From Solobacterium sp. (lineage in GTDB: Bacteria; Bacillota_I; Bacilli_A; Erysipelotrichales; Erysipelotrichaceae), in contig JAKVJO010000001.1 in the NCBI GenBank assembly GCA_022486935.1, forward strand, positions 4,820 to 68,819: a DNA stretch of 64,000 nucleotides. Direction: 5' to 3'. Shown piece by piece: positions 1 to 64,000 of the stretch. Under the pieces are notes generated by a model that had not been told where the DNA came from, did not search any database, and saw only the letters and a list, made by a program, of their open reading frames with translations. Each line of letters begins with the position of its first letter. Position 1 is the first letter of the stretch. The position numbers and the translations under genes were made by a program.

Positions 1-1599
1 TCCGGTGAAAAGGATGCGACCCAGGAACTGAATCTGAGATCCAAGAGTTTCGGAAATGACTTCGATGTACAGGATATGGGCTGGAGATGGATGATGGCTG
101 CCTGTGATGAAGGACTGCTGAGAGACGTTGGCGATGCCAGCGGCGATGAGTATATCCTTGCCGGTGCTGAGTCCATCGATGTATCGGATGACAATCTGAC
201 TTATACATTCCATCTGCGTCAGAATGCCAAGTGGAGTGATGGCGTTGCTGTTACTGCCGCTGACTATGAATACGGCTGGAAGCGCCTGATCAATCCGGAT
301 AACGGCTATGACTATGCTTCATTCCTGTTCGGTGTAGAAGGTGCAGAAGCTTATTACAATGGCACCGGCTCCATCGATGATGTCAAGATCAACGCAACGG
401 ATGACTATACCTTTGTAGTTACCCTGAGTGTTGCTGATCCGACTTTCGAATCAAAACTGGTTGCTACACCGCTTTATCCGACCAGACAGGATGTGGTTGA
501 AAAGGCCGGCGATTCCTTCACCAGTGACTGGAAGACCCAGGTATTCAACGGTCCTTACTATATGAGCGACCTGGTTGAAGACAGCACCATGACATGGACC
601 AAGAACCCTTACTACTGGGATGCCGATGAAGTATCCCTGGAGAAGGTCAACTGGTATGCAGTGTCAGAAGATCAGACAGCAGCTACCATGTTCGACAATG
701 GTCAGCTCGATGTCCTGGACGCATCCGGCAATTATATCTCCAAGTATGATCAGGAAGCTTCTGCAGGTCAGATCACTTCCATGACCACACAGTATCCGGG
801 TACAGCATTCCTCTGCTATGAATTCACCAACGGCGGTACTTCCGGACTGATGCAGAATGTCAATATCCGCAAGGCAATCTCCTACTGCCTGAACCGTGAA
901 GAAATGTGCACTTCCATCTACGGACGTTATACACCGGCTTATGGCCTGGTATCTCCGGCAATCATGTTCAATGATTCCACTTACCGTTCTGTCGCAGCGG
1001 AGCCGATTAAAGATGAATATGATCAGTACAACGGCAGCGCAGATGAAATTCAGAAACTGTTTCAGCAGGGACTGGATGAACTGGGCATCACTGAAAATAT
1101 CAGTGATATCACCATCACATTCCTCTCTTATGGCTCGACGACTGAAAACCAGTCTGAACGTGAATATATCAAACAGGTAATTGAAAAGTACATCGGCTGC
1201 AAGGTCAATCTGAACACTGCCGGTGACTACACCCTGTTCAAGTCTGAACGTGACAAGTACAACTACGACATCATGTTCTCTGCATGGTACAGCGACTACA
1301 ACGATCCGCTGGACTTCCTCAACATCATGAGAAGCGGTATCTATTCCGGCTATGGTCTCTATGCAAGTGCTGATTATGACAGCCTGCTGGATTCACTGAC
1401 CGGTGTCACAGATATGACACAGCGTCTTGATATTTATGAGAAGCTGGAAAACAAACTGCTCGTTGAAGATTGTGCAATTGCTCCGGTCTACTATGCTGAC
1501 AAGCATTACTACATTCAGAACTGGGTCAAGGATTTCCATACATCTTCCTTCGGCGCAAGCTCTGAAGTATACAACACGTACATTTCGGGACGTCAGTAA
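1..1599 (+). CDS. oppA: Oligopeptide ABC transporter substrate-binding protein (5' end outside window)
   Basis: Frame is open from base 1 (SGEKDATQELNL...). SBP family 5 motifs YTFHLRQNAKWSDG, NGPY and KNPYYWD. Followed by oppBCDF. Confidence 0.9.
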   Translation, partial: SGEKDATQELNLRSKSFGNDFDVQDMGWRWMMAACDEGLLRDVGDASGDEYILAGAESIDVSDDNLTYTFHLRQNAKWSDGVAVTAADYEYGWKRLINPDNGYDYASFLFGVEGAEAYYNGTGSIDDVKINATDDYTFVVTLSVADPTFESKLVATPLYPTRQDVVEKAGDSFTSDWKTQVFNGPYYMSDLVEDSTMTWTKNPYYWDADEVSLEKVNWYAVSEDQTAATMFDNGQLDVLDASGNYISKYDQEASAGQITSMTTQYPGTAFLCYEFTNGGTSGLMQNVNIRKAISYCLNREEMCTSIYGRYTPAYGLVSPAIMFNDSTYRSVAAEPIKDEYDQYNGSADEIQKLFQQGLDELGITENISDITITFLSYGSTTENQSEREYIKQVIEKYIGCKVNLNTAGDYTLFKSERDKYNYDIMFSAWYSDYNDPLDFLNIMRSGIYSGYGLYASADYDSLLDSLTGVTDMTQRLDIYEKLENKLLVEDCAIAPVYYADKHYYIQNWVKDFHTSSFGASSEVYNTYISGRQ

Positions 1600-1619
1600 T
1601 TCACGAATTGAAACTGCTT

Positions 1620-1651
1620 AAACTGCATCCTGGACATCTGGGATGCAGTTT
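1620..1651 (+). terminator. Intercistronic stem-loop between oppA and oppB
   Basis: AAACTGCATCC (1620-1630) pairs with GGATGCAGTTT (1641-1651). Probably a partial terminator or oppA mRNA stabiliser. Confidence 0.6.
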
Positions 1652-1675
1652 CTGAAAATGGAAGGGGAGCAGTCT

Positions 1676-2641
1676 ATGGTTAAATATTTCTTCCGGCGTC
1701 TGTTGGAAATGATCCTGACAATCTTTCTGATTGCGACGGCAACATTCTTTCTTCTGGAGGCAGTGCCAGGCGATCCGCTGACGGAACGCGCTGACAAACT
1801 GTCAGAAACCCAGCGGGATAATCTGTATAAGCGCTATGGCCTTGATAAGCCGGTGCTGGAACGCTATGTCATTACGATGAAGGGCCTGTGTACCGGTGAC
1901 TTCGGTGAATCCGTCGTCTATGCCGGACAAACTGTACAGTCCATCATCAAGACAAAACTGCCGGTATCCGCAAGACTCGGTCTGCAGCAGATGATCCTGG
2001 GCGTTACAGTCGGTCTTCTGATGGGCATTGCGGCGGCTATGAAACGGGGGACGTGGGTGGACTACCTTGTCATCACGTTATCGGTCTTGTTCATATCAGT
2101 GCCGAACCTGGTGTTCGGCCTGCTGCTTCAGAAAGTGTTTGCCGGAACTCTGAAGTGGTTTCCGACCATTGGCTGGCCGGATATCAACAATACGAAAGAA
2201 CTGTGGTTCGGCGGCTGGAAATATACTGTGCTGCCAACGCTGACCGGCTGCTTTGCCTACATTGCCAGCTATTCCCGTCTGCTCAAGACATCCATGCTGG
2301 ATGTCGTCAGTCAGGATTATGTGCTGACTGCGGAAAGCAAGGGTTTGAGCAAGAAGGATATTATCCTGCATCATATCCTGCGCAACTCCTTTATTCCGGT
2401 CATTACACAGCTGCCAATGTCCATGGCCATGTGCATTACCGGTTCCTTCTTTATCGAGAGTATCTTCTCGATTCCGGGAATCGGACTTTACTATGTGCAG
2501 GCGGTCAATAACCAGGACCTTTCCATTGTCATGGGTGAGACCGTTATCCTTGCGGCAATGTATATCGCGGTATTGTTCATCACCGATCTCTTGTATGTCG
2601 CAGTTGACCCGCGTATCTCCCTGACCGGGAAGAAGCGTTAA
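1676..2641 (+). CDS. oppB: Oligopeptide ABC permease
   Basis: RBS GGGGAG then ATG 1676 (MVKYFFRR). PGDP, YGLDKP and EAA-like loop (DYVLTAESKGL...HILRNS). Confidence 0.92.
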   Translation: MVKYFFRRLLEMILTIFLIATATFFLLEAVPGDPLTERADKLSETQRDNLYKRYGLDKPVLERYVITMKGLCTGDFGESVVYAGQTVQSIIKTKLPVSARLGLQQMILGVTVGLLMGIAAAMKRGTWVDYLVITLSVLFISVPNLVFGLLLQKVFAGTLKWFPTIGWPDINNTKELWFGGWKYTVLPTLTGCFAYIASYSRLLKTSMLDVVSQDYVLTAESKGLSKKDIILHHILRNSFIPVITQLPMSMAMCITGSFFIESIFSIPGIGLYYVQAVNNQDLSIVMGETVILAAMYIAVLFITDLLYVAVDPRISLTGKKR

Positions 2642-2651
2642 GGAGGAAGCC

Positions 2652-3569
2652 ATGACAGAACTGAAACCTGAAAAGTTTGTCATCACCGGCTTCTCCAATG
2701 AAGAGGCCAACCGCATCACAAGACCTACCATTTCCTACTGGCAGGATGCGTGGCGCAGACTGAAGAAGAATCCGATTGCCATGATCTCACTCGCAGTCAT
2801 TGCATTTCTTGCAGTGATGGTCATCATCGGTCCGAGCATCCGCGGAATGGATTACATTTCCATGGATGTGCTGAACAAGAACATTTCACCGAATTCCACG
2901 TACTGGTTCGGAACGGACAGCCTGGGAAGAGATCTTTTCTCCAGAGTCTGGGTCGGTGCCCGTGCCAGTATGATCATTGCCCTGACGGCAACGGTGCTGA
3001 AACTGGTTGTCGGAACAATCTACGGCGCTGTGATGGCACACTTCGGCGGCTGGGTTGATGAACTGATGATGCGGATCATTGAAGTATTGAACTCACTGCC
3101 GTATCTGCTGGTCACCATCCTGATCATGATGGTGCTGGGCAACAGCCTGTTTGCGCTGATGGTTGCACTGAGTTTGACCGCATGGTGCAGCACGGCAAGA
3201 CAGGTGCGCGGCATGATCAAGCAGCTGAAGGAAACTGAATACGTCTATGCGGCAGAAGTGCTTGGCGCCAAGCCGATGTGGATTATCCTCAAACACTATG
3301 TTCCGAATATGATCGGCATCCTGCTGCTGAATGCGTCAACGGCAATTCCGGATTTCATCTTTACCGAAGCCGGATTGAGTTTCCTCGGCATCGGTCTGCA
3401 GTCTCCGGATATCTCGCTTGGTGTATTGATCTCACAGGGTAAGGCAACGATGGATTTCTATCCATATCAGCTGTTCTTCCCGTGTCTGATTCTGTGTCTG
3501 ATTGTACTTGCATTCAATCTGCTTGGCGATGGCCTGCGTGATGCCCTCGATCCAAGACTGCGCCAGTAA
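2652..3569 (+). CDS. oppC: Oligopeptide ABC permease
   Basis: SYWQDAWRRLKKN, WFGTDSLGRDLFSRVW and GDGLRDALDPR motifs. AGGAGG RBS. Confidence 0.93.
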   Translation: MTELKPEKFVITGFSNEEANRITRPTISYWQDAWRRLKKNPIAMISLAVIAFLAVMVIIGPSIRGMDYISMDVLNKNISPNSTYWFGTDSLGRDLFSRVWVGARASMIIALTATVLKLVVGTIYGAVMAHFGGWVDELMMRIIEVLNSLPYLLVTILIMMVLGNSLFALMVALSLTAWCSTARQVRGMIKQLKETEYVYAAEVLGAKPMWIILKHYVPNMIGILLLNASTAIPDFIFTEAGLSFLGIGLQSPDISLGVLISQGKATMDFYPYQLFFPCLILCLIVLAFNLLGDGLRDALDPRLRQ

Positions 3570-3581
3570 GGAAGGAGCCCT

Positions 3582-4625
3582 ATGACAACAGCTAATACGG
3601 ATCACATTCTTGAAGTCAATGATCTGCGCGTATCCTTTCATACCTATGCAGGCGAAGTACAGGCAGTGCGCGGAGTCAGATTTGATTTACAGCGCGGCGA
3701 GACACTGGCAATTGTCGGTGAATCCGGCTGCGGCAAATCAGTAACTGCCAAGTCCATCATGGGCCTGGTCAAAGCACCGTCCGGTGAAGTAAAGAAGGGC
3801 AGCAGTATTCTTTACAACGGAACGGATATTCTCGGCTATAACAAAAAACAGTGGCAGGCATACAAGGGCGGCGAATGTGCCATTGTATTCCAGGATGCCC
3901 TGGCATCACTGAATCCGACCATGCGTGTCGGCAAACAGATTATGGAGAACCTGCAGGGCCACCGTCATATGAGTAAAGCGGAGGCAGAACAGGAAGCGAT
4001 CCGCATGCTGAAAGAAGTCGGTATCCCGGATCCCCAGGAACGGTTCAGGCAGTATCCGCATGAGTTCTCAGGCGGTATGCGTCAGCGTGTCATGATTGCC
4101 ATTGCGTTTGCCTGCAATCCGAAGATTTTGATCTGTGATGAACCGACTACCTCCCTTGATGTCACGATCCAGGGACAGATTCTGAACAAGATCAAGGAAA
4201 TGCAGCGGAAGAACAATACCTCAGTCATCATGATTACCCATGATCTGGGTGTCGTTGCCAATATCGCTGACCGGATTGCCGTCATGTACTGCGGTGTCAT
4301 TGTCGAACATGGATCATGCCGTGATATCTTCTACAGATCGCGTCATCCATATACCTGGGCACTGATTAACGCCGTTCCAAGACTCGACCTTGAAGGCAAG
4401 AAAAAACTGGTATCCATTCCCGGCACTCCGCCGGATCTTCTGAATCCGCCGGTCGGCTGTCCATTCTGCACAAGATGCAGCTACTGCATGGATATCTGCC
4501 GTGAGGCAATGCCGGAATCCACTGACTTCGGTGAAGGTCACAGCGCATCCTGCTGGCTCCATCATCCGATGGCACCGCACGTAGATATGCCGGACTACAA
4601 GGCGAAAGGAGAATCCCATGAGTGA
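3582..4625 (+). CDS. oppD: Oligopeptide ABC ATPase
   Basis: GESGCGKS Walker A, YPHEFSGGMRQR signature, DEPTT, C-terminal HPY/Cys region. Confidence 0.93.
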   Translation: MTTANTDHILEVNDLRVSFHTYAGEVQAVRGVRFDLQRGETLAIVGESGCGKSVTAKSIMGLVKAPSGEVKKGSSILYNGTDILGYNKKQWQAYKGGECAIVFQDALASLNPTMRVGKQIMENLQGHRHMSKAEAEQEAIRMLKEVGIPDPQERFRQYPHEFSGGMRQRVMIAIAFACNPKILICDEPTTSLDVTIQGQILNKIKEMQRKNNTSVIMITHDLGVVANIADRIAVMYCGVIVEHGSCRDIFYRSRHPYTWALINAVPRLDLEGKKKLVSIPGTPPDLLNPPVGCPFCTRCSYCMDICREAMPESTDFGEGHSASCWLHHPMAPHVDMPDYKAKGESHE

Positions 4626-5604
4626 ACAGGATGAGGTGATTCTTTCCGTCAGCCACCTGAAGAAATACTTTCAGCTGAGCCGTACTGAAGTACTGAAGGC
4701 AGTGGATGATGTATCGTTTGAGATTCACAAAGGTGAAACACTTGGCATGGTCGGTGAGTCCGGCTGCGGCAAGACAACCTGCGGCAGAACCTGCATCGGC
4801 CTCTATCAGAAGACGGATGGTACAGTGCTGTACCGCGGTCAGGATATCCACAATCTCAATAAAACAGAGCAGTTTGCATTCCGCAAGAATGCCCAGATGG
4901 TATTCCAGGATCCGTTTGGTTCACTGGATCCGAGAATGACTGTCGCAGATATCATTGCGGAAGGGATTGATATCCATCATCTGGCAAAGGATAACAAGGA
5001 CCGCTCTGAGCAGATCTTTCGTTATCTGGAACTGGTCGGTCTGAACCGTGAACATGCCAACCGCTTTGTCCATGAGTTTTCCGGCGGTCAGCGTCAGCGC
5101 ATCGGCATTGCAAGAGCACTTGCTGTTCAGCCGGAGTTCCTCGTGCTGGATGAACCGATCTCAGCACTGGACGTTTCCATTCAGGCCCAGATTGTCAATC
5201 TGCTGATCGAACTGCAGCAGAAGATGGGACTGACATATCTCTTTATTGCCCACGATCTTTCCATGGTCAAACATATCTCTGACCGGGTTGCCGTCATGTA
5301 CCTGGGAACCCTGGTAGAACTGACGACTTCCGAACAGCTCTATGCCGATCCCAAACATCCATATACCAAAGCACTGCTGTCTGCCATTCCGATTCCGGAT
5401 CCGGATGTCGAAGAAGCACGCGATGCGGTCAGAATCCCATTGGAAGGCGAAGTTCCAAGCCCGATCAATCCGGGAGAAGGATGCCGGTTCCGCAAACGCT
5501 GCCGATTTGCCAAAGAAGCCTGCGGTAAGACCATGCCTCCGCTGAAAGATCTCGGCAATGGTCACTTTGTGGCCTGCCATCTTTACGACAATGACGATGA
5601 GTAA
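4618..5604 (+). CDS. oppF: Oligopeptide ABC ATPase
   Basis: KAVDDVSF, GESGCGKTT, FSGGQRQR, DEPISALDVSIQAQ. Overlaps oppD end. Confidence 0.93.
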   Translation: MSEQDEVILSVSHLKKYFQLSRTEVLKAVDDVSFEIHKGETLGMVGESGCGKTTCGRTCIGLYQKTDGTVLYRGQDIHNLNKTEQFAFRKNAQMVFQDPFGSLDPRMTVADIIAEGIDIHHLAKDNKDRSEQIFRYLELVGLNREHANRFVHEFSGGQRQRIGIARALAVQPEFLVLDEPISALDVSIQAQIVNLLIELQQKMGLTYLFIAHDLSMVKHISDRVAVMYLGTLVELTTSEQLYADPKHPYTKALLSAIPIPDPDVEEARDAVRIPLEGEVPSPINPGEGCRFRKRCRFAKEACGKTMPPLKDLGNGHFVACHLYDNDDE

Positions 5605-5950
5605 ATCCAACCTGATCCTGAGGGATCTATTGAAAACACTGCTGTATGGCCTGGTATGCTCGGCAGCACTTGCAGCCATCATCGCCATCATTGCAGTTCT
5701 TGCCAAGGGACATCTTGACGAGGGACTGGAAATCGCCAAGAATACCATTATGGTGATCGGTGCACTGGGACTGTTTGTGGTTGCCGGCATGCTGATCGCA
5801 AAGGGGACCAAGCCTGAGCATTTTGAAGGAAAAGAGTCCTTCCGGAAACACTTTCAGATTTTTGGCTATAAAACAGTGATCTTGTTTGGAAGTGTGTCGT
5901 TTCTGTTAACGGGTGCATTGCTTGATGCGTGGATCCGCAGTATTGCATAA
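5597..5950 (+). CDS. Small membrane protein (about 3 TM) coupled to the opp operon, possibly DUF3899-like
   Basis: ATG 5597 overlaps the oppF end. Three hydrophobic segments. The family guess rests on position next to opp genes. Confidence 0.65.
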   Translation: MSKSNLILRDLLKTLLYGLVCSAALAAIIAIIAVLAKGHLDEGLEIAKNTIMVIGALGLFVVAGMLIAKGTKPEHFEGKESFRKHFQIFGYKTVILFGSVSFLLTGALLDAWIRSIA

Positions 5951-5976
5951 TCTGTTTCAATCGAATGGAGATTGCC

Positions 5977-7272
5977 ATGAACAAAGATGATGTGATGTAC
6001 GAGATGTATCTGAAGATTCTCAAAGAGGAACTGGTGCCGGCAACCGGCTGTACAGAACCAATTGCGATTGCCTATGCATCAGCTGTCGCAAGAAAGGTGC
6101 TGGAAACTGAACCGGAATCGGTGCTGGTGGAAGCCAGCGGCAATCTGATCAAGAACGTCCGCAGTGTGGTTGTTCCAAACACCGGACATCAGAAGGGCAT
6201 CCCGGCCGCTGCAGCAGCCGGCATCATTGCCGGAAATCCAGACGCCCAGCTTCAGGTGATCTCTTCCGTCAGTGATGTACAGCAGAAACAGATCGCTGCC
6301 TATGTATCCAGCCACCCGATCAAGGTGGAACTCATGGATACACCATTGACCTTTGATCTGAGAGTGACTGAAACAGCCGGTGCGGATACCGTCTCGGTAC
6401 GCATTGCCCTGTATCATACCAACATTGTCAATATCACAAAGAATGGAACAGTACTGAAGGATGAACCGATTTCAGAAGGGGAGTTCGGCGGTCTGACTGA
6501 CCGTTCCAAAATGTCCATTGAATCGATTCTGGACTTTGCCGAGACCTGTGATCTGAATGATGTCAAAGCACTGCTGGATCAGCAGATTTCCTGCAACATG
6601 GCGATTGCCGAAGAAGGACTCAAAGGCAACTATGGAGCCAACATCGGCAGTACGCTGCTGAAGACCTGTGCAGACTGCGCGGAACTCAAGGCAAGAGCCT
6701 ATGCAGCAGCGGCCAGCGATGCCCGCATGAGCGGCTGTGAGATGCCGGTCATCATCAATTCCGGCAGCGGCAACCAGGGAATCACTTCCAGTGTTCCGGT
6801 GATTGTCTATGCGCGTGAGAAGCAATGTTCAGAAGAAAAACTATACCGGGCATTGCTGGTAAGCAACCTCTGTACAATCCATCAGAAGACCCTGATCGGC
6901 AGATTGAGTGCATTCTGCGGTGCAATCAGTGCCGGAGCAGGAGCCGGGGCAGGGATCTGCTATCTGGAAGATGGCGGGTATGAAGGAATCATCCATACCA
7001 TCGTCAATGCTTTGGCAGTGGATGCCGGTGTCGTATGCGATGGTGCCAAGGCCAGCTGTGCAGCCAAGATCTCCATGGCAGTGGAATCAGGTATCTTCGG
7101 GTTCCGCATGTGGCAGAATGGCCAGCAGTTCTATGGCGGCGACGGTCTCGTGTCCAAAGGAGTAGAGAATACGATCCGCAATATCGGACTTCTGGGTCAC
7201 GACGGCATGAAGGAAACAGATCATGAAATCCTGAATCTCATGCTGGAAAATGATCGCAAGTGCAGCAAATAA
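5977..7272 (+). CDS. L-cysteine desulfidase / serine dehydratase alpha-like protein (YhaM/UPF0597 family)
   Basis: GGAG RBS. PATGCTEPIAIA, SDARMSG, GSGNQG, GRLSAFCG and CDGAKASCAAK motifs. Confidence 0.85.
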   Translation: MNKDDVMYEMYLKILKEELVPATGCTEPIAIAYASAVARKVLETEPESVLVEASGNLIKNVRSVVVPNTGHQKGIPAAAAAGIIAGNPDAQLQVISSVSDVQQKQIAAYVSSHPIKVELMDTPLTFDLRVTETAGADTVSVRIALYHTNIVNITKNGTVLKDEPISEGEFGGLTDRSKMSIESILDFAETCDLNDVKALLDQQISCNMAIAEEGLKGNYGANIGSTLLKTCADCAELKARAYAAAASDARMSGCEMPVIINSGSGNQGITSSVPVIVYAREKQCSEEKLYRALLVSNLCTIHQKTLIGRLSAFCGAISAGAGAGAGICYLEDGGYEGIIHTIVNALAVDAGVVCDGAKASCAAKISMAVESGIFGFRMWQNGQQFYGGDGLVSKGVENTIRNIGLLGHDGMKETDHEILNLMLENDRKCSK

Positions 7273-7309
7273 ACATCAATGATTACACACGGGTGTCAAG
7301 TAAAAATAC

Positions 7310-7338
7310 TTGACACCTTATTCATGCCGAGGTACACT
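7310..7338 (+). promoter_or_regulatory. Sigma-A promoter of the rpsP operon
   Basis: TTGACA (7310-7315), 17 bp spacer, TACACT (7333-7338). The -35 lies inside an 11-bp inverted repeat (7292-7317). Confidence 0.8.
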
Positions 7339-7366
7339 CTTACCTGTAAACAGGAGGATTCATACT

Positions 7367-7651
7367 ATGGCAGTCAAACTGAGATTAACAAGAATGGGAG
7401 CTAAGAAGGCTCCGAGATACCGTATCGTTGCAGCAGATTCCCGCTTTGCAAGAGACGGACGCATCATCGAAGTTGTCGGATCATTCAACCCGACCACTGA
7501 GCCGGAGACCGTTACCGTTGATGAGGAAAAGGTCATGAAGTGGCTCAACTGCGGCGCTCAGCCATCTGATACCGTTCGTAACATTCTTTCCCGTCAGGGC
7601 ATCATGAAGAAGTTCAACGATGCCAAGAATGCCGGAAAAGAAAAGAAGTAA
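7367..7651 (+). CDS. rpsP: 30S ribosomal protein S16
   Basis: [43 protein letters not shown]. Confidence 0.97.
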
Positions 7652-7657
7652 TCAATC

Positions 7658-7912
7658 ATGGAAGCACTCGATCAGGTATTGCTGAATCTGGTCAAGCCCA
7701 TGGTCAATGAACCGGACAGCCTGTCCGTATCGGTATCTGAAAATGATGAGAATGGTGACGATGTCGTTCTTCACGTTCACGCAAAGAGCGAAGACATTGC
7801 CAGGCTGATCGGCAGAAGAGGCATGATGGCTTCCGCACTCCGTCAGGTGATGGGAATCGCTTCCCACTCTGAAGACAAGCGGATCGCAATCAAGTTTGAA
7901 CAGATTGACTGA
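7658..7912 (+). CDS. khpA: KH-domain RNA-binding protein
   Basis: DIARLIGRRG KH loop. Conserved position between rpsP and rimM. Confidence 0.88.
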   Translation: MEALDQVLLNLVKPMVNEPDSLSVSVSENDENGDDVVLHVHAKSEDIARLIGRRGMMASALRQVMGIASHSEDKRIAIKFEQID

Positions 7913-7940
7913 GGATGCGGAATCACGCATCCTTTTCTTT
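7912..7940 (+). terminator. Intrinsic terminator-like hairpin after khpA
   Basis: AGGATGCG / CGCATCCT stem followed by TTTCTTT. Confidence 0.65.
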
Positions 7941-7955
7941 CCAGGAGGCAGAACA

Positions 7956-8465
7956 ATGGGATATATCCAGATCGGCACTATTATCAATACCCATGGCTTA
8001 AAAGGAGAGCTGAAGATCAGAAGCAGTTCTGATTTTGATGATCTCCGCTATCAGACAGGCAATACCGTATACCTCTACCAGAATGGCAGCTATCTGCCGG
8101 TGAAGGTGGCATCGTTCCGGGTACATAAGGGATATTCCCTGGTGTCCTTTGAAGGCATGCAGGATATCAATCTGGCCGAGCAGTATAAGAACAGTCTGGT
8201 ATGTATTCAGGATACCGATCGTCATGAACTTGAAGACGGTGAATACTACATCGATGAACTGAACGGCATGAAGGTTCAGGATGAGGCAGGCAATGAGATC
8301 GGCACTGTGATTGCAGTTGAGCCGACTGCCGGTGCCCAGAACAATCTGCGGGTAAAGAAAACTGCCGGCGGCACTGCACTGATTCCCAACGTCGATGAAT
8401 TCGTCAAAGAGATTGATGAAGAACAACGCGTCATTACGATTCACGTGGAGGAGGGGCTGCTGTGA
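7956..8465 (+). CDS. rimM: Ribosome maturation factor RimM
   Basis: IGTIINTHGLKGELK, EDGEYYIDEL, LIPNVDEFVKEID. AGGAGG RBS. Confidence 0.95.
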   Translation: MGYIQIGTIINTHGLKGELKIRSSSDFDDLRYQTGNTVYLYQNGSYLPVKVASFRVHKGYSLVSFEGMQDINLAEQYKNSLVCIQDTDRHELEDGEYYIDELNGMKVQDEAGNEIGTVIAVEPTAGAQNNLRVKKTAGGTALIPNVDEFVKEIDEEQRVITIHVEEGLL

Positions 8466-9196
8466 GAATTACCATCCTGACACTGTTTCCGGAAATGTTT
8501 GACGGCTTTCTTTCCACCTCGATCATTGCCAGGGCGATTTCCCGCGGACTGGTTACGGTGGATTTTGTAAACTACCGTGATTTTGCCCATGATACCTACC
8601 GTCATGTGGATGATTCACCGTTTGGCGGCGGCGCAGGCATGGTCATGAAATGCCAGCCGGTGCTGGATGCACTGAATTCCGTGAAGACAGAGAACTGTCA
8701 TATCATTCTGCTGACTCCGACCGGAACACAGTACGGACAGGCCATGGCACACAATTATGCAGCGTATGATCATCTGATTATTCTCTGCGGGCATTATGAA
8801 GGCATGGATGCCAGAATTTATTCCCATGTCGATGAACTGGTCTCAATCGGAGATTATGTACTGACCGGCGGCGAACTTGCCAGCATGGTCATCGCAGATT
8901 CCGTGATCCGTCTTCTGCATGGGTCCATCAAAGAAGATTCCGCAAATGATGAATCCTATGAGAACGGACTGCTGGAGTATCCGCAGTATACCCAGCCGGC
9001 AGATTACGAAGGGGACAAAGTGCCTGAAGTGCTGCTCTCAGGCGATCATGAGAAGGTACGCAAGTGGCGGCTGAAAGAGTCATTGAAGCTGACCAGGACA
9101 AAGCGCCCGGATCTCTTTGCCCGGCATCAGTTGAATAAAGAAGAACAGAAGCTCGTCTATCAGATTGAGGATGAAGAGGCAGATAATAAACAGTAA
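8462..9196 (+). CDS. trmD: tRNA (guanine-N1)-methyltransferase
   Basis: GTG start overlapping rimM stop. VDDSPFGGGAGMV, CGHYEG, SIGDYVLTGGE, LLEYPQYT. Confidence 0.97.
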   Translation: MRITILTLFPEMFDGFLSTSIIARAISRGLVTVDFVNYRDFAHDTYRHVDDSPFGGGAGMVMKCQPVLDALNSVKTENCHIILLTPTGTQYGQAMAHNYAAYDHLIILCGHYEGMDARIYSHVDELVSIGDYVLTGGELASMVIADSVIRLLHGSIKEDSANDESYENGLLEYPQYTQPADYEGDKVPEVLLSGDHEKVRKWRLKESLKLTRTKRPDLFARHQLNKEEQKLVYQIEDEEADNKQ

Positions 9197-9223
9197 TGCA
9201 TGTTATCTGAATTGTGGGATGCG

Positions 9224-9289
9224 TTCACACGATTCTTCACCTAAACTTCAGATTGTATTCATATTCTTTTAAGAGAGCAATCGTATCCT
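9224..9289 (+). promoter_or_regulatory. Activator-dependent promoter with OmpR-type direct repeats
   Basis: TTCAC 9224, TTCAC 9236, TTCAG 9247, TTCAT 9258, TTAAG 9269 (11-12 bp period), then 10 bp, then -10 TATCCT (9284-9289). No canonical -35. Confidence 0.55.
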
Positions 9290-9294
9290 TGTAA

Positions 9295-9432
9295 CTGTAA
9301 ACAAGGAGGCCGATGCAAGCTGAAAAACAAATCAGCAGTGTGTAACGCAATTTGCAAACTAAATTATCTTTCCCCCCTAAAAAAAGATAATGATTCAAAT
9401 GAAGCCTCCGATCCCCTCGGAGGTTTTATTAT
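9295..9432 (+). ncRNA. Candidate small regulatory RNA with two C-rich hairpin loops
   Basis: Hairpin ATTATCTTT-[CCCCCCTAAAA]-AAAGATAAT (9363-9391) and terminator AAGCCTCCGA-[TCCCC]-TCGGAGGTTT plus T-rich tail (9402-9432). No convincing ORF. The 5' end is estimated from the -10. Confidence 0.55.
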
Positions 9433-9584
9433 TTCTGCCGTTCAAATCGGCTGTCATTCTGTTGAAATATCGCATCAGAAACGGGTATTTCACGATTCCT
9501 GTATAGCAGAATAGCGATTTGTGAATTATACTCATTGAAACAAAGCTGCAGTATGAACTACATTATTGAGACAGAGGGCCAAAG

Positions 9585-10427
9585 ATGAAAGGAAGAAATC
9601 CAAAGAAGGGATTCACACTTGCCGAACTGCTGATCACAGTGGCAATTATTGCCGTGCTTGTGGCTGTCAGTATTCCGATTTTTACATCGCAGTTGAAAAA
9701 ATCGAGAGCTGCAGCCTGCAGTGCAAACAGACGATCGCTGAAATCTCTTTTATCTGCGCAATACCTGAGCGGTGAATTGACTGCAGCTGATATCACAAAG
9801 GAATTGATTTCACTGAACAGCAAGAATGGGTATCAATACGAAGATCAAACTTTCAGCTGTCCTGATGGCGGAACAATTTATGCGCAGATCAATGATCAAT
9901 CCATCGCGGTCAGATGTACTTATCATGATGATAAACAGCAGGATGAAGTGATCAATGATACCTGGACAGCTGATACAGCACAGCAGATATGGAACATTCT
10001 GAGTGATTCCGAACGGGAATTTGGCAACGCGGATTCGTTTGGAAGCGGCGGCGGACAGAATACAATCAAACTGAACACAGCACTGGATGCTGCGGGGATC
10101 AATCTGAACGATCTGGGTGCCGTCAGCTGGCATTATCAGGATGGCAGCAATTTCGTGTGGACAACAGCAGATATCTCGAAAAAGAAGGCAGGCGACACTG
10201 TGATCATGATGAAATATAACTTGAGTGGTGATTATGCAGGCGTCTATTCCGTCTGGGAAGCAACCGTCAAATCAGTCACCAGTGACAGGGGGATCACCTA
10301 CAATATCATTTCAGCAGATACTGCAAAAACAGAAAAAACAAAATCGATGAGCAGGGATGACAAAAAAGATATCAGAAAGGTCATCGCCGAATACAATCGA
10401 TATGCCGAAATCAAACTGAAACAGTAG
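9585..10427 (+). CDS. Type IV pilin-like protein with class III signal peptide, PilJ-like
   Basis: KKG|FTLAELLITVAIIAVLVAVSIP prepilin motif with E5. Mature C36, C83, C102 and H105. Confidence 0.88.
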   Translation: MKGRNPKKGFTLAELLITVAIIAVLVAVSIPIFTSQLKKSRAAACSANRRSLKSLLSAQYLSGELTAADITKELISLNSKNGYQYEDQTFSCPDGGTIYAQINDQSIAVRCTYHDDKQQDEVINDTWTADTAQQIWNILSDSEREFGNADSFGSGGGQNTIKLNTALDAAGINLNDLGAVSWHYQDGSNFVWTTADISKKKAGDTVIMMKYNLSGDYAGVYSVWEATVKSVTSDRGITYNIISADTAKTEKTKSMSRDDKKDIRKVIAEYNRYAEIKLKQ

Positions 10428-10467
10428 ACGACAGCTCAACAAAGCAGGTTCTGATCAATCACATCAC

Positions 10468-10506
10468 AAAAACGGTGCAGCCTCAGCAGGGACTGCATCG
10501 TATTTT
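10468..10506. terminator. Bidirectional terminator between convergent genes
   Basis: AAAA-CGGTGCAG...CTGCATCG-TATTTT. Confidence 0.6.
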
Positions 10507-10529
10507 ATGACACTTTATTTTGGGATTCT

Positions 10530-10817
10530 TCACTGAACCCGGTGTGTCCTGATCACATAGCGGATCAGTTTGATAAAGCCATATCCGACACCCCAGTAGA
10601 CAACCAGAAGCAGGATCGGAAGATTCTCTGCATTCTGGTGGAACAGGGACAGCAGCAGTACAACGATCGCTACAGAGAGTACAAGATCGATGGCTTCTGA
10701 TTTGAAGTCTGCGAAGAACGCAGAATCATTCGCTGCTTTTTCTGAATCGGCGGAGTGACCGTAGACAGGATTCATCATGGTTTCCTGATCATTGTTATTC
10801 CATTCATCTGATGTCAT
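10530..10817 (-). CDS. Small hypothetical membrane protein (2 TM)
   Basis: GGAGG upstream of ATG 10817 (MTSDEWNN). Two hydrophobic helices at the C-terminus. Confidence 0.65.
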   Translation of the reverse strand: MTSDEWNNNDQETMMNPVYGHSADSEKAANDSAFFADFKSEAIDLVLSVAIVVLLLSLFHQNAENLPILLLVVYWGVGYGFIKLIRYVIRTHRVQ

Positions 10818-10974
10818 CTGATAAATCGCCTCCATTTGTATGACTTGATGGAAATGATTGATGGAATGATTGCAGGGGACAGAAATCGATTCAACGTCAT
10901 TATTATTTGTCCGCCGGGCATAATAATCAAGTCTGCATGCATGGAATCATACTAAGTTTCATGATTTCAACACA

Positions 10975-11003
10975 AATAAAAATGGACAGAATATTCTGTC
11001 CAT
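10975..11003 (-). terminator. Terminator of the ECF S-component gene
   Basis: Perfect 22-bp palindrome ATGGACAGAATATTCTGTCCAT (10982-11003) followed by a T-run on the minus strand. Confidence 0.65.
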
Positions 11004-11021
11004 GGAAGGAATACAGCTGAT

Positions 11022-11570
11022 TCAGTCTGTGCTGCGATAGCGCACTGCGCCGGCTTTATTGAGCGCTGCCATGATGACAGGAATCAGAACCAGCTGCAGG
11101 ATGATGCCTGGTACTGCGGTCAGGATCGCCGCCGAGAGAAACGCCTGAAATGTAAATGAACTTCCCTGCAGGTTCATGAGAATCACTTCCACAATTCCCC
11201 AGACAATGCGGCCGGATACCATAGCAGTCAACAGACTCAGATACACGATCTTGATATTCTGGTGTTTGACATGGCTGTAGACAAGTCCGGATACCAGGCC
11301 ATAGGTGCACAGTTCAAATGCCATGGCAGTGGCAGTTGGAAACATCGGCGGCATGCCGAAGATCATGGATCTAAGCAGCGGTGCAATGAATCCCACCACA
11401 GCGCCATAGAACGGTCCGCAGATCAGGCCGCAGAATAATACCGGTAAGTGCATCGGCAGCAGCATACTGCCAATCTGCGGGATCTGCCCGGTTAAAAAAG
11501 GCAGTACGAGTGCGAGTGCGAGAAACATTGCGGCAAGTGTCAGATGTCTGATGGATGTTCTGTGTTTCAT
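11022..11570 (-). CDS. ECF transporter S component, substrate unknown
   Basis: 182 aa, highly hydrophobic. AAMFLALALVL (AxxxA) and LLPMHLPVL, G...GFIAPLL pattern. GAGGA RBS. Confidence 0.85.
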   Translation of the reverse strand: MKHRTSIRHLTLAAMFLALALVLPFLTGQIPQIGSMLLPMHLPVLFCGLICGPFYGAVVGFIAPLLRSMIFGMPPMFPTATAMAFELCTYGLVSGLVYSHVKHQNIKIVYLSLLTAMVSGRIVWGIVEVILMNLQGSSFTFQAFLSAAILTAVPGIILQLVLIPVIMAALNKAGAVRYRSTD

Positions 11571-11599
11571 GATTGATCTGTCCTCTTTCTTTGAATTTG

Positions 11600-11720
11600 C
11601 ATAATAAAACATGCACGATCTGAACTCATTCAGTCTCTGCATGTCTTCCTGACATACGTTATTGATGGAACTACAATGAATCAGGTGCTTCAGCACCGCT
11701 GCCGGATTCCTTCCGACGCT
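11600..11720 (-). promoter_or_regulatory. Structured 5' leader with intrinsic terminator (attenuator or riboswitch candidate)
   Basis: Two AGGAA-loop hairpins (11701-11717 and 11639-11657), a GGTGC/GCACC hairpin (11684-11697) and a terminator (11602-11644) overlapping the second AGGAA hairpin. Confidence 0.6.
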
Positions 11721-11723
11721 ATT

Positions 11724-11752
11724 ATTCTAGAAAACCGGGTACCTGGTGTCAA
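11724..11752 (-). promoter_or_regulatory. Sigma-A promoter of the ECF S gene
   Basis: Minus strand TTGACA (11752-11747), 17 bp spacer, TAGAAT (11729-11724). Confidence 0.8.
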
Positions 11753-11835
11753 ATGCCTTTGAGGCATGAACATGCATGTGTTTTGAATATATCCCCGATG
11801 TGTATAAAATAGTATCAGTGAAAGGGGCAGGGATC

Positions 11836-13038
11836 ATGAGAGATGGTGATGAACGTATCTTCGCTCCGGCAGATCTTGCCGGTATCCATTTGAATAACCG
11901 GATCATCCGTTCCGGCACCTTTGAAGGGATGTGCGATGAAGAAGGCAGGCCGACAAAACAGCTGGTGAAGCTCTATACTGACCTGGCTGATGGCGGTGTC
12001 GGGGCCATTATCACCGGTGCAATCGGGGTATCCAAAGCAGGTATGTCGCCATTTGCCGGCATGGGCATGCTGGATCAGGATTCCAATATCCCGCTGTACC
12101 GTGATCTCATACTGCAGGTTCATGCCCACAATACGCCGATCATTGCCCAGCTGTCGCATTATGGAAGATTCTCCGGGGGCCGTGATCATCAGCGTCTGGA
12201 TAAATATACATCATCAGAAATCAAACTGATTATCCGTGAGTTTGCCGAAGCCGGAAGAAGGGCAGCGCAGTGCGGGTTTGACGGCATTGAACTGCAGTGT
12301 GCCCATGGCTATCTGTTAAGTGAATTTCTGTCCCAGTATGCAAACTACCGGGATGACCAGTGGGGCGGCACTGCTTTTAAACGGTTCCGGATTGTCGGCG
12401 AGATCATGTACGGTATCCAGCAGGAAGCGCCTGATATCCCGATTCTGATCAAGATGAACGGGGATGAGGAGCGCCATGCCGGAATGGATCCGACCAGTGC
12501 AGCTGAATACGCCATCATGATGGAAGATGCCGGTGCCTGTGCGATTGAGGTATCACGCGGACTGCGGGAGGATTTCTGCAGTACGATCCGCGGCGATGTC
12601 TGTTATGACCGGATTATTGAAGAAGATCCGACATTGAGGAAGATGCCGAAGCAGCTGCGCAGTTTTGCTGAACCGGTTGTCCATTCTCTCTATCATCCCT
12701 GGAAGCCGACCAGGCTGTATAACCTGAAAGCGGCGATGACAATCCGCAATGCAGTGCCGATCCCGGTGATCCTGAACGGCGGTGTCCATGACATGGATGA
12801 GATCCGCAAGGCACTGATCACGAAGCGTCTTGACTTTGTCACCATCTCCAGACCGCTGATCCATGATCCATGCCTGATCCAGAAGTACATGGAACAGCAG
12901 ATGGATGTTTCCGGATGCCGTGAATGCAACCGCTGCTACAGCGGGATCATGAGCCATCCGCTGCAATGTGAGACTGCAGCGGAAGCAGTCAAAGAGAACA
13001 ATTCTGAAGAACCAGATCAGCCAGACAGCAATAAATGA
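11836..13038 (+). CDS. NADH:flavin oxidoreductase (Old Yellow Enzyme family)
   Basis: LNNRIIRS, GGVGAIITG, QLSHYG, GFDGIELQCAHGYLLSEFLS, NYRDDQWGG, C-terminal CxxCNxC. Confidence 0.88.
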   Translation: MRDGDERIFAPADLAGIHLNNRIIRSGTFEGMCDEEGRPTKQLVKLYTDLADGGVGAIITGAIGVSKAGMSPFAGMGMLDQDSNIPLYRDLILQVHAHNTPIIAQLSHYGRFSGGRDHQRLDKYTSSEIKLIIREFAEAGRRAAQCGFDGIELQCAHGYLLSEFLSQYANYRDDQWGGTAFKRFRIVGEIMYGIQQEAPDIPILIKMNGDEERHAGMDPTSAAEYAIMMEDAGACAIEVSRGLREDFCSTIRGDVCYDRIIEEDPTLRKMPKQLRSFAEPVVHSLYHPWKPTRLYNLKAAMTIRNAVPIPVILNGGVHDMDEIRKALITKRLDFVTISRPLIHDPCLIQKYMEQQMDVSGCRECNRCYSGIMSHPLQCETAAEAVKENNSEEPDQPDSNK

Positions 13039-13098
13039 TAGTATGCTGTTGATCAAAGACCGATTGAATGATAAGATGACTGCGTATAAAGGGTGGGA

Positions 13099-13533
13099 AT
13101 GATGAAGATTACCAAAGATTCACCTGGGGCAATGATGAAAGTGATTAATCAGGAACTGCAGAAGGACTGTAATAATTCCCTGCGCAAACTGGATGTCACC
13201 GTATCGCAGATGGATGTGCTCATGGCACTTTCCGAACATGAAGACGGCCTCAACATGAAAGAACTGGAAAAGATCCTTCATCTCGCCCAGTCCACAACAG
13301 CCGGCATTGTCACAAGACTGGAACAGAAGCGCTACATTACCGGAAGCACAGATCCAGAAGACCGCAGAGTGAAGTATGTCAAAATCGCACCTGAAGGAAT
13401 TAAGGTCTGCCAGGCATCCGGAAAGGATATGGTCCGTTCCAATGATCGTATTCTCAGCGGCCTGAGTGAAGCACAGCAGAAAGAGTTCTTGAAGCTGCTG
13501 AAGCAGGTCCGCGACAGCATCATCAAACAGTAA
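13099..13533 (+). CDS. MarR family transcriptional regulator
   Basis: VTVSQMDVL, MKELEKILHLAQSTTAGIVTRLEQKRYI, DPEDRR. Confidence 0.9.
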   Translation: MMKITKDSPGAMMKVINQELQKDCNNSLRKLDVTVSQMDVLMALSEHEDGLNMKELEKILHLAQSTTAGIVTRLEQKRYITGSTDPEDRRVKYVKIAPEGIKVCQASGKDMVRSNDRILSGLSEAQQKEFLKLLKQVRDSIIKQ

Positions 13534-13577
13534 AGGCTTGAATCCCGCTGAACAGGCGGGATATTCAATGCCCGTAA

Positions 13578-13593
13578 CAATCGCATGCGATTG
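13578..13593. promoter_or_regulatory. Putative operator (perfect 16-bp palindrome)
   Basis: CAATCGCATGCGATTG directly before the MATE gene RBS. Confidence 0.55.
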
Positions 13594-13610
13594 AAAGGAT
13601 GGAGAAGAAC

Positions 13611-14987
13611 ATGGATCGTTCCAAAACAGAAGAATTATTCGCAAAGGCATCCATCAAGGATGCAGTCATCAAGAATGCCGTACCTGCCATGCTGGCAATG
13701 ATTATGGTATTGATCTACAACCTGGCAGATACCTTTTTTATCGGTCAGACGCATGATGCACTGCAGGTCGCTGCAGTTTCCCTTGCCACACCGGTATTTC
13801 TGATCTTTATGTCGGTCGGCAATGTATTCGGCATCGGCGGTACATCTGTCATTTCCAGGGCACTGGGCGAAGGCCGTCAAGAATATGCCCGGAAAGTATG
13901 CTCGTTCTGCATGTGGTCCTGTGTAGCGGTCGGTGCAGTCATGACCGTATGCTTTCTGTTTGGCATGGACTGGATCCTGAAAATTGTCGGTGCTTCCGAG
14001 AATACCTGGGAGTACACCAAAACCTATCTGACGATTGTCACCTGGGGCGGTATCTCCGTATTGATCTCCAACTGTTTTGCCAACATTGTCAGGGCAGAAG
14101 GCAAGCCGGGTCCGGCAATGGCAGGTCAGGTCATCGGCAATCTTCTGAATGTCATACTCGATCCGATTATGATTGTCGGACTGGGCTGGGGCATCAGGGG
14201 TGCGGCAATCGCAACCGTTATCGGCAATGTCGTGGCAGCAGTGTATTACATCCTGTTCTATCTGGCCGGCAAGTCATCTCTCAGTATTTCACCGAAGCAC
14301 TTTGCAATGAATGACCGGATTCTGAGTGGCGTACTGGCAATCGGTATTCCGGCATCGCTTGGATCATTGCTGATGTCTGTTTCCCAGATCATCATGCAGC
14401 AGCGCATGGCAGCCTATGGCGATATGGCAGTTGCGGCAGCCGGCGTTGCACAGAAAGTCACCATGATCACCGGTATGATCTGTATGGGAATCGGCAATGG
14501 CGTTCAGCCGCTGCTGGGCTACTGTATCGGCGCCCATCTGTATGACCGGTTCAAGAAGTGTTTGAAGTTCTCCGTCATCTTTGCATTTATCCTGGCATCG
14601 TGCATGACGATTCTCTGCTATATCTTCACAGATCAGCTGGTCAGTCTCTTCCTCAGTGATGCTTCGGCATTCTCCTATGGCGTCCAGTTTGTGCGGATCC
14701 TTTTGACAACCAGTTTCCTGTTCGGTGTCTTCTATGTGCTGTGCAGTTCGCTGCAGGCAGTCGGTGCAGCAGTTCCGGCACTGATCGTCAATCTCAGCCG
14801 GCAGGGATTCATCTATATTCCGGCACTGTTCATCCTGCAGAGCATCTTCGGCTATTCCGGTTTGATCTGGGCCCAGCCGGCAGCGGATGTACTCTCCACA
14901 ATTCTGGTCATTGTGCTGTATTTCCATACAGCAAAGAAAGTGCTGAAACATACGGAAGAAACAGAACAGGCGGCTGTTGAAGCCTGA
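13611..14987 (+). CDS. MATE family efflux transporter
   Basis: IYNLADTFFIG, NVILDPIMI, GIRGAAIATVIG, QPLLGY. About 12 TM. Start could be 13599. Confidence 0.92.
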   Translation: MDRSKTEELFAKASIKDAVIKNAVPAMLAMIMVLIYNLADTFFIGQTHDALQVAAVSLATPVFLIFMSVGNVFGIGGTSVISRALGEGRQEYARKVCSFCMWSCVAVGAVMTVCFLFGMDWILKIVGASENTWEYTKTYLTIVTWGGISVLISNCFANIVRAEGKPGPAMAGQVIGNLLNVILDPIMIVGLGWGIRGAAIATVIGNVVAAVYYILFYLAGKSSLSISPKHFAMNDRILSGVLAIGIPASLGSLLMSVSQIIMQQRMAAYGDMAVAAAGVAQKVTMITGMICMGIGNGVQPLLGYCIGAHLYDRFKKCLKFSVIFAFILASCMTILCYIFTDQLVSLFLSDASAFSYGVQFVRILLTTSFLFGVFYVLCSSLQAVGAAVPALIVNLSRQGFIYIPALFILQSIFGYSGLIWAQPAADVLSTILVIVLYFHTAKKVLKHTEETEQAAVEA

Positions 14988-15027
14988 AGTGCCTGTGCTA
15001 TCATTTTGACAGGAGGAAACATTGATC

Positions 15028-15261
15028 ATGAATATCACGGTCATGGCACCGATGGGCGCAGATAAGGTAAAGGAAGTGCTGTTGGCAAATGCTGATCCCA
15101 AATATACGTTTGTCAAAGCACTCGGAATCATGCAGACATATGTAGTGGAAGATCCGGAAGGCAAATACGGCGATCTGCCGCACTACACCAAAAAGCTGAT
15201 CATGACAGCACTGGGTGCCAACTTCAACGTGGCAGTCAGAACAGAAGGATCCGCATATTGA
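15028..15261 (+). CDS. Small hypothetical soluble protein
   Basis: AGGAGG RBS, 77 aa, followed by a terminator. Start could be TTG 15022. Confidence 0.75.
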   Translation: MNITVMAPMGADKVKEVLLANADPKYTFVKALGIMQTYVVEDPEGKYGDLPHYTKKLIMTALGANFNVAVRTEGSAY

Positions 15262-15268
15262 TTCCGGC

Positions 15269-15300
15269 GGGAAGACATGCTGAAACAGTGTGTCTTTTTC
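15269..15300 (+). terminator. Intrinsic terminator
   Basis: GGGAAGACATGCTG-AAA-CAGTGTGTCTTTTT. Confidence 0.7.
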
Positions 15301-15383
15301 TCTGGAAATCAGTCGGATTGTGCATCGCCCGGAAGAGCGGTTCTCATGATATGATAGGGCGGTATTTAAAGGGGTGACTTTTT

Positions 15384-16253
15384 GTGAAACAGGAAGATAA
15401 AGAGTTATACGCCTATCTGGGTATTTCCTTCCTTGTCGGCTGGCTGCTGATGATCTACGGAATGTATCTTGGCGGCACATACTATACCATTTTTTCTTCA
15501 ATCTGCATGTATGCTCCGATGATCGGGACCATTGCAATCCACAAGCTGAAAAAAGAACACTAGAAGCTGAAGCTCAAGGCAAAATGGAAACAGATCCTGC
15601 TTGCCATGTTCATGCCGGCAGTATTTACCCTGCTGGGCGGTGCTCTGTATTTCCTGATCTTTCCGGGATCCTTTGATTCCGGCATGGGTGCTTTGAAACA
15701 GGTGCTCGGCAGTTCTGCAGACACGACCAACCTGACTGATCTGATGATCTCCGAAGTCATTCTGGCGGTCACTCTGGCACCGTTCTTCAATGCAGTCTTT
15801 GCGATCGGTGAAGAAACCGGCTGGCGCGGCTACCTGACGCCGGAATTGAGCAGGCGGTTTGGCTATCGCAATGGCATTATCATCTCCGGTATCATCTGGG
15901 GTGTATGGCATGCACCGCTGATCATTCTCGGCGGCTATAACTATGGCATCGGCTACTGGGGTTCCCCATGGACCGGTGTACTGGCGATGTGCGTCTTTAC
16001 AACAGCTGCCGGGATCTGTCTTTCCTGGCTGTATGAAAAGTCCAACAGTATCATTGTGCCGGCAATTGCCCATGGCGCACTGAATGCAGTTGCTGCACTG
16101 CCGATTTACTTCATGAAGTCTTATCCAACACACTATATACTGGGACCGATGCTGCCGGGATTGATTTCTGTGATTCCGATGGCACTGGCTGCAGTGCTTC
16201 TGCTGCGCAGGCACAAGCAGGGAGAGGAAATAAATGTCGAGTCCGACTATTGA
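15384..16253 (+). pseudogene. CPBP/CAAX (Abi) intramembrane metalloprotease with in-frame TAG at codon 60
   Basis: RBS GGGGTG then GTG 15384. Same frame as ORF 15606. A single TAG at 15561-15563. GEETGWRGYL, WGVWH and HGALN motifs are intact downstream. Confidence 0.75.
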
Positions 16254-17160
16254 TATTGAAATTGCACAGAGTTCGCTGTTTCCAAAGACCATGCCGGTGA
16301 ACAGCATCCTCGGCAATCATCTGAACTACGGTGTCTATCACAGCAACCAGCTGACACCGGAGCAGTTTGCCGAGAATGGCTTTATTGCCTACAATCCACA
16401 GATGATCGCAAGGGGAATCCGCGTTTACTGGCGGGCCCAGGAAAAACAGAAGATCACGCTCCATCTTTCGATTCCGACTTCTTCTGAAGAAATCAAAGAA
16501 CTGTTTGATATGGTCGGCAGGATTACTGCTGTATGGAAAAGCAATACCGTCAAAGTTGGATCGCAGTATATCTATCCCCAGCTGCTGGATACCGTCATTG
16601 AGAAGTATCAGGCAGTCAATCTGAAGACCCTGCATGAAGTGGGGCTGACGGTACTGGATGGAAGCCGCGGCTTGATGATTATGGGCTGTGCCATGCACCG
16701 GCTTGTCATCGGCAAGCACGAAGCGGATTATTTCTGGTCCGGAACAGATACTGATGCATTCCGTGACTGGATGAATGAACGCCAGAGTGTCAATGCAATT
16801 CTCAGTGAACCGGAGATCTATGAACCAAAGGATCATATCGGTGCCAAGGTCGGAGAGTATTCTGTCTACAGCGGCATTCCGACGATCTTTCCGAAGCATC
16901 CTGCTGTTCCGAACAAATACTATGATTTCAAAACCGGCAGGCCGATGTTTGAGGTCAGCTTTTACCGGGTGCGTTTAATCGATCAGGAAACACCGGTTGG
17001 CTATCTGACATTCCAGGAGTTCATGCGTGAACTGCCGGCAGATTCCTGTGATTACTATGACGCAGATGACTATCTGATCAGATCACTGACCAGAGAAGAA
17101 CTGGGCCAGATGGTACAGCGCGCAAAGGACAAGGCGAAACCGCATGCTGCTGAAGAGTAA
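16234..17160 (+). CDS. Hypothetical protein, DUF4299-like
   Basis: GAGG RBS, 308 aa. YNPQMIARGI...LSIPTS pattern recalls DUF4299, family tentative. Confidence 0.65.
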   Translation: MSSPTIDIEIAQSSLFPKTMPVNSILGNHLNYGVYHSNQLTPEQFAENGFIAYNPQMIARGIRVYWRAQEKQKITLHLSIPTSSEEIKELFDMVGRITAVWKSNTVKVGSQYIYPQLLDTVIEKYQAVNLKTLHEVGLTVLDGSRGLMIMGCAMHRLVIGKHEADYFWSGTDTDAFRDWMNERQSVNAILSEPEIYEPKDHIGAKVGEYSVYSGIPTIFPKHPAVPNKYYDFKTGRPMFEVSFYRVRLIDQETPVGYLTFQEFMRELPADSCDYYDADDYLIRSLTREELGQMVQRAKDKAKPHAAEE

Positions 17161-17659
17161 AACAGAACAGCTGTCACTGAAGACCATGGACCTTGGTCTT
17201 GCCTTGAGCAGCTATGAAAACTGGATGTCTGATCCGGATACGGTCTCTACTTATTCCTGGAATGTGTTTCCGCATGAAACAGATGCGGCACAGTACATTC
17301 TGGAACGGGCCCCGTATCTTGAAAGCGACCGTTTCTTTGACTGTGCAGTCATGCAGGCGAGTCAGTCGATCGGTGAATTCACCGGCAGCTATTCCCCGGT
17401 GCGCAATGTCATTGATGCCGGCTTCTCCATCGGTTCAAAGCACTTTGATGCATCAATGCTGGAGTTACTGCTGAAGGAAGCGTTCAGCGAACTGTTTGCA
17501 CTGACACACGCAGAATCCATTCAGGTGGTTGCCGGAAAGAACAGCAGGACCATCCAGGTACTGGAAGGATGCGGCTTTACAGCATCTGAAGAACTGTTCC
17601 GATTCAACGAACATACCGCAGTCAAAGAACCGACCGTGCGATACGTACTGCACGGCTGA
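17144..17659 (+). CDS. Degenerate GNAT (RimJ/RimL-like) N-acetyltransferase
   Basis: NWMSDPDT..Y.W..H, GFSIGSKHF and N..TIQVLEGCGF resemble RimJ/RimL motifs. Overlaps the upstream gene. Confidence 0.6.
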   Translation: MLLKSKTEQLSLKTMDLGLALSSYENWMSDPDTVSTYSWNVFPHETDAAQYILERAPYLESDRFFDCAVMQASQSIGEFTGSYSPVRNVIDAGFSIGSKHFDASMLELLLKEAFSELFALTHAESIQVVAGKNSRTIQVLEGCGFTASEELFRFNEHTAVKEPTVRYVLHG

Positions 17660-17686
17660 TACAGCACTTTTAGAAAGCAGGATATT

Positions 17687-18388
17687 ATGGCACTCTTTGC
17701 AATCGGCGATCTGCATCTTTCGTTTCAGACAGATAAATCCATGGATACCTTCGGCGGTGTATGGGTGAATCACGAACAGAAAGTGATCGAAAACTTCAAT
17801 GCGGAAGTCAAGCCGGAAGATACCCTGGTACTGGTCGGCGACCATTCCTGGGGCAGGAACCTTGCCGAGTGCCAGACAGATCTGGAGTTTATTGAAGCAC
17901 TGCCGGGCCGCAAGATACTGACCCGCGGCAATCATGATATGTTCTGGGAATCCGGCAAGACCCACAAACTGAATACCATGTTCAAGGGCAAACTGGAGTT
18001 TCTGCAGGGGCAGTATTTCTGCACCTACAACGATGTTGCCCTGGTTGGCACCAAGGGCTATACCTATGAAGGTTCTGATACCCCGGATCATGCGGCCATG
18101 CTGGTCGATCGTGAGATGGACCGTCTGCAGCAGTCATTTGAAGCGGCCAGAAAAGCCGGCTATACCCGTTACATTGTCTTTCTGCATTATCCGCCCACCA
18201 GTATTCTGGAAGAAGAATCCGGATTTACTGCACTGTGTGAACACTACCATGCCGAGCAGGTGGTCTATGCCCACTGCCATGGGGAAGAACGCTTCCATGA
18301 TTCCATTGAAGGAAACTTCCACGGCATTGAATACTCGCTTGTTTCAGGCGATAGTCTGAACTGGCATCCAAAGAAAATTCTCGACTGA
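17687..18388 (+). CDS. Calcineurin-like metallophosphoesterase
   Basis: DLH, GDHSW, GNHD, HYPP and HCH metal-binding motifs. Confidence 0.9.
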   Translation: MALFAIGDLHLSFQTDKSMDTFGGVWVNHEQKVIENFNAEVKPEDTLVLVGDHSWGRNLAECQTDLEFIEALPGRKILTRGNHDMFWESGKTHKLNTMFKGKLEFLQGQYFCTYNDVALVGTKGYTYEGSDTPDHAAMLVDREMDRLQQSFEAARKAGYTRYIVFLHYPPTSILEEESGFTALCEHYHAEQVVYAHCHGEERFHDSIEGNFHGIEYSLVSGDSLNWHPKKILD

Positions 18389-18407
18389 ATTTTGGAAGGA
18401 GAATCCA

Positions 18408-20117
18408 ATGACGCAGAAGAAACGTGTACATGTAACTTCAGAGACACTGAGAACGTTTGCCAGGGGAGAGATATCTTTCGCAGACATGATTGAGATAGAA
18501 CCATTGGATCAATCACTGCCGGAAGTAACTTATGATACCTACCGGATGACACTGGATGATTTTGATGCGGCACTGAAACACTTTTCCAAAGAGGAATCCA
18601 GGGAAGACCTGCTGGAGTGGGAAGCAGTGATCACCACTGAACATGAACCGGCCTGTCAGGCACTGCAGGTCTTTGATACAATCCGCAGAAGCACCTGTGA
18701 CAAAAAAGGATACCCGTGTCTTCCCGTCAGTGATGAAGATGTCATCCTGATGATTGTCAGCGGGATCATCGAAGATGAAAATGAGGATGATGATGATGAA
18801 GATGGGCAGATCAGTAAAGATATCCTGATGTCTGCGCTTGGCGTCAGTGAAGATGAATATGCCGGTCTTATGGCCGGTCTGGAATACGACGATGAACGGC
18901 TTGAAGAATACCGTGAATTGATTTCGGATGTCCGAAAGAACCGGTCCAAGAAAGAAGATCAGTGGGAATTCCCGGAACAGGTGAAGGATGATTTCATTGA
19001 ACGGATCCAGGACTGGTTTGAAGATGGCGGCTCAGTGCCGGCGCATCTTGTTTCGCTGTACATTACTTACGTAGAGGATCTGGCAGAAACGGAAGATGTG
19101 GATGCCCTGGAAGCACTGGCCTATGGCTATGCCGGCGGCAATCAGGCATTTCCATGTGACTGGAAACAGGCCAATGGCTATTTTGAAGAACTGCTGCGAG
19201 TCACCAGAAATCCGGAATATGGAGTACAGCTTGGCAAGATCGCTGCTTCCGGCTGTCTGAAGAAAAATCAGAAACCGGATTATGAGCAGGCATTCAGATA
19301 TTACACAGCGGCAGCGCTGAACGGCAGTATTGAAGGCAGACTGTGTCTTGCGGATATGTATAATTCCGGAGAGTATGTAAAAGAAGATGTAGCAACCTGT
19401 TTCACAATTCTGGATCAGCTCATCAGGGATTCACAGAAAGCATTCCTGGATGGCAGTCCGGATTCCCTGCTGCCGGAGGTTGCGACCAGACTTGCTCTGC
19501 TCTTTGAACAGATGGCAGTGAACGAAGATGATACAGATTCCTACGAGTATCTGGCAATGCATTATCTTCTGCAGGCAGCCTATGCCGAACGTCAGCGCAG
19601 AATGCTTGGCGAATCCGATCCCTGTGAAGGAACGGAAGAAACGATCAATGACGCACTGCAGCGTCTGGGCAGTCATGTCAAGGTGTCTGCAGGAATGAAA
19701 CACTTCAGATGCAGCTATCCAGGTTATCTGCAGGATATGCTGACCTATGGCCTGCTGGAGATGCGGGTCAGTGATGTCAGCGGCGGCAGGCTGGAACTGC
19801 AGTTCAGCCGTCCGAAAGAGGAGTACAGCCGGCGTGATCTGCTGGTGATTATGCCGGATCTCTGTTATTGCAGCGAACAGCACATGCTGAAGATCCAGTG
19901 CAGTCCTGCAACTTCCAAAGTCAAAGAAGGACAGATCTTTATCATCAACAGTATCGAACCGGCAAATGGCTCTGACAGCGGCGTTGTGTTCAATTCCTTT
20001 GGCAGAAAAGTACTGCAGATTACAGATCCTGGATTCAAATGTGAAATGAATCCGAATGGCTTCTTTGCCAAACCCAGGGCATATAAAACGGAATCATCAG
20101 GAAAGAAGAAAAAATGA
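18408..20117 (+). CDS. Acidic protein with SEL1-like repeats
   Basis: ALAYGYAGGN...DWKQANGYF, LGKIAASG...DYEQAFRYYTAAALNG, LADMYNSGEYVKED. Confidence 0.75.
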   Translation: MTQKKRVHVTSETLRTFARGEISFADMIEIEPLDQSLPEVTYDTYRMTLDDFDAALKHFSKEESREDLLEWEAVITTEHEPACQALQVFDTIRRSTCDKKGYPCLPVSDEDVILMIVSGIIEDENEDDDDEDGQISKDILMSALGVSEDEYAGLMAGLEYDDERLEEYRELISDVRKNRSKKEDQWEFPEQVKDDFIERIQDWFEDGGSVPAHLVSLYITYVEDLAETEDVDALEALAYGYAGGNQAFPCDWKQANGYFEELLRVTRNPEYGVQLGKIAASGCLKKNQKPDYEQAFRYYTAAALNGSIEGRLCLADMYNSGEYVKEDVATCFTILDQLIRDSQKAFLDGSPDSLLPEVATRLALLFEQMAVNEDDTDSYEYLAMHYLLQAAYAERQRRMLGESDPCEGTEETINDALQRLGSHVKVSAGMKHFRCSYPGYLQDMLTYGLLEMRVSDVSGGRLELQFSRPKEEYSRRDLLVIMPDLCYCSEQHMLKIQCSPATSKVKEGQIFIINSIEPANGSDSGVVFNSFGRKVLQITDPGFKCEMNPNGFFAKPRAYKTESSGKKKK

Positions 20118-20440
20118 TGGACTACGAGACATTGAGACAGGAGATTGAACAGTTCAACAAAGACCGTGATTGGGATCAGTTCCACTCCGCAGAGAATCTG
20201 GCCAAGTCAATTTCCATTGAGGCGGGAGAACTGCTGGAATGTTTCCAGTGGGACGGCAGACACTTTGATCAGGCGCATACCAAAGAAGAACTCTCTGATG
20301 TATTGATCTACTGCATTCAGATGGCTGATACGCTGCAGATTGATCTGCTGGATACCGCCCATGCCAAGATGCAGCAGAACGCCGCAAAATATCCGGTCAA
20401 ACTGGCAAAGGGAAACGCAAAGAAATACAGTGATCTCTGA
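20114..20440 (+). CDS. MazG-like nucleotide pyrophosphohydrolase (dCTP pyrophosphatase type)
   Basis: RDWDQFHSAENLAKSISIEAGELLECFQW, EELSDV, KMQQNAAKYP. Confidence 0.92.
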   Translation: MMDYETLRQEIEQFNKDRDWDQFHSAENLAKSISIEAGELLECFQWDGRHFDQAHTKEELSDVLIYCIQMADTLQIDLLDTAHAKMQQNAAKYPVKLAKGNAKKYSDL

Positions 20441-20556
20441 TTGCATGGCGTCAGAAATCATGGAACAGATGCTTCACTTGTGATAAAACTATTGGTGTTG
20501 AAAAGCAGACCGGCATTGCTTTTGGGTCTGCTTTGTTTTGGAAGGAGCGCACAGCA

Positions 20557-22245
20557 ATGAGCAAGTTTGAAATTACCAGTGACTATTCCAGTCTTTCCCT
20601 GGATGATGAAGAACAGATCACGTTAAAATCAAAAAGCACTCATTTTCTATCCGTCAGTTTTACACCGGATGACCTGGAATCTCTCCGCTTCCGTAAAGCA
20701 GCAGAGAATCAACCTGGATATATCAGTTTTCATATGAATGACGGCCGCGTGCTGCTGGGCCGGTTTGGCGAAGCAGAGAAGAATCAGTACCGTCAGTTCT
20801 TTCTGGCAGTCAGGGATGTACTGCTGTCTGATATCGATGAAGCTGCAGGCACTGAAGCAAGTGAATCAACACCGGATATGGCTGAGACGAAAACGGTACT
20901 GATGCCAAACCTCAATGCGGCAGGGGAGCCGATCATCAATGCACCATCGTCTATTGCACAGGCAGAAGAAGAAACTGTAACAGAAACAACGGTACAGCCT
21001 GAGGAAACAGAACAGCCTGAAGCTGAACCGGAGGAGCAGGAAGTGGAAGAAGCACCTGCAGAAGAACCGGAAGATACACCTGAAGAAACACAGTCTGATG
21101 AAGACTACGCGGTAGATGAAGACGAACCCGCAGAAGAATCAGAACCGGAAGCGGAAGAACCAGATGAACCAGAGGAACCATCCGGTTCAAGGCATCACAT
21201 GAATCTCATGATTCTCTTTGCGTTTATCCTCGGCCTTGTCTATTCCGTCTTCCTGATTGCCTATTACGGAGGATTCTCCGGTGATCTGATCACGAAGTAT
21301 TCCACCCTGGGCGATTACATGAGTTTCAACCGCAGCTTTATCAGCCCGCATGCACTCTGTGCTGTCTTTGCGACTGTGTTTGCCGGACTTGCACTGCTGA
21401 AGGATCAGCCGTGGTGTGCGCTGGCATCTTCGGTATTGTATTTTGCTTCAGCGGCAGTCTTTCCGCCGTATGTCTTCTTTGTCATCATTGAAGCAGTGTT
21501 CTGTCTGATTGGTTTCTTCCAGCTGAAAAAGGTAAAACAGAGAGAATCCAAGAACTTCAAACTGCACTGGATCTATGCAATGGATGCAATGCTTGGCGCA
21601 CTGGCTGCAGTTGCCCTGGTATGCATGTTGGCATCTTCCTTCCTGGATTCCCGCACCTCCAACAAAGCATACGCAACCGCGTCTGCCTCTGCTTCTGCAG
21701 TAAGTGAAACCGCTGCACCGTCGCAGGAAACAGCGAATCCTTCTTCCACTGCTGCAGGAACCGACAACCTGGATGAATACAGCCGGATTACCCTTGGCGA
21801 TACCGCAAACAGCGGTGAGGGCGGAACCACGTACGCAAGTGTTTCGGCATTTCTTGGAACGCCTGTTTCCAAAGTGGACAGCAGTACTGCAGATGTCTCC
21901 AACATCTCCTATACCTGGTATGATTCCATGCTTGGTGAAAATGCGTCCTATACCATTACCTTTATCAATGACATGGCTGTCAACAAGAGCTATGCAGGCT
22001 TCAGCAGTCTGAATACAGATACCGTGATTACTGCAGATCAGTACAATGCCGTGGCAACGGATGGAACACTCTCCTATGATCAGGCAGTATCACAATTCGG
22101 CCAGCCGGACAGTGAATCAGAATCACTGATCGATGGTACAGACAGCCGCTATGTCTCATGGACCAATACAGAGACTGCCGGTGCCTCGATCTCCATTACC
22201 TTTACCAACAACATGGCAACTGACAAGTCTTCCTACGGTCTCTGA
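20557..22245 (+). CDS. Membrane protein with acidic linker and two C-terminal DUF3862/BLIP-like repeats
   Basis: AGGAG RBS. E/P-rich linker, about 5 TM, then two repeats of the Y..V...lG.P...W...ITF.N.MA..KS..G pattern. Confidence 0.75.
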   Translation: MSKFEITSDYSSLSLDDEEQITLKSKSTHFLSVSFTPDDLESLRFRKAAENQPGYISFHMNDGRVLLGRFGEAEKNQYRQFFLAVRDVLLSDIDEAAGTEASESTPDMAETKTVLMPNLNAAGEPIINAPSSIAQAEEETVTETTVQPEETEQPEAEPEEQEVEEAPAEEPEDTPEETQSDEDYAVDEDEPAEESEPEAEEPDEPEEPSGSRHHMNLMILFAFILGLVYSVFLIAYYGGFSGDLITKYSTLGDYMSFNRSFISPHALCAVFATVFAGLALLKDQPWCALASSVLYFASAAVFPPYVFFVIIEAVFCLIGFFQLKKVKQRESKNFKLHWIYAMDAMLGALAAVALVCMLASSFLDSRTSNKAYATASASASAVSETAAPSQETANPSSTAAGTDNLDEYSRITLGDTANSGEGGTTYASVSAFLGTPVSKVDSSTADVSNISYTWYDSMLGENASYTITFINDMAVNKSYAGFSSLNTDTVITADQYNAVATDGTLSYDQAVSQFGQPDSESESLIDGTDSRYVSWTNTETAGASISITFTNNMATDKSSYGL

Positions 22246-22275
22246 TCACAGGAATTGAACAGGTATTTATAAAAT

Positions 22276-22322
22276 ACAGCAGTGCGTTCTTCATCGCTCA
22301 TGAAGGATGCACTGCTGTTTTG
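22276..22322. terminator. Bidirectional terminator
   Basis: Long stem ACAGCAGTGCGTTCTTCAT / ATGAAGGATGCACTGCTGT between convergent genes. Confidence 0.75.
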
Positions 22323-22328
22323 AGATAC

Positions 22329-23462
22329 TTATTCCGGCAGCGGTTCTTTCTTGCCGGGATCAATGGTACTGACAATCATGGTACGGCTGATTTTTTCATA
22401 CCAGTATGGATGCTGCGGTTTGAAGATACGCAGGATGATTTCACCGAAGAAGATGACCCAGACAATCACTGACAGAAGATTGATGAGATCCAGAACGGTC
22501 TGCAGGATGCCGGTTGACTGACCGGCTGATGCAGAAAGAGTGACACTGGCAAATAACAGGGCAAGCAGTCCGTATCTCAGGGTGATCTTCCAGAAGGATG
22601 CCGGTTTTTGATCACTGCCTGCCACCTGCAGGTTGCAGATGATCTTGCCAGGTGATACGCCATGGCCCAAAAGGGCATACAGCCACATGATCAGCAGGAA
22701 CAGATCCATTGCATAATCGCCGCTCAGATGCAGATTGAACTGCAGCAGGATCAGCTGGAAGGCAGAGTAGACCAGCAGGTACAGCAGGAAGTCCACACTG
22801 TCAGCCGCGGCTCTTCTGAGAAAGGAGACATTGACGCTTCTGGCAATGGATTGGGAGTCAAGGTGACGTCTGCTTGGCAGAAAGAATGTGAAGATCGGTG
22901 CGATTACCCAGCCGATCGTTCCGCCCAGTGTATTGCAGATCAGATCATCCGCATCAAAGGTGCGGTAAGGTGCCGGATAGTAGCCGTACAGTCCGCTCAG
23001 CTGGGTCAGTTCATAGAACAGGCTCAGTAGGAAACTGAACAGCACTGTCTTCTTCAAACTGTATTTGAAGTAATAGCGCAGGAAGATGCCGAACGGAACT
23101 GTCATCAGTGTATTGAATGCCAGCTGCAGGAAGGAAAAACTCTTGAAGAATTTCAGCAGTGAGGACAGCGTTCCATCAAACGGATGTTTCTGGAAATATT
23201 CAATCGTGTTGTTGAATGGCATCGGTTCAAAATGCTTTTCAAAACTGAAGAGAGAAAGATTACTTTTATCTGGCAGCGGCAGGATGATCAGGAAGTAGGC
23301 TGCCAGCATGTAGAAGATGAAGGCATAGACAATCAGAACCCGCATCCAGTGAATGGATCCGTAATGATGATACTGGTACAGGATGAAGGGCAGGGTGATC
23401 ACTGCCGCAAGCAGCGGAAATGCCACAATTGCAGTTTTGATGGAACTCAGATAACTGGTCAA
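22329..23462 (-). CDS. VanZ family membrane protein with C-terminal RDD-like domain
   Basis: FNTLMTVPFG, LFYELTQ, FDADDLICNTLG (VanZ); RRAAADSVD and SPGK (RDD). TTG start with AGGAGG. Confidence 0.88.
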   Translation of the reverse strand: MTSYLSSIKTAIVAFPLLAAVITLPFILYQYHHYGSIHWMRVLIVYAFIFYMLAAYFLIILPLPDKSNLSLFSFEKHFEPMPFNNTIEYFQKHPFDGTLSSLLKFFKSFSFLQLAFNTLMTVPFGIFLRYYFKYSLKKTVLFSFLLSLFYELTQLSGLYGYYPAPYRTFDADDLICNTLGGTIGWVIAPIFTFFLPSRRHLDSQSIARSVNVSFLRRAAADSVDFLLYLLVYSAFQLILLQFNLHLSGDYAMDLFLLIMWLYALLGHGVSPGKIICNLQVAGSDQKPASFWKITLRYGLLALLFASVTLSASAGQSTGILQTVLDLINLLSVIVWVIFFGEIILRIFKPQHPYWYEKISRTMIVSTIDPGKKEPLPE

Positions 23463-23582
23463 AGCAGTGTTCCTCCTTTTCTTGTCTGTGACGTAAGAAT
23501 TATAGCCGAATCACTGCTGTCAGGTGTATGATGATAACAACATTTTCCTTTCATTTTTGTAAGGGCAGCGGGGGTAAAAACT

Positions 23583-24704
23583 GTGAGAGACAAACGGCGT
23601 TCCATCATTATCGGCTTTACGTTATTTTCCATGTTTTTCGGTGCGGGAAACCTGATCTTTCCGCCACATCTTGGCTTGAGATCCGGCTCTTCCATGCCAT
23701 GGGCAATGCTGGGAATGCTGATCACTGCTGTTATCATGCCGATTCTGGCTGTGTTTGCCGTATCAAGACACGGCAGCCTAACCAACCTTGCCAGCCGCAT
23801 CCATCCTCTCTTTGCCCTGGTCTTTACCATCCTGGTGTATCTGTTGATCGGGCCCTGTGTGGCAATTCCCCGTACGGCATCTACCAGCTATGAAATGCTG
23901 GTGTCTCCGCTGGTCAGTGAGTTTGGCTGGAATGGCAGTGTGCTGCAGATTGTCTATGCGGCAGTCTTCTTTACCCTGGCATCCATTGCCGCACTGCGTC
24001 CCAACAAACTTCACCACATTCTCGGCCGGATCATGACTCCGGTGCTTCTGATCATGATCACGGTCATCTTTATCGGTACGGCATTGAATATCAATACAGC
24101 AGCTGCTGCTCCGGCGGCAGAATACGCATCGCATCCATTCATTGAAGGCTTTGTGTGCGGCTATCAGACACTGGATATCTTTGCGGCATTGAACTTCGGC
24201 ATTGTACTCACACTGAATATCCAGGATATGGGCATCACAGATCCGCGTCAGATTGACCATGAAACCAAGAAGGCCGGTGTGACTGCCGGGATCCTGCTTG
24301 GCGTTGTCTATCTTGCCATGGCTTATATCGGCATGGTGATGAGCAGCCGGCTTCCGGATGCGGCAAACGGTGCAGAGATACTGAATGCGGCAGTCTATGC
24401 AGTCTTCGGTTCCTGGGGACAGAAACTTGTCGGAGTGGTATTCCTGGTTGCCTGCTTTGATGTCTGCACGGGCCTGCTGTCCTGCACTTCAAGATACTTC
24501 TATCAGCTGCAGCCAAAACTGTCTTATCGGAAATGGCTGGTGCTGTTTACATTGTCTGCGTTTATCATCTCCAGCATGGGCCTGAACTTCATTCTGAACA
24601 TGGCACTGCCGGTTCTGGAAGTACTGGCTCCGATTGCGATTATCCTTGTCATCATCGGCCTGATTCTCAAGCCGAAGAAGCTGTCGGCAGAAACCGGAAA
24701 ATGA
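23583..24704 (+). CDS. brnQ: Branched-chain amino acid:cation symporter (short form)
   Basis: LFSMFFGAGNLIFPP, AIPRTA, GYQTLD. Confidence 0.88.
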   Translation: MRDKRRSIIIGFTLFSMFFGAGNLIFPPHLGLRSGSSMPWAMLGMLITAVIMPILAVFAVSRHGSLTNLASRIHPLFALVFTILVYLLIGPCVAIPRTASTSYEMLVSPLVSEFGWNGSVLQIVYAAVFFTLASIAALRPNKLHHILGRIMTPVLLIMITVIFIGTALNINTAAAAPAAEYASHPFIEGFVCGYQTLDIFAALNFGIVLTLNIQDMGITDPRQIDHETKKAGVTAGILLGVVYLAMAYIGMVMSSRLPDAANGAEILNAAVYAVFGSWGQKLVGVVFLVACFDVCTGLLSCTSRYFYQLQPKLSYRKWLVLFTLSAFIISSMGLNFILNMALPVLEVLAPIAIILVIIGLILKPKKLSAETGK

Positions 24705-24729
24705 TACTGACCTGTGATAAACTGATCTC

Positions 24730-25917
24730 ATGTTGAAAAAAACACTGATCCCTGCAATTCTTTCGGCAGTGCTGCTGTCCGGCTGTGATCCGATCCGGAT
24801 CCCGGACTGGCTGAATCTGACGGACGGCGATACGATCGTCATTGAGCCAACTGCCGGTACGCTTTACCATACCGAACAGGATGTACCGGACCATGACAGC
24901 AATACGGATTACTACTATGCCCAGCTCTCCAGCGAAGAGCAGGGTGCTTATGATCTGATTGCGGCAGGATGTTCTTCCTACAGCGGTGAGATTACCCTGA
25001 ATCCGATTTCCATGGATTCCTTTTACAAGGCACAGGCTGCCTATACGTATGATCACCCGGAAGTATTCTGGCTGCACAGTTTCACGATCAGTTCCGTCAA
25101 TGATCAGGCAGTTGGGGTAACCTACACCATGCAGGATGACTATCAGAGTATTTCAGAGAACATCCAGAACATGGCAGATGAGATCATTGCCGGGATCCCG
25201 GCCGGATCCAGCACCTATGAACAGATCAAGTATTTCTATGACTATCTGGTCAATACCGTAGACTACCAGGATGCGGATGATGAGATTGACCAGGATATCC
25301 GCAGTGTATTCCTGAATCATTCCTCGGTCTGCACCGGCTATACCCGGGCATTCCAGTATCTGTGCGATCGGGCAGGAATCTGGTGCACCATGGTGTCCGG
25401 TACGGTCAATGACGGCGTCGGGCACAGCTGGAATCTGGTACGGATTGATGATCACTACTACTGGGTTGATGTGACCTGGGGCGATCCGGTCTTTACAGAT
25501 GCAGATGTGAACATGATTGACTACAATTATCTGTGTGTCAGCGATTCGCAGCTGTTGACTTCGCATGTACTGGATCATGGTATCCGGATGTCCAACTATG
25601 AATCGGATTCCGTCTTTACCTATCCGGAATGCGACGATGATTCACTGAACTACTTCAAACTGAACGGCAGCTGGTTTGACAGCTATGATGTCAGTACCGT
25701 GAAGCAGTATATTGCTTCAAAGATCCAGTCCAATGATACAGAACAGATCGATATCAAGTTCGCGGATCATGATTCCTATCAGGCAGCCTATACGGATCTC
25801 TTTGATAACGGCGTGCTGGTCGGCCTGTTGAAACTGTATTATCACCAGGGCTGTTCCTACAGCTATACCACCGATGAGGCAGCGGATTATATCAGGCTGT
25901 CCATCACCTCCAACTAG
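24730..25917 (+). CDS. Transglutaminase-like domain lipoprotein
   Basis: Lipobox LLSGC. Catalytic motifs VCTGYTRAF, HSWNLV and VDVTW. Confidence 0.85.
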   Translation: MLKKTLIPAILSAVLLSGCDPIRIPDWLNLTDGDTIVIEPTAGTLYHTEQDVPDHDSNTDYYYAQLSSEEQGAYDLIAAGCSSYSGEITLNPISMDSFYKAQAAYTYDHPEVFWLHSFTISSVNDQAVGVTYTMQDDYQSISENIQNMADEIIAGIPAGSSTYEQIKYFYDYLVNTVDYQDADDEIDQDIRSVFLNHSSVCTGYTRAFQYLCDRAGIWCTMVSGTVNDGVGHSWNLVRIDDHYYWVDVTWGDPVFTDADVNMIDYNYLCVSDSQLLTSHVLDHGIRMSNYESDSVFTYPECDDDSLNYFKLNGSWFDSYDVSTVKQYIASKIQSNDTEQIDIKFADHDSYQAAYTDLFDNGVLVGLLKLYYHQGCSYSYTTDEAADYIRLSITSN

Positions 25918-25932
25918 AAAGCGGGATGTTGC

Positions 25933-26709
25933 ATGATGGAAGGATTTCGCAGAGAACTGAATTTCCGTGAATTGGGCGGGATCCAGGTCAAAGACGGCAG
26001 AAGGGTCAAGCACGGCTGTTTCTACCGCTCTTCGCCGATCGCTTCAATGAACGCGGAAGAACAGAAGACACTGAGCAGTCTTGGCATCAAGGTGATACTT
26101 GATCTGAGAAGTGACTATGAAGCAGAAAAGGCACCGGATCCAGACGTGATTGGTGCGGAATATATCAAGGCCAGTGCGGCCATGGACTTCTCTGGCCATG
26201 AGGTGGATTTCTCACCGGAAGAGATGGAGCAGGCACTGAAAAACGGAACACTTCCTGCTGAAACAATGAGTGCCGGCATGAGACAGATGTACAGCCGGAT
26301 GCCATTCAATAATCCGGCCTGGACAATTCTGTTTGACTGCCTGAAACAGGACCGTGTACCGATGCTGTACCATTGCTCGGCTGGCAAGGACCGTACCGGA
26401 ACCGCATCTGAACTGATCCTGCTGGCACTGGGTGCTGAGGATCAGGCAGTGCTGGATGATTATATGATGTCCAATGTCTATCGCAGCGCACAGATTGAAG
26501 CACTGATGAACATGCAGAAAGATACGATCACTGCCCATCCGGAATACCGGGCTGTATTCCAGTCCTGGGAAGGGGTATTGAAAGAAAATATGATTGCTTC
26601 CCTGCAGGCAATCATCAAGAGCTATGGCACATATGAAGCATATTTTCTTGACCAGTTCGATCTGGATCAAAACGGGCTGGATCATCTGAGAGATCTGTAT
26701 CTGGAATAG
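25933..26709 (+). CDS. Protein tyrosine/lipid phosphatase (PtpB/IphP-like)
   Basis: NFRELGG, IlDLRS, HCSAGKDRTG P-loop, DYMMSN. Confidence 0.92.
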   Translation: MMEGFRRELNFRELGGIQVKDGRRVKHGCFYRSSPIASMNAEEQKTLSSLGIKVILDLRSDYEAEKAPDPDVIGAEYIKASAAMDFSGHEVDFSPEEMEQALKNGTLPAETMSAGMRQMYSRMPFNNPAWTILFDCLKQDRVPMLYHCSAGKDRTGTASELILLALGAEDQAVLDDYMMSNVYRSAQIEALMNMQKDTITAHPEYRAVFQSWEGVLKENMIASLQAIIKSYGTYEAYFLDQFDLDQNGLDHLRDLYLE

Positions 26710-26715
26710 GAGTCT

Positions 26716-27489
26716 ATGTCTGAACTGAATTCGTACTTTCGCAGTGAACTGAATCTGAGAGATCTTGGCGGATATGTGATGGAAGACGGCCGTCGGATCA
26801 AGTCAGGGATGATCTACCGCAGCGGCGGTCTTTTCCTGATGAATGAATCTGAGATTGAACACTTGAATGCACTGCATCTCAGGACCATTCTCGATCTGCG
26901 GACCCAAACCGAAGCCAGCAGACGGCAGGATCCGCTGCCGCAGGGGGTACAGTATCTGCAGGCCAGCGGTGTACTCAACAAGTACGGAAAAGAGATTGAC
27001 TTCTCACCCAGCGGCATGCGGCAGAATGGTGAAGAGGGAAAGGCACAGCTTTCTTCCCTGAAGCATTACTACATGGAGATGCCTTACGATAACGGTGCGT
27101 TCCATCTGTTGTTTGAAGAACTGCTGAAGCAGGCTGCACCATTGCTGTTCCATTGCGCATCTGGAAAAGACAGAACCGGTGTTGCGGCCATGCTGGTGAT
27201 GAAAGCACTCGGGGCAGGCGATGAAGTGACCATCCAGGACTACATGCTGAGCAACGTATACCGGCGCCATCTGATTGAAAAGGCAGAACTGAAAGACGGC
27301 GAAGAGATGAAGAACGATCCGGTCTTTGCCGAACTGATTCACATGCAGAAAGGCGTCAGTGAAGAGATCGGCTGGATGGTGCTGAATGGCATCATTGCCC
27401 GCAGTCACAGTTATGAACAGTTCTTCCAGGAACAGTACGGACTGGATTCTTCAAAATTAAATGAGTTGAGGAATGATTATCTTGAATAA
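26716..27489 (+). CDS. Protein tyrosine/lipid phosphatase (PtpB/IphP-like), second paralog
   Basis: NLRDLGG, ILDLRT, HCASGKDRTG, DYMLSN. Confidence 0.92.
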   Translation: MSELNSYFRSELNLRDLGGYVMEDGRRIKSGMIYRSGGLFLMNESEIEHLNALHLRTILDLRTQTEASRRQDPLPQGVQYLQASGVLNKYGKEIDFSPSGMRQNGEEGKAQLSSLKHYYMEMPYDNGAFHLLFEELLKQAAPLLFHCASGKDRTGVAAMLVMKALGAGDEVTIQDYMLSNVYRRHLIEKAELKDGEEMKNDPVFAELIHMQKGVSEEIGWMVLNGIIARSHSYEQFFQEQYGLDSSKLNELRNDYLE

Positions 27490-27493
27490 AATC

Positions 27494-27517
27494 AGCCGGC
27501 GAATCCGGCTTTTTCTT
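27494..27517 (+). terminator. Intrinsic terminator
   Basis: AGCCGG-CGAAT-CCGGCT-TTTTCTT. Confidence 0.7.
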
Positions 27518-27542
27518 CGCTATAATGAAAGCAGAGTCATAA

Positions 27543-29033
<1,491 letters not shown>

Positions 29034-29036
<3 letters not shown>

Positions 29037-29047
29037 AATCGCTTACA
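29034..29047. promoter_or_regulatory. cre / LacI-family operator candidate
   Basis: TGAAATCGCTTACA fits the cre consensus TGWNANCGNTNWCA. It lies just upstream of TTGCAT-16-TAAGAT before the sugar kinase. Confidence 0.55.
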
Positions 29048-29119
29048 TGCATGCATTTGCATTCTCGCCCAGATAGAGTAAGATAATAACTCGTTCCAAA
29101 GGAAAAGGAGGAGACACAC

Positions 29120-30040
29120 ATGATTATTACCGTAACGCTGAACCCATGTATCGATTACTACATCCATGTCAACGCACCGCTGATGGAAGATGAAGTCAAC
29201 CGCGGCAGTGAAGAACAGTTCAAGGCAGCCGGCAAAGGACTCAAGGTCTCCAGATTGTTATCTGAACTCGGAATCCCCTCAACGGCAATTGCCGTACTGG
29301 GCGGATTTACCGGAAAATACATTGAGCAGTGCTTTGCCTCAGATCCATTGATCCGTCTGGCACCGGTGAAAGTGAATGGCGTCAACCGCATCAACATGAA
29401 AGCCTGGATGGATGAATCCAAGGCACTCTGCATCAACGGCGAAGGGCCGGAAGCGGACAATGTCACCAAGTCCGTGGTACTCAGCCAGCTGCACCGCACG
29501 ATGCCGAATGACTGGGTACTGCTGTCAGGCTCCATGATGAAGGGCTTCGATGATGACTTTCTGAAAGAGGCTGCGGAGACCGTCCATGCCCATGGCGGCA
29601 ATGTCGTCTTTGACATGGAGCAGGCTTCCATTGAAGTGATGAAGCAGTGCCATCCGGAACTGATCAAGCCGAATCTTTATGAGTACAACAAACTGCTGGG
29701 CAGAGATGATATCACTGCCGCCAACCTTGGTGAGCACCTGGCAGAAACAGCCGGAATTGCAAAGTTCCGTCTGATCTCCTGCGGCAAGGACGGTGCAGTG
29801 CTGGCCACCCCGGAAGGTGACTTCTGGATGGATCAGCCCCATGATGAGATGGTCAACAAGGCCGGTGCAGGCGATGCCATGCTGGCAGCGTTTGTCGGCA
29901 GTATTGCCAAGGGCAGAACGCTTTCTGAATCACTGCTCTGGGCAGGGGCAGCCGGAAATGCGGCCGCGAGCACCCTGGACCAGGTCACCGAAACACTGGT
30001 GGAATCGTATCTTGAACACATCCGTGTTTACCAGAAGTAA
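29120..30040 (+). CDS. 1-phosphofructokinase family hexose kinase (PfkB)
   Basis: TVTLNPCID, AGKG, LSGS, IKPN..E, GAGDA. Confidence 0.9.
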   Translation: MIITVTLNPCIDYYIHVNAPLMEDEVNRGSEEQFKAAGKGLKVSRLLSELGIPSTAIAVLGGFTGKYIEQCFASDPLIRLAPVKVNGVNRINMKAWMDESKALCINGEGPEADNVTKSVVLSQLHRTMPNDWVLLSGSMMKGFDDDFLKEAAETVHAHGGNVVFDMEQASIEVMKQCHPELIKPNLYEYNKLLGRDDITAANLGEHLAETAGIAKFRLISCGKDGAVLATPEGDFWMDQPHDEMVNKAGAGDAMLAAFVGSIAKGRTLSESLLWAGAAGNAAASTLDQVTETLVESYLEHIRVYQK

Positions 30041-30051
30041 TCGATCGATTC

Positions 30052-30076
30052 AAGACTGCCTTCGGGCAGTTTTTTT
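30052..30076 (+). terminator. Intrinsic terminator
   Basis: AAGACTGCC-TTCG-GGCAGTTTT-TTT. Confidence 0.85.
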
Positions 30077-30124
30077 GATGTCCTGATATGAGATAATACA
30101 GCAGGAAGAAACGGAGTGACTCAT

Positions 30125-30472
30125 ATGCAGGGAAACTATCCCGTTATTACATTGTGCGGCAGTACCAGATTCAAGCAGGAGTTCATGGAAGTGCAGAAAC
30201 AGCTGACCCTGCAGGGCGTCATTGTCATCACGGTCGGACTGTATGGCCACGCTGGCGATGAAGAAGTATGGGAAGGTATGTCGGAAGATACCCTGACCAG
30301 AACCAAACTCATGCTGGATGATATGCATAAGCACAAGATTGACATGGCAGATGGCATCTTTGTCATCAACAAGAACGGCTATATCGGTGATTCCACCAGA
30401 TCTGAGATTGCCTATGCCCGTGCCCATGGCAAGACCGTACAGTATCTGGAACCTGAAAACGCCTCTTTTTAG
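30125..30472 (+). CDS. Hypothetical protein, nucleoside 2-deoxyribosyltransferase-like fold
   Basis: ITLCGSTRF...KIDMADGIFVIN..GYIGDSTRSEIAYA. GGAG RBS. Fold call is an inference. Confidence 0.7.
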   Translation: MQGNYPVITLCGSTRFKQEFMEVQKQLTLQGVIVITVGLYGHAGDEEVWEGMSEDTLTRTKLMLDDMHKHKIDMADGIFVINKNGYIGDSTRSEIAYARAHGKTVQYLEPENASF

Positions 30473-30566
30473 GGGCGCTTTTTATATCTTAATGTTTTCT
30501 TAAAAGTTCTCCGTCTGTTTTCTTAAACAGCGGATCAGTAGAATAAAAGTGCAGGGGGAATCTTAA

Positions 30567-31274
30567 ATGTCTTGTGTATTGATCGTGGATGACGACAGTG
30601 ATATCGTCGAAGCTTTGAAAATCTATCTATCTTCAGAGGGACTGGAGCTGCTTTCGGCATCAACCGGAAAACAGGCACTGGATGCCGTCAGTGAACATCA
30701 GGTAGATCTTGTGCTGATGGATATCATGATGCCGGAAATGGATGGCATTACAGCCGTTGCCAAACTTCGGGCGGCAAATGCCAATATGCCGATCATCCTG
30801 CTGACTGCCAAGAGTGAAGATTCCGACAAACTGCTGGGATTGAATATCGGGGCAGATGACTACATCACCAAGCCGTTCAATCCGGCTGAAGTGGTTGCCA
30901 GAGTGCGTTCCCAGCTGCGCAGATATACCCGGTTCGGCTCCCAGGTGCAGAATGAAGAATCCAAACATCTGAGGATCGGCGGCATCTCGCTGAATGATTC
31001 CAGCAAGACGGTCACCGTGGATGAAGCACCGGTGTCATTGACGCCGATGGAATACGGAATCCTGAAGATGCTGATGGAGCATCCGGGAAAGGTATTCTCT
31101 TCAGAAGAAATCTACCGGGAAGTATGGAAGGGCGATCCGATTGCCAATGACGGCGTGGTCGCAGTCCATATCCGGCATTTAAGGGAAAAGATTGAAATTA
31201 CCCCGTCAGAGCCAAGATATCTGAAAGTGGTCTGGGGCCAGGGGTACAAGATGGAGGATTCAAATGGACGATAA
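30567..31274 (+). CDS. OmpR/PhoB family response regulator
   Basis: VDDD, DIMMPEMDG, GADDYITKPF, winged helix VAVHIRHLREKIE...VWGQGYK. Confidence 0.95.
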   Translation: MSCVLIVDDDSDIVEALKIYLSSEGLELLSASTGKQALDAVSEHQVDLVLMDIMMPEMDGITAVAKLRAANANMPIILLTAKSEDSDKLLGLNIGADDYITKPFNPAEVVARVRSQLRRYTRFGSQVQNEESKHLRIGGISLNDSSKTVTVDEAPVSLTPMEYGILKMLMEHPGKVFSSEEIYREVWKGDPIANDGVVAVHIRHLREKIEITPSEPRYLKVVWGQGYKMEDSNGR

Positions 31275-33471
31275 AAAATATACGATCAGCGGAAGTTTCT
31301 GGGCAAAGTTCCTGTCAGTGGTTCTGTTATGTGCACTTGGGGCAGGCATTGTCTATACCGGATTCTCTTATATCTTCCTGCTGCAGTGCGATACAGACTC
31401 CGGTGTCAGTGATTATCTTGATTCCAGTGAATGCGTGCAGCAGATGCAGCAGCTCTCCAGAGATATTGTCAGTGACTATACCTATTCCGGAACAGAATAC
31501 ACCCAGGCAAATTACAGCCTGGATATTACCAGCATGCATTACACACTGTATGAAAAGCAGGCTGATGGCAGCTATGCCAAAGTGGATACCAACGATCAAT
31601 TGTCTGCGTCCTATACGAATTCTTCGACATTCTACTTTGCCAATATCAAAGACTACGGGATCTGCTATTACCGTACGGAACCAACGGATCTCACAGAAGG
31701 CAGGATCTACAAAGTCGATGCGGCAGTAACCAAACCATTTACTGCCAATGACGGGTTCAAGGCAAATGAAGAACTGTTCACCAGACTCTATGGAAACAGA
31801 TCCGGGATCCAGGTCGGACTGCCGGTGCTTGGCTGTTTCTTCCTTGTCATTCTGGTATTCCTGTTCTGTGCTGTTGGCCATCGTAAAAACAGCGCGGAGA
31901 TTCACCGTACCTGGGTCGAGCGGATTCCGTTTGAACTGATGATCGGATTCTCAGTGCTGATGGATATGATCAGTATGTCCATGATGCAGAATATCGCAGA
32001 CAGCACCAGCGGGTTCTTCGGTACTGCATTCAATACAACGGTGTATGGATTCATTCTGGCATTGATGCTGGCGGGTCTTTGTACACTCGTCACCTTGACG
32101 ACGCTGGCAGTCCGGATCAAGTCCCACACGTTCTGGAAGAGCACGTTTGTCGGGATGCTGGTAATCCAGCTTGGCAAATGGCTGAGTATGATTTCACTGG
32201 TGCCGCGTACCGCACTCATTGTCGGCGGCGTGCTGCTGCTGGAAGTGATCCTGCTGAGTGTTCATGAAGTAGGTATGAGTCTATTCCTGGATGCAGTGAT
32301 CGGTGCTTATCTGATCTACTGTGCAGGCGAAACCAAGAAAATCGAAGCAGCCGGAAGACAGCTGGCATCCGGCAATCTGGATTATCGGATTGCAGATACT
32401 TCCAGACTCAGCGGGGTATACAAGCGCCATGCTGAGGATCTCAACTCCATCGGCGATGGCATGAAGGAAGCGGTCAACCAGCAGCTGAAGTCTGAACGGC
32501 TCAAGACCGAACTGATCACCAACGTTTCCCATGATATCAAGACTCCGCTGACCAGTGTCATCAACTATGTAGACCTGCTGCGCAAGGATCATACTCCCCA
32601 GCAGGAACAGCAGTATCTGGAAGTGCTGGACCGCCAGTCCAAGCGTCTGAAGAAACTGACAGAAGATGTCGTGGAAGCGTCCAAGGCTTCCTCCGGCAAT
32701 GTGGAAGCACAGTTGATTCCGGTCAATGTCCGGGAGATTCTGGAACAGTCGATCGGTGAATACCAGGACCGCCTGAGTGCCGGAAAGCTCAATGTCATCA
32801 TGAGTGTCAAAGGGGAGCCGCTGTATGCGCTGGCAGATGGACGTCTGTTATGGCGGGTCATGAGCAATCTGCTCTCCAATCTCTGCAAGTACGCCATGCC
32901 CGATACAAGAGTCTATCTGAATGCTGAACGCACCGATGATCACAGGATCAGTATCACGTTGAAGAATATCTCATGTGAGCCGCTCAATATCAGTGAGGAA
33001 GAACTCATGCAGCGGTTTGTCAGGGGAGATGCTTCAAGACATACGGAAGGAAGCGGCCTGGGACTCTCCATTGCAGAAAGTCTGACCAGACTGATGAAGG
33101 GCACATTCCACATTACGATTGACGGCGATCTCTTCAAGGCCGAGATCCAACTGGAAGAAACAGCTCCAGCAGTGCCTGTCAATTCTCCAACTTCAGATTC
33201 TTCCATTGATGTCCACTTTGATGAACACAAAGACACCCAGCCGGAAGTCCAGCCAGCACCATCAGATCCAGAACCTGCCAAGACAGAGGAAGTACCGCCA
33301 GTCAAACCGGTAGAACCTGAGAAAGAGCCTGAACCTGAGCAGACAGATGAAGTCAAAACACCTGAACCTCAAAACAGTGCTGAAGCTGAGGCAGAAGACA
33401 CAAAACCTCAGACTTCCAGAGAGACAGCTGAACCAACCGAAAAACCAGAAGAAAATAAGGAATCAGAATGA
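31264..33471 (+). CDS. Multi-TM sensor histidine kinase with Pro/Glu-rich C-terminal tail
   Basis: SHDIKTPLTS H-box, NLLSNLCKY N-box, RFVRGD and GSGLGLSI G-boxes. Confidence 0.95.
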   Translation: MDDKKYTISGSFWAKFLSVVLLCALGAGIVYTGFSYIFLLQCDTDSGVSDYLDSSECVQQMQQLSRDIVSDYTYSGTEYTQANYSLDITSMHYTLYEKQADGSYAKVDTNDQLSASYTNSSTFYFANIKDYGICYYRTEPTDLTEGRIYKVDAAVTKPFTANDGFKANEELFTRLYGNRSGIQVGLPVLGCFFLVILVFLFCAVGHRKNSAEIHRTWVERIPFELMIGFSVLMDMISMSMMQNIADSTSGFFGTAFNTTVYGFILALMLAGLCTLVTLTTLAVRIKSHTFWKSTFVGMLVIQLGKWLSMISLVPRTALIVGGVLLLEVILLSVHEVGMSLFLDAVIGAYLIYCAGETKKIEAAGRQLASGNLDYRIADTSRLSGVYKRHAEDLNSIGDGMKEAVNQQLKSERLKTELITNVSHDIKTPLTSVINYVDLLRKDHTPQQEQQYLEVLDRQSKRLKKLTEDVVEASKASSGNVEAQLIPVNVREILEQSIGEYQDRLSAGKLNVIMSVKGEPLYALADGRLLWRVMSNLLSNLCKYAMPDTRVYLNAERTDDHRISITLKNISCEPLNISEEELMQRFVRGDASRHTEGSGLGLSIAESLTRLMKGTFHITIDGDLFKAEIQLEETAPAVPVNSPTSDSSIDVHFDEHKDTQPEVQPAPSDPEPAKTEEVPPVKPVEPEKEPEPEQTDEVKTPEPQNSAEAEAEDTKPQTSRETAEPTEKPEENKESE

Positions 33472-33478
33472 GTTTGTG

Positions 33479-33508
33479 AAAGCAGGGAAGCAATTCTCTG
33501 CTTTTCTT
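33479..33508 (+). terminator. Intrinsic terminator after the kinase gene
   Basis: AAAGCAGGGAA-GCAA-TTCTCTGCTTT-TCTT. Confidence 0.65.
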
Positions 33509-33587
33509 TGAAAAAGAGTGCGGGTGTACATTGCAGTGTACATCCAGAATCAGACAATGAACTATTCTATTCCTGCGAGGTGATGAT

Positions 33588-33821
33588 ATGAATAACAACA
33601 GAATTGAAACAGAACTGCCGCTGATCCTGAAGGGCGGTCCCAGGGAACTGAGCCCGGAGCAGATGGTCGGATTGATCGGCTGCTGTGAAGAGGGGATGAG
33701 TGCAGAAGACTGTGCAGATCAGCTGCAGACGGACGCTGATACTGCCGCCTATTGGTATGCATGCCTGAAAGACGCACTGCAGACAGGCCTCAGTATGACG
33801 ATGGGAAGTGCTGCAGTTTGA
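33588..33821 (+). CDS. Small helix-turn-helix-like protein A
   Basis: GAGGTG RBS. LSPEQ...EEGMSAEDCADQLQTDADTA resembles a sigma-70 region-4 type HTH. Confidence 0.6.
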   Translation: MNNNRIETELPLILKGGPRELSPEQMVGLIGCCEEGMSAEDCADQLQTDADTAAYWYACLKDALQTGLSMTMGSAAV

Positions 33822-34054
33822 GCCGTAACTGTCAGCTTTCCGGCACAAACATGAAGGAAGCGGTCGATGGGGAACTGTCGGCAGTCAGCCTGCTTTCTGA
33901 TCCGCAGAAAGTGAAACTGCGGGAATGCTACCTGCAGCAGAATACCGTAGAGAGTACAGCCTATAAACTGTCCATGGATCCGCTGATTGTCCAGATGCTG
34001 TACTACCGCCTGAGTATCGCCTTATCAAGACAGGCCTTTGCGTCCATCCAGTAG
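33818..34054 (+). CDS. Small helix-turn-helix-like protein B, paralog of A
   Basis: TTG 33818 overlaps the stop of A (alternative ATG 33851). 14 of 44 gapless identities with A. Confidence 0.55.
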   Translation: MSRNCQLSGTNMKEAVDGELSAVSLLSDPQKVKLRECYLQQNTVESTAYKLSMDPLIVQMLYYRLSIALSRQAFASIQ

Positions 34055-34118
34055 CAGGGTTTTCAAACAGGTTTCATGTCTGCACCCTTCTTTGCAGATT
34101 TGAAATATTCTTTGCCAT

Positions 34119-34156
34119 GAGGCACTTGTTCAGCCATCCTGACCAGTGCCTTTTTC
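34119..34156 (+). terminator. Intrinsic terminator after the HTH pair
   Basis: GAGGCACT...AGTGCCTT followed by TTTC. Confidence 0.65.
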
Positions 34157-34290
34157 TCTGTTCTGCTTTCTTGCATTAATGCATGGAAATGTCATAATGA
34201 TGTTGCAGAAAGAAGCGCATACACCAATTGAATATGGAGACCTAATCTTTTTCATTCTCAGGAAAATGCGCTGTTTGAGGAACTGAAGAG

Positions 34291-35625
34291 ATGAGATTCG
34301 TTGATACGATTGAAAAGAAAGCAGATGGAAATGTCCTTTCCAAAGAAGAAATCCATGAGATGATCACTGGATTTGTGGATGGCTCGATTCCTGATTATCA
34401 GATGTCATCCATGATGATGGCAATTCTGCAGAAGGGTATGACACCGGAAGAAACTGCAGAACTGACCATGGCGATGATGCATTCCGGCGATACCGTAGAT
34501 CTCAGTGATCTTCCGGGTGTCAAGCTGGACAAGCACAGCACCGGCGGTGTCGGCGATACCACAACCCTGGTTGTTGCACCACTAGTTGCCGCATGCGGCG
34601 GTACGGTTGCCAAAATGAGCGGCCGTGGGCTTGGCCATACCGGCGGAACACTGGATAAACTGGAGTCGATTCCCGGTACCTGCATTGAACAGCCGATGGA
34701 TCGCTTCAAAGAGATTGTCAAAGAGAACGGTGTCTGTGTCATCGGACAGACCGGCAACCTGGTGCCGGCAGACAAGAAGATGTATGCATTGAGAGATGTG
34801 ACAGCCACGGTCCGTTCCATTCCGCTGATCGCCTCCTCCATCATGTCCAAGAAACTGGCATCCGGGGCAGACGCCATTGTACTGGATGTCAAAACGGGCA
34901 CAGGTGCATTCATGCGTACGAAAGAGGAAGCCTTTACCCTGGCACAGCTGATGGTAGATATCGGAACCCTGGTTGGCAGGGAAGTACGGGCGGTTGTTAC
35001 AGACATGAACCAGCCATTGGGCATGGCGGTTGGCAATGCACTGGAAGTACGGGAAGCAGTTCAGCTTTTGAGCGGCATGATTCCGGAAACAGATCCGCTT
35101 TATGATGTATGCATGTTACTGGGCACACAAATGCTGCTGATGGGCGGACTTGCAAAGGATGAAGCAGATGCGAGAGCTCAGTTGCAGGCACATATCAAAG
35201 ACGGCAGCGGCCTGAAGAAACTGCAGGGCATGATTACCGGCATGGGCGGCGATGCCTCCTATCTGACAGTTGAGAACATGGAGAAGCTGGTACGTGTGAA
35301 GCAGCATGTTTCACTCAAGGCAGAATCCTCCGGATACATTTCCAGCATGAATGCAGAGTCGATCGGTACGGCAGCCCAGATGCTCGGGGCAGGCCGGGCA
35401 AAGAAAGAGGATCTGATCGATCCGGCTGTCGGTCTTGTCATGAAGGTCAGATGCGGGGATCAGGTACAGGCAGGGGATGAACTCTGCGACCTGTATGTCA
35501 ATCAGGATGGAAACCTGAGCGATGTTGAGCAGCTGCTGCACAGTGCGATTCATATCACTGCTGAAAAAGGCGAGATTGAACCGATGGTTTACGGTCTTGT
35601 CACCAGAGATACCAGGAAGAACTGA
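34291..35625 (+). CDS. pdp: Pyrimidine-nucleoside/thymidine phosphorylase
   Basis: DKHSTGGVGD, KMSGRGLGHTGGTLDKLE, YALRDVT, SIMSKK. Confidence 0.95.
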   Translation: MRFVDTIEKKADGNVLSKEEIHEMITGFVDGSIPDYQMSSMMMAILQKGMTPEETAELTMAMMHSGDTVDLSDLPGVKLDKHSTGGVGDTTTLVVAPLVAACGGTVAKMSGRGLGHTGGTLDKLESIPGTCIEQPMDRFKEIVKENGVCVIGQTGNLVPADKKMYALRDVTATVRSIPLIASSIMSKKLASGADAIVLDVKTGTGAFMRTKEEAFTLAQLMVDIGTLVGREVRAVVTDMNQPLGMAVGNALEVREAVQLLSGMIPETDPLYDVCMLLGTQMLLMGGLAKDEADARAQLQAHIKDGSGLKKLQGMITGMGGDASYLTVENMEKLVRVKQHVSLKAESSGYISSMNAESIGTAAQMLGAGRAKKEDLIDPAVGLVMKVRCGDQVQAGDELCDLYVNQDGNLSDVEQLLHSAIHITAEKGEIEPMVYGLVTRDTRKN

Positions 35626-35691
35626 ATCAGAAGACAAACAGGAGCACCGTCTCCTGTTTTATAATGGAAAGCGGAAAACGGGGGAATGATT

Positions 35692-36393
35692 ATGGATGTT
35701 TCGATCCTGCAGCTCTTGGACGGCGCAAAAAGCGCTGAGGGCATTACCGTTATTATTGATGTATTCCGGGCTTTTTCCCTGGAAGCGTATCTGTTTCATC
35801 AGGGCGTCAGAGAGATTATCCCGGTCGGCAGTCTGGATACAGCCTACGAGCTGAAACAGGCCCATCCGGATTACATCCTGATCGGTGAACGCAAGGGAAA
35901 GATCTGCCCGGGCTTTGACTATGGCAATTCGCCAAGCAGTGTCAAAGGCCTGGATTTATCTGGCCGGACCGTAGTGCACACCACCAGTGCCGGCACCCAG
36001 GGCGTTGCCAATGCCGTGCATGCCAGTGAGATCCTCTGCGGTTCTTTAGTCACTGCCAAAGCAACGGCTGCCTATATCGCTTCTCAACACCCGGAAAAAG
36101 TATCCCTGGTATGCATGGGCTGGGAAGGGCTGAAAGAAACAGAAGAGGATCTGTTATGTGCGGAGTATCTGAAGTCGCTGCTGCTGCATCAGCCGATGAA
36201 AGATCTGGAACAGCAGGCCCATGATCTGATGTATACAGAAGGGAAAAAATTCTTTGATCCGGCCCAGAAGGACGTATTTCCGGAAGAGGATTTCTGGATG
36301 TGCATCCGGCATGATCTCTTTGATTTTGCAATCCGCAATGAGAAAGAAGGCCATCTGACGATCAACCGGAAGATTGAGGTCAGCCATGAATAA
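35692..36393 (+). CDS. 2-phosphosulfolactate phosphatase-like protein (ComB phosphatase family)
   Basis: VIIDVFRAFS, GER, FDYGNSP, TTSAGT, EDLLCA. Confidence 0.88.
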   Translation: MDVSILQLLDGAKSAEGITVIIDVFRAFSLEAYLFHQGVREIIPVGSLDTAYELKQAHPDYILIGERKGKICPGFDYGNSPSSVKGLDLSGRTVVHTTSAGTQGVANAVHASEILCGSLVTAKATAAYIASQHPEKVSLVCMGWEGLKETEEDLLCAEYLKSLLLHQPMKDLEQQAHDLMYTEGKKFFDPAQKDVFPEEDFWMCIRHDLFDFAIRNEKEGHLTINRKIEVSHE

Positions 36394-37174
36394 GAAATAT
36401 TTCTTCTTTGATATTGATGGCACACTGACTGATCAGGCGGCACACCGGATTGTGCCAAGTGCGAAACTTGCGCTGGATCTGCTGCGGCAGAACGGTCACT
36501 TTGTGGCAATCGCAACCGGCCGGGCACTGTACAAGACACTGCCGGTAGCCAGGGCCACTGATACCGACAACTTTGTATGTTATGGCGGTGCGTGCCTCGT
36601 ACTGAACGGGAAGGTCATTGATGATGTCCCGCTGGAACGTGAAAAGGCAATGAGCCTGCTGGACCATTGCGATCAGCAGGGGATCGGCTATCTGCTGCTG
36701 CTGGAAGACTGTGATCAGGTGGTGATGAAAGACTATCGCTTTCTGGAACAGGCGGGTCTTCGCACGGAACTGACAACGTATGTGTACCAGCCGGATCTTG
36801 ATGTTCATGCCATTCCATCCATCCGCAAACTCTATATTGCCGTAACGGCAGAAGCGGAACAGCAGAATCCCTGGATCAATCAGCTGGGCCATCTGCGCAT
36901 GACAAAGGATTATATCGTTGTCCAGTATGATGCCAAGAAAGACGGCATTCTGAGAATGATGAAACAGGTCGGCGGTCCGCTTGAAGACGTTGTTGTCTTC
37001 GGCGATGATACGAATGATCTGGTCATGTTTGATCCCCGCTGGACCTCCATTGCAATGGGAAACGGCAAACAGGCACTGAAAGAAAAGGCAGACTACGTGA
37101 CTGCCAATAATACAGATGACGGCATATTGAAGGCCTGCAGGCACTTTGGCTGGATTGAAGAGAGCCAATCTTAA
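36386..37174 (+). CDS. Cof-type HAD hydrolase
   Basis: FFDIDGTL, ATGR, K..GI, FGDDTND, IAMGN. Confidence 0.92.
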   Translation: MNKKYFFFDIDGTLTDQAAHRIVPSAKLALDLLRQNGHFVAIATGRALYKTLPVARATDTDNFVCYGGACLVLNGKVIDDVPLEREKAMSLLDHCDQQGIGYLLLLEDCDQVVMKDYRFLEQAGLRTELTTYVYQPDLDVHAIPSIRKLYIAVTAEAEQQNPWINQLGHLRMTKDYIVVQYDAKKDGILRMMKQVGGPLEDVVVFGDDTNDLVMFDPRWTSIAMGNGKQALKEKADYVTANNTDDGILKACRHFGWIEESQS

Positions 37175-37205
37175 GATTTATTAAGGATTCATTTTGCTTT
37201 TGTGA

Positions 37206-37234
37206 TTGCTTTAACTTTTACCCTGTGGTACCAT
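37206..37234 (+). promoter_or_regulatory. Sigma-A promoter of the APC permease
   Basis: TTGCTT, 17 bp spacer, TG-extended TACCAT. Confidence 0.6.
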
Positions 37235-37266
37235 CAACTGCGGTGAAAGGGGTTTCAATAATCGAA

Positions 37267-38730
37267 ATGGATAACCAAAAGAAGATGAAGTGGCAGACGC
37301 TGACCTTCATGTGCTTTTCCACGCTCTGGGGCTTTGGAAATGTACTGAACGGCTTTGCTTACTTCAACGGCATCCAGGTCATTTTCTCCTGGGTACTGAT
37401 GTTCGCACTGTATTTTGTTCCTTACGCATTAATGGTCGGTGAACTCGGCTCCGCATTCAAAGACAGCGGCGGCGGTGTCACGTCCTGGATCTCAGAAACT
37501 TGCAACAAGAAAGTAGCCTATTATGCCGGCTGGACTTATTTCGCAGTCCATATCACCTATATTGCCAGCAAGGGCACCGGTGCACTGAAAGCAGCCAGCT
37601 GGCTGATCTTCCAGAACGGCACAACATACAATACCTTCCCAACCATCTATATTCAGCTTGCAACACTCGCGCTGCTGCTGATCTTCGCATGGGTGGCGAG
37701 CAGGGGTCTCAACCCATTGAAGAAACTGGCAACACTTGCCGGCACCAGTATGTTCGTCATGAGTATTCTCTATATCATCATGATGTTCGGCGCCAGGGCA
37801 ATGTTCCCGAATGCCGGATTTGTCTCCCTGGATTTCTCCTGGAAGAATCTGGTCCCGACGTTCAATATCGAATATTTCACATCACTGTCGATCCTGGTCT
37901 TTGCGGTCGGCGGCTGTGAAAAGATCTCACCGTATGTCAACAAGGTAGAAAATGCCTCCAAGGGATTCCCGAAGGCAATGATTACCGTTGCCATCATGGT
38001 TGCAGTATGCGCATTCCTCGGCACGATTGCCATGGGCATGATGTTCCCGGCAATCTCCCAGACCGAAGGCGGCGTTCTGCTCAACGGCGAGACGATCACA
38101 TTCTCATCCTTTGTCGCAAACGGTTCCTATCTGTCATTCCAGCTGCTTGGTGAATACTACCATGTCGGCAACCTGTTCATGATTATCTACGCTGCCTGCA
38201 ACCTGGTCGGCCAGCTTTCAACACTGGTCATCAGTATCGATGCTCCGCTGCGTATGTTCCTGGATGATGAAACCACGCAGTCCATGGTTCCGACTCAGCT
38301 GCTCAAGCAGAATAAAGCCGGTGCCTATGTCAACGGCATTCTGCTGATCGTCATCCTGTCAGGCTCCATCATCGTTGCCCAGATGATTGTTCCGGGTGCC
38401 GATGCCGTGCTGCAGCAGCTCACCAAGCTGAACTCTGTATGCATGCCGCTCCGCTATCTGTGGGTATTCGTTGCCTACGTCATGCTGCGGAAGGCAAACA
38501 ACAAATTCCCGAGAGAATACAAGTTCCTCAAGAACAATACCGCAGCTACCATCTTCGGTGGCTGGTGCTTTGCAGTGACATTGTTCTGCTGCGTACTCGG
38601 TATGTATTCCACGGATACCTTCACGATGATCCTCAACATTGCGACACCGGTTGTACTGGTGCTGCTTGGTCTGATCATGCCGAAGATTCGTGCCAATCAG
38701 GATAAAAAGGCTGCTGCACAGCAGGCTTGA
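37267..38730 (+). CDS. APC family amino acid permease (YjeM/GadC-like)
   Basis: WGFGNV, YALMVGELGS, GGVTSW, FAVGGCE. About 12 TM. Confidence 0.9.
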   Translation: MDNQKKMKWQTLTFMCFSTLWGFGNVLNGFAYFNGIQVIFSWVLMFALYFVPYALMVGELGSAFKDSGGGVTSWISETCNKKVAYYAGWTYFAVHITYIASKGTGALKAASWLIFQNGTTYNTFPTIYIQLATLALLLIFAWVASRGLNPLKKLATLAGTSMFVMSILYIIMMFGARAMFPNAGFVSLDFSWKNLVPTFNIEYFTSLSILVFAVGGCEKISPYVNKVENASKGFPKAMITVAIMVAVCAFLGTIAMGMMFPAISQTEGGVLLNGETITFSSFVANGSYLSFQLLGEYYHVGNLFMIIYAACNLVGQLSTLVISIDAPLRMFLDDETTQSMVPTQLLKQNKAGAYVNGILLIVILSGSIIVAQMIVPGADAVLQQLTKLNSVCMPLRYLWVFVAYVMLRKANNKFPREYKFLKNNTAATIFGGWCFAVTLFCCVLGMYSTDTFTMILNIATPVVLVLLGLIMPKIRANQDKKAAAQQA

Positions 38731-38740
38731 TTGAACCTAT

Positions 38741-38776
38741 GGGAACTGATCAGTTTTCTTGAATCAGTTCCTTTTT
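38741..38776 (+). terminator. Intrinsic terminator
   Basis: GGGAACTGAT...ATCAGTTCCT-TTTT. Confidence 0.65.
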
Positions 38777-38806
38777 CAATTAAAATGAATGAGGAGGTTT
38801 TTGAAT

Positions 38807-40123
38807 ATGGACGATATCAAAACAACGGAAGAACTGCTGGACTTCATCAAACACAGCCCGAGCATGTTCCATTCCATCAGTACGATTCAGAGTTATCTGG
38901 AGGATGCGGGATTCCGCTGTCTGAAAGAATCTGAACCATGGCAGGTAAAGAAGGGTGACTGCTGCTATACGATCCGCAATCATTCCAGCATCATTGCATT
39001 CCGCGTTGGCAGTGAACTGAGTGACTATCATTTCCAGCTGAGTGCAGCACATGGCGATTCGCCGACTTACAAAATCAAGACCGTACCGGAACTGAGCGGC
39101 CCGAATGAATATCTGAAACTGGACGTGGAAGCCTATGGCGGCATGATTGACAATACGTGGCTGGATCGGCCGCTGAGTGTTGCCGGAAGAGTGCTGGTCA
39201 AAAACGGCAGGAGCGTTGAAACAAGACTGCTCTCGATTGATAAAGATATTCTCTTGATCCCGAATGTTGCGATTCACATGAACCGTGAGATGAACAAGGG
39301 TGTGGAACTCAACCGTCAGGTTGATCTCTGCCCGCTGTTTTCAGCCGGCGCACTGAAGAAGGGTGCCTTTGATCAGATGATCGCAGATGAACTGGGAGTC
39401 AAACAGGAAGACATTCTTGCTAAGGATCTGTTCCTCGTCAATCGTCAGCGTCAGACAATCTGGGGCTGCCGGAATGAATTTGTATCCACCCCGAAACTGG
39501 ATGACCTGCAGTGTGCATTCTCTTCTCTGAAGGGATTTCTGGCCGGTAAGAACGACAGAGCAGTCAATGTCTACTGCTGCTTTGACAATGAAGAAGTCGG
39601 TTCCAATACCAAGCAGGGTGCCATGTCCACCTTCCTGTACGATACGCTGAACCGTCTCAACCGTGCCCTTGGCATGAGTGAAGACCAGTACTATCAGGCA
39701 GTCGCAAAGTCCTTCCTGGTCAGCTGCGACAATGCCCATGCCGTGCATCCGAACCACAAGGAAAAGACAGATGATGTCAACTGTGCCTATATGAATCAGG
39801 GCATTGTCATCAAGGAAGCTGCCAATCAGAAATATACGACAGACGCGTTCAGCCGGGCTGTCTTTACCGATCTCTGCAATCAGGCAGGTGTCCCGGTACA
39901 GACTTTTGCCAACCGCAGCGATGCGGCAGGCGGTTCCACGCTGGGAAATCTGTCCAATACCCAGGTCAGTGTCAATGCGGTGGATATCGGTCTGCCCCAG
40001 CTGGCCATGCATTCCAGCTATGAGACTGCCGGCATCAGGGATACCGGCTATGCGATCACTGCTTTGACGAAGTATTTTGATACAGATATCAGAATCGAAG
40101 GCGAACAGGTCAGTTTTGAATGA
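38807..40123 (+). CDS. M18 family (aspartyl) aminopeptidase
   Basis: AHGDSP, WLDRPL, AIHMNR, KLDDL, DNEEVGS, DNAHAVHPN, AMHS. Confidence 0.93.
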   Translation: MDDIKTTEELLDFIKHSPSMFHSISTIQSYLEDAGFRCLKESEPWQVKKGDCCYTIRNHSSIIAFRVGSELSDYHFQLSAAHGDSPTYKIKTVPELSGPNEYLKLDVEAYGGMIDNTWLDRPLSVAGRVLVKNGRSVETRLLSIDKDILLIPNVAIHMNREMNKGVELNRQVDLCPLFSAGALKKGAFDQMIADELGVKQEDILAKDLFLVNRQRQTIWGCRNEFVSTPKLDDLQCAFSSLKGFLAGKNDRAVNVYCCFDNEEVGSNTKQGAMSTFLYDTLNRLNRALGMSEDQYYQAVAKSFLVSCDNAHAVHPNHKEKTDDVNCAYMNQGIVIKEAANQKYTTDAFSRAVFTDLCNQAGVPVQTFANRSDAAGGSTLGNLSNTQVSVNAVDIGLPQLAMHSSYETAGIRDTGYAITALTKYFDTDIRIEGEQVSFE

Positions 40124-40758
40124 TCACACTGACGGATTACAAATGGCTTGCCAGAGAAGTGAAGGCACCACAGACAGATTCTGAAGGGGAAGCGAAACTG
40201 CTTCAGATCCTGAATGCACTGGATCAGAGTACCTGCTCTGATGCTGAAAAAGAAGCCTGTGCCCGCACTGCATTCAATAAACTGGAACAGCAGCAGGCAA
40301 ACCCCAAACTCGATCTCTTCAAGCATCTGAATGAGCCGGAGCAGATGTTTTCCGGCTGGAAATCCGGCAATGTGTATCAGAAGGCAATGCAGCAGGTACT
40401 GCAGAATGACCATGCAAAATACATGATGTGCGGGCTTTCCATTGTCATGTCCGGTACGATCTGCATCTATTTTATGAGGGCAGTGCTGTCTGGCAGCTAT
40501 CTGGTCAATTTCTCAATCGACGCATTGATTGCCTCAGTCATGGCCGTGTTTCTTGCCATCAATCTGCGGAACAAATACCGGATCTTCCGCCGGTACAGAC
40601 TGGCAAACCAGGATCGGATCCTGGATATCCTGTCATTTGCGATCTGTATCCTGCTCAAATTCTGGATTCCGGCCATGTTTGACCTGTCGGTTGCCGTCCT
40701 GTTCATTACCTATCTGATTGAAAAGAAACGGCTGGAAAAGCAGCTGGCGGGACTTTGA
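40120..40758 (+). CDS. Hypothetical membrane protein
   Basis: ATGA overlap with the aminopeptidase stop. Soluble N-terminal half, about 4 TM. Confidence 0.7.
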   Translation: MITLTDYKWLAREVKAPQTDSEGEAKLLQILNALDQSTCSDAEKEACARTAFNKLEQQQANPKLDLFKHLNEPEQMFSGWKSGNVYQKAMQQVLQNDHAKYMMCGLSIVMSGTICIYFMRAVLSGSYLVNFSIDALIASVMAVFLAINLRNKYRIFRRYRLANQDRILDILSFAICILLKFWIPAMFDLSVAVLFITYLIEKKRLEKQLAGL

Positions 40759-40786
40759 ACTTTCTGCGTATTCATGCAGAAAAACA

Positions 40787-40815
40787 TTGATCCGCACTGT
40801 TCTTTGTGTTAACAT
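40787..40815 (+). promoter_or_regulatory. Sigma-A promoter of rplS
   Basis: TTGATC, 17 bp spacer, TG-extended TAACAT. Confidence 0.7.
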
Positions 40816-40839
40816 TCTTCTTGCGCACAAACAGAGCGC

Positions 40840-40883
40840 ATCTATCGTTCCGCTGACCGGAGTAGGATCATGAGCGAACAGAT
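40840..40883 (+). ncRNA. L19 leader (autoregulatory ribosomal protein leader)
   Basis: TCGTTCCGCTG...ATGAGCGA hairpin upstream of rplS, matching the Firmicute L19 leader pattern (UUCCGCUG...AUGAGC) as I recall it. Confidence 0.7.
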
Positions 40884-40909
40884 CAATCGGAAAGAAGAGG
40901 AAAAGTAAA

Positions 40910-41257
40910 ATGAATTTAGGTTTAGTAGATGAAATTACCAAAGATATGATCCGCAGCGACACACCGGTCTTCAGACCTGGTGATACCCTGAAGGTTTATG
41001 TCCGTATCCGTGAAGGTGAGAAGTCCCGTATCCAGATGTTCGAGGGTGTCTGCGTATCCCGTAAGGGCGGCAGTATCTCCGAGACCTTCACTGTCCGTAA
41101 GATTTCCAATGGCGTCGGCGTTCAGAGAACGTTCCCGGTCAACAGCCCGATCATCGACCACATCGAAGTGGCTCGTAAGGGTAAGGTCAGAAGAGCTAAG
41201 CTCGGCTACCTGAAGGGACTGTCCGCAAAGGATGCCCGTATCAAGGAAGACCGTTAA
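40910..41257 (+). CDS. rplS: 50S ribosomal protein L19
   Basis: [28 protein letters not shown]. Confidence 0.97.
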
Positions 41258-41288
41258 TTCCGGTTTCCATCAGAAGATCAATACCATG

Positions 41289-41311
41289 GAAGAGACTGAA
41301 AAGTCTCTTTC
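41289..41311 (+). terminator. Terminator after rplS
   Basis: GAAGAGACT-GAAA-AGTCTCTTT. Confidence 0.7.
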
Positions 41312-41439
41312 GTGCGTTATGGGGTACGCAGTGCTTTATAACATGCATGCAGTGTATGAGCAGGGTGCTCATGAATCTTTATGAGTTCTTAATCTGTTTG
41401 CCTATGTGGAATAGATCGGGAGTGTTAGAATAGTGCAGT

Positions 41440-42033
41440 ATGAATAACGAGAAGAAGAACGAACCGGCTTCCGCCGAGAAAAAAACAAGTTTCAAAAAGG
41501 ACCTGCTGGACTTTGGCATTACGCTGCTGATTTCCTTTACAGCGGTTTTTCTGTTGGTGTCCTATGTTGTACGGCCGATCCGGGTTGAAGGAAATTCCAT
41601 GTATCCGACTTTGGAGTCTGACTCCCTTGGCTTTTCCAATATCATCGGCAGGAATACTTCCGGCATCGAGCGGTTTGATATTGTTGTCATCAAGGTCAGC
41701 AACGATGAAGGCACCAAGTATCTGGTCAAGCGTGTCATCGGGCTTCCGGGTGATACGATCCGCTATGAGTCCGGTGTACTTTATGTCAATGATGAAGTTA
41801 CAGAAGAACCATTCCTGGACAGCAACTATGTCACCAGCTACGGCGGCATCGGTACATTCATGGGCAATCTTTCAGAAATCACCTTGGGCGATGATGAATA
41901 TTACTGCCTGGGCGATAACCGTCCGGTCAGCCGGGATTCCCGCTATTACGGACCGTTCAAGGGAACAGATATCATCTCCAAGGGAGCGTTCATTATCTTT
42001 CCGCTGAGCGATTTCGGAGTGAAGTCATGGTAG
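41440..42033 (+). CDS. lepB: Signal peptidase I
   Basis: GNSMYPTL, LVKRVIGLPGD, LGDNRPVSRDSR. Confidence 0.95.
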   Translation: MNNEKKNEPASAEKKTSFKKDLLDFGITLLISFTAVFLLVSYVVRPIRVEGNSMYPTLESDSLGFSNIIGRNTSGIERFDIVVIKVSNDEGTKYLVKRVIGLPGDTIRYESGVLYVNDEVTEEPFLDSNYVTSYGGIGTFMGNLSEITLGDDEYYCLGDNRPVSRDSRYYGPFKGTDIISKGAFIIFPLSDFGVKSW

Positions 42034-42878
42034 CAGTGCAGTGGTATCCAGGCCACATGGACAAAGCCCGCAGGGATATGCAGGAAAGTCTCAAAGCAGT
42101 GGACCTGGTCATTGAAGTACGGGATGCGAGAATTCCCGATGCCAGCCGCAATCCGATGCTAGATCAGATGATCCAGTCCAAAGCCAGACTGATCATTCTT
42201 TCCAAGACAGATCTCGCTGATCCAAAGATCACGGACCAGTGGCTGAAGGCACTTGAACATGACAGCCAGAAAGCAATTGCGGTCGATCTTGCCAGTGATA
42301 CATCTGCCAAGTCAAAGATCCTTTCGCTGTCGGCTGAAATGACTCAGGCGAAATACGACAAGATGGTTGCCAGGGGAATCCTGCACCCGAGAGCGATGCG
42401 GGCCATGGCCTGCGGCATTCCGAATGTCGGCAAGTCTACGCTGATCAACCGCATTGCCGGCAAGAGCACTGCCAAAACGGAAGACCGTCCGGGTGTTACC
42501 AGAAGCCTGAACTGGATCCACGCTTCAAGAACCTTGGATGTGCTGGATACACCAGGTGTACTGTGGCCGAAGTTTGAAGACCAGGACACCGGGATCAAAC
42601 TGGCTGCCCTTGGATCAATCAATGAAGATATTGTGGATCAGATTGAGATTGCCATTCATACCATAGAACTTCTGCAGAACCTGTATCCGGGCCTGCTGGA
42701 ACAGATTTATGAAGGTGATGGATGTAATGCCCACGATATGCTCAATGCAATTGCAGTGAAACGCGGACTGCTGAAAGCCGGCGGGGAAGCGGACCGGAAA
42801 CGGGCTGCCATTACATTTCTGCATGAACTGCGCCGCGGCCAGCTGGGCAGGCTGTCCCTGGAGAAACCCAATTCATGA
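42027..42878 (+). CDS. rbgA: Ribosome biogenesis GTPase RbgA (YlqF)
   Basis: QWYPGHM, DARIP, GIPNVGKS, PGVT, DTPG. Confidence 0.95.
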   Translation: MVAVQWYPGHMDKARRDMQESLKAVDLVIEVRDARIPDASRNPMLDQMIQSKARLIILSKTDLADPKITDQWLKALEHDSQKAIAVDLASDTSAKSKILSLSAEMTQAKYDKMVARGILHPRAMRAMACGIPNVGKSTLINRIAGKSTAKTEDRPGVTRSLNWIHASRTLDVLDTPGVLWPKFEDQDTGIKLAALGSINEDIVDQIEIAIHTIELLQNLYPGLLEQIYEGDGCNAHDMLNAIAVKRGLLKAGGEADRKRAAITFLHELRRGQLGRLSLEKPNS

Positions 42879-43495
42879 AACGGATCGCAAAGTTCTGCCC
42901 AAACTTACTGGAACAGGAGCACTGGGCATTGAATCAGCTGGTGCTTGGCATTGATGAAGCAGGCAGGGGACCGCTTGCCGGTCCATTGAGTGTTGCCGGG
43001 GTGGTGTTTCCGATCGGCTATGCCAATCCGCTGATCTATGATTCCAAGGCACTCTCAGAAACAAAGCGCAATCAGCTGTATGACACCATCATGGAAGATG
43101 CGCTCTATTTCGAAATTCTGGAAATCTGCGAGCAGGACATTGACCGCTATGATATCTATCATGCGGACATGCGGGCCATGGAACAGATTGTCAAAGATCT
43201 GCCCTGTGACTTTGTCATTACCGATGCCATGCCCATTCATACGGAAATCCCGTTTGAAGCAGTGATCAAGGGTGATCAGAAAGATATCTCGGTAGCGGCA
43301 GGCTCCATTCTGGCCAAAGTGACCAGAGACCGGATCATGCTGGAGTATGATCGGATCTACCCGCAGTACGGCTTCGCACATAACAAGGGCTATCCGACCA
43401 GAGAACATCTTGCGGCCATTGAACAGTACGGAATCACGCCGATTCACCGCCGGAGTTTTGGACCGGTTGCCCATCATCAGGAAACTTTATTTTGA
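42875..43495 (+). CDS. rnhB: Ribonuclease HII
   Basis: GIDEAGRGPLAGP, DSK, SILAKVTRD, NKGYPT, HRRSF. Confidence 0.95.
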   Translation: MKRIAKFCPNLLEQEHWALNQLVLGIDEAGRGPLAGPLSVAGVVFPIGYANPLIYDSKALSETKRNQLYDTIMEDALYFEILEICEQDIDRYDIYHADMRAMEQIVKDLPCDFVITDAMPIHTEIPFEAVIKGDQKDISVAAGSILAKVTRDRIMLEYDRIYPQYGFAHNKGYPTREHLAAIEQYGITPIHRRSFGPVAHHQETLF

Positions 43496-43556
43496 ACTTA
43501 ATCGGGGAATCTCACTTCAAAATGCGTATGAGACAGATGAAGGAGGTTCTTTTTTA

Positions 43557-44393
43557 ATGATTGAGCGAAGAGAAGTACTGGCCCGCTATGCCATGGAAGC
43601 ACAGGGAGACTGGTCTGAAACAGCACGGATGATCCGTACCGGGGCACCGGTTCCCTCTGTATTGATACAGGACAGCTATCTGACGATCTTTGATGAAGCA
43701 TATCCCACCAGCCTCAGGCAGCTGCGCTTTCCGCCCTGGGTGCTGTTCTATCAGGGAAATCTGGATCTGTTGAAACAGTCCGGCATGACGGTGGTCGGTT
43801 CCAGGAATATGAACGAATACGCCCGGTCCATGACGCAGGCCGTCACGGCAAGACTCTCAGACCGGTTTGTGATCATCTCCGGACTTGCCAGGGGAGTGGA
43901 TGCCTGTGCGCACAGCGAGGCCATTGCCCACCAGGGCAAAACCATCGGTGTGATCGGCTCCGGACTGAAGACCCACTATCCATCTGTCAATGAACGGCTG
44001 TACCGCAGGATGGCAGTGGATCAGCTGATCCTCAGTGAATACCCATGGCAGGTGGGAGTCAGAAGGGAACATTTTCCGTGGCGCAACCGGATTCTTGCGG
44101 CCCTTGGCCAGGCAGTGATCGTCACTCAGGCAAACGTACGGAGCGGCACCATGCTGACGGTCAATGAAGCAATTACCCTGTCCAAAGACATCTACTGCAT
44201 CCCATATCCCACCGGAGATGAAAGCGGCAGCGGCTGTGATCTTCTGATTCAGCAGGGAGCGAATATTCTCTATGATCTGAGCATGCTGGATGATCTTCAG
44301 CCTGAGCAGATTGGGGAATTGCGCTTGCAAAACAGAACAGATGTGGCTTATCCTAATTGCTGTCTCAATAAACAAAGCAGCGGAGGAATGTAA
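43557..44393 (+). CDS. dprA: DNA-processing protein DprA
   Basis: AGGAGG RBS. VVGSR, ISGLARGVD, SEYP, FPWRNRI. Confidence 0.93.
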   Translation: MIERREVLARYAMEAQGDWSETARMIRTGAPVPSVLIQDSYLTIFDEAYPTSLRQLRFPPWVLFYQGNLDLLKQSGMTVVGSRNMNEYARSMTQAVTARLSDRFVIISGLARGVDACAHSEAIAHQGKTIGVIGSGLKTHYPSVNERLYRRMAVDQLILSEYPWQVGVRREHFPWRNRILAALGQAVIVTQANVRSGTMLTVNEAITLSKDIYCIPYPTGDESGSGCDLLIQQGANILYDLSMLDDLQPEQIGELRLQNRTDVAYPNCCLNKQSSGGM

Positions 44394-44396
44394 AAA

Positions 44397-46625
44397 ATGA
44401 AAAATCTTGTGATCGTAGAGTCTCCATCCAAATCCAAGACCATACAGAAGTATCTTGGCCCGGACTATACAGTTGTCTCGAGCAAGGGACATATCAGGGA
44501 TCTTGCCATCAAGGGCAAAGACGGACTGGGCGTTGACGTGGAGGATTCCTTCAAGCCAACGTATGAAATCTCAAAAGATAAGGAAGATACCGTAAAGGAA
44601 CTGCAGTCGCAGGCTAAAAAATCCGATATGGTGTATCTGGCAACCGACCCGGACCGTGAGGGAGAAGCAATCTCATGGCATCTGGCGCAGGAACTTGGAC
44701 TGCCGGAAGACGCAACTGACCGGGTTACCTTTCAGGAAATTACCCATGACGCAGTCATTGATGCGTTCAAGGCACCGCGTACCATTGATATGGATCTCGT
44801 CCATTCCCAGGAAACCAGAAGAATCCTTGACCGGATTATCGGTTTCAAACTTTCCAAGCTGCTCCATAACAAGATCAAATCCAAGTCAGCCGGCCGCGTA
44901 CAGTCCGTTGCACTGAAGCTGATTGTTGAACGTGAGAAAGAAATCAAGGCATTCATCCCGAAGGAATACTGGACACTGGATGCCAAGTTTGAAAAGGATG
45001 GCAGGGAATTCAATGCGTCACTTTCCAAGATCAACGGCAAGAAGGCAGAATTGAATAACGGCGAAGAGGCAGATACCGCATTCAAGGCATGCCAGGGACC
45101 GTTTGAAGTATCCAATATCAAACTGACCAGCAAGACCACTGCACCGTTCAAGCCGTTCATCACTTCAACCCTGCAGCAGGAAGCTTCCACCAAGCTCGGC
45201 TTTGCGGCAAAGCGCACCATGTCAATTGCCCAGCGCCTGTATGAAGGTGTTGATATCGGCAATGGCCAGGAAGGTCTCATTACCTATATGAGAACCGATT
45301 CCACCAGACTCTCTGATGTCTATACCAAGGCAGCCCATGAACGGATTGAATCAGAATACGGCAAGGACTACATCGGCTTTGTCTATCATGCCAAGAATGA
45401 TGCCAATGCCCAGGATGCCCATGAAGCAATCCGTCCGACCAATATTGCCAATGATCCAGAGAAGATCAAGGCACACCTGACCAGTGAGCAGTACCGTCTT
45501 TACAAACTCATCTATGCAAGAGCCCTGGCCAGCCAGATGGCACCGGCCAAATTCTCCGGTCAGTCCATTACCCTGAGCAGAAACGGCTATGACTTCAGCG
45601 CATCCGGATCAGTGATGACGTTTGAAGGCTGGCTGAAAGTGTATGGCGAGTACTATTCCAGCAAAGACACACTGCTTCCTGAATTGAAGGAAGGCGAGTC
45701 CATCACGGCAAAGGAACTCAAGCCAAACCAGCACTTTACAGAACCGCCGGCACGCTATACCGAAGCCAAGCTGATTCATGAAATGGAAGAAGACGGTATC
45801 GGCCGTCCTTCTACCTATGCCATGATCATCGATACGATTCAGCAGCGCGGCTATGTGGAGCTCAAACCGTCTACTGAAAAATCCAAGACGAAAGTATTCT
45901 TCCCGACAGAACAGGGAACTCTGACCGTTGACAAGCTGGATGAATTCTTCTCCAGCATCATCAATACCAGCTATACTGCCGGCATGGAAAACGAACTCGA
46001 TGAGATCGCTGACGGCAAACGCGATGAAGTCAAGACACTGACCCAGTTCTGGCAGCAGTTCACCCCGCTGCTGGATGAAGCATATGAGAAGATGGAAAAG
46101 ATCCAGCCGGAGAAGGTTGGCGAACAGTGCCCGGAATGCGGCAGTGATCTGGTCTACCGCAATGGCAGATTCGGCAAGTTCATCTCCTGTTCCAACTTCC
46201 CGAAGTGCCGCTACACCAGAAGACTCGACGGCAAGGAAAAGGAAAAACCGGAGCCGACCGGCAAGATGTGCCCGAAGTGCGGATCTGAACTGCTGAAGCG
46301 CAAGAGCCGGTTTGGAACTTACTTCCTTGGCTGCTCCAACTTCCCGAAGTGCCACTACATGGAGAACCTGGAAGGCGTGGAGATCATTTCCAAGCGCGAC
46401 CGCTATGCGAAGGCCAAGGCAGAGGCAGATGCCAAGAAGGGCATCGGCACTGACATCAAGGAGCCTGCAGCACCGAAGAAGAAAGCTGCGGCCAAGAAGA
46501 AGACAGCCGCAAAGAAAACCACAGCGAAGAAGACGGCGTCAAAGAAAACTACAGCAAAGAAGCCGGCTGCCAAAAAGACTGCGGCCAAGAAGAAGCCTGC
46601 CGCCAAGAAGAAAGCAGCGGAGTAA
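44397..46625 (+). CDS. topA: Type IA DNA topoisomerase I with zinc ribbons and Lys/Ala-rich tail
   Basis: LVIVESPSK, ATDPDREGEAI, SAGRVQS, ITYMRTDS, GIGRPSTY, two CPxCG zinc ribbons. Confidence 0.97.
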   Translation: MKNLVIVESPSKSKTIQKYLGPDYTVVSSKGHIRDLAIKGKDGLGVDVEDSFKPTYEISKDKEDTVKELQSQAKKSDMVYLATDPDREGEAISWHLAQELGLPEDATDRVTFQEITHDAVIDAFKAPRTIDMDLVHSQETRRILDRIIGFKLSKLLHNKIKSKSAGRVQSVALKLIVEREKEIKAFIPKEYWTLDAKFEKDGREFNASLSKINGKKAELNNGEEADTAFKACQGPFEVSNIKLTSKTTAPFKPFITSTLQQEASTKLGFAAKRTMSIAQRLYEGVDIGNGQEGLITYMRTDSTRLSDVYTKAAHERIESEYGKDYIGFVYHAKNDANAQDAHEAIRPTNIANDPEKIKAHLTSEQYRLYKLIYARALASQMAPAKFSGQSITLSRNGYDFSASGSVMTFEGWLKVYGEYYSSKDTLLPELKEGESITAKELKPNQHFTEPPARYTEAKLIHEMEEDGIGRPSTYAMIIDTIQQRGYVELKPSTEKSKTKVFFPTEQGTLTVDKLDEFFSSIINTSYTAGMENELDEIADGKRDEVKTLTQFWQQFTPLLDEAYEKMEKIQPEKVGEQCPECGSDLVYRNGRFGKFISCSNFPKCRYTRRLDGKEKEKPEPTGKMCPKCGSELLKRKSRFGTYFLGCSNFPKCHYMENLEGVEIISKRDRYAKAKAEADAKKGIGTDIKEPAAPKKKAAAKKKTAAKKTTAKKTASKKTTAKKPAAKKTAAKKKPAAKKKAAE

Positions 46626-46628
46626 TCC

Positions 46629-47927
46629 ATGACATTGCACGCTACCGTTGTCGGAGCAGGACTGGCTGGCTGTGAAGCTGCTTACCAGCTGTCCAGACGC
46701 GGCATCAAAGTCACATTGATCGAAATGAAGCCGGGGCATAAAACCCCGGCTCATTCAGAAGATACGTTTGCAGAACTGGTCTGTTCCAATTCCCTGCGTT
46801 CGGATGCACTGACCAATGGGGTCGGTCTTTTGAAACAGGAGATGCGCATGATCGGATCTTTGATCATGGAACAGGCGGATGCCCACAAGGTACCGGCCGG
46901 CAGTGCGCTGGCAGTGGACCGTGAAAAGTTCAGCGCTGCGGTCACGGAAAAACTGAAGCAGGATCCCAATATCGAAATTGTCGAACAGGAAGTATCTGAG
47001 ATACCGGAAGGACCATGTATCATCGCTTCCGGGCCATTGACCAGCGATGCCCTGATGACACCGATCAAGGCACTGCTCCAGGATCATTCCTGTTACTTCT
47101 ATGATGCTGAAGCACCGATTGTGACTGCCGAATCCATTGACATGTCCAAAGCCTACAGGAAGTCCCGCTATGACAAGGGCAGTGCAGACTATATCAACTG
47201 CCCGATGACAAGAGAAGAATTCGAACTGTTCTATCAGGCACTGATCCAGGCAGATACCGTTCCGATCAAGTCCTTTGAACAGGAAGTCTACTTTGAGGGG
47301 TGCATGCCCTTTGAAATCATGGCCAAACGGGGCAGGGACACCCTGCTGTTTGGACCGATGAAACCGGTTGGACTCGGTGAGAATGGAGCACATCCGTATG
47401 CAGTCGTTCAGCTTCGTCAGGACAATGCTGAAGCAAGTCTCTACAATATTGTCGGCTTCCAGACCCATTTGACCTGGCCTGCCCAGAGGGAAGTGCTGCA
47501 TCTGGTGCCGGGACTGGAACACTGTGAGTTTGTGCGGTACGGGGTCATGCACCGCAACACCTATATCAATTCACCGGAATGCCTGAAAGAAACCTACCAG
47601 TGTGTCAAACGCGATGATCTGTTCTTTGCCGGACAGATGACCGGTGTAGAAGGATACATTGAAAGTGCTGCCAGCGGCATGCTTGCCGGTATCAACATGG
47701 CACATCTTCTGAAGAATGAACCGCTGGTGGAACCGGGTGCGGAAACGATGATCGGTGCCATGTCGCACTACATCACCCACGCAGATCCCAACAACTTCCA
47801 GCCGATGAATGCCAACTTCGGCATCTTCCATCTGAATACCTATGTGAAGAAGAAGGACCGCAAGGAAGCTTACGCAAAGCAGTCGCTGCCGATCATAGAA
47901 CAGTTGATCCAGGAACAGAAACTATAA
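46629..47927 (+). CDS. trmFO: Methylenetetrahydrofolate-tRNA-(uracil-5-)-methyltransferase TrmFO (Gid)
   Basis: [41 protein letters not shown]. Confidence 0.96.
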
Positions 47928-47948
47928 AAGAGGCGGATGCCTCTTTTT
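47926..47948 (+). terminator. Terminator after trmFO
   Basis: AAAAGAGGC-GGAT-GCCTCTTTT-T. Confidence 0.7.
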
Positions 47949-47972
47949 GGCTGGCAATGATACAATGGGGCC

Positions 47973-48920
47973 GTGGAAAAACAGGAACTCAAATTGAATG
48001 AATCATTTGCCGGATCATTGAACGGCTTTCTGCAGCACATGATGATGGCAAAGACCGGATCAAAGGATACCCAGGATGCCTACCGGCGTGATGTGGAACG
48101 TTTTTTAGCCTATCTGCAGAATCACAGGATCGAGAACTTTGAAGAGGTGACCAAGGCAGATATGAGCGATTACGTGACACAGCTGCGCTCCGGTGCCTTT
48201 GGAAACAAGCCGCTTTCCAATTCCAGCTATTCCAGAAATCTTTCTTCCCTGCGGTCGTTCTACCGCTACCTGAACAAATTTGAAGGCGTACAGAATAATC
48301 CGGTCCGCAGTCTGAAGGGATCTACCAGCAAGCGCAAGCTGCCGGAGTTTCTCAGTTTTGATCAGATGGAGCAGCTGCTGGACAGTTTTGATCTGACAGA
48401 CCCGAAAGAAGTACGGGACCGCTGCATCATTGAAGTGATGTATGCCTGCGGGCTGCGTGTTTCAGAATGTGCGGGTCTTCTGATTCAAAATATCAATCTG
48501 AAAGAACGCTATCTGAGCGTACTCGGCAAGGAATCCAAGGAGCGGATGATCCCGTTTTATCCGCGATGTGCACAATTGATCAGCGTATATCTGAATGAAG
48601 TGCGGCCCCATTACATGAACGGCCAGGAGCACGGCATTCTGTTTGTCAATGAAAAGGGTGTTCCGATCACGCCCCGCAATATCCAGCTGATGCTGGACAG
48701 GCAGGCGGTCAAAGCCGGAATTCCCATGCACGTGCATCCCCATATGATCCGCCACTCGTTTGCGACTCATATGCTGGATAACGGGGCAGATCTCAGAGTC
48801 GTGCAGGAACTGCTTGGCCATGAGTCTCTGACAACTACCCAGATCTATACCCATGTCACAACCGAGCATTTGAAAAAGGTGGTCGCAATGGCCCACCCGC
48901 ATGCCAAAAAAGCAGATTAA
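47973..48920 (+). CDS. xerC: Tyrosine recombinase, XerC/CodV type
   Basis: GLRVSE, HPHMIRHSFATH, LLGH, TTQIYTH. Canonical position after topA-trmFO. Confidence 0.88.
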   Translation: MEKQELKLNESFAGSLNGFLQHMMMAKTGSKDTQDAYRRDVERFLAYLQNHRIENFEEVTKADMSDYVTQLRSGAFGNKPLSNSSYSRNLSSLRSFYRYLNKFEGVQNNPVRSLKGSTSKRKLPEFLSFDQMEQLLDSFDLTDPKEVRDRCIIEVMYACGLRVSECAGLLIQNINLKERYLSVLGKESKERMIPFYPRCAQLISVYLNEVRPHYMNGQEHGILFVNEKGVPITPRNIQLMLDRQAVKAGIPMHVHPHMIRHSFATHMLDNGADLRVVQELLGHESLTTTQIYTHVTTEHLKKVVAMAHPHAKKAD

Positions 48921-49120
48921 TCCTGGCGATTTGAAGGAAACAGCTTCATCATCAGCAATAACAGTGTGACGGCAATGATCAGCCAGGAACCCGGCACCAG
49001 TACCGGATCGCTGCTGTTGGCAGTCAGCAGGAATACCAGACATCCGGCCGATACAATCATCAGCAGGACGAGGTATTTCCACTCGGGATGGAGCAGTTCA
49101 GTTTTAACAGTCTGTTTCAT
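48917..49120 (-). CDS. Small 2-TM hypothetical protein
   Basis: 67 aa with two hydrophobic helices. Extended -10 (TGCTATGAT) 6 nt before the ATG. Confidence 0.5.
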   Translation of the reverse strand: MKQTVKTELLHPEWKYLVLLMIVSAGCLVFLLTANSSDPVLVPGSWLIIAVTLLLLMMKLFPSNRQD

Positions 49121-49200
49121 AGAACGATCATAGCACTTCCAGGAGTGTACAGAAGCAGAGAAAATCACGGATCTGATGCGGTAAAACATGCAGAAAATGC

Positions 49201-49228
49201 TTGTATTCATGCGTCAATATGGTACACT
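49201..49228 (+). promoter_or_regulatory. Sigma-A promoter of rpsB-tsf
   Basis: TTGTAT, 16 bp spacer, TG-extended TACACT. Confidence 0.65.
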
Positions 49229-49294
49229 GATACACGGCATCTCGTTTTATTCTGCCTTTTGCATGTGAAGCACTGGCGGAAGGGATGTACTTCT

Positions 49295-49382
49295 CACACA
49301 GTGGATTCTTCATCCCGTGCAGCTGGAGGAACAAGCGCCTGCCGGCTGTTGATGAGGTCAGAAACTGTGGCGGAAAACAACG
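49295..49382 (+). ncRNA. S2 autoregulatory leader (rpsB leader)
   Basis: CACACAG...CTGTGGCGGA-AAACAAC enclosing an imperfect stem upstream of rpsB, as in known S2-binding leaders. Confidence 0.65.
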
Positions 49383-49404
49383 GAAAGCGAGGAAAATAAA
49401 AATT

Positions 49405-50430
49405 ATGACTGTTGTTTCAATGAGGAAAATGCTTGAGAATGGTGTTCATTTCGGACATCAGACCCGGAAGTGGAACCCGAAGTTCCGTCCGTACATCTAC
49501 ACGTCGAAGAATGGTGTTTACATCATCGACCTCGAAAAGACTGAGGCTCAGCTCGACATCGCTTATGCAGCACTCAAGGATCTGACTGAAAAGGGTGGAA
49601 AAATCCTCTTCGTCGGCACCAAGAAGCAGGCTCAGGCAACAGTTCTGGAAGAAGCACTCCGTTCTGGAAGCTTCTATGTAAATCAGCGTTGGCTCGGTGG
49701 CACACTGACCAACTTCCGTACCATCCAGAAGAGCATCAAGAAGCTCGTTGACATCGAAGAGATGGAAACAAGCGGAACCATCAATGCCTATACCAAGAAG
49801 GAACAGGCTCAGCTTCTGAAGAAGAAGGAGCGCCTGGAGAACTTCCTCGGCGGCATCAAAGAAATGAAGAAACTCCCGGATGCAGTATTCGTTGTCGATC
49901 CGCTGGAAGAGCACAATGCAGTTGCTGAAGCACGCAAGCTTCACATCCCGGTGTTCGCACTGATCGATACCAATGCAGATCCGAATGCAGTTGATTTCCC
50001 GATTCCTTCCAATGATGATGCAATCCGTTCCATCAAGCTCATGGTTGGCGTAGTCGCTGATGCGATCGTCGAAGCCAAGGGCGGAGTTCTGGAATTTGCT
50101 CACCAGGAAGACGCAACCGCTGAAGACATCACCATGAAGGATGTTATGGTCAATGTTGAACAGCAGGCTGCTGAGTATGAGAAGAAGCGCCGTCAGAGAA
50201 TGGAAGAACGCCGTGCTCAGATGGCTCAGCGCGGAGGCTACAACAACCGCGGCAACGGCGAACGCCGTGTATTCCACCGCAACAGCGATAACAACTACCG
50301 TGGTAACCGCACTGGCGGAACAGGCACAGGTTCTTATTCCAGACCTGCAGCAGCTCCGACCGCTGCACCGGCTGCCGCTCCGGCAGCTGCAGTTGCTCCG
50401 GCAGCAGAGGCTAAGAAGGAGGCCGAGTAA
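49405..50430 (+). CDS. rpsB: 30S ribosomal protein S2 with long C-terminal extension
   Basis: [40 protein letters not shown]. Confidence 0.97.
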
Positions 50431-50432
50431 TC

Positions 50433-51323
50433 ATGGCTATTACAGCAGCACAGGTCAAGGAACTTCGTGAGATGACCGGTGCCGGCATGATGGACTGCAA
50501 GAAAGCACTCGTTGAATGCGAGGGCGATATCAAGAAGTCCGTTGACTGGCTCCGTGAAAAAGGAATCTCCAAAGCTGCCAAGAAAGAGGGCCGCACTGCC
50601 GCTGACGGACTGTCCAAAGTCATTGTCAATGGCAACCATGCAGTCATCGTTGAAATCAACTCTGAGACAGACTTTGTTGCCAAGAATGACAAGTTCCTGG
50701 CTCTGCTTGACGAGACAGTCAATACCATCATGGCCAACCCGACGGTCAATTCCGTTGAGGCTGCACTTGCCCTCAAGGCAGGCGACGCTACATTGAATGA
50801 TGCATTCATCAATGCAGTTGCCATTATCGGTGAGAAGATCCAGCTCCGCAGATTCGAAGTCATCACCAAGAATGATGATGAAATCTTCGGTACCTATATG
50901 CACAACGGCGGCACGATTTCCGCAGTTGTAGTAGTCAAGGGCACTGACGATGCTCAGGTTGCCAAGGATATGGCCATGCAGGTCGCATCCATGAGCCCGT
51001 CCTATGTATCCCGCAATGATATGCCGCAGGATATCATCGAACATGAGCGCACCATTCAGGCCGAACTGGTCAAGAATGATGAGACACTGGCCGGCAAACC
51101 GGACAAGGTCAAGGCAGGCATCGTTGAAGGACGTCTGTCCAAGTCCCTGCAGGATATGTGCCTGGTAGACCAGATCTATTTCAAGGATCAGGACATCAAG
51201 TGCGGTGCATTCCTGAAAGAGAACCATGCTGAAGTTGTACGCTTCGTCAAGTACAAGGTCGGCGAGGGAATCGAAAAGAAGCAGGATGACTTTGCGGCAG
51301 AAGTAGCCGCAATGGCCAAGTAA
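50433..51323 (+). CDS. tsf: Elongation factor Ts
   Basis: VKELREMTGAGMMDCKKAL, NSETDFVA. Confidence 0.97.
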   Translation: MAITAAQVKELREMTGAGMMDCKKALVECEGDIKKSVDWLREKGISKAAKKEGRTAADGLSKVIVNGNHAVIVEINSETDFVAKNDKFLALLDETVNTIMANPTVNSVEAALALKAGDATLNDAFINAVAIIGEKIQLRRFEVITKNDDEIFGTYMHNGGTISAVVVVKGTDDAQVAKDMAMQVASMSPSYVSRNDMPQDIIEHERTIQAELVKNDETLAGKPDKVKAGIVEGRLSKSLQDMCLVDQIYFKDQDIKCGAFLKENHAEVVRFVKYKVGEGIEKKQDDFAAEVAAMAK

Positions 51324-51335
51324 GCAATTCCAATC

Positions 51336-51372
51336 AAAAAGCCAGCTGAAGTTTGATCTCCAGTTGGCTTTT
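51336..51372. terminator. Bidirectional terminator between tsf and ppx
   Basis: AAAAAGCCAGCTG...CAGTTGGCTTTT. Confidence 0.75.
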
Positions 51373-51380
51373 ATTGTGGT

Positions 51381-52256
51381 TCAGCGTTCCAAGAAGTCGA
51401 GATGATCAAGCAGGAATCCTTCCCGTACACCGGTATCAGATACCCGGATGATCTCGGCATCGAAGAGGTTGGCAATCTCCAGAATCATATGTACACCCGG
51501 CAGAAACAGCGGCTGACGGTCCGGATCCACCAGTTTCTCAAGGGCAGTGACTGCTTCAAAGCTATCTGCCTGCAGCTGGGTGTAGATCATCTTCAGATCA
51601 GAAGTTTTCATGAAGGTGCCGCTGTGGAAGAAATGATCCGTCAGGATACCGGCTGCCCGGCAGGTACCGCCGATACCGACCAGGGTCGGCCATACTTTGT
51701 TCAATGATTTGTGATCGCTTCTTGCCTGCAGCAGTGCATTGCGGCAATCCGGTGTATCCAGCGGCAGGTGGGACAGTCTGACACAGCCAAGCGGAATACT
51801 GATGGCATCCACAATCTCACCGTCATGGAAGGAGATTAGTTCAGTGGAACCGCCGCCCACGTCGAAGGCTGCGCCCTGCATCAGATCCGGATAGGTGATG
51901 CGGCTGCCGCGGAAGTCCAGTTCCGCTTCCTCCTGGCCAGTTAACGGGGTGACATCAAAGCCTGTTCTGCACAGGGCATTGAGGAACTCTTTCTGGTTGG
52001 AAATGTTTCTGGCGGGTTCGGTAACGAATGCCTTGCGGAAGCTGATCCGTTTCTGATCCAACTGACCGGCAAAGGTCATCAGCGTAAAGCAGGCTTTCTG
52101 GATCCCGGTCTCGCTCATTGCGCCATTCTCGATATAATCGATCAGGTGAACCGGAACGGACTGCCTGGATTTGGCTACCGGAATGCCATTGTGGATCTGA
52201 TAAACAATCAGTACCATGGTATTGGAACCGACATCTGCGACTGCATATTCTCTCAT
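51381..52256 (-). CDS. Ppx/GppA family phosphatase (short form, no HD domain)
   Basis: DVGSNT, LTGQEEA, DVGGGSTE, GVREG. Confidence 0.9.
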   Translation of the reverse strand: MREYAVADVGSNTMVLIVYQIHNGIPVAKSRQSVPVHLIDYIENGAMSETGIQKACFTLMTFAGQLDQKRISFRKAFVTEPARNISNQKEFLNALCRTGFDVTPLTGQEEAELDFRGSRITYPDLMQGAAFDVGGGSTELISFHDGEIVDAISIPLGCVRLSHLPLDTPDCRNALLQARSDHKSLNKVWPTLVGIGGTCRAAGILTDHFFHSGTFMKTSDLKMIYTQLQADSFEAVTALEKLVDPDRQPLFLPGVHMILEIANLFDAEIIRVSDTGVREGFLLDHLDFLER

Positions 52257-52357
52257 GGATGATTCATCTCCCTTTAAAAATCCTCTGCTTCTTAACAAAT
52301 CATATCAACATGACAGCCTCAATGCTATAATGAATTCAGAAAAATTGGAGGAACTTC

Positions 52358-53071
52358 ATGTATAAACGTGTTCTGTTGAAGCTGAGCGGCGAGGCTCTTT
52401 CCGGCACCGGCAAGAACTTTGACCCTGACATTCTGCATGGTCTGGCCCAGGAACTGAAAGAAGCACATGATACCGGAGTAGAGATTGCAATTGTTGTCGG
52501 CGGCGGCAACTTCATCCGCGGCAAGACGGTCGCTGAGATCGGCATTGACCGGGTGCAGGGCGATTATATGGGAATGCTGGCAACGATCATCAATGCACTG
52601 GCTATCCAGTCTGCACTGGAACAGATCGGTGTTGATACCAGAGTCCAGACATCCATTGACATGCCGAAAGTCGCTGAACCGTTTATCCAGCGCCGGGCTG
52701 TCAGACACCTTGAAAAAGGCCGGATTGTCATCTTCGGAGGCGGCACCGGAAGTCCTTACTTCTCAACTGATACCACCGCAGCACTGCGGGCATCCGAGAT
52801 CAAGGCGGATGTCATCCTGATGGCCAAGAACGGCGTAGACGGTGTCTATTCCGCAGATCCGAAGAAAGATCCGACAGCGACCAGATTCGATCATCTGACT
52901 TACATGGATCTGTTGAACAAGGGACTGCAGGTCATGGATTCAACCGCCACCAGCATGTGCATGGACAATCACATGGAACTGATGGTATTCAATATGAATG
53001 AAACAGGCAATATCGTCCGGGCAATGAAGGGCGAACAGATCGGCACCATTATCTCAAAGGAGGAGAAATAA
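52358..53071 (+). CDS. pyrH: UMP kinase
   Basis: [35 protein letters not shown]. Confidence 0.97.
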
Positions 53072-53075
53072 TCTC

Positions 53076-53624
53076 ATGGCTTACCCAATCGTTGATTCCA
53101 GCAAAGAATTGATGGAAAAGGCAATCACACATCTGAAGGAAGAACTCAATACCATCCGTACCGGCCAGGCCAGCACCAACATGCTCGACCGTGTCGAAGT
53201 GGACTACTATGGCGCTCCGACTCCGCTGAAGCAGATCGCATCCGTATCTGTCCAGGAAGGAAGAACACTGGTGATCAAGCCGTATGATCCGTCTTCCCTC
53301 AAGGATATTGAAAAGGCATGCAACATGGCTGATCTTGGCATTGCCCCGCAGAATGACGGCACAGTCATCCGTCTCAGTGTTCCGCAGCTGACCGGCGATG
53401 TCCGTAAGGATATGACCAAGAAAGTCGGCAAGCTGGAAGAAGAAGCGAAGATCCAGATCCGCAATGTCAGAAGAGATGCCAATGCGGCAATCAAGAAGGA
53501 CAAGACCATGGATGAGGATGTCCAGAAGGATGCCGAAGCAGAGATCCAGAAACTGACGGATACCTGCGGCAAGCAGATTGAAGAGATCGCAAAGAAGAAG
53601 ACTGAAGAAGTTCTTCACGTCTGA
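53076..53624 (+). CDS. frr: Ribosome recycling factor
   Basis: IRTGQA, VDYYG, PQNDG, IRNVRRDAN. Confidence 0.96.
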   Translation: MAYPIVDSSKELMEKAITHLKEELNTIRTGQASTNMLDRVEVDYYGAPTPLKQIASVSVQEGRTLVIKPYDPSSLKDIEKACNMADLGIAPQNDGTVIRLSVPQLTGDVRKDMTKKVGKLEEEAKIQIRNVRRDANAAIKKDKTMDEDVQKDAEAEIQKLTDTCGKQIEEIAKKKTEEVLHV

Positions 53625-53644
53625 TTCAGGAGAATATCAGAGTC

Positions 53645-53672
53645 ATGAGGGTGCCCATCCGGCACCCTCATT
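53645..53672 (+). terminator. Stem-loop after frr
   Basis: ATGAGGGTGCC-CATCC-GGCACCCTCAT. Confidence 0.65.
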
Positions 53673-53687
53673 GATATAATGGAAGAC

Positions 53688-54758
53688 ATGCCAAAGCTGG
53701 AGATCAAATCACTGTCACGTTCATTTGGAACAGGTTCCTTCCATGAGGAGGGGATCTCCTTTTGTGTCGATACCGGACAGTGTCTGGCCATTGTCGGTCC
53801 TTCCGGTGCCGGCAAGACGACACTGCTGAGGTGTGTTGCAGGGCTGCTGAAACCGGACAGCGGAAGCGTTCTGCTGGATGGAACAGATATTACCGGACGG
53901 CGTCCGTCTGAGCGCGGGATGGCCATGATCTTCCAGGATGCTGCACTGTTTCCGCATATGGATGTTGCCCACAACGTGACGTATGGCCTGCACCGGCTGG
54001 GCTATTCAGCCAAAGAGACAGACCGGATGCTTGAACAAACAGCTGCACTGCTGGGACTTGAATCACTTTTGAACCGCTACCCGGCATCTTTGTCCGCTGG
54101 CGAAGCACAGCGGGTCGGCATCGGGCGGGCAATCATCCGCAGTCCCAAGATCCTTCTGCTGGATGAACCGCTGAGCAATCTTGATGCCAGGCTGCGGGAT
54201 GAACTGCGGATGGAACTGCTGAATCTGAAGCGGAAGCTGCACATGACGATGATCATGGTAACCCATGACCAGTCAGATGCCATGTTACTGGGAGATCTTG
54301 CCGGCGTCATGAACCAGGGAAAACTGATGGCGATCGGCACCCCGGAAGACCTGTACCAGCATCCCCATGATTTATTTACGGCATCCTTTCTCGGTACACC
54401 GGCAATCAATCTTTTGGATGCCAGGATGAGTGAAGATCACACGCTGAGCTTTGAAGGCTTCCGTGTGAGGATGCCTGAGATTGCATATTGCGGAAACGTG
54501 ACACTGGCAGTGCGCCCCGAACATCTCAAGATCACGGATGCCGGCATTGCGGCACTGGCGGATACGTGCCTGAGAAACGGCAGTCAGTATCTGATCCAGT
54601 TCCGGCTTCATGACGGTGCAGTGATGCGCATGCTGAAGGATACGCCCATCAACGAAGGAAGCCAGGTATATCTGAGTGCGGAGACAGAACAGATCATGCT
54701 GTTTGATCCATCGACAGGTCAGCGGATCTGTCCATGTATCAGGGCTGACGGGGCTTAA
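53688..54758 (+). CDS. Orphan ABC ATPase (MalK/MsmX-like)
   Basis: GPSGAGKTT, LSAGEAQR, DEPLSNLD, VTHDQ, AVRPEH. Start set at 53688 because the -10 overlaps ATG 53679. Confidence 0.88.
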   Translation: MPKLEIKSLSRSFGTGSFHEEGISFCVDTGQCLAIVGPSGAGKTTLLRCVAGLLKPDSGSVLLDGTDITGRRPSERGMAMIFQDAALFPHMDVAHNVTYGLHRLGYSAKETDRMLEQTAALLGLESLLNRYPASLSAGEAQRVGIGRAIIRSPKILLLDEPLSNLDARLRDELRMELLNLKRKLHMTMIMVTHDQSDAMLLGDLAGVMNQGKLMAIGTPEDLYQHPHDLFTASFLGTPAINLLDARMSEDHTLSFEGFRVRMPEIAYCGNVTLAVRPEHLKITDAGIAALADTCLRNGSQYLIQFRLHDGAVMRMLKDTPINEGSQVYLSAETEQIMLFDPSTGQRICPCIRADGA

Positions 54759-54803
54759 GTCTGACAGTCATTATGGTATAATCTCAGGGAGATTGGAGAG
54801 CCT

Positions 54804-55508
54804 ATGCAAGAATGCAGACATGTAGCAATTATCATGGATGGAAACGGCCGCTGGGCCAAAGCCAAGGGACTGCCGCGCACTGCCGGACATAAGGCAGGGG
54901 CAGACAATGTCCGTACCATTGCAATTGCCGCAAATGATCTTGGTGTCAAATATCTGACGCTTTATGCATTTTCTACGGAAAACTGGAAGCGTTCCAAGGA
55001 TGAAGTCGGCTACCTGATGAAACTGCCGGCATATCTGTTCGGACGCTATATGAAAGAGTTCCTGCAGCGGGGATACCGGATCCGCATGCTGGGTGAGCTG
55101 GATGTACTGCCGCCGGCAACCGAAAAAGTACTGCGGGACGCAGAAGAAGAATCCAAAAACAACACCGGTCTGAGCCTGAACATCTGTATGAACTACGGCT
55201 CACAGCGGGAGATTACCCTGGCTGCCAATGCCTATGCAAAGGATGTGGCAGAGGGAAAGGCGAAGCTCGGCATTGATGAAGCCGGCTTTGAACAGTATCT
55301 GATGACAAAGGACTTCCCACCGGTTGATCTGTTGATCCGGACCAGTGGGGAAGAGCGGATCTCCAACTATCTGCTCTGGCAGATTGCCTATGCTGAACTG
55401 GAATTCATTCCGGAGGCGTGGCCTGATTTCACGCCGGATGTCATGAAGCGGTGCATTGAGGAATACCATCATCGCAACCGCCGTTTTGGAGGATTGACCA
55501 ATGAATAA
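54804..55508 (+). CDS. uppS: Undecaprenyl diphosphate synthase
   Basis: IMDGNGRWA, FSTENWKR, IRTSGEERISNYLLWQ. Confidence 0.96.
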   Translation: MQECRHVAIIMDGNGRWAKAKGLPRTAGHKAGADNVRTIAIAANDLGVKYLTLYAFSTENWKRSKDEVGYLMKLPAYLFGRYMKEFLQRGYRIRMLGELDVLPPATEKVLRDAEEESKNNTGLSLNICMNYGSQREITLAANAYAKDVAEGKAKLGIDEAGFEQYLMTKDFPPVDLLIRTSGEERISNYLLWQIAYAELEFIPEAWPDFTPDVMKRCIEEYHHRNRRFGGLTNE

Positions 55509-56283
55509 GAAAATGATGATCAAGACGCTGACAGCCCTGATCCTGGTGGCCATTGTCGTGCCGCCGTTCATGCTGGGCGGCTGGCTGCTGGAAGTGCTGG
55601 TGGTAATCATCAGTGCACTGGCTGCCTATGAGATTACGGCACTGGAAGATCAGAAAGCCCACTGGTGTATGATGATGATCGTGTTCATTGCCATTGAGGC
55701 AATGGCACATCTGCCGCTGAACTACTTCCCGGTTTGCTGCGCAGTCTTTCTGATCATCCTGTTTGTCATTCACTTTGTATCAAATGACTCCATGGATGAG
55801 CTGGCCTATACCTTCCTTCTGACCATGATGATCGGTATGGCATGGCGCGGTGTCTTCAAGATCTATACTGCAGGATTCGGCGGAATGGGCATGCTGTATG
55901 TCGCATTTGCCTGCTTCCTCTGCGATACCGGTGCCTACTTCTTCGGTGTATTCCTCGGCAAACACAAGATGATTCCGCGGATCTCTCCCAATAAAACCTG
56001 GGAAGGGGCAGTCGGCGGATATTTCCTCGGACTGGTTTCATCCCTGCTGCTGGGATTATTCGTGGTAAAAGATCTGCCTGTTTCGCTCTGCATTACCGCA
56101 AGTGTGATATTGCCGGCAGTTGCGGAAATCGGCGATCTCGCATTTTCTTCCATCAAGCGCAGATTCAAGATCAAGGACTTTGGATCACTGCTGCCGGGAC
56201 ATGGCGGAGTGCTTGATCGGATTGACAGCTTCCTGTTCTGTCTTCTGGTATTCAACGGGCTGATGCTCGCCTGGGGTCTTTAA
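55501..56283 (+). CDS. cdsA: Phosphatidate cytidylyltransferase
   Basis: DTGAYF, ISPNKTWEG, IKDFGSLLPGHGGVLDRIDS. Confidence 0.95.
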   Translation: MNKKMMIKTLTALILVAIVVPPFMLGGWLLEVLVVIISALAAYEITALEDQKAHWCMMMIVFIAIEAMAHLPLNYFPVCCAVFLIILFVIHFVSNDSMDELAYTFLLTMMIGMAWRGVFKIYTAGFGGMGMLYVAFACFLCDTGAYFFGVFLGKHKMIPRISPNKTWEGAVGGYFLGLVSSLLLGLFVVKDLPVSLCITASVILPAVAEIGDLAFSSIKRRFKIKDFGSLLPGHGGVLDRIDSFLFCLLVFNGLMLAWGL

Positions 56284-56286
56284 ACA

Positions 56287-57447
56287 ATGAAGCGGATTGT
56301 ACTGCTCGGCGCTTCCGGATCGATTGGCATCCAGACACTGGATGTCATTCAGCAGCACCCGGATCGGTTTTCCCTGACTGCCTTTGGCGTCGGCAGAAAT
56401 ATTGATGCGCTGCGGAAAATATTAAAACAGTTTCCGGTTGATACCGTATCTGTCGAAGAAGAATCAGATGCCGTTTTGCTGCGCAGAGAATATCCGGGTC
56501 TGATCGTATTCAGCGGACCGGATGGACTGTGCAGTCTGGCAGACCTGGATGACTACGATGTACTGGTCAATGCACTGGTTGGCTTTGCCGGCTTCATGCC
56601 GACGATGACTGCAATCAAGGCACATCATGATATTGCCCTGGCCAACAAGGAAACACTGGTGGTCGGCGGCGTGCTGATCAAACAGGCAATCAAAGAATAC
56701 GGGGTATCCCTGTACCCGATTGATTCAGAGCACTCGGCAATCTTCCAATGCCTGCAGGGCAACAGGATGAGCCAGGTATCGCGTCTGCTGATTACCTGCA
56801 GCGGCGGTGCATTCCGCAGCAAGACCAGGGATGAACTGTCTCAGGTCACACCGGAAATGGCACTTGCCCATCCAACCTGGTCCATGGGACCCAAGATCAC
56901 GATCGACTGTGCAGATCTCATGAACAAGGGATTTGAAGTAACGGAAGCACACTGGCTGTTTGATATCCCGTATGACCGCATTCAGGTAGTCATGCACCGG
57001 GAGAGTGTGGTTCATTCCATGGTGGAATATCAGGATCATTCCATCATTGCCCAGCTGGGAGCTCCGGACATGCGTCTGCCGATCCAGTATGCACTGACCT
57101 GGCCAGAGCGTCTTCCATTGCAGGAAGATCATCCGCTGAATCTCTTAGAGATCGGAACACTGCACTTTGATGCACCGGATACCGAACGCTTCCCGCTGTT
57201 GAAACTTGCCTATGAGGCAGGGGAAAAGGGCGGCAATCTGGATGCGGTCATGAACGGCGCCAATGAAGTCGCCAATCTGGCATTCCGCAATCACGAGATT
57301 CCATTTCTGTCGATTGAACGCATTATTACCGATGCAGTCCATCAGGCACCATTCCATGAAGTGACATGTATTGAAGACCTCATTGAAGCAGACCGCTGGT
57401 CAAGAGAGTTCGCTGCTGAAGAGGTTCAGAGAGACAAGGAGAATTAA
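56287..57447 (+). CDS. dxr: 1-deoxy-D-xylulose 5-phosphate reductoisomerase
   Basis: GASGSIG, LANKE, PIDSEH, HPTWSMG, NKGFE. Confidence 0.96.
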   Translation: MKRIVLLGASGSIGIQTLDVIQQHPDRFSLTAFGVGRNIDALRKILKQFPVDTVSVEEESDAVLLRREYPGLIVFSGPDGLCSLADLDDYDVLVNALVGFAGFMPTMTAIKAHHDIALANKETLVVGGVLIKQAIKEYGVSLYPIDSEHSAIFQCLQGNRMSQVSRLLITCSGGAFRSKTRDELSQVTPEMALAHPTWSMGPKITIDCADLMNKGFEVTEAHWLFDIPYDRIQVVMHRESVVHSMVEYQDHSIIAQLGAPDMRLPIQYALTWPERLPLQEDHPLNLLEIGTLHFDAPDTERFPLLKLAYEAGEKGGNLDAVMNGANEVANLAFRNHEIPFLSIERIITDAVHQAPFHEVTCIEDLIEADRWSREFAAEEVQRDKEN

Positions 57448-58511
57448 TGCTGACGATTATTCTGTTCATATTACTGCTGACTGTGATTATCTGTATCCAT
57501 GAGTGGGGACACCTGATTGCCGCCAAGGCATTCAATGTCTACTGCTTCGAGTATTCCTTCGGCATGGGGCCTGTCATCTTCAAGCACAAGACCAAGGAAA
57601 CCCAGTACAGCATCCGCGCAGTCCCGGTAGGCGGCTTTGTGTCCATGGCAGGTGAATCTGACGGGGATGAGGCATATCCGGACGTTATTGTTCCGGAAGG
57701 AAGACGCTTGACTGATCAGAAACCATGGAAGCGGATCATCATCATGCTTGCAGGGGTATTCATGAATTTCATCCTGGCATGGGTGATTTTCTCCCTGGTA
57801 ATTTTGAACAACGGCGCATTTGCGGAATCTCCCAAGTCGGTCGTTTCCACGGTTGTTGCGGATTCTCCGGCCGAGAGGGCTGGCTTTGAGTCCGGTGACC
57901 GGATTACCAAAGTCACTTCGGCTGACGGCAACTCTTCAAGTATTGATACCTATACCGATCTCAGCATCTTCATGGCAACTTCCAAGGATCAGCAGCTGAC
58001 CTTCCAGGTAGAACGTGATGGATCTGAAATCACACTGACTGCGACACCGGAATACAACGATGAAGAACAGAGTTACTTTATCGGAATTGCCGCAGATAAT
58101 ACGAATGTCCATGCGGTCAATTTCTTCAACTGCTGGTACTACGGTGCCAAGGAAATGGGCATGATTACAAGCCTTCTCTTCTCGACGATTATCTCTCTCT
58201 TCCATGGCTTCGGTCTGGATCAGCTGAGCGGACCGGTCGGGATCTATAACGCAACAGAAACTTCCGTATCCTACGGCCTGACCAGCTATCTGTTTTTGAT
58301 CGCTGAGCTGAGCCTGAATGTCGGTATCTTCAATCTGCTGCCGTTACCGGTGTTGGATGGCGGCCAGGTAGTGATTACCCTGGGCGAATGGATCACGCAC
58401 CGGAAATTGAATGAGAAGGTTAAAATCGGCATCATGGGGGTCTGCTGGGTCCTGTTAATCGGACTGATGATCTTTGCGACCTTTAATGATATAACTAGAC
58501 TGTTCAGCTAA
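57447..58511 (+). CDS. rseP: Site-2 (M50) zinc metalloprotease with PDZ domain
   Basis: HEWGH, GGFV, NLLPLPVLDGG. Confidence 0.94.
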   Translation: MLTIILFILLLTVIICIHEWGHLIAAKAFNVYCFEYSFGMGPVIFKHKTKETQYSIRAVPVGGFVSMAGESDGDEAYPDVIVPEGRRLTDQKPWKRIIIMLAGVFMNFILAWVIFSLVILNNGAFAESPKSVVSTVVADSPAERAGFESGDRITKVTSADGNSSSIDTYTDLSIFMATSKDQQLTFQVERDGSEITLTATPEYNDEEQSYFIGIAADNTNVHAVNFFNCWYYGAKEMGMITSLLFSTIISLFHGFGLDQLSGPVGIYNATETSVSYGLTSYLFLIAELSLNVGIFNLLPLPVLDGGQVVITLGEWITHRKLNEKVKIGIMGVCWVLLIGLMIFATFNDITRLFS

Positions 58512-58526
58512 GGAGGAAATCTGAAT

Positions 58527-59540
58527 ATGGCTACGATTCTGGTTACAGGCGGTACTGGCTACATTGGTTCACATACCTGCGTTGCATTGATTCAGGCTGG
58601 CGACGATGTCGTGATTCTCGACAATCTGTACAACAGCAGTCCTAAAGTAGTTGACCGGATTGAAACGATTACCGGCAAGCGTCCGAAGTTCTACCAGACT
58701 GATATTCTGGATCAGGCAGGACTGAAAAAAGTATTTGATGAAAACAAGATTGATGCGGTGATTCACTTTGCCGGGTATAAGGCAGTCGGTGAATCTGTTG
58801 AGAAGCCGCTGGTGTATTACGAAAATAATATTGCCGGCTCTCTGAACCTGTATCAGGCCATGAAAGATCACAATGTAAAGACCATTGTCTTCTCCTCCAG
58901 TGCCTGTGTCTACGGCGCACCGAAGAGTGTTCCGATCAAGGAAGATTTCGAAACCCATACCACGAACCCGTATGGTGCTACCAAACTGATGAATGAGCAG
59001 ATCCTCGAAGATATCTGGACGGCTGATCATGACTGGTCTGTATTGCTGCTGAGATACTTCAACCCGATCGGAGCACATTCCTCCGGCCTGCTGGGCGAAG
59101 TACCGAACGGCATTCCGAACAACCTGGTCCCTTATATTGCAAGAGTTGCCAACGGCACGCTTGAATATCTGAGAGTCTGGGGCGATGACTATCCGACACC
59201 GGATGGCACAGGCGTCCGTGACTACATCCATGTCGTTGACCTGGCTGAAGGACATATCAGCGCAGTGAAGTACGCACTGGAACATCATGAAGTCCAGAAG
59301 ATCAACCTCGGCACCGGCAAGGGATACAGCGTGCTGGAAGTACTGCATGCCTATGAGAAGGCCTGTGGGAAACAGCTTGCCTATAAGATCATGCCAAGAC
59401 GGGCCGGCGATATCGCTGAATGCTACGCAGATACCAAGAAGGCAGAGCAGATGCTCGGCTGGAAGGCAAAGTACGGCATTGATGATATGTGCCAGAGTTC
59501 CTGGAACTTCACGCTCAAGAATCCAGACGGAATCAAATAA
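58527..59540 (+). CDS. galE: UDP-glucose 4-epimerase
   Basis: GGTGYIGSH, KAVGES, YGATK, LRYFNP, DGTGVRDYIHV. Confidence 0.96.
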   Translation: MATILVTGGTGYIGSHTCVALIQAGDDVVILDNLYNSSPKVVDRIETITGKRPKFYQTDILDQAGLKKVFDENKIDAVIHFAGYKAVGESVEKPLVYYENNIAGSLNLYQAMKDHNVKTIVFSSSACVYGAPKSVPIKEDFETHTTNPYGATKLMNEQILEDIWTADHDWSVLLLRYFNPIGAHSSGLLGEVPNGIPNNLVPYIARVANGTLEYLRVWGDDYPTPDGTGVRDYIHVVDLAEGHISAVKYALEHHEVQKINLGTGKGYSVLEVLHAYEKACGKQLAYKIMPRRAGDIAECYADTKKAEQMLGWKAKYGIDDMCQSSWNFTLKNPDGIK

Positions 59541-59553
59541 TCAAATCATCCTG

Positions 59554-59589
59554 AAAACGGCATTCTGATCAACTGGAATACCGTTTTTT
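59554..59589 (+). terminator. Terminator after galE
   Basis: AAAACGGCATTC...GAATACCGTTTTTT. Confidence 0.7.
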
Positions 59590-59672
59590 CTTAAGGAATC
59601 CTTCACAATTGAACGCAGTTGACAGGGTAGCGCTATGTTATAATTTTACATAGGATTTCAAACATAAAAACG

Positions 59673-60671
59673 ATGGAAAAGAACAAGCATACAAAACTGT
59701 GGGTGGTACTGATTGTTATCATTGCGATTGCCGCATGTCTGTTGGGATATGAGGTCTTTTTCCATAATGCATCAAAAGCAGCGGATCCTGCTGCAGTCAG
59801 CACTCCGAAGGCGACGATCTCATCTGTTGGCAACCAGACCAAACCGTCCGCATCCACGTCACTGGATCAGACAGCAGTGTCTGTTTCCGGCTATACCGTT
59901 TATCAGCTGGATGATATTGACTTCCGCTTCATCATCGCCAAAGTCCATGTCAAGTCAGACAGTGCGCTGAATCTCAGTCTGGATCATTTCAAGACCAGTG
60001 AGGGAATCACGCTTGACCAGGTCAGCGACTATGTCACACAGCTGGAGTCCCATTCCTATTACCTTGGCAGACAGAATGTCTGGTTCTCCATCATCTCCCA
60101 GAACAGTGAAACAGATACGAACCTGTTTATCCCGGTCAAGGACAGCACGCTGACTTCACTGACCGTATCAACAGACTTTGGAAACAATGCAGACATGACA
60201 TTCAATCTGAATGATCCGAAGGGGAGTTCCAGCGATCTGCTGTATCAGGCAGATGATGTCATCACTGATGGAAAGAGCTATGAGATGACCGTATCGGAAG
60301 CCTTCGATATCACCGGCAGCTACTTATATCAGACTGTGGACAATGAACAGCAGGAATTCCTGCTGCCATCCACAACCAAGGTATATGCATTCCATGTACA
60401 GGCAGTATCGCTCTGGGGCGACAGTGTCACCCTGGAATCTGCCCAGTATGTACCGGAAGGATCTTCCGAAACATTTGATGCACTGGATGCTTCGATCAGG
60501 TCAGAGAAGTTTGATAACATTCTCGGCAAAACGATCAGTGACAAAGATTCCGGATATCTGTTCTTCTATGCATTCGATCCGGATGATAACCCGATCACCT
60601 ATCACGGGGTGCTGAAACTGAAACTGCAGGGCAGTGATTCTGTGATCACTGTCAATGTGAATCTGAACTGA
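59673..60671 (+). CDS. Hypothetical N-terminally anchored extracytoplasmic protein
   Basis: Single N-terminal TM, S/T/A linker, beta-rich acidic body. Confidence 0.75.
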   Translation: MEKNKHTKLWVVLIVIIAIAACLLGYEVFFHNASKAADPAAVSTPKATISSVGNQTKPSASTSLDQTAVSVSGYTVYQLDDIDFRFIIAKVHVKSDSALNLSLDHFKTSEGITLDQVSDYVTQLESHSYYLGRQNVWFSIISQNSETDTNLFIPVKDSTLTSLTVSTDFGNNADMTFNLNDPKGSSSDLLYQADDVITDGKSYEMTVSEAFDITGSYLYQTVDNEQQEFLLPSTTKVYAFHVQAVSLWGDSVTLESAQYVPEGSSETFDALDASIRSEKFDNILGKTISDKDSGYLFFYAFDPDDNPITYHGVLKLKLQGSDSVITVNVNLN

Positions 60672-60681
60672 GGATATAAAT

Positions 60682-63600
60682 ATGATGCGGATATTGAAAA
60701 AGGGAAAAACACTGGTGCTGGCTGCGGCAATGATACTGACGTCATTTCCGGTTTTCATGCATGCAGAAGTCAGCGTACAGGCTGAGACAGACTTTGGCTA
60801 TTATCCGATGCAGTGCAGCAGCGGACAGTACGAAGTAGATACCGTAAACAATGACGGAAGCTATTCCAAGATTGCCTGCACAGCAGATATTGCGACTGCC
60901 AAGTCCACCATGTATGCAAATACCGATGCAGTCGTACGGCACAGTGCCAGCCACAGTCAGACGCATGTCATCATGATGAACTATGGCATTGTCTATTCTT
61001 ACCCGCAGCGCGATAACTCCAATACTGTCAAGATTACCAATTTCTACAACGACAGCAGTGATTCCAACAAGTATACCTATGTCACAGTTCATCGTGAGAT
61101 GTCCTATGAAGGAACGTATGATTATAATCCGGCTACCGGTGACGGTACGGTTGCCGTAACCCTGAATGGATTTTCCGGATACATCAGTCTGAAAGATATC
61201 GACCTTGTGCCGATGAAGTATGTCAACAATCATATTTCCATCTGGCTGGGCGGCAACCAGACCTCAGGCTACTATGAAGATCCATTCCAGACATATGTCT
61301 ATCAGGGCTACTACAAAGTAGAACAGAACGGCAACTATCTGGACCTGGTTTATCACTGCCACAGCGGCTGGGCAGATCCGAAAAATTCTTCCCATGAACC
61401 GGCTGAGTGGACATTTGATATCGGCCCGGCAGCAGACTGGATGACATCCGGGGCAGTCTATTACTCCAAAAATGGATCAACGTTCTACAGTGATCGCTAC
61501 TACAATTCTCAGGCAGGCACTTATTACAGTTATTATCAGTTTCTGCCATTGAGATCAGAGTCTTCGATCAGTGCTTCAACATTCAATACATTCCTGACTT
61601 CGAAGGGAAAGAATTCTTCCAGCAAACTGTGGGATACCGGCCAGACATTCCTGGATGCCCAGAGTAACTACGGCGTCAACGGACTGCTGGTCTATGCAAT
61701 GGCATGCCTTGAATCAGCGTATGGAACCAGCAGCTATGCACAGAACAGAAACAATCTCTTTGGCTGGTCTGCCTATGACTCTGATCCGGATTCGGCATCC
61801 ACATTCAGTTCAGTGACCCAGGCAATCAATGAGCAGATGGGCATCAACCTGCGTGGCTACATTGATACCAATGATATAAGATTCTTCGGCCCTCAGCTTG
61901 GCAATAAGGGATCCGGCCTGAATGTGAAGTATGCCGGCGATCCATACTGGGGCATGAAGATTGTGGCAATTGCCTATGACATCGACAAATGTGATAACGG
62001 TTATGACGGTACACTGACTGACTACAATTCTGAATCAGTCGGTGTCATCACAAATGATCAGTTCACCAGTGTCCTCGGATCCATCAACGGCTCAGAGATT
62101 TATTCCACTGCCTATGGTGCAAGGTACCAGAAGAACCACATGGTTACTGTTCTTGCGTCAAGCGGCGACTGGTATGAGATCCAGTCGACTGACTATCTGG
62201 AGAATGGCACTGCCAAGAACTTTATCAAACAGAATATCGGATTGATCAATTATAACTGGAGCACGAATATCGGCTGGGTCAAGAAGTCCAGCGTTACGCT
62301 GGTCAACAATACTGCACTGGTGGAAAAGGGTACCGAGCCTACCGGAGATGCAGTTCATACCCTGAACAGTATCAGCTGGTCTTCCAGCGGCTTATTGACA
62401 TTGACCGGAAGTAATTACCGGCCTGGCATCTATGTCACTTCAGACAACACTGCAGCCCAGACCATCAGTGTTCAGGATGATACCTTTACCGAAGTGAAGA
62501 ACGTCAATCTTGTCACTTCACTTTCAGGCAGCGATGTACTGAACTGGAGCACCAACCTGGATGTCTCCTCACTGGAGAATGGCGTCTACTTCTTCAAGGT
62601 CTCCACTGCCTACAGTTCATTGACGGATTATAACGACAGCTATCAGCTGAGCACTGCTTCCACACTGCCGGATGATTTGATGAAGAACGGAAAGACATAT
62701 CATCTGTCTGCAGATCCTGACAGCGACATGATCAAGCTGACAATCTCTGATGTGGTATGCGGAGCCGGTGCAAGTTATGACTCTGCAACAGATGCATGTG
62801 TATGTGTCAGCGGATATGAGAACTACGTTTCCGGTACCGGATGCACGGCAAAGCCGGCTGATGAATCCAGTCTGACGATCATGCGCAGTGCGAACTCTGC
62901 ATCGTATCAGTCCGACGGACACACGGTTGATATTTCCGGTGTTGCCTTTATCCAGGGGATGAATGCAACAAAGGATCAGACAGATATTACAGATACAGTG
63001 GTACTGGTCAATATGGAGACCGGAGAAGAAACCGCTGTTGATACCGTCACTTCCAGTCTAGCCAATGCATACAACCTGTATGACGGCTATGACTATACCC
63101 AGATCAAGTATTCAGCTTCGATCGATCTTGCGACATTGACTCCGGGCAACTATTACCTGAAAGTCAAAGTGACAAACGGCGATGTGAGTCAGGATGCGAC
63201 GCTTGTCATGGTCAGCGGATCTGAAGGACTTGATTCAAAGTCCTATACCAGATCAGATGGTTACAAGGCAGTCTTCAAGGCAAGTCCGCAGTCCAGCTAC
63301 CGTCTTGAAATCAGAATTGAAAAGACCGGCCTGGATACTTCAGTCATCAGCAAGCCTACCCGGAGTGCTTCCATCTTCGGCGTCAACAAGATGTCTTTGA
63401 CAAACGGCACACTGACCATGGATGGCTATACATTCATGAATGGCACCACCGTTACTGCATCAGACCAGCCTTCAGAGCAGATTCTGCTGGTCAATGAAGA
63501 TGACGGCAGCGTCACTTCAGTTACGCCAAAGGCCACCAGCAAAGCATGTTCGTTTGATATTACTTCTCTGCGTGGATCCAGCTATGATATTTCGAATTCA

Positions 63601-63873
63601 TGCTTCAGTGTTTCCAGCGATCTGAGTGAAATTCCAGCGGGTACCTACGTCATGTACATGGATATTTCTGCCGGCAGCTACCGCGATATCTTTGAGATGT
63701 CCAGTGTCAGCGACCTGACCATGCCGACCGGGACAAAGGACGGCCGTACCTATTCCATTGCCAAGTCGGAAGTCCGCAGCCGCTTCATCCTGACGATTAC
63801 CGATGCGACGCCATCTGTTCAGTCTGCTGAGTCTTCAGCTTCTGCAGAGTCGTCTGCTTCACCGGAACAGTAA
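60682..63873 (+). CDS. Secreted glucosaminidase (GH73-type) cell-wall hydrolase with Ig-like repeats
   Basis: Signal peptide; YGVNGLLVYAMACLESAYG, NNLFG, NVKYAGDPYWG; SH3b-like segment; three repeats ending in L..G.Y. Confidence 0.85.
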   Translation: MMRILKKGKTLVLAAAMILTSFPVFMHAEVSVQAETDFGYYPMQCSSGQYEVDTVNNDGSYSKIACTADIATAKSTMYANTDAVVRHSASHSQTHVIMMNYGIVYSYPQRDNSNTVKITNFYNDSSDSNKYTYVTVHREMSYEGTYDYNPATGDGTVAVTLNGFSGYISLKDIDLVPMKYVNNHISIWLGGNQTSGYYEDPFQTYVYQGYYKVEQNGNYLDLVYHCHSGWADPKNSSHEPAEWTFDIGPAADWMTSGAVYYSKNGSTFYSDRYYNSQAGTYYSYYQFLPLRSESSISASTFNTFLTSKGKNSSSKLWDTGQTFLDAQSNYGVNGLLVYAMACLESAYGTSSYAQNRNNLFGWSAYDSDPDSASTFSSVTQAINEQMGINLRGYIDTNDIRFFGPQLGNKGSGLNVKYAGDPYWGMKIVAIAYDIDKCDNGYDGTLTDYNSESVGVITNDQFTSVLGSINGSEIYSTAYGARYQKNHMVTVLASSGDWYEIQSTDYLENGTAKNFIKQNIGLINYNWSTNIGWVKKSSVTLVNNTALVEKGTEPTGDAVHTLNSISWSSSGLLTLTGSNYRPGIYVTSDNTAAQTISVQDDTFTEVKNVNLVTSLSGSDVLNWSTNLDVSSLENGVYFFKVSTAYSSLTDYNDSYQLSTASTLPDDLMKNGKTYHLSADPDSDMIKLTISDVVCGAGASYDSATDACVCVSGYENYVSGTGCTAKPADESSLTIMRSANSASYQSDGHTVDISGVAFIQGMNATKDQTDITDTVVLVNMETGEETAVDTVTSSLANAYNLYDGYDYTQIKYSASIDLATLTPGNYYLKVKVTNGDVSQDATLVMVSGSEGLDSKSYTRSDGYKAVFKASPQSSYRLEIRIEKTGLDTSVISKPTRSASIFGVNKMSLTNGTLTMDGYTFMNGTTVTASDQPSEQILLVNEDDGSVTSVTPKATSKACSFDITSLRGSSYDISNSCFSVSSDLSEIPAGTYVMYMDISAGSYRDIFEMSSVSDLTMPTGTKDGRTYSIAKSEVRSRFILTITDATPSVQSAESSASAESSASPEQ

Positions 63874-63899
63874 GTGTTTTGTATAAAGGGGACTGTAAG

Positions 63900-64000
63900 A
63901 TGAGTGTTGATTTCACCAACAAAACAACCAGAATTCTGATGATCATTGCCGGTGTACTGGTCGTGGCGACCGCAGGTACGATTGTTTATTACGGACAGAA
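63900..64000 (+). CDS. Start of a gene with an N-terminal TM (truncated by window end)
   Basis: AGGGGA RBS, MSVDFTNKTTRILMIIAGVLVVATAGTIVYYGQ. Confidence 0.6.
   Translation, partial: MSVDFTNKTTRILMIIAGVLVVATAGTIVYYGQ

Follow-up and report, generated by a model that had tools for sequence, protein, structure and literature searches.

Introduction

The LhrC RNAs of Listeria monocytogenes, a comparison to which PMC6305404 leads, are LisRK-dependent, multicopy, and partly tandem, measure 105-121 nt, and carry UCCC sites in a loop, in a single strand, and in the terminator loop; their targets include lapB, oppA, tcsA, and other surface proteins (accessible portions of PMC4132741 and PMC8079631). 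The csRNAs (Ccn RNAs) of the streptococcal CiaRH system occur in several copies behind direct repeats placed 10 bp before the -10 element, span 51-202 nt, and form two stem-loops with an unpaired stretch complementary to the Shine-Dalgarno (SD) sequence and the start codon; CiaR requires NTTAAG-N5-TTTAAG, each half of which ends in an invariant G (accessible portion of PMC3091779). RoxS/RsaE, which belongs to ResDE in Bacillus and SrrAB in Staphylococcus, pairs with SD sequences through C-rich regions and has ResD-type activation (PMC4409812, in its accessible portion). Finally, the STAB-SD of cry3A mRNA is an SD-like 5' motif, lacking a reading frame, that holds the 30S subunit against RNase J1 (PMC4113751, likewise in part).

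Here, we analyze a putative small RNA within a window, that is, the whole stretch of 64,000 nucleotides of Solobacterium sp. DNA under study. In our main reading, to which we assign a probability of roughly two in three, the locus is one of three or four copies of a promoter-plus-terminator unit predicted to yield a stand-alone small RNA under ResD-like control, whose seed would block G-rich ribosome-binding sites (RBSs). By analogy, the RNA family likely works like Listeria LhrC or the streptococcal csRNAs, and by membership tests it falls outside csRNA, LhrC, and RsaE/RoxS. LhrC is the best functional match, being multicopy, with C-rich loops, two-component control, and surface-protein targets, of which regulation and targets are predictions for the family described here. 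The two differ in promoter motif and regulator type, in the host (Hfq was found in none of five genomes searched here), and in the number of UCCC sites, which is three in LhrC compared with two in the window subtype and one in most members.

The short members of the family share the exact csRNA layout, and the unpaired anti-SD/anti-start stretch is present in 56 of 65 units. However, the repeat is TTCAC rather than TTTAAG, the seed is UUUCCCCC, and the CiaR helix VVEVYVSKVRKKL occurs in none of the seven OmpR proteins of the own genome, which is 62% complete, nor among the helices parsed in eight relatives, many of whose helices were unparsable. The csRNA nonamer (A/C)UCCUAAA(A/C) is matched at eight of nine letters in the window (9374-9382) and is not kept in the closest relative, G016, or in the family consensus. 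With RoxS/RsaE, the family shares C-rich anti-SD stretches, and its candidate regulator bears the label ResD from JGI, but it is multicopy, the partner kinase gives no PAS match, and the predicted regulon comprises envelope genes, not respiration. As for STAB-SD, the known cases are mRNA leaders, whereas the putative counterpart here would lie in a non-coding RNA. A search of Rfam for a known family, proposed in the original prediction, came back empty: the window had no match at the gathering score and ten weak ones up to E 10, all far under the cut-off, and the units in 19 family loci had none at the gathering score, the four matches being tRNAs and an L10 leader elsewhere. LhrC (searched to E 10), csRNAs, and RoxS/RsaE were all without a match.

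Promoter and predicted RNA unit

Upstream of the unit, the boxes TTCAC (9224), TTCAC (9236), TTCAG (9247), TTCAT (9258), and TTAAG (9269) succeed one another at periods of 12, 11, 11, and 11 bp, and TTTAAG (9268-9273) is followed, after a 10-bp gap, by the -10 element TATCCT (9284..9289, + strand), which is identical in G016. This arrangement of five boxes at 11-12 bp, with TTTAAG 10 bp before TATCCT and the -35 element absent, is as the original prediction described it, and a sigma-70 scan returned no -35/-10 pair at the promoter. Its likening to CiaR promoters did not hold, however: there is a single TTTAAG only, the first half-site at CiaR spacing is ATTCAT (9257-9262), not NTTAAG, and the family motif consists of TTCAC repeats, of which TTTAAG is a local variant.

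Specifically, the core direct repeat TTCAC-N6-TTCAG (9236..9251, +), at -48 and -37 from the -10 element, is where an OmpR-family activator likely binds, as predicted from box positions, a promoter matrix, comparison with G016, and a logo of 67 family promoters. An extra TTCAC (9224..9228, +) lies 12 bp ahead of it, with a similarly placed box in the paralogue on contig 16 and in the metagenomic member L117, and two degenerate promoter-proximal boxes, TTCAT and TTAAGA (9258..9274, +), occupy the usual place of a -35 element. The logo gives these two the consensus nnCAT and WWCACA, with C in 49 and G in 11 of the 67 promoters at the fifth place of the last box; C at -24 (66 of 67) and A at -12 and -10 (64 of 67) are positions outside the search pattern. 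The box-plus--10 matrix, built from three promoters (two from the own genome, one from G016) and a few hand-added last-box variants, recovered ten sites of at least 20 bits in the own genome versus none in the reversed genome; since two of the ten are training sites, at most eight are independent. Because G016 keeps the boxes while the spacers change, and because changes in the terminator are compensatory, the arrangement seen in the window is more than chance.

The predicted small RNA (9296..9432, +; about 135 nt, probably starting at 9296-9297) is supported by folds, paralogues, and family units, and the folding energy of 9296-9432 is -35.3 kcal/mol (z -4.8), matched by none of 200 shuffles. 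A seed hairpin (9363..9391, +), identified by its fold and by family comparison, presents UAUCUUUCCCCCCUA (9365-9379) and leaves the C-run at 9372-9377 unpaired; its loop, CCCCCCUAAAA, has an unpaired probability of 0.98-1.0. An intrinsic terminator (9398..9432, +), supported by covariation, bears the loop UCCCC (9412-9416), which is fully unpaired in the fold of 9398-9430. A unit of this length with both a C6 hairpin and a UCCCC terminator had been proposed from the start, and both loops are indeed exposed. Near the 5' end lies the SD-like motif AAGGAGG (9303..9309, +), with no conserved start codon, which by analogy with STAB-SD is a possible 5' stabilizer or shield.

Copies, spread, and anatomy of the family

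The genome-wide paralogue search suggested at the outset yielded two or three further copies behind the same promoter, among them a second copy of the window hairpin on contig 16. Four of the ten matrix sites lead into short terminator-ended units, on contigs 1, 16, and 4 and, more divergent, on contig 14. The short-type copy on contig 4 (L191, 72 nt; G000:C4:2858-2929) precedes a presumed mntP-like gene and a TetR-like gene; the contig-16 copy (L161, 130 nt; G000:C16:17542-17672), which has no terminator C-loop, is divergent from an FMN/FAD lipoprotein gene; and the divergent, CU-rich copy on contig 14 (L160; G000:C14:1025-1125) precedes a tex-like gene. The six other sites (G000 C17:4584(-), C21:25420(+), C4:43989(-), C18:4229(-), C32:15216(+), and C52:9556(-)) lead into proteins, not RNA units. 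The genes behind these boxes are a VTC-DUF4956-Cthe_2159 operon, a GT2-GtrA glycosyltransferase with a phosphodiester glycosidase (NAGPA), an arylsulfotransferase, a BD-FAE esterase, and two lipoproteins without a Pfam match.

Beyond this genome, the family pattern TTCAS-N6-TTCA-N33-TANNNT-gap-TTYCCCCC occurred with a short gap in 30 and with a long gap in 31 of 116 genomes of the genus (55 in union), and its reverse in none. An order-wide draw placed it in 24 of 301 genomes, including 17 of 44 in the genus and seven in four other genera of the same family; in the other large family, 0 of 64 genomes had it. Among five genomes negative for the strict pattern, a promoter-only pattern found nine promoters, six leading into CU-rich terminator units and three into proteins. 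Further, a promoter-free covariance model covering the 3' half gave six matches beyond its two training copies, four of them behind boxes; of the others, L208 is false, and L209 has the 5' motif behind a degenerate promoter. Flanking genes differ widely among copies and include convergent ones, and tandem promoter-plus-RNA pairs occur in G101, G087, G081, and G054 (loci L206, L198, L210/L224, and L481), like the lhrC1-4 array. Other search designs were set aside: the exact hairpin, used as a pattern, captured too little, matching 2 of 116 genomes and, on metagenomes, giving one true member (L117) among 117 matches checked by eye, and a pattern lacking the boxes was not specific, its controls in ten genomes matching about as often. 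In a genome of the other family (G026), one locus (L385:16313) shows the same box geometry followed by a short hairpin and a U-tract, with no C-run.

We took 65 distinct units of 59-161 nt, many of them from close kin and thus not independent. A strict terminator, which is not part of the search pattern, is present in 57 of these versus a shuffle mean of 1.1, and all 11 of its base pairs show changes on both sides in a model-fitted alignment of 20 distinct rows. In the same alignment, the stem around the C-loop is kept poorly in register (63% paired), although the C-run is exposed, so what is conserved is exposure of the seed rather than one stem. Consensus folding of 19 short members recovered the terminator alone; their layout is a hairpin, single-stranded AUUUCUUUCCCCCUAU, and the terminator. 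The window subtype begins UGUAAAC(AG)AAGGAG, and the 5' ends of the 65 units carry a hairpin alone (34), AGGAG alone (16), both (5), or neither (10). The hairpin C-loop of the original prediction has counterparts across the family, but its second anti-SD loop, in the terminator, is kept in just 14 of the 21 copies of the subtype, of which eight are sister copies; over all units the count is about 21 of 65 after removal of three rows in which the main C-run had been scored.

Solobacterium, Bulleidia, and their relatives are common oral, gut, and rumen anaerobes. The literature that we searched describes no regulatory small RNA for them, and large screens may list members among their candidate RNAs. 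The Bulleidia genome paper gives RNase P and SRP as its sole non-coding RNAs in the accessible part (PMC12786226), and the accessible text of PMC11109978 names the bacterial family for another motif only. These units form a real, likely uncatalogued multicopy family of predicted small RNAs.

Candidate regulator

The own genome encodes seven OmpR proteins, one of which, on contig 29 (helix RTLDTHIKLLRKNL), is preceded by TTCAC-N6-TTCAC-N10-TAATAT. Across 66 regulator loci examined in relatives, and among the matches listed, TTCAS-N6-TWCAC stands before 10 of 14 orthologues of this gene (in seven of eight and three of six genomes) and before none of 52 other regulator loci (0 of 47 and 0 of 5); one of the four orthologues without boxes, again among the matches listed, belongs to a genome that carries three copies of the RNA. 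Three genomes of the RNA-lacking family contained no orthologue at E 1e-62. The label ResD is the one that JGI gives to orthologues, and searches of NCBIfam and the PDB gave no closer name. ResE and SrrB kinases carry a PAS domain; the partner kinase here matches HisKA and HATPase domains only. From these sequence patterns, the ResD-labelled contig-29 regulator likely controls the family promoters, its binding being predicted. Cultured carriers of the regulator include Stecheria intestinalis and Anaerolactibacter massiliensis, and by its homologous proteins the own genome belongs among Solobacterium, Stecheria, and Anaerolactibacter.

Two-component control had been proposed from the outset and remains likely in kind, but the contig-29 protein is favored over the regulator encoded at 30567, which has CTTAA-type rather than TTCAC repeats upstream. 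These CTTAA repeats, with a -10 element TAGAAT, lie at about 30488-30544 (+) of the window, before the VanR-like 30567 gene, and recur before its contig-2 paralogue and three of four close orthologues; they are likely a separate autoregulatory motif. The contig-29 regulator pair (G000:C29:4844-8468) sits between what we take, from sequence features, to be an Mrp/NBP35-like ATPase gene and a rubrerythrin-like gene, a redox-flavored neighborhood. In G102, a ferredoxin-like gene is under the control of one box promoter (L486).

Predicted targets

The seed is complementary to ribosome sites of the GGGGGAAAG type. We scanned 1428 start regions, 54 of them lipoprotein-like, from genes called with a crude home-made caller. 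Of the 40 best-ranked regions, 10 belong to lipoproteins with the window seed and 11 with the short seed, against 1.5 expected (a sevenfold excess) and against one for a generic anti-SD. The excess persisted when only the stretch ahead of the start codon was used and among Met-Lys-starting genes; far-upstream and coding control windows gave 0-2, and 0 and 1 of 150 shuffled seeds reached it. The top predicted targets are FMN/FAD lipoproteins, a phosphonate-binding protein, and solute-binding proteins (SBPs) of families 1, 3, and 5, with OppA and sugar-binding proteins among the lipoproteins. Of the genes named in the original prediction, the response regulator reached rank 46 of 1428, GH1 rank 64, and oppB only rank 190, and brnQ did not appear. 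All pair far less well than oppA, which starts 111 bases left of the window and whose predicted duplex of 12 bp has an energy of -19.8 kcal/mol.

Of 20 homologous start regions taken, 4 were unparsable and 6 of the 16 parsed, 3 of which have a doubtful start, rank in the top 5%. In 400-kb samples, the lipoprotein excess came to 2/17, 1/17, and 3/16 in three genomes of the genus and to 3/17 and 3/18 in two genomes of the RNA-lacking family. Since a weaker excess also appears without the RNA family, co-evolution is not supported, and G-rich sites on lipoprotein genes are in part a general trait. Even so, lipoprotein mRNAs are the likeliest predicted targets.

Alternative explanations

The strongest rival, which we consider improbable though worth weighing, keeps the stand-alone RNA and changes its regulator or its job, making it a C-loop sponge for G-rich RNAs or for a protein, or a protein or ribosome decoy through AAGGAGG. 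The assembly leaves room for another regulator, which could be missing because the genome is 62% complete, and the boxes alternate between TTCAC and TTCAG; against this, only the contig-29 type carries boxes among the 66 regulator loci in relatives (matches listed). A different job would fit the lipoprotein bias in genomes without the family and the retention of the 5' AGGAG without a reading frame in 21 of 65 units, but the seed fits an SD plus spacer, and 46 of 65 units (a raw count) have YAU 4-12 nt ahead of the C-run. A decoy for CsrA was rejected, as no CsrA was found in the incomplete own genome.

A stand-alone RNA is also favored over a cis-acting leader or attenuator, a reading raised in the original prediction for the pilin gene, in which the 5' GGAGGC (9305-9310) would pair with GCCTCC (9404-9409) in the first arm of the terminator and let transcription read into the downstream gene. 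In a transcript ending at 9415, this helix has a probability of 0.99, and G016 has the matching pair GGAGGT/ACCTCT; moreover, the gene immediately downstream is LD-carboxypeptidase-like for many copies of the window subtype and mntP-like for many short copies, both names being assigned from sequence features. In the full RNA, however, forcing the helix costs 6.8 kcal/mol and its probability is 0; among the 21 AGGAG copies, nascent pairing exceeds 0.5 in only five and full-length pairing in none, so the pairing is not conserved, and 44 of the 65 units lack AGGAG altogether. The pilin-like gene with its N-methyl motif (9585..10427, +), which lies outside the element, is absent behind the G016 copy, where the next gene is convergent, and downstream genes vary widely across the family. 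Attenuation is accordingly unlikely, and strongly so.

Slightly less probable still is that the window copy is a displaced or silent remnant, serving only as the terminator of the trmD operon or yielding an RNA released from the operon 3' end. No terminator was found between the stop codon of trmD (8462..9196, +) and the unit, whose own terminator therefore probably also ends the rpsP-KH-rimM-trmD operon. In assembled metatranscriptome contigs from two runs of one study, one contig (depth 6.9) covers 9107-9376, extending from trmD into the unit and fitting trmD read-through or DNA equally well, none covers 9377-9792, and none covers the contig-16 copy; these contigs weigh neither for nor against expression of the RNA. 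The position next to trmD is found only in the own genome (G000) and in G016, among the trmD loci listed, and the intergenic part, sought at the DNA level in 41 genomes, turned up in that one relative, at 70% identity. Yet G016 keeps all boxes and the -10 element while the spacers drift, and the promoter ranks second in the genome by the matrix, a partly circular measure. That the unit is a tiny mRNA, with AAGGAGG starting a 10-residue frame at ATG 9313, is the least credible reading: SD and ATG are both there, but only 3 nt apart, the ATG is ATA in G016, and any start codon follows AGGAG in only 5 of 21 copies, with unrelated peptides.

Proposed circuit and its setting

Returning to the small RNA under ResD-like control, we propose that the contig-29 regulator would bind the TTCAC repeats and activate the -35-less RNA promoters, its own promoter, and about six envelope operons (glycosyltransferase-GtrA with phosphodiester glycosidase; VTC-DUF4956-Cthe_2159; arylsulfotransferase; esterase; and two other lipoproteins). 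The RNA would end at its own terminator, with its 5' end shielded by a hairpin or, in the window subtype, by a ribosome-binding motif lacking a start codon. The seed would nucleate on GGRGGGAAAG-type sites without Hfq, and pairing would shut down mRNAs, above all those of solute-binding and flavin-reductase lipoproteins. The net effect would be a simultaneous rise of envelope-remodelling genes and a cut in the bulk synthesis of surface lipoproteins.

The predicted circuit is complete in its parts, comprising an RNA family, a promoter motif, a regulator, co-regulated genes, and ranked targets. Beside csRNA, LhrC, and RoxS, it would add another independent two-component case with redundant C-rich RNAs, in an Hfq-less Firmicute, and would bear on why such RNAs are multicopy and how an anti-SD seed becomes selective. 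More speculative, and in our view rather doubtful as a whole, is the idea that this is a fourth independently evolved two-component system with multicopy C-rich small RNAs in Firmicutes, using a shared G-rich RBS code to throttle the synthesis of the whole class of surface solute-binding and flavin-reductase lipoproteins, with an SD decoy replacing the 5' hairpin in one subtype. If true, a single RNA of the AAGGAGG subtype would carry both an SD and an anti-SD.

The neighborhood of the window copy has features of its own. In the rpsP-KH-rimM-trmD operon (window 7310-9196), rplS is not the next gene, and relative to G016, the pilin-like gene (9585-10427) seems inserted between the RNA and a small convergent gene (10530-10835). 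Several paralogous pilin starts occur in the own and related genomes, and a second trmD of about 55% identity (G000:C6:18185, L037) is present in the own genome, as in several relatives.
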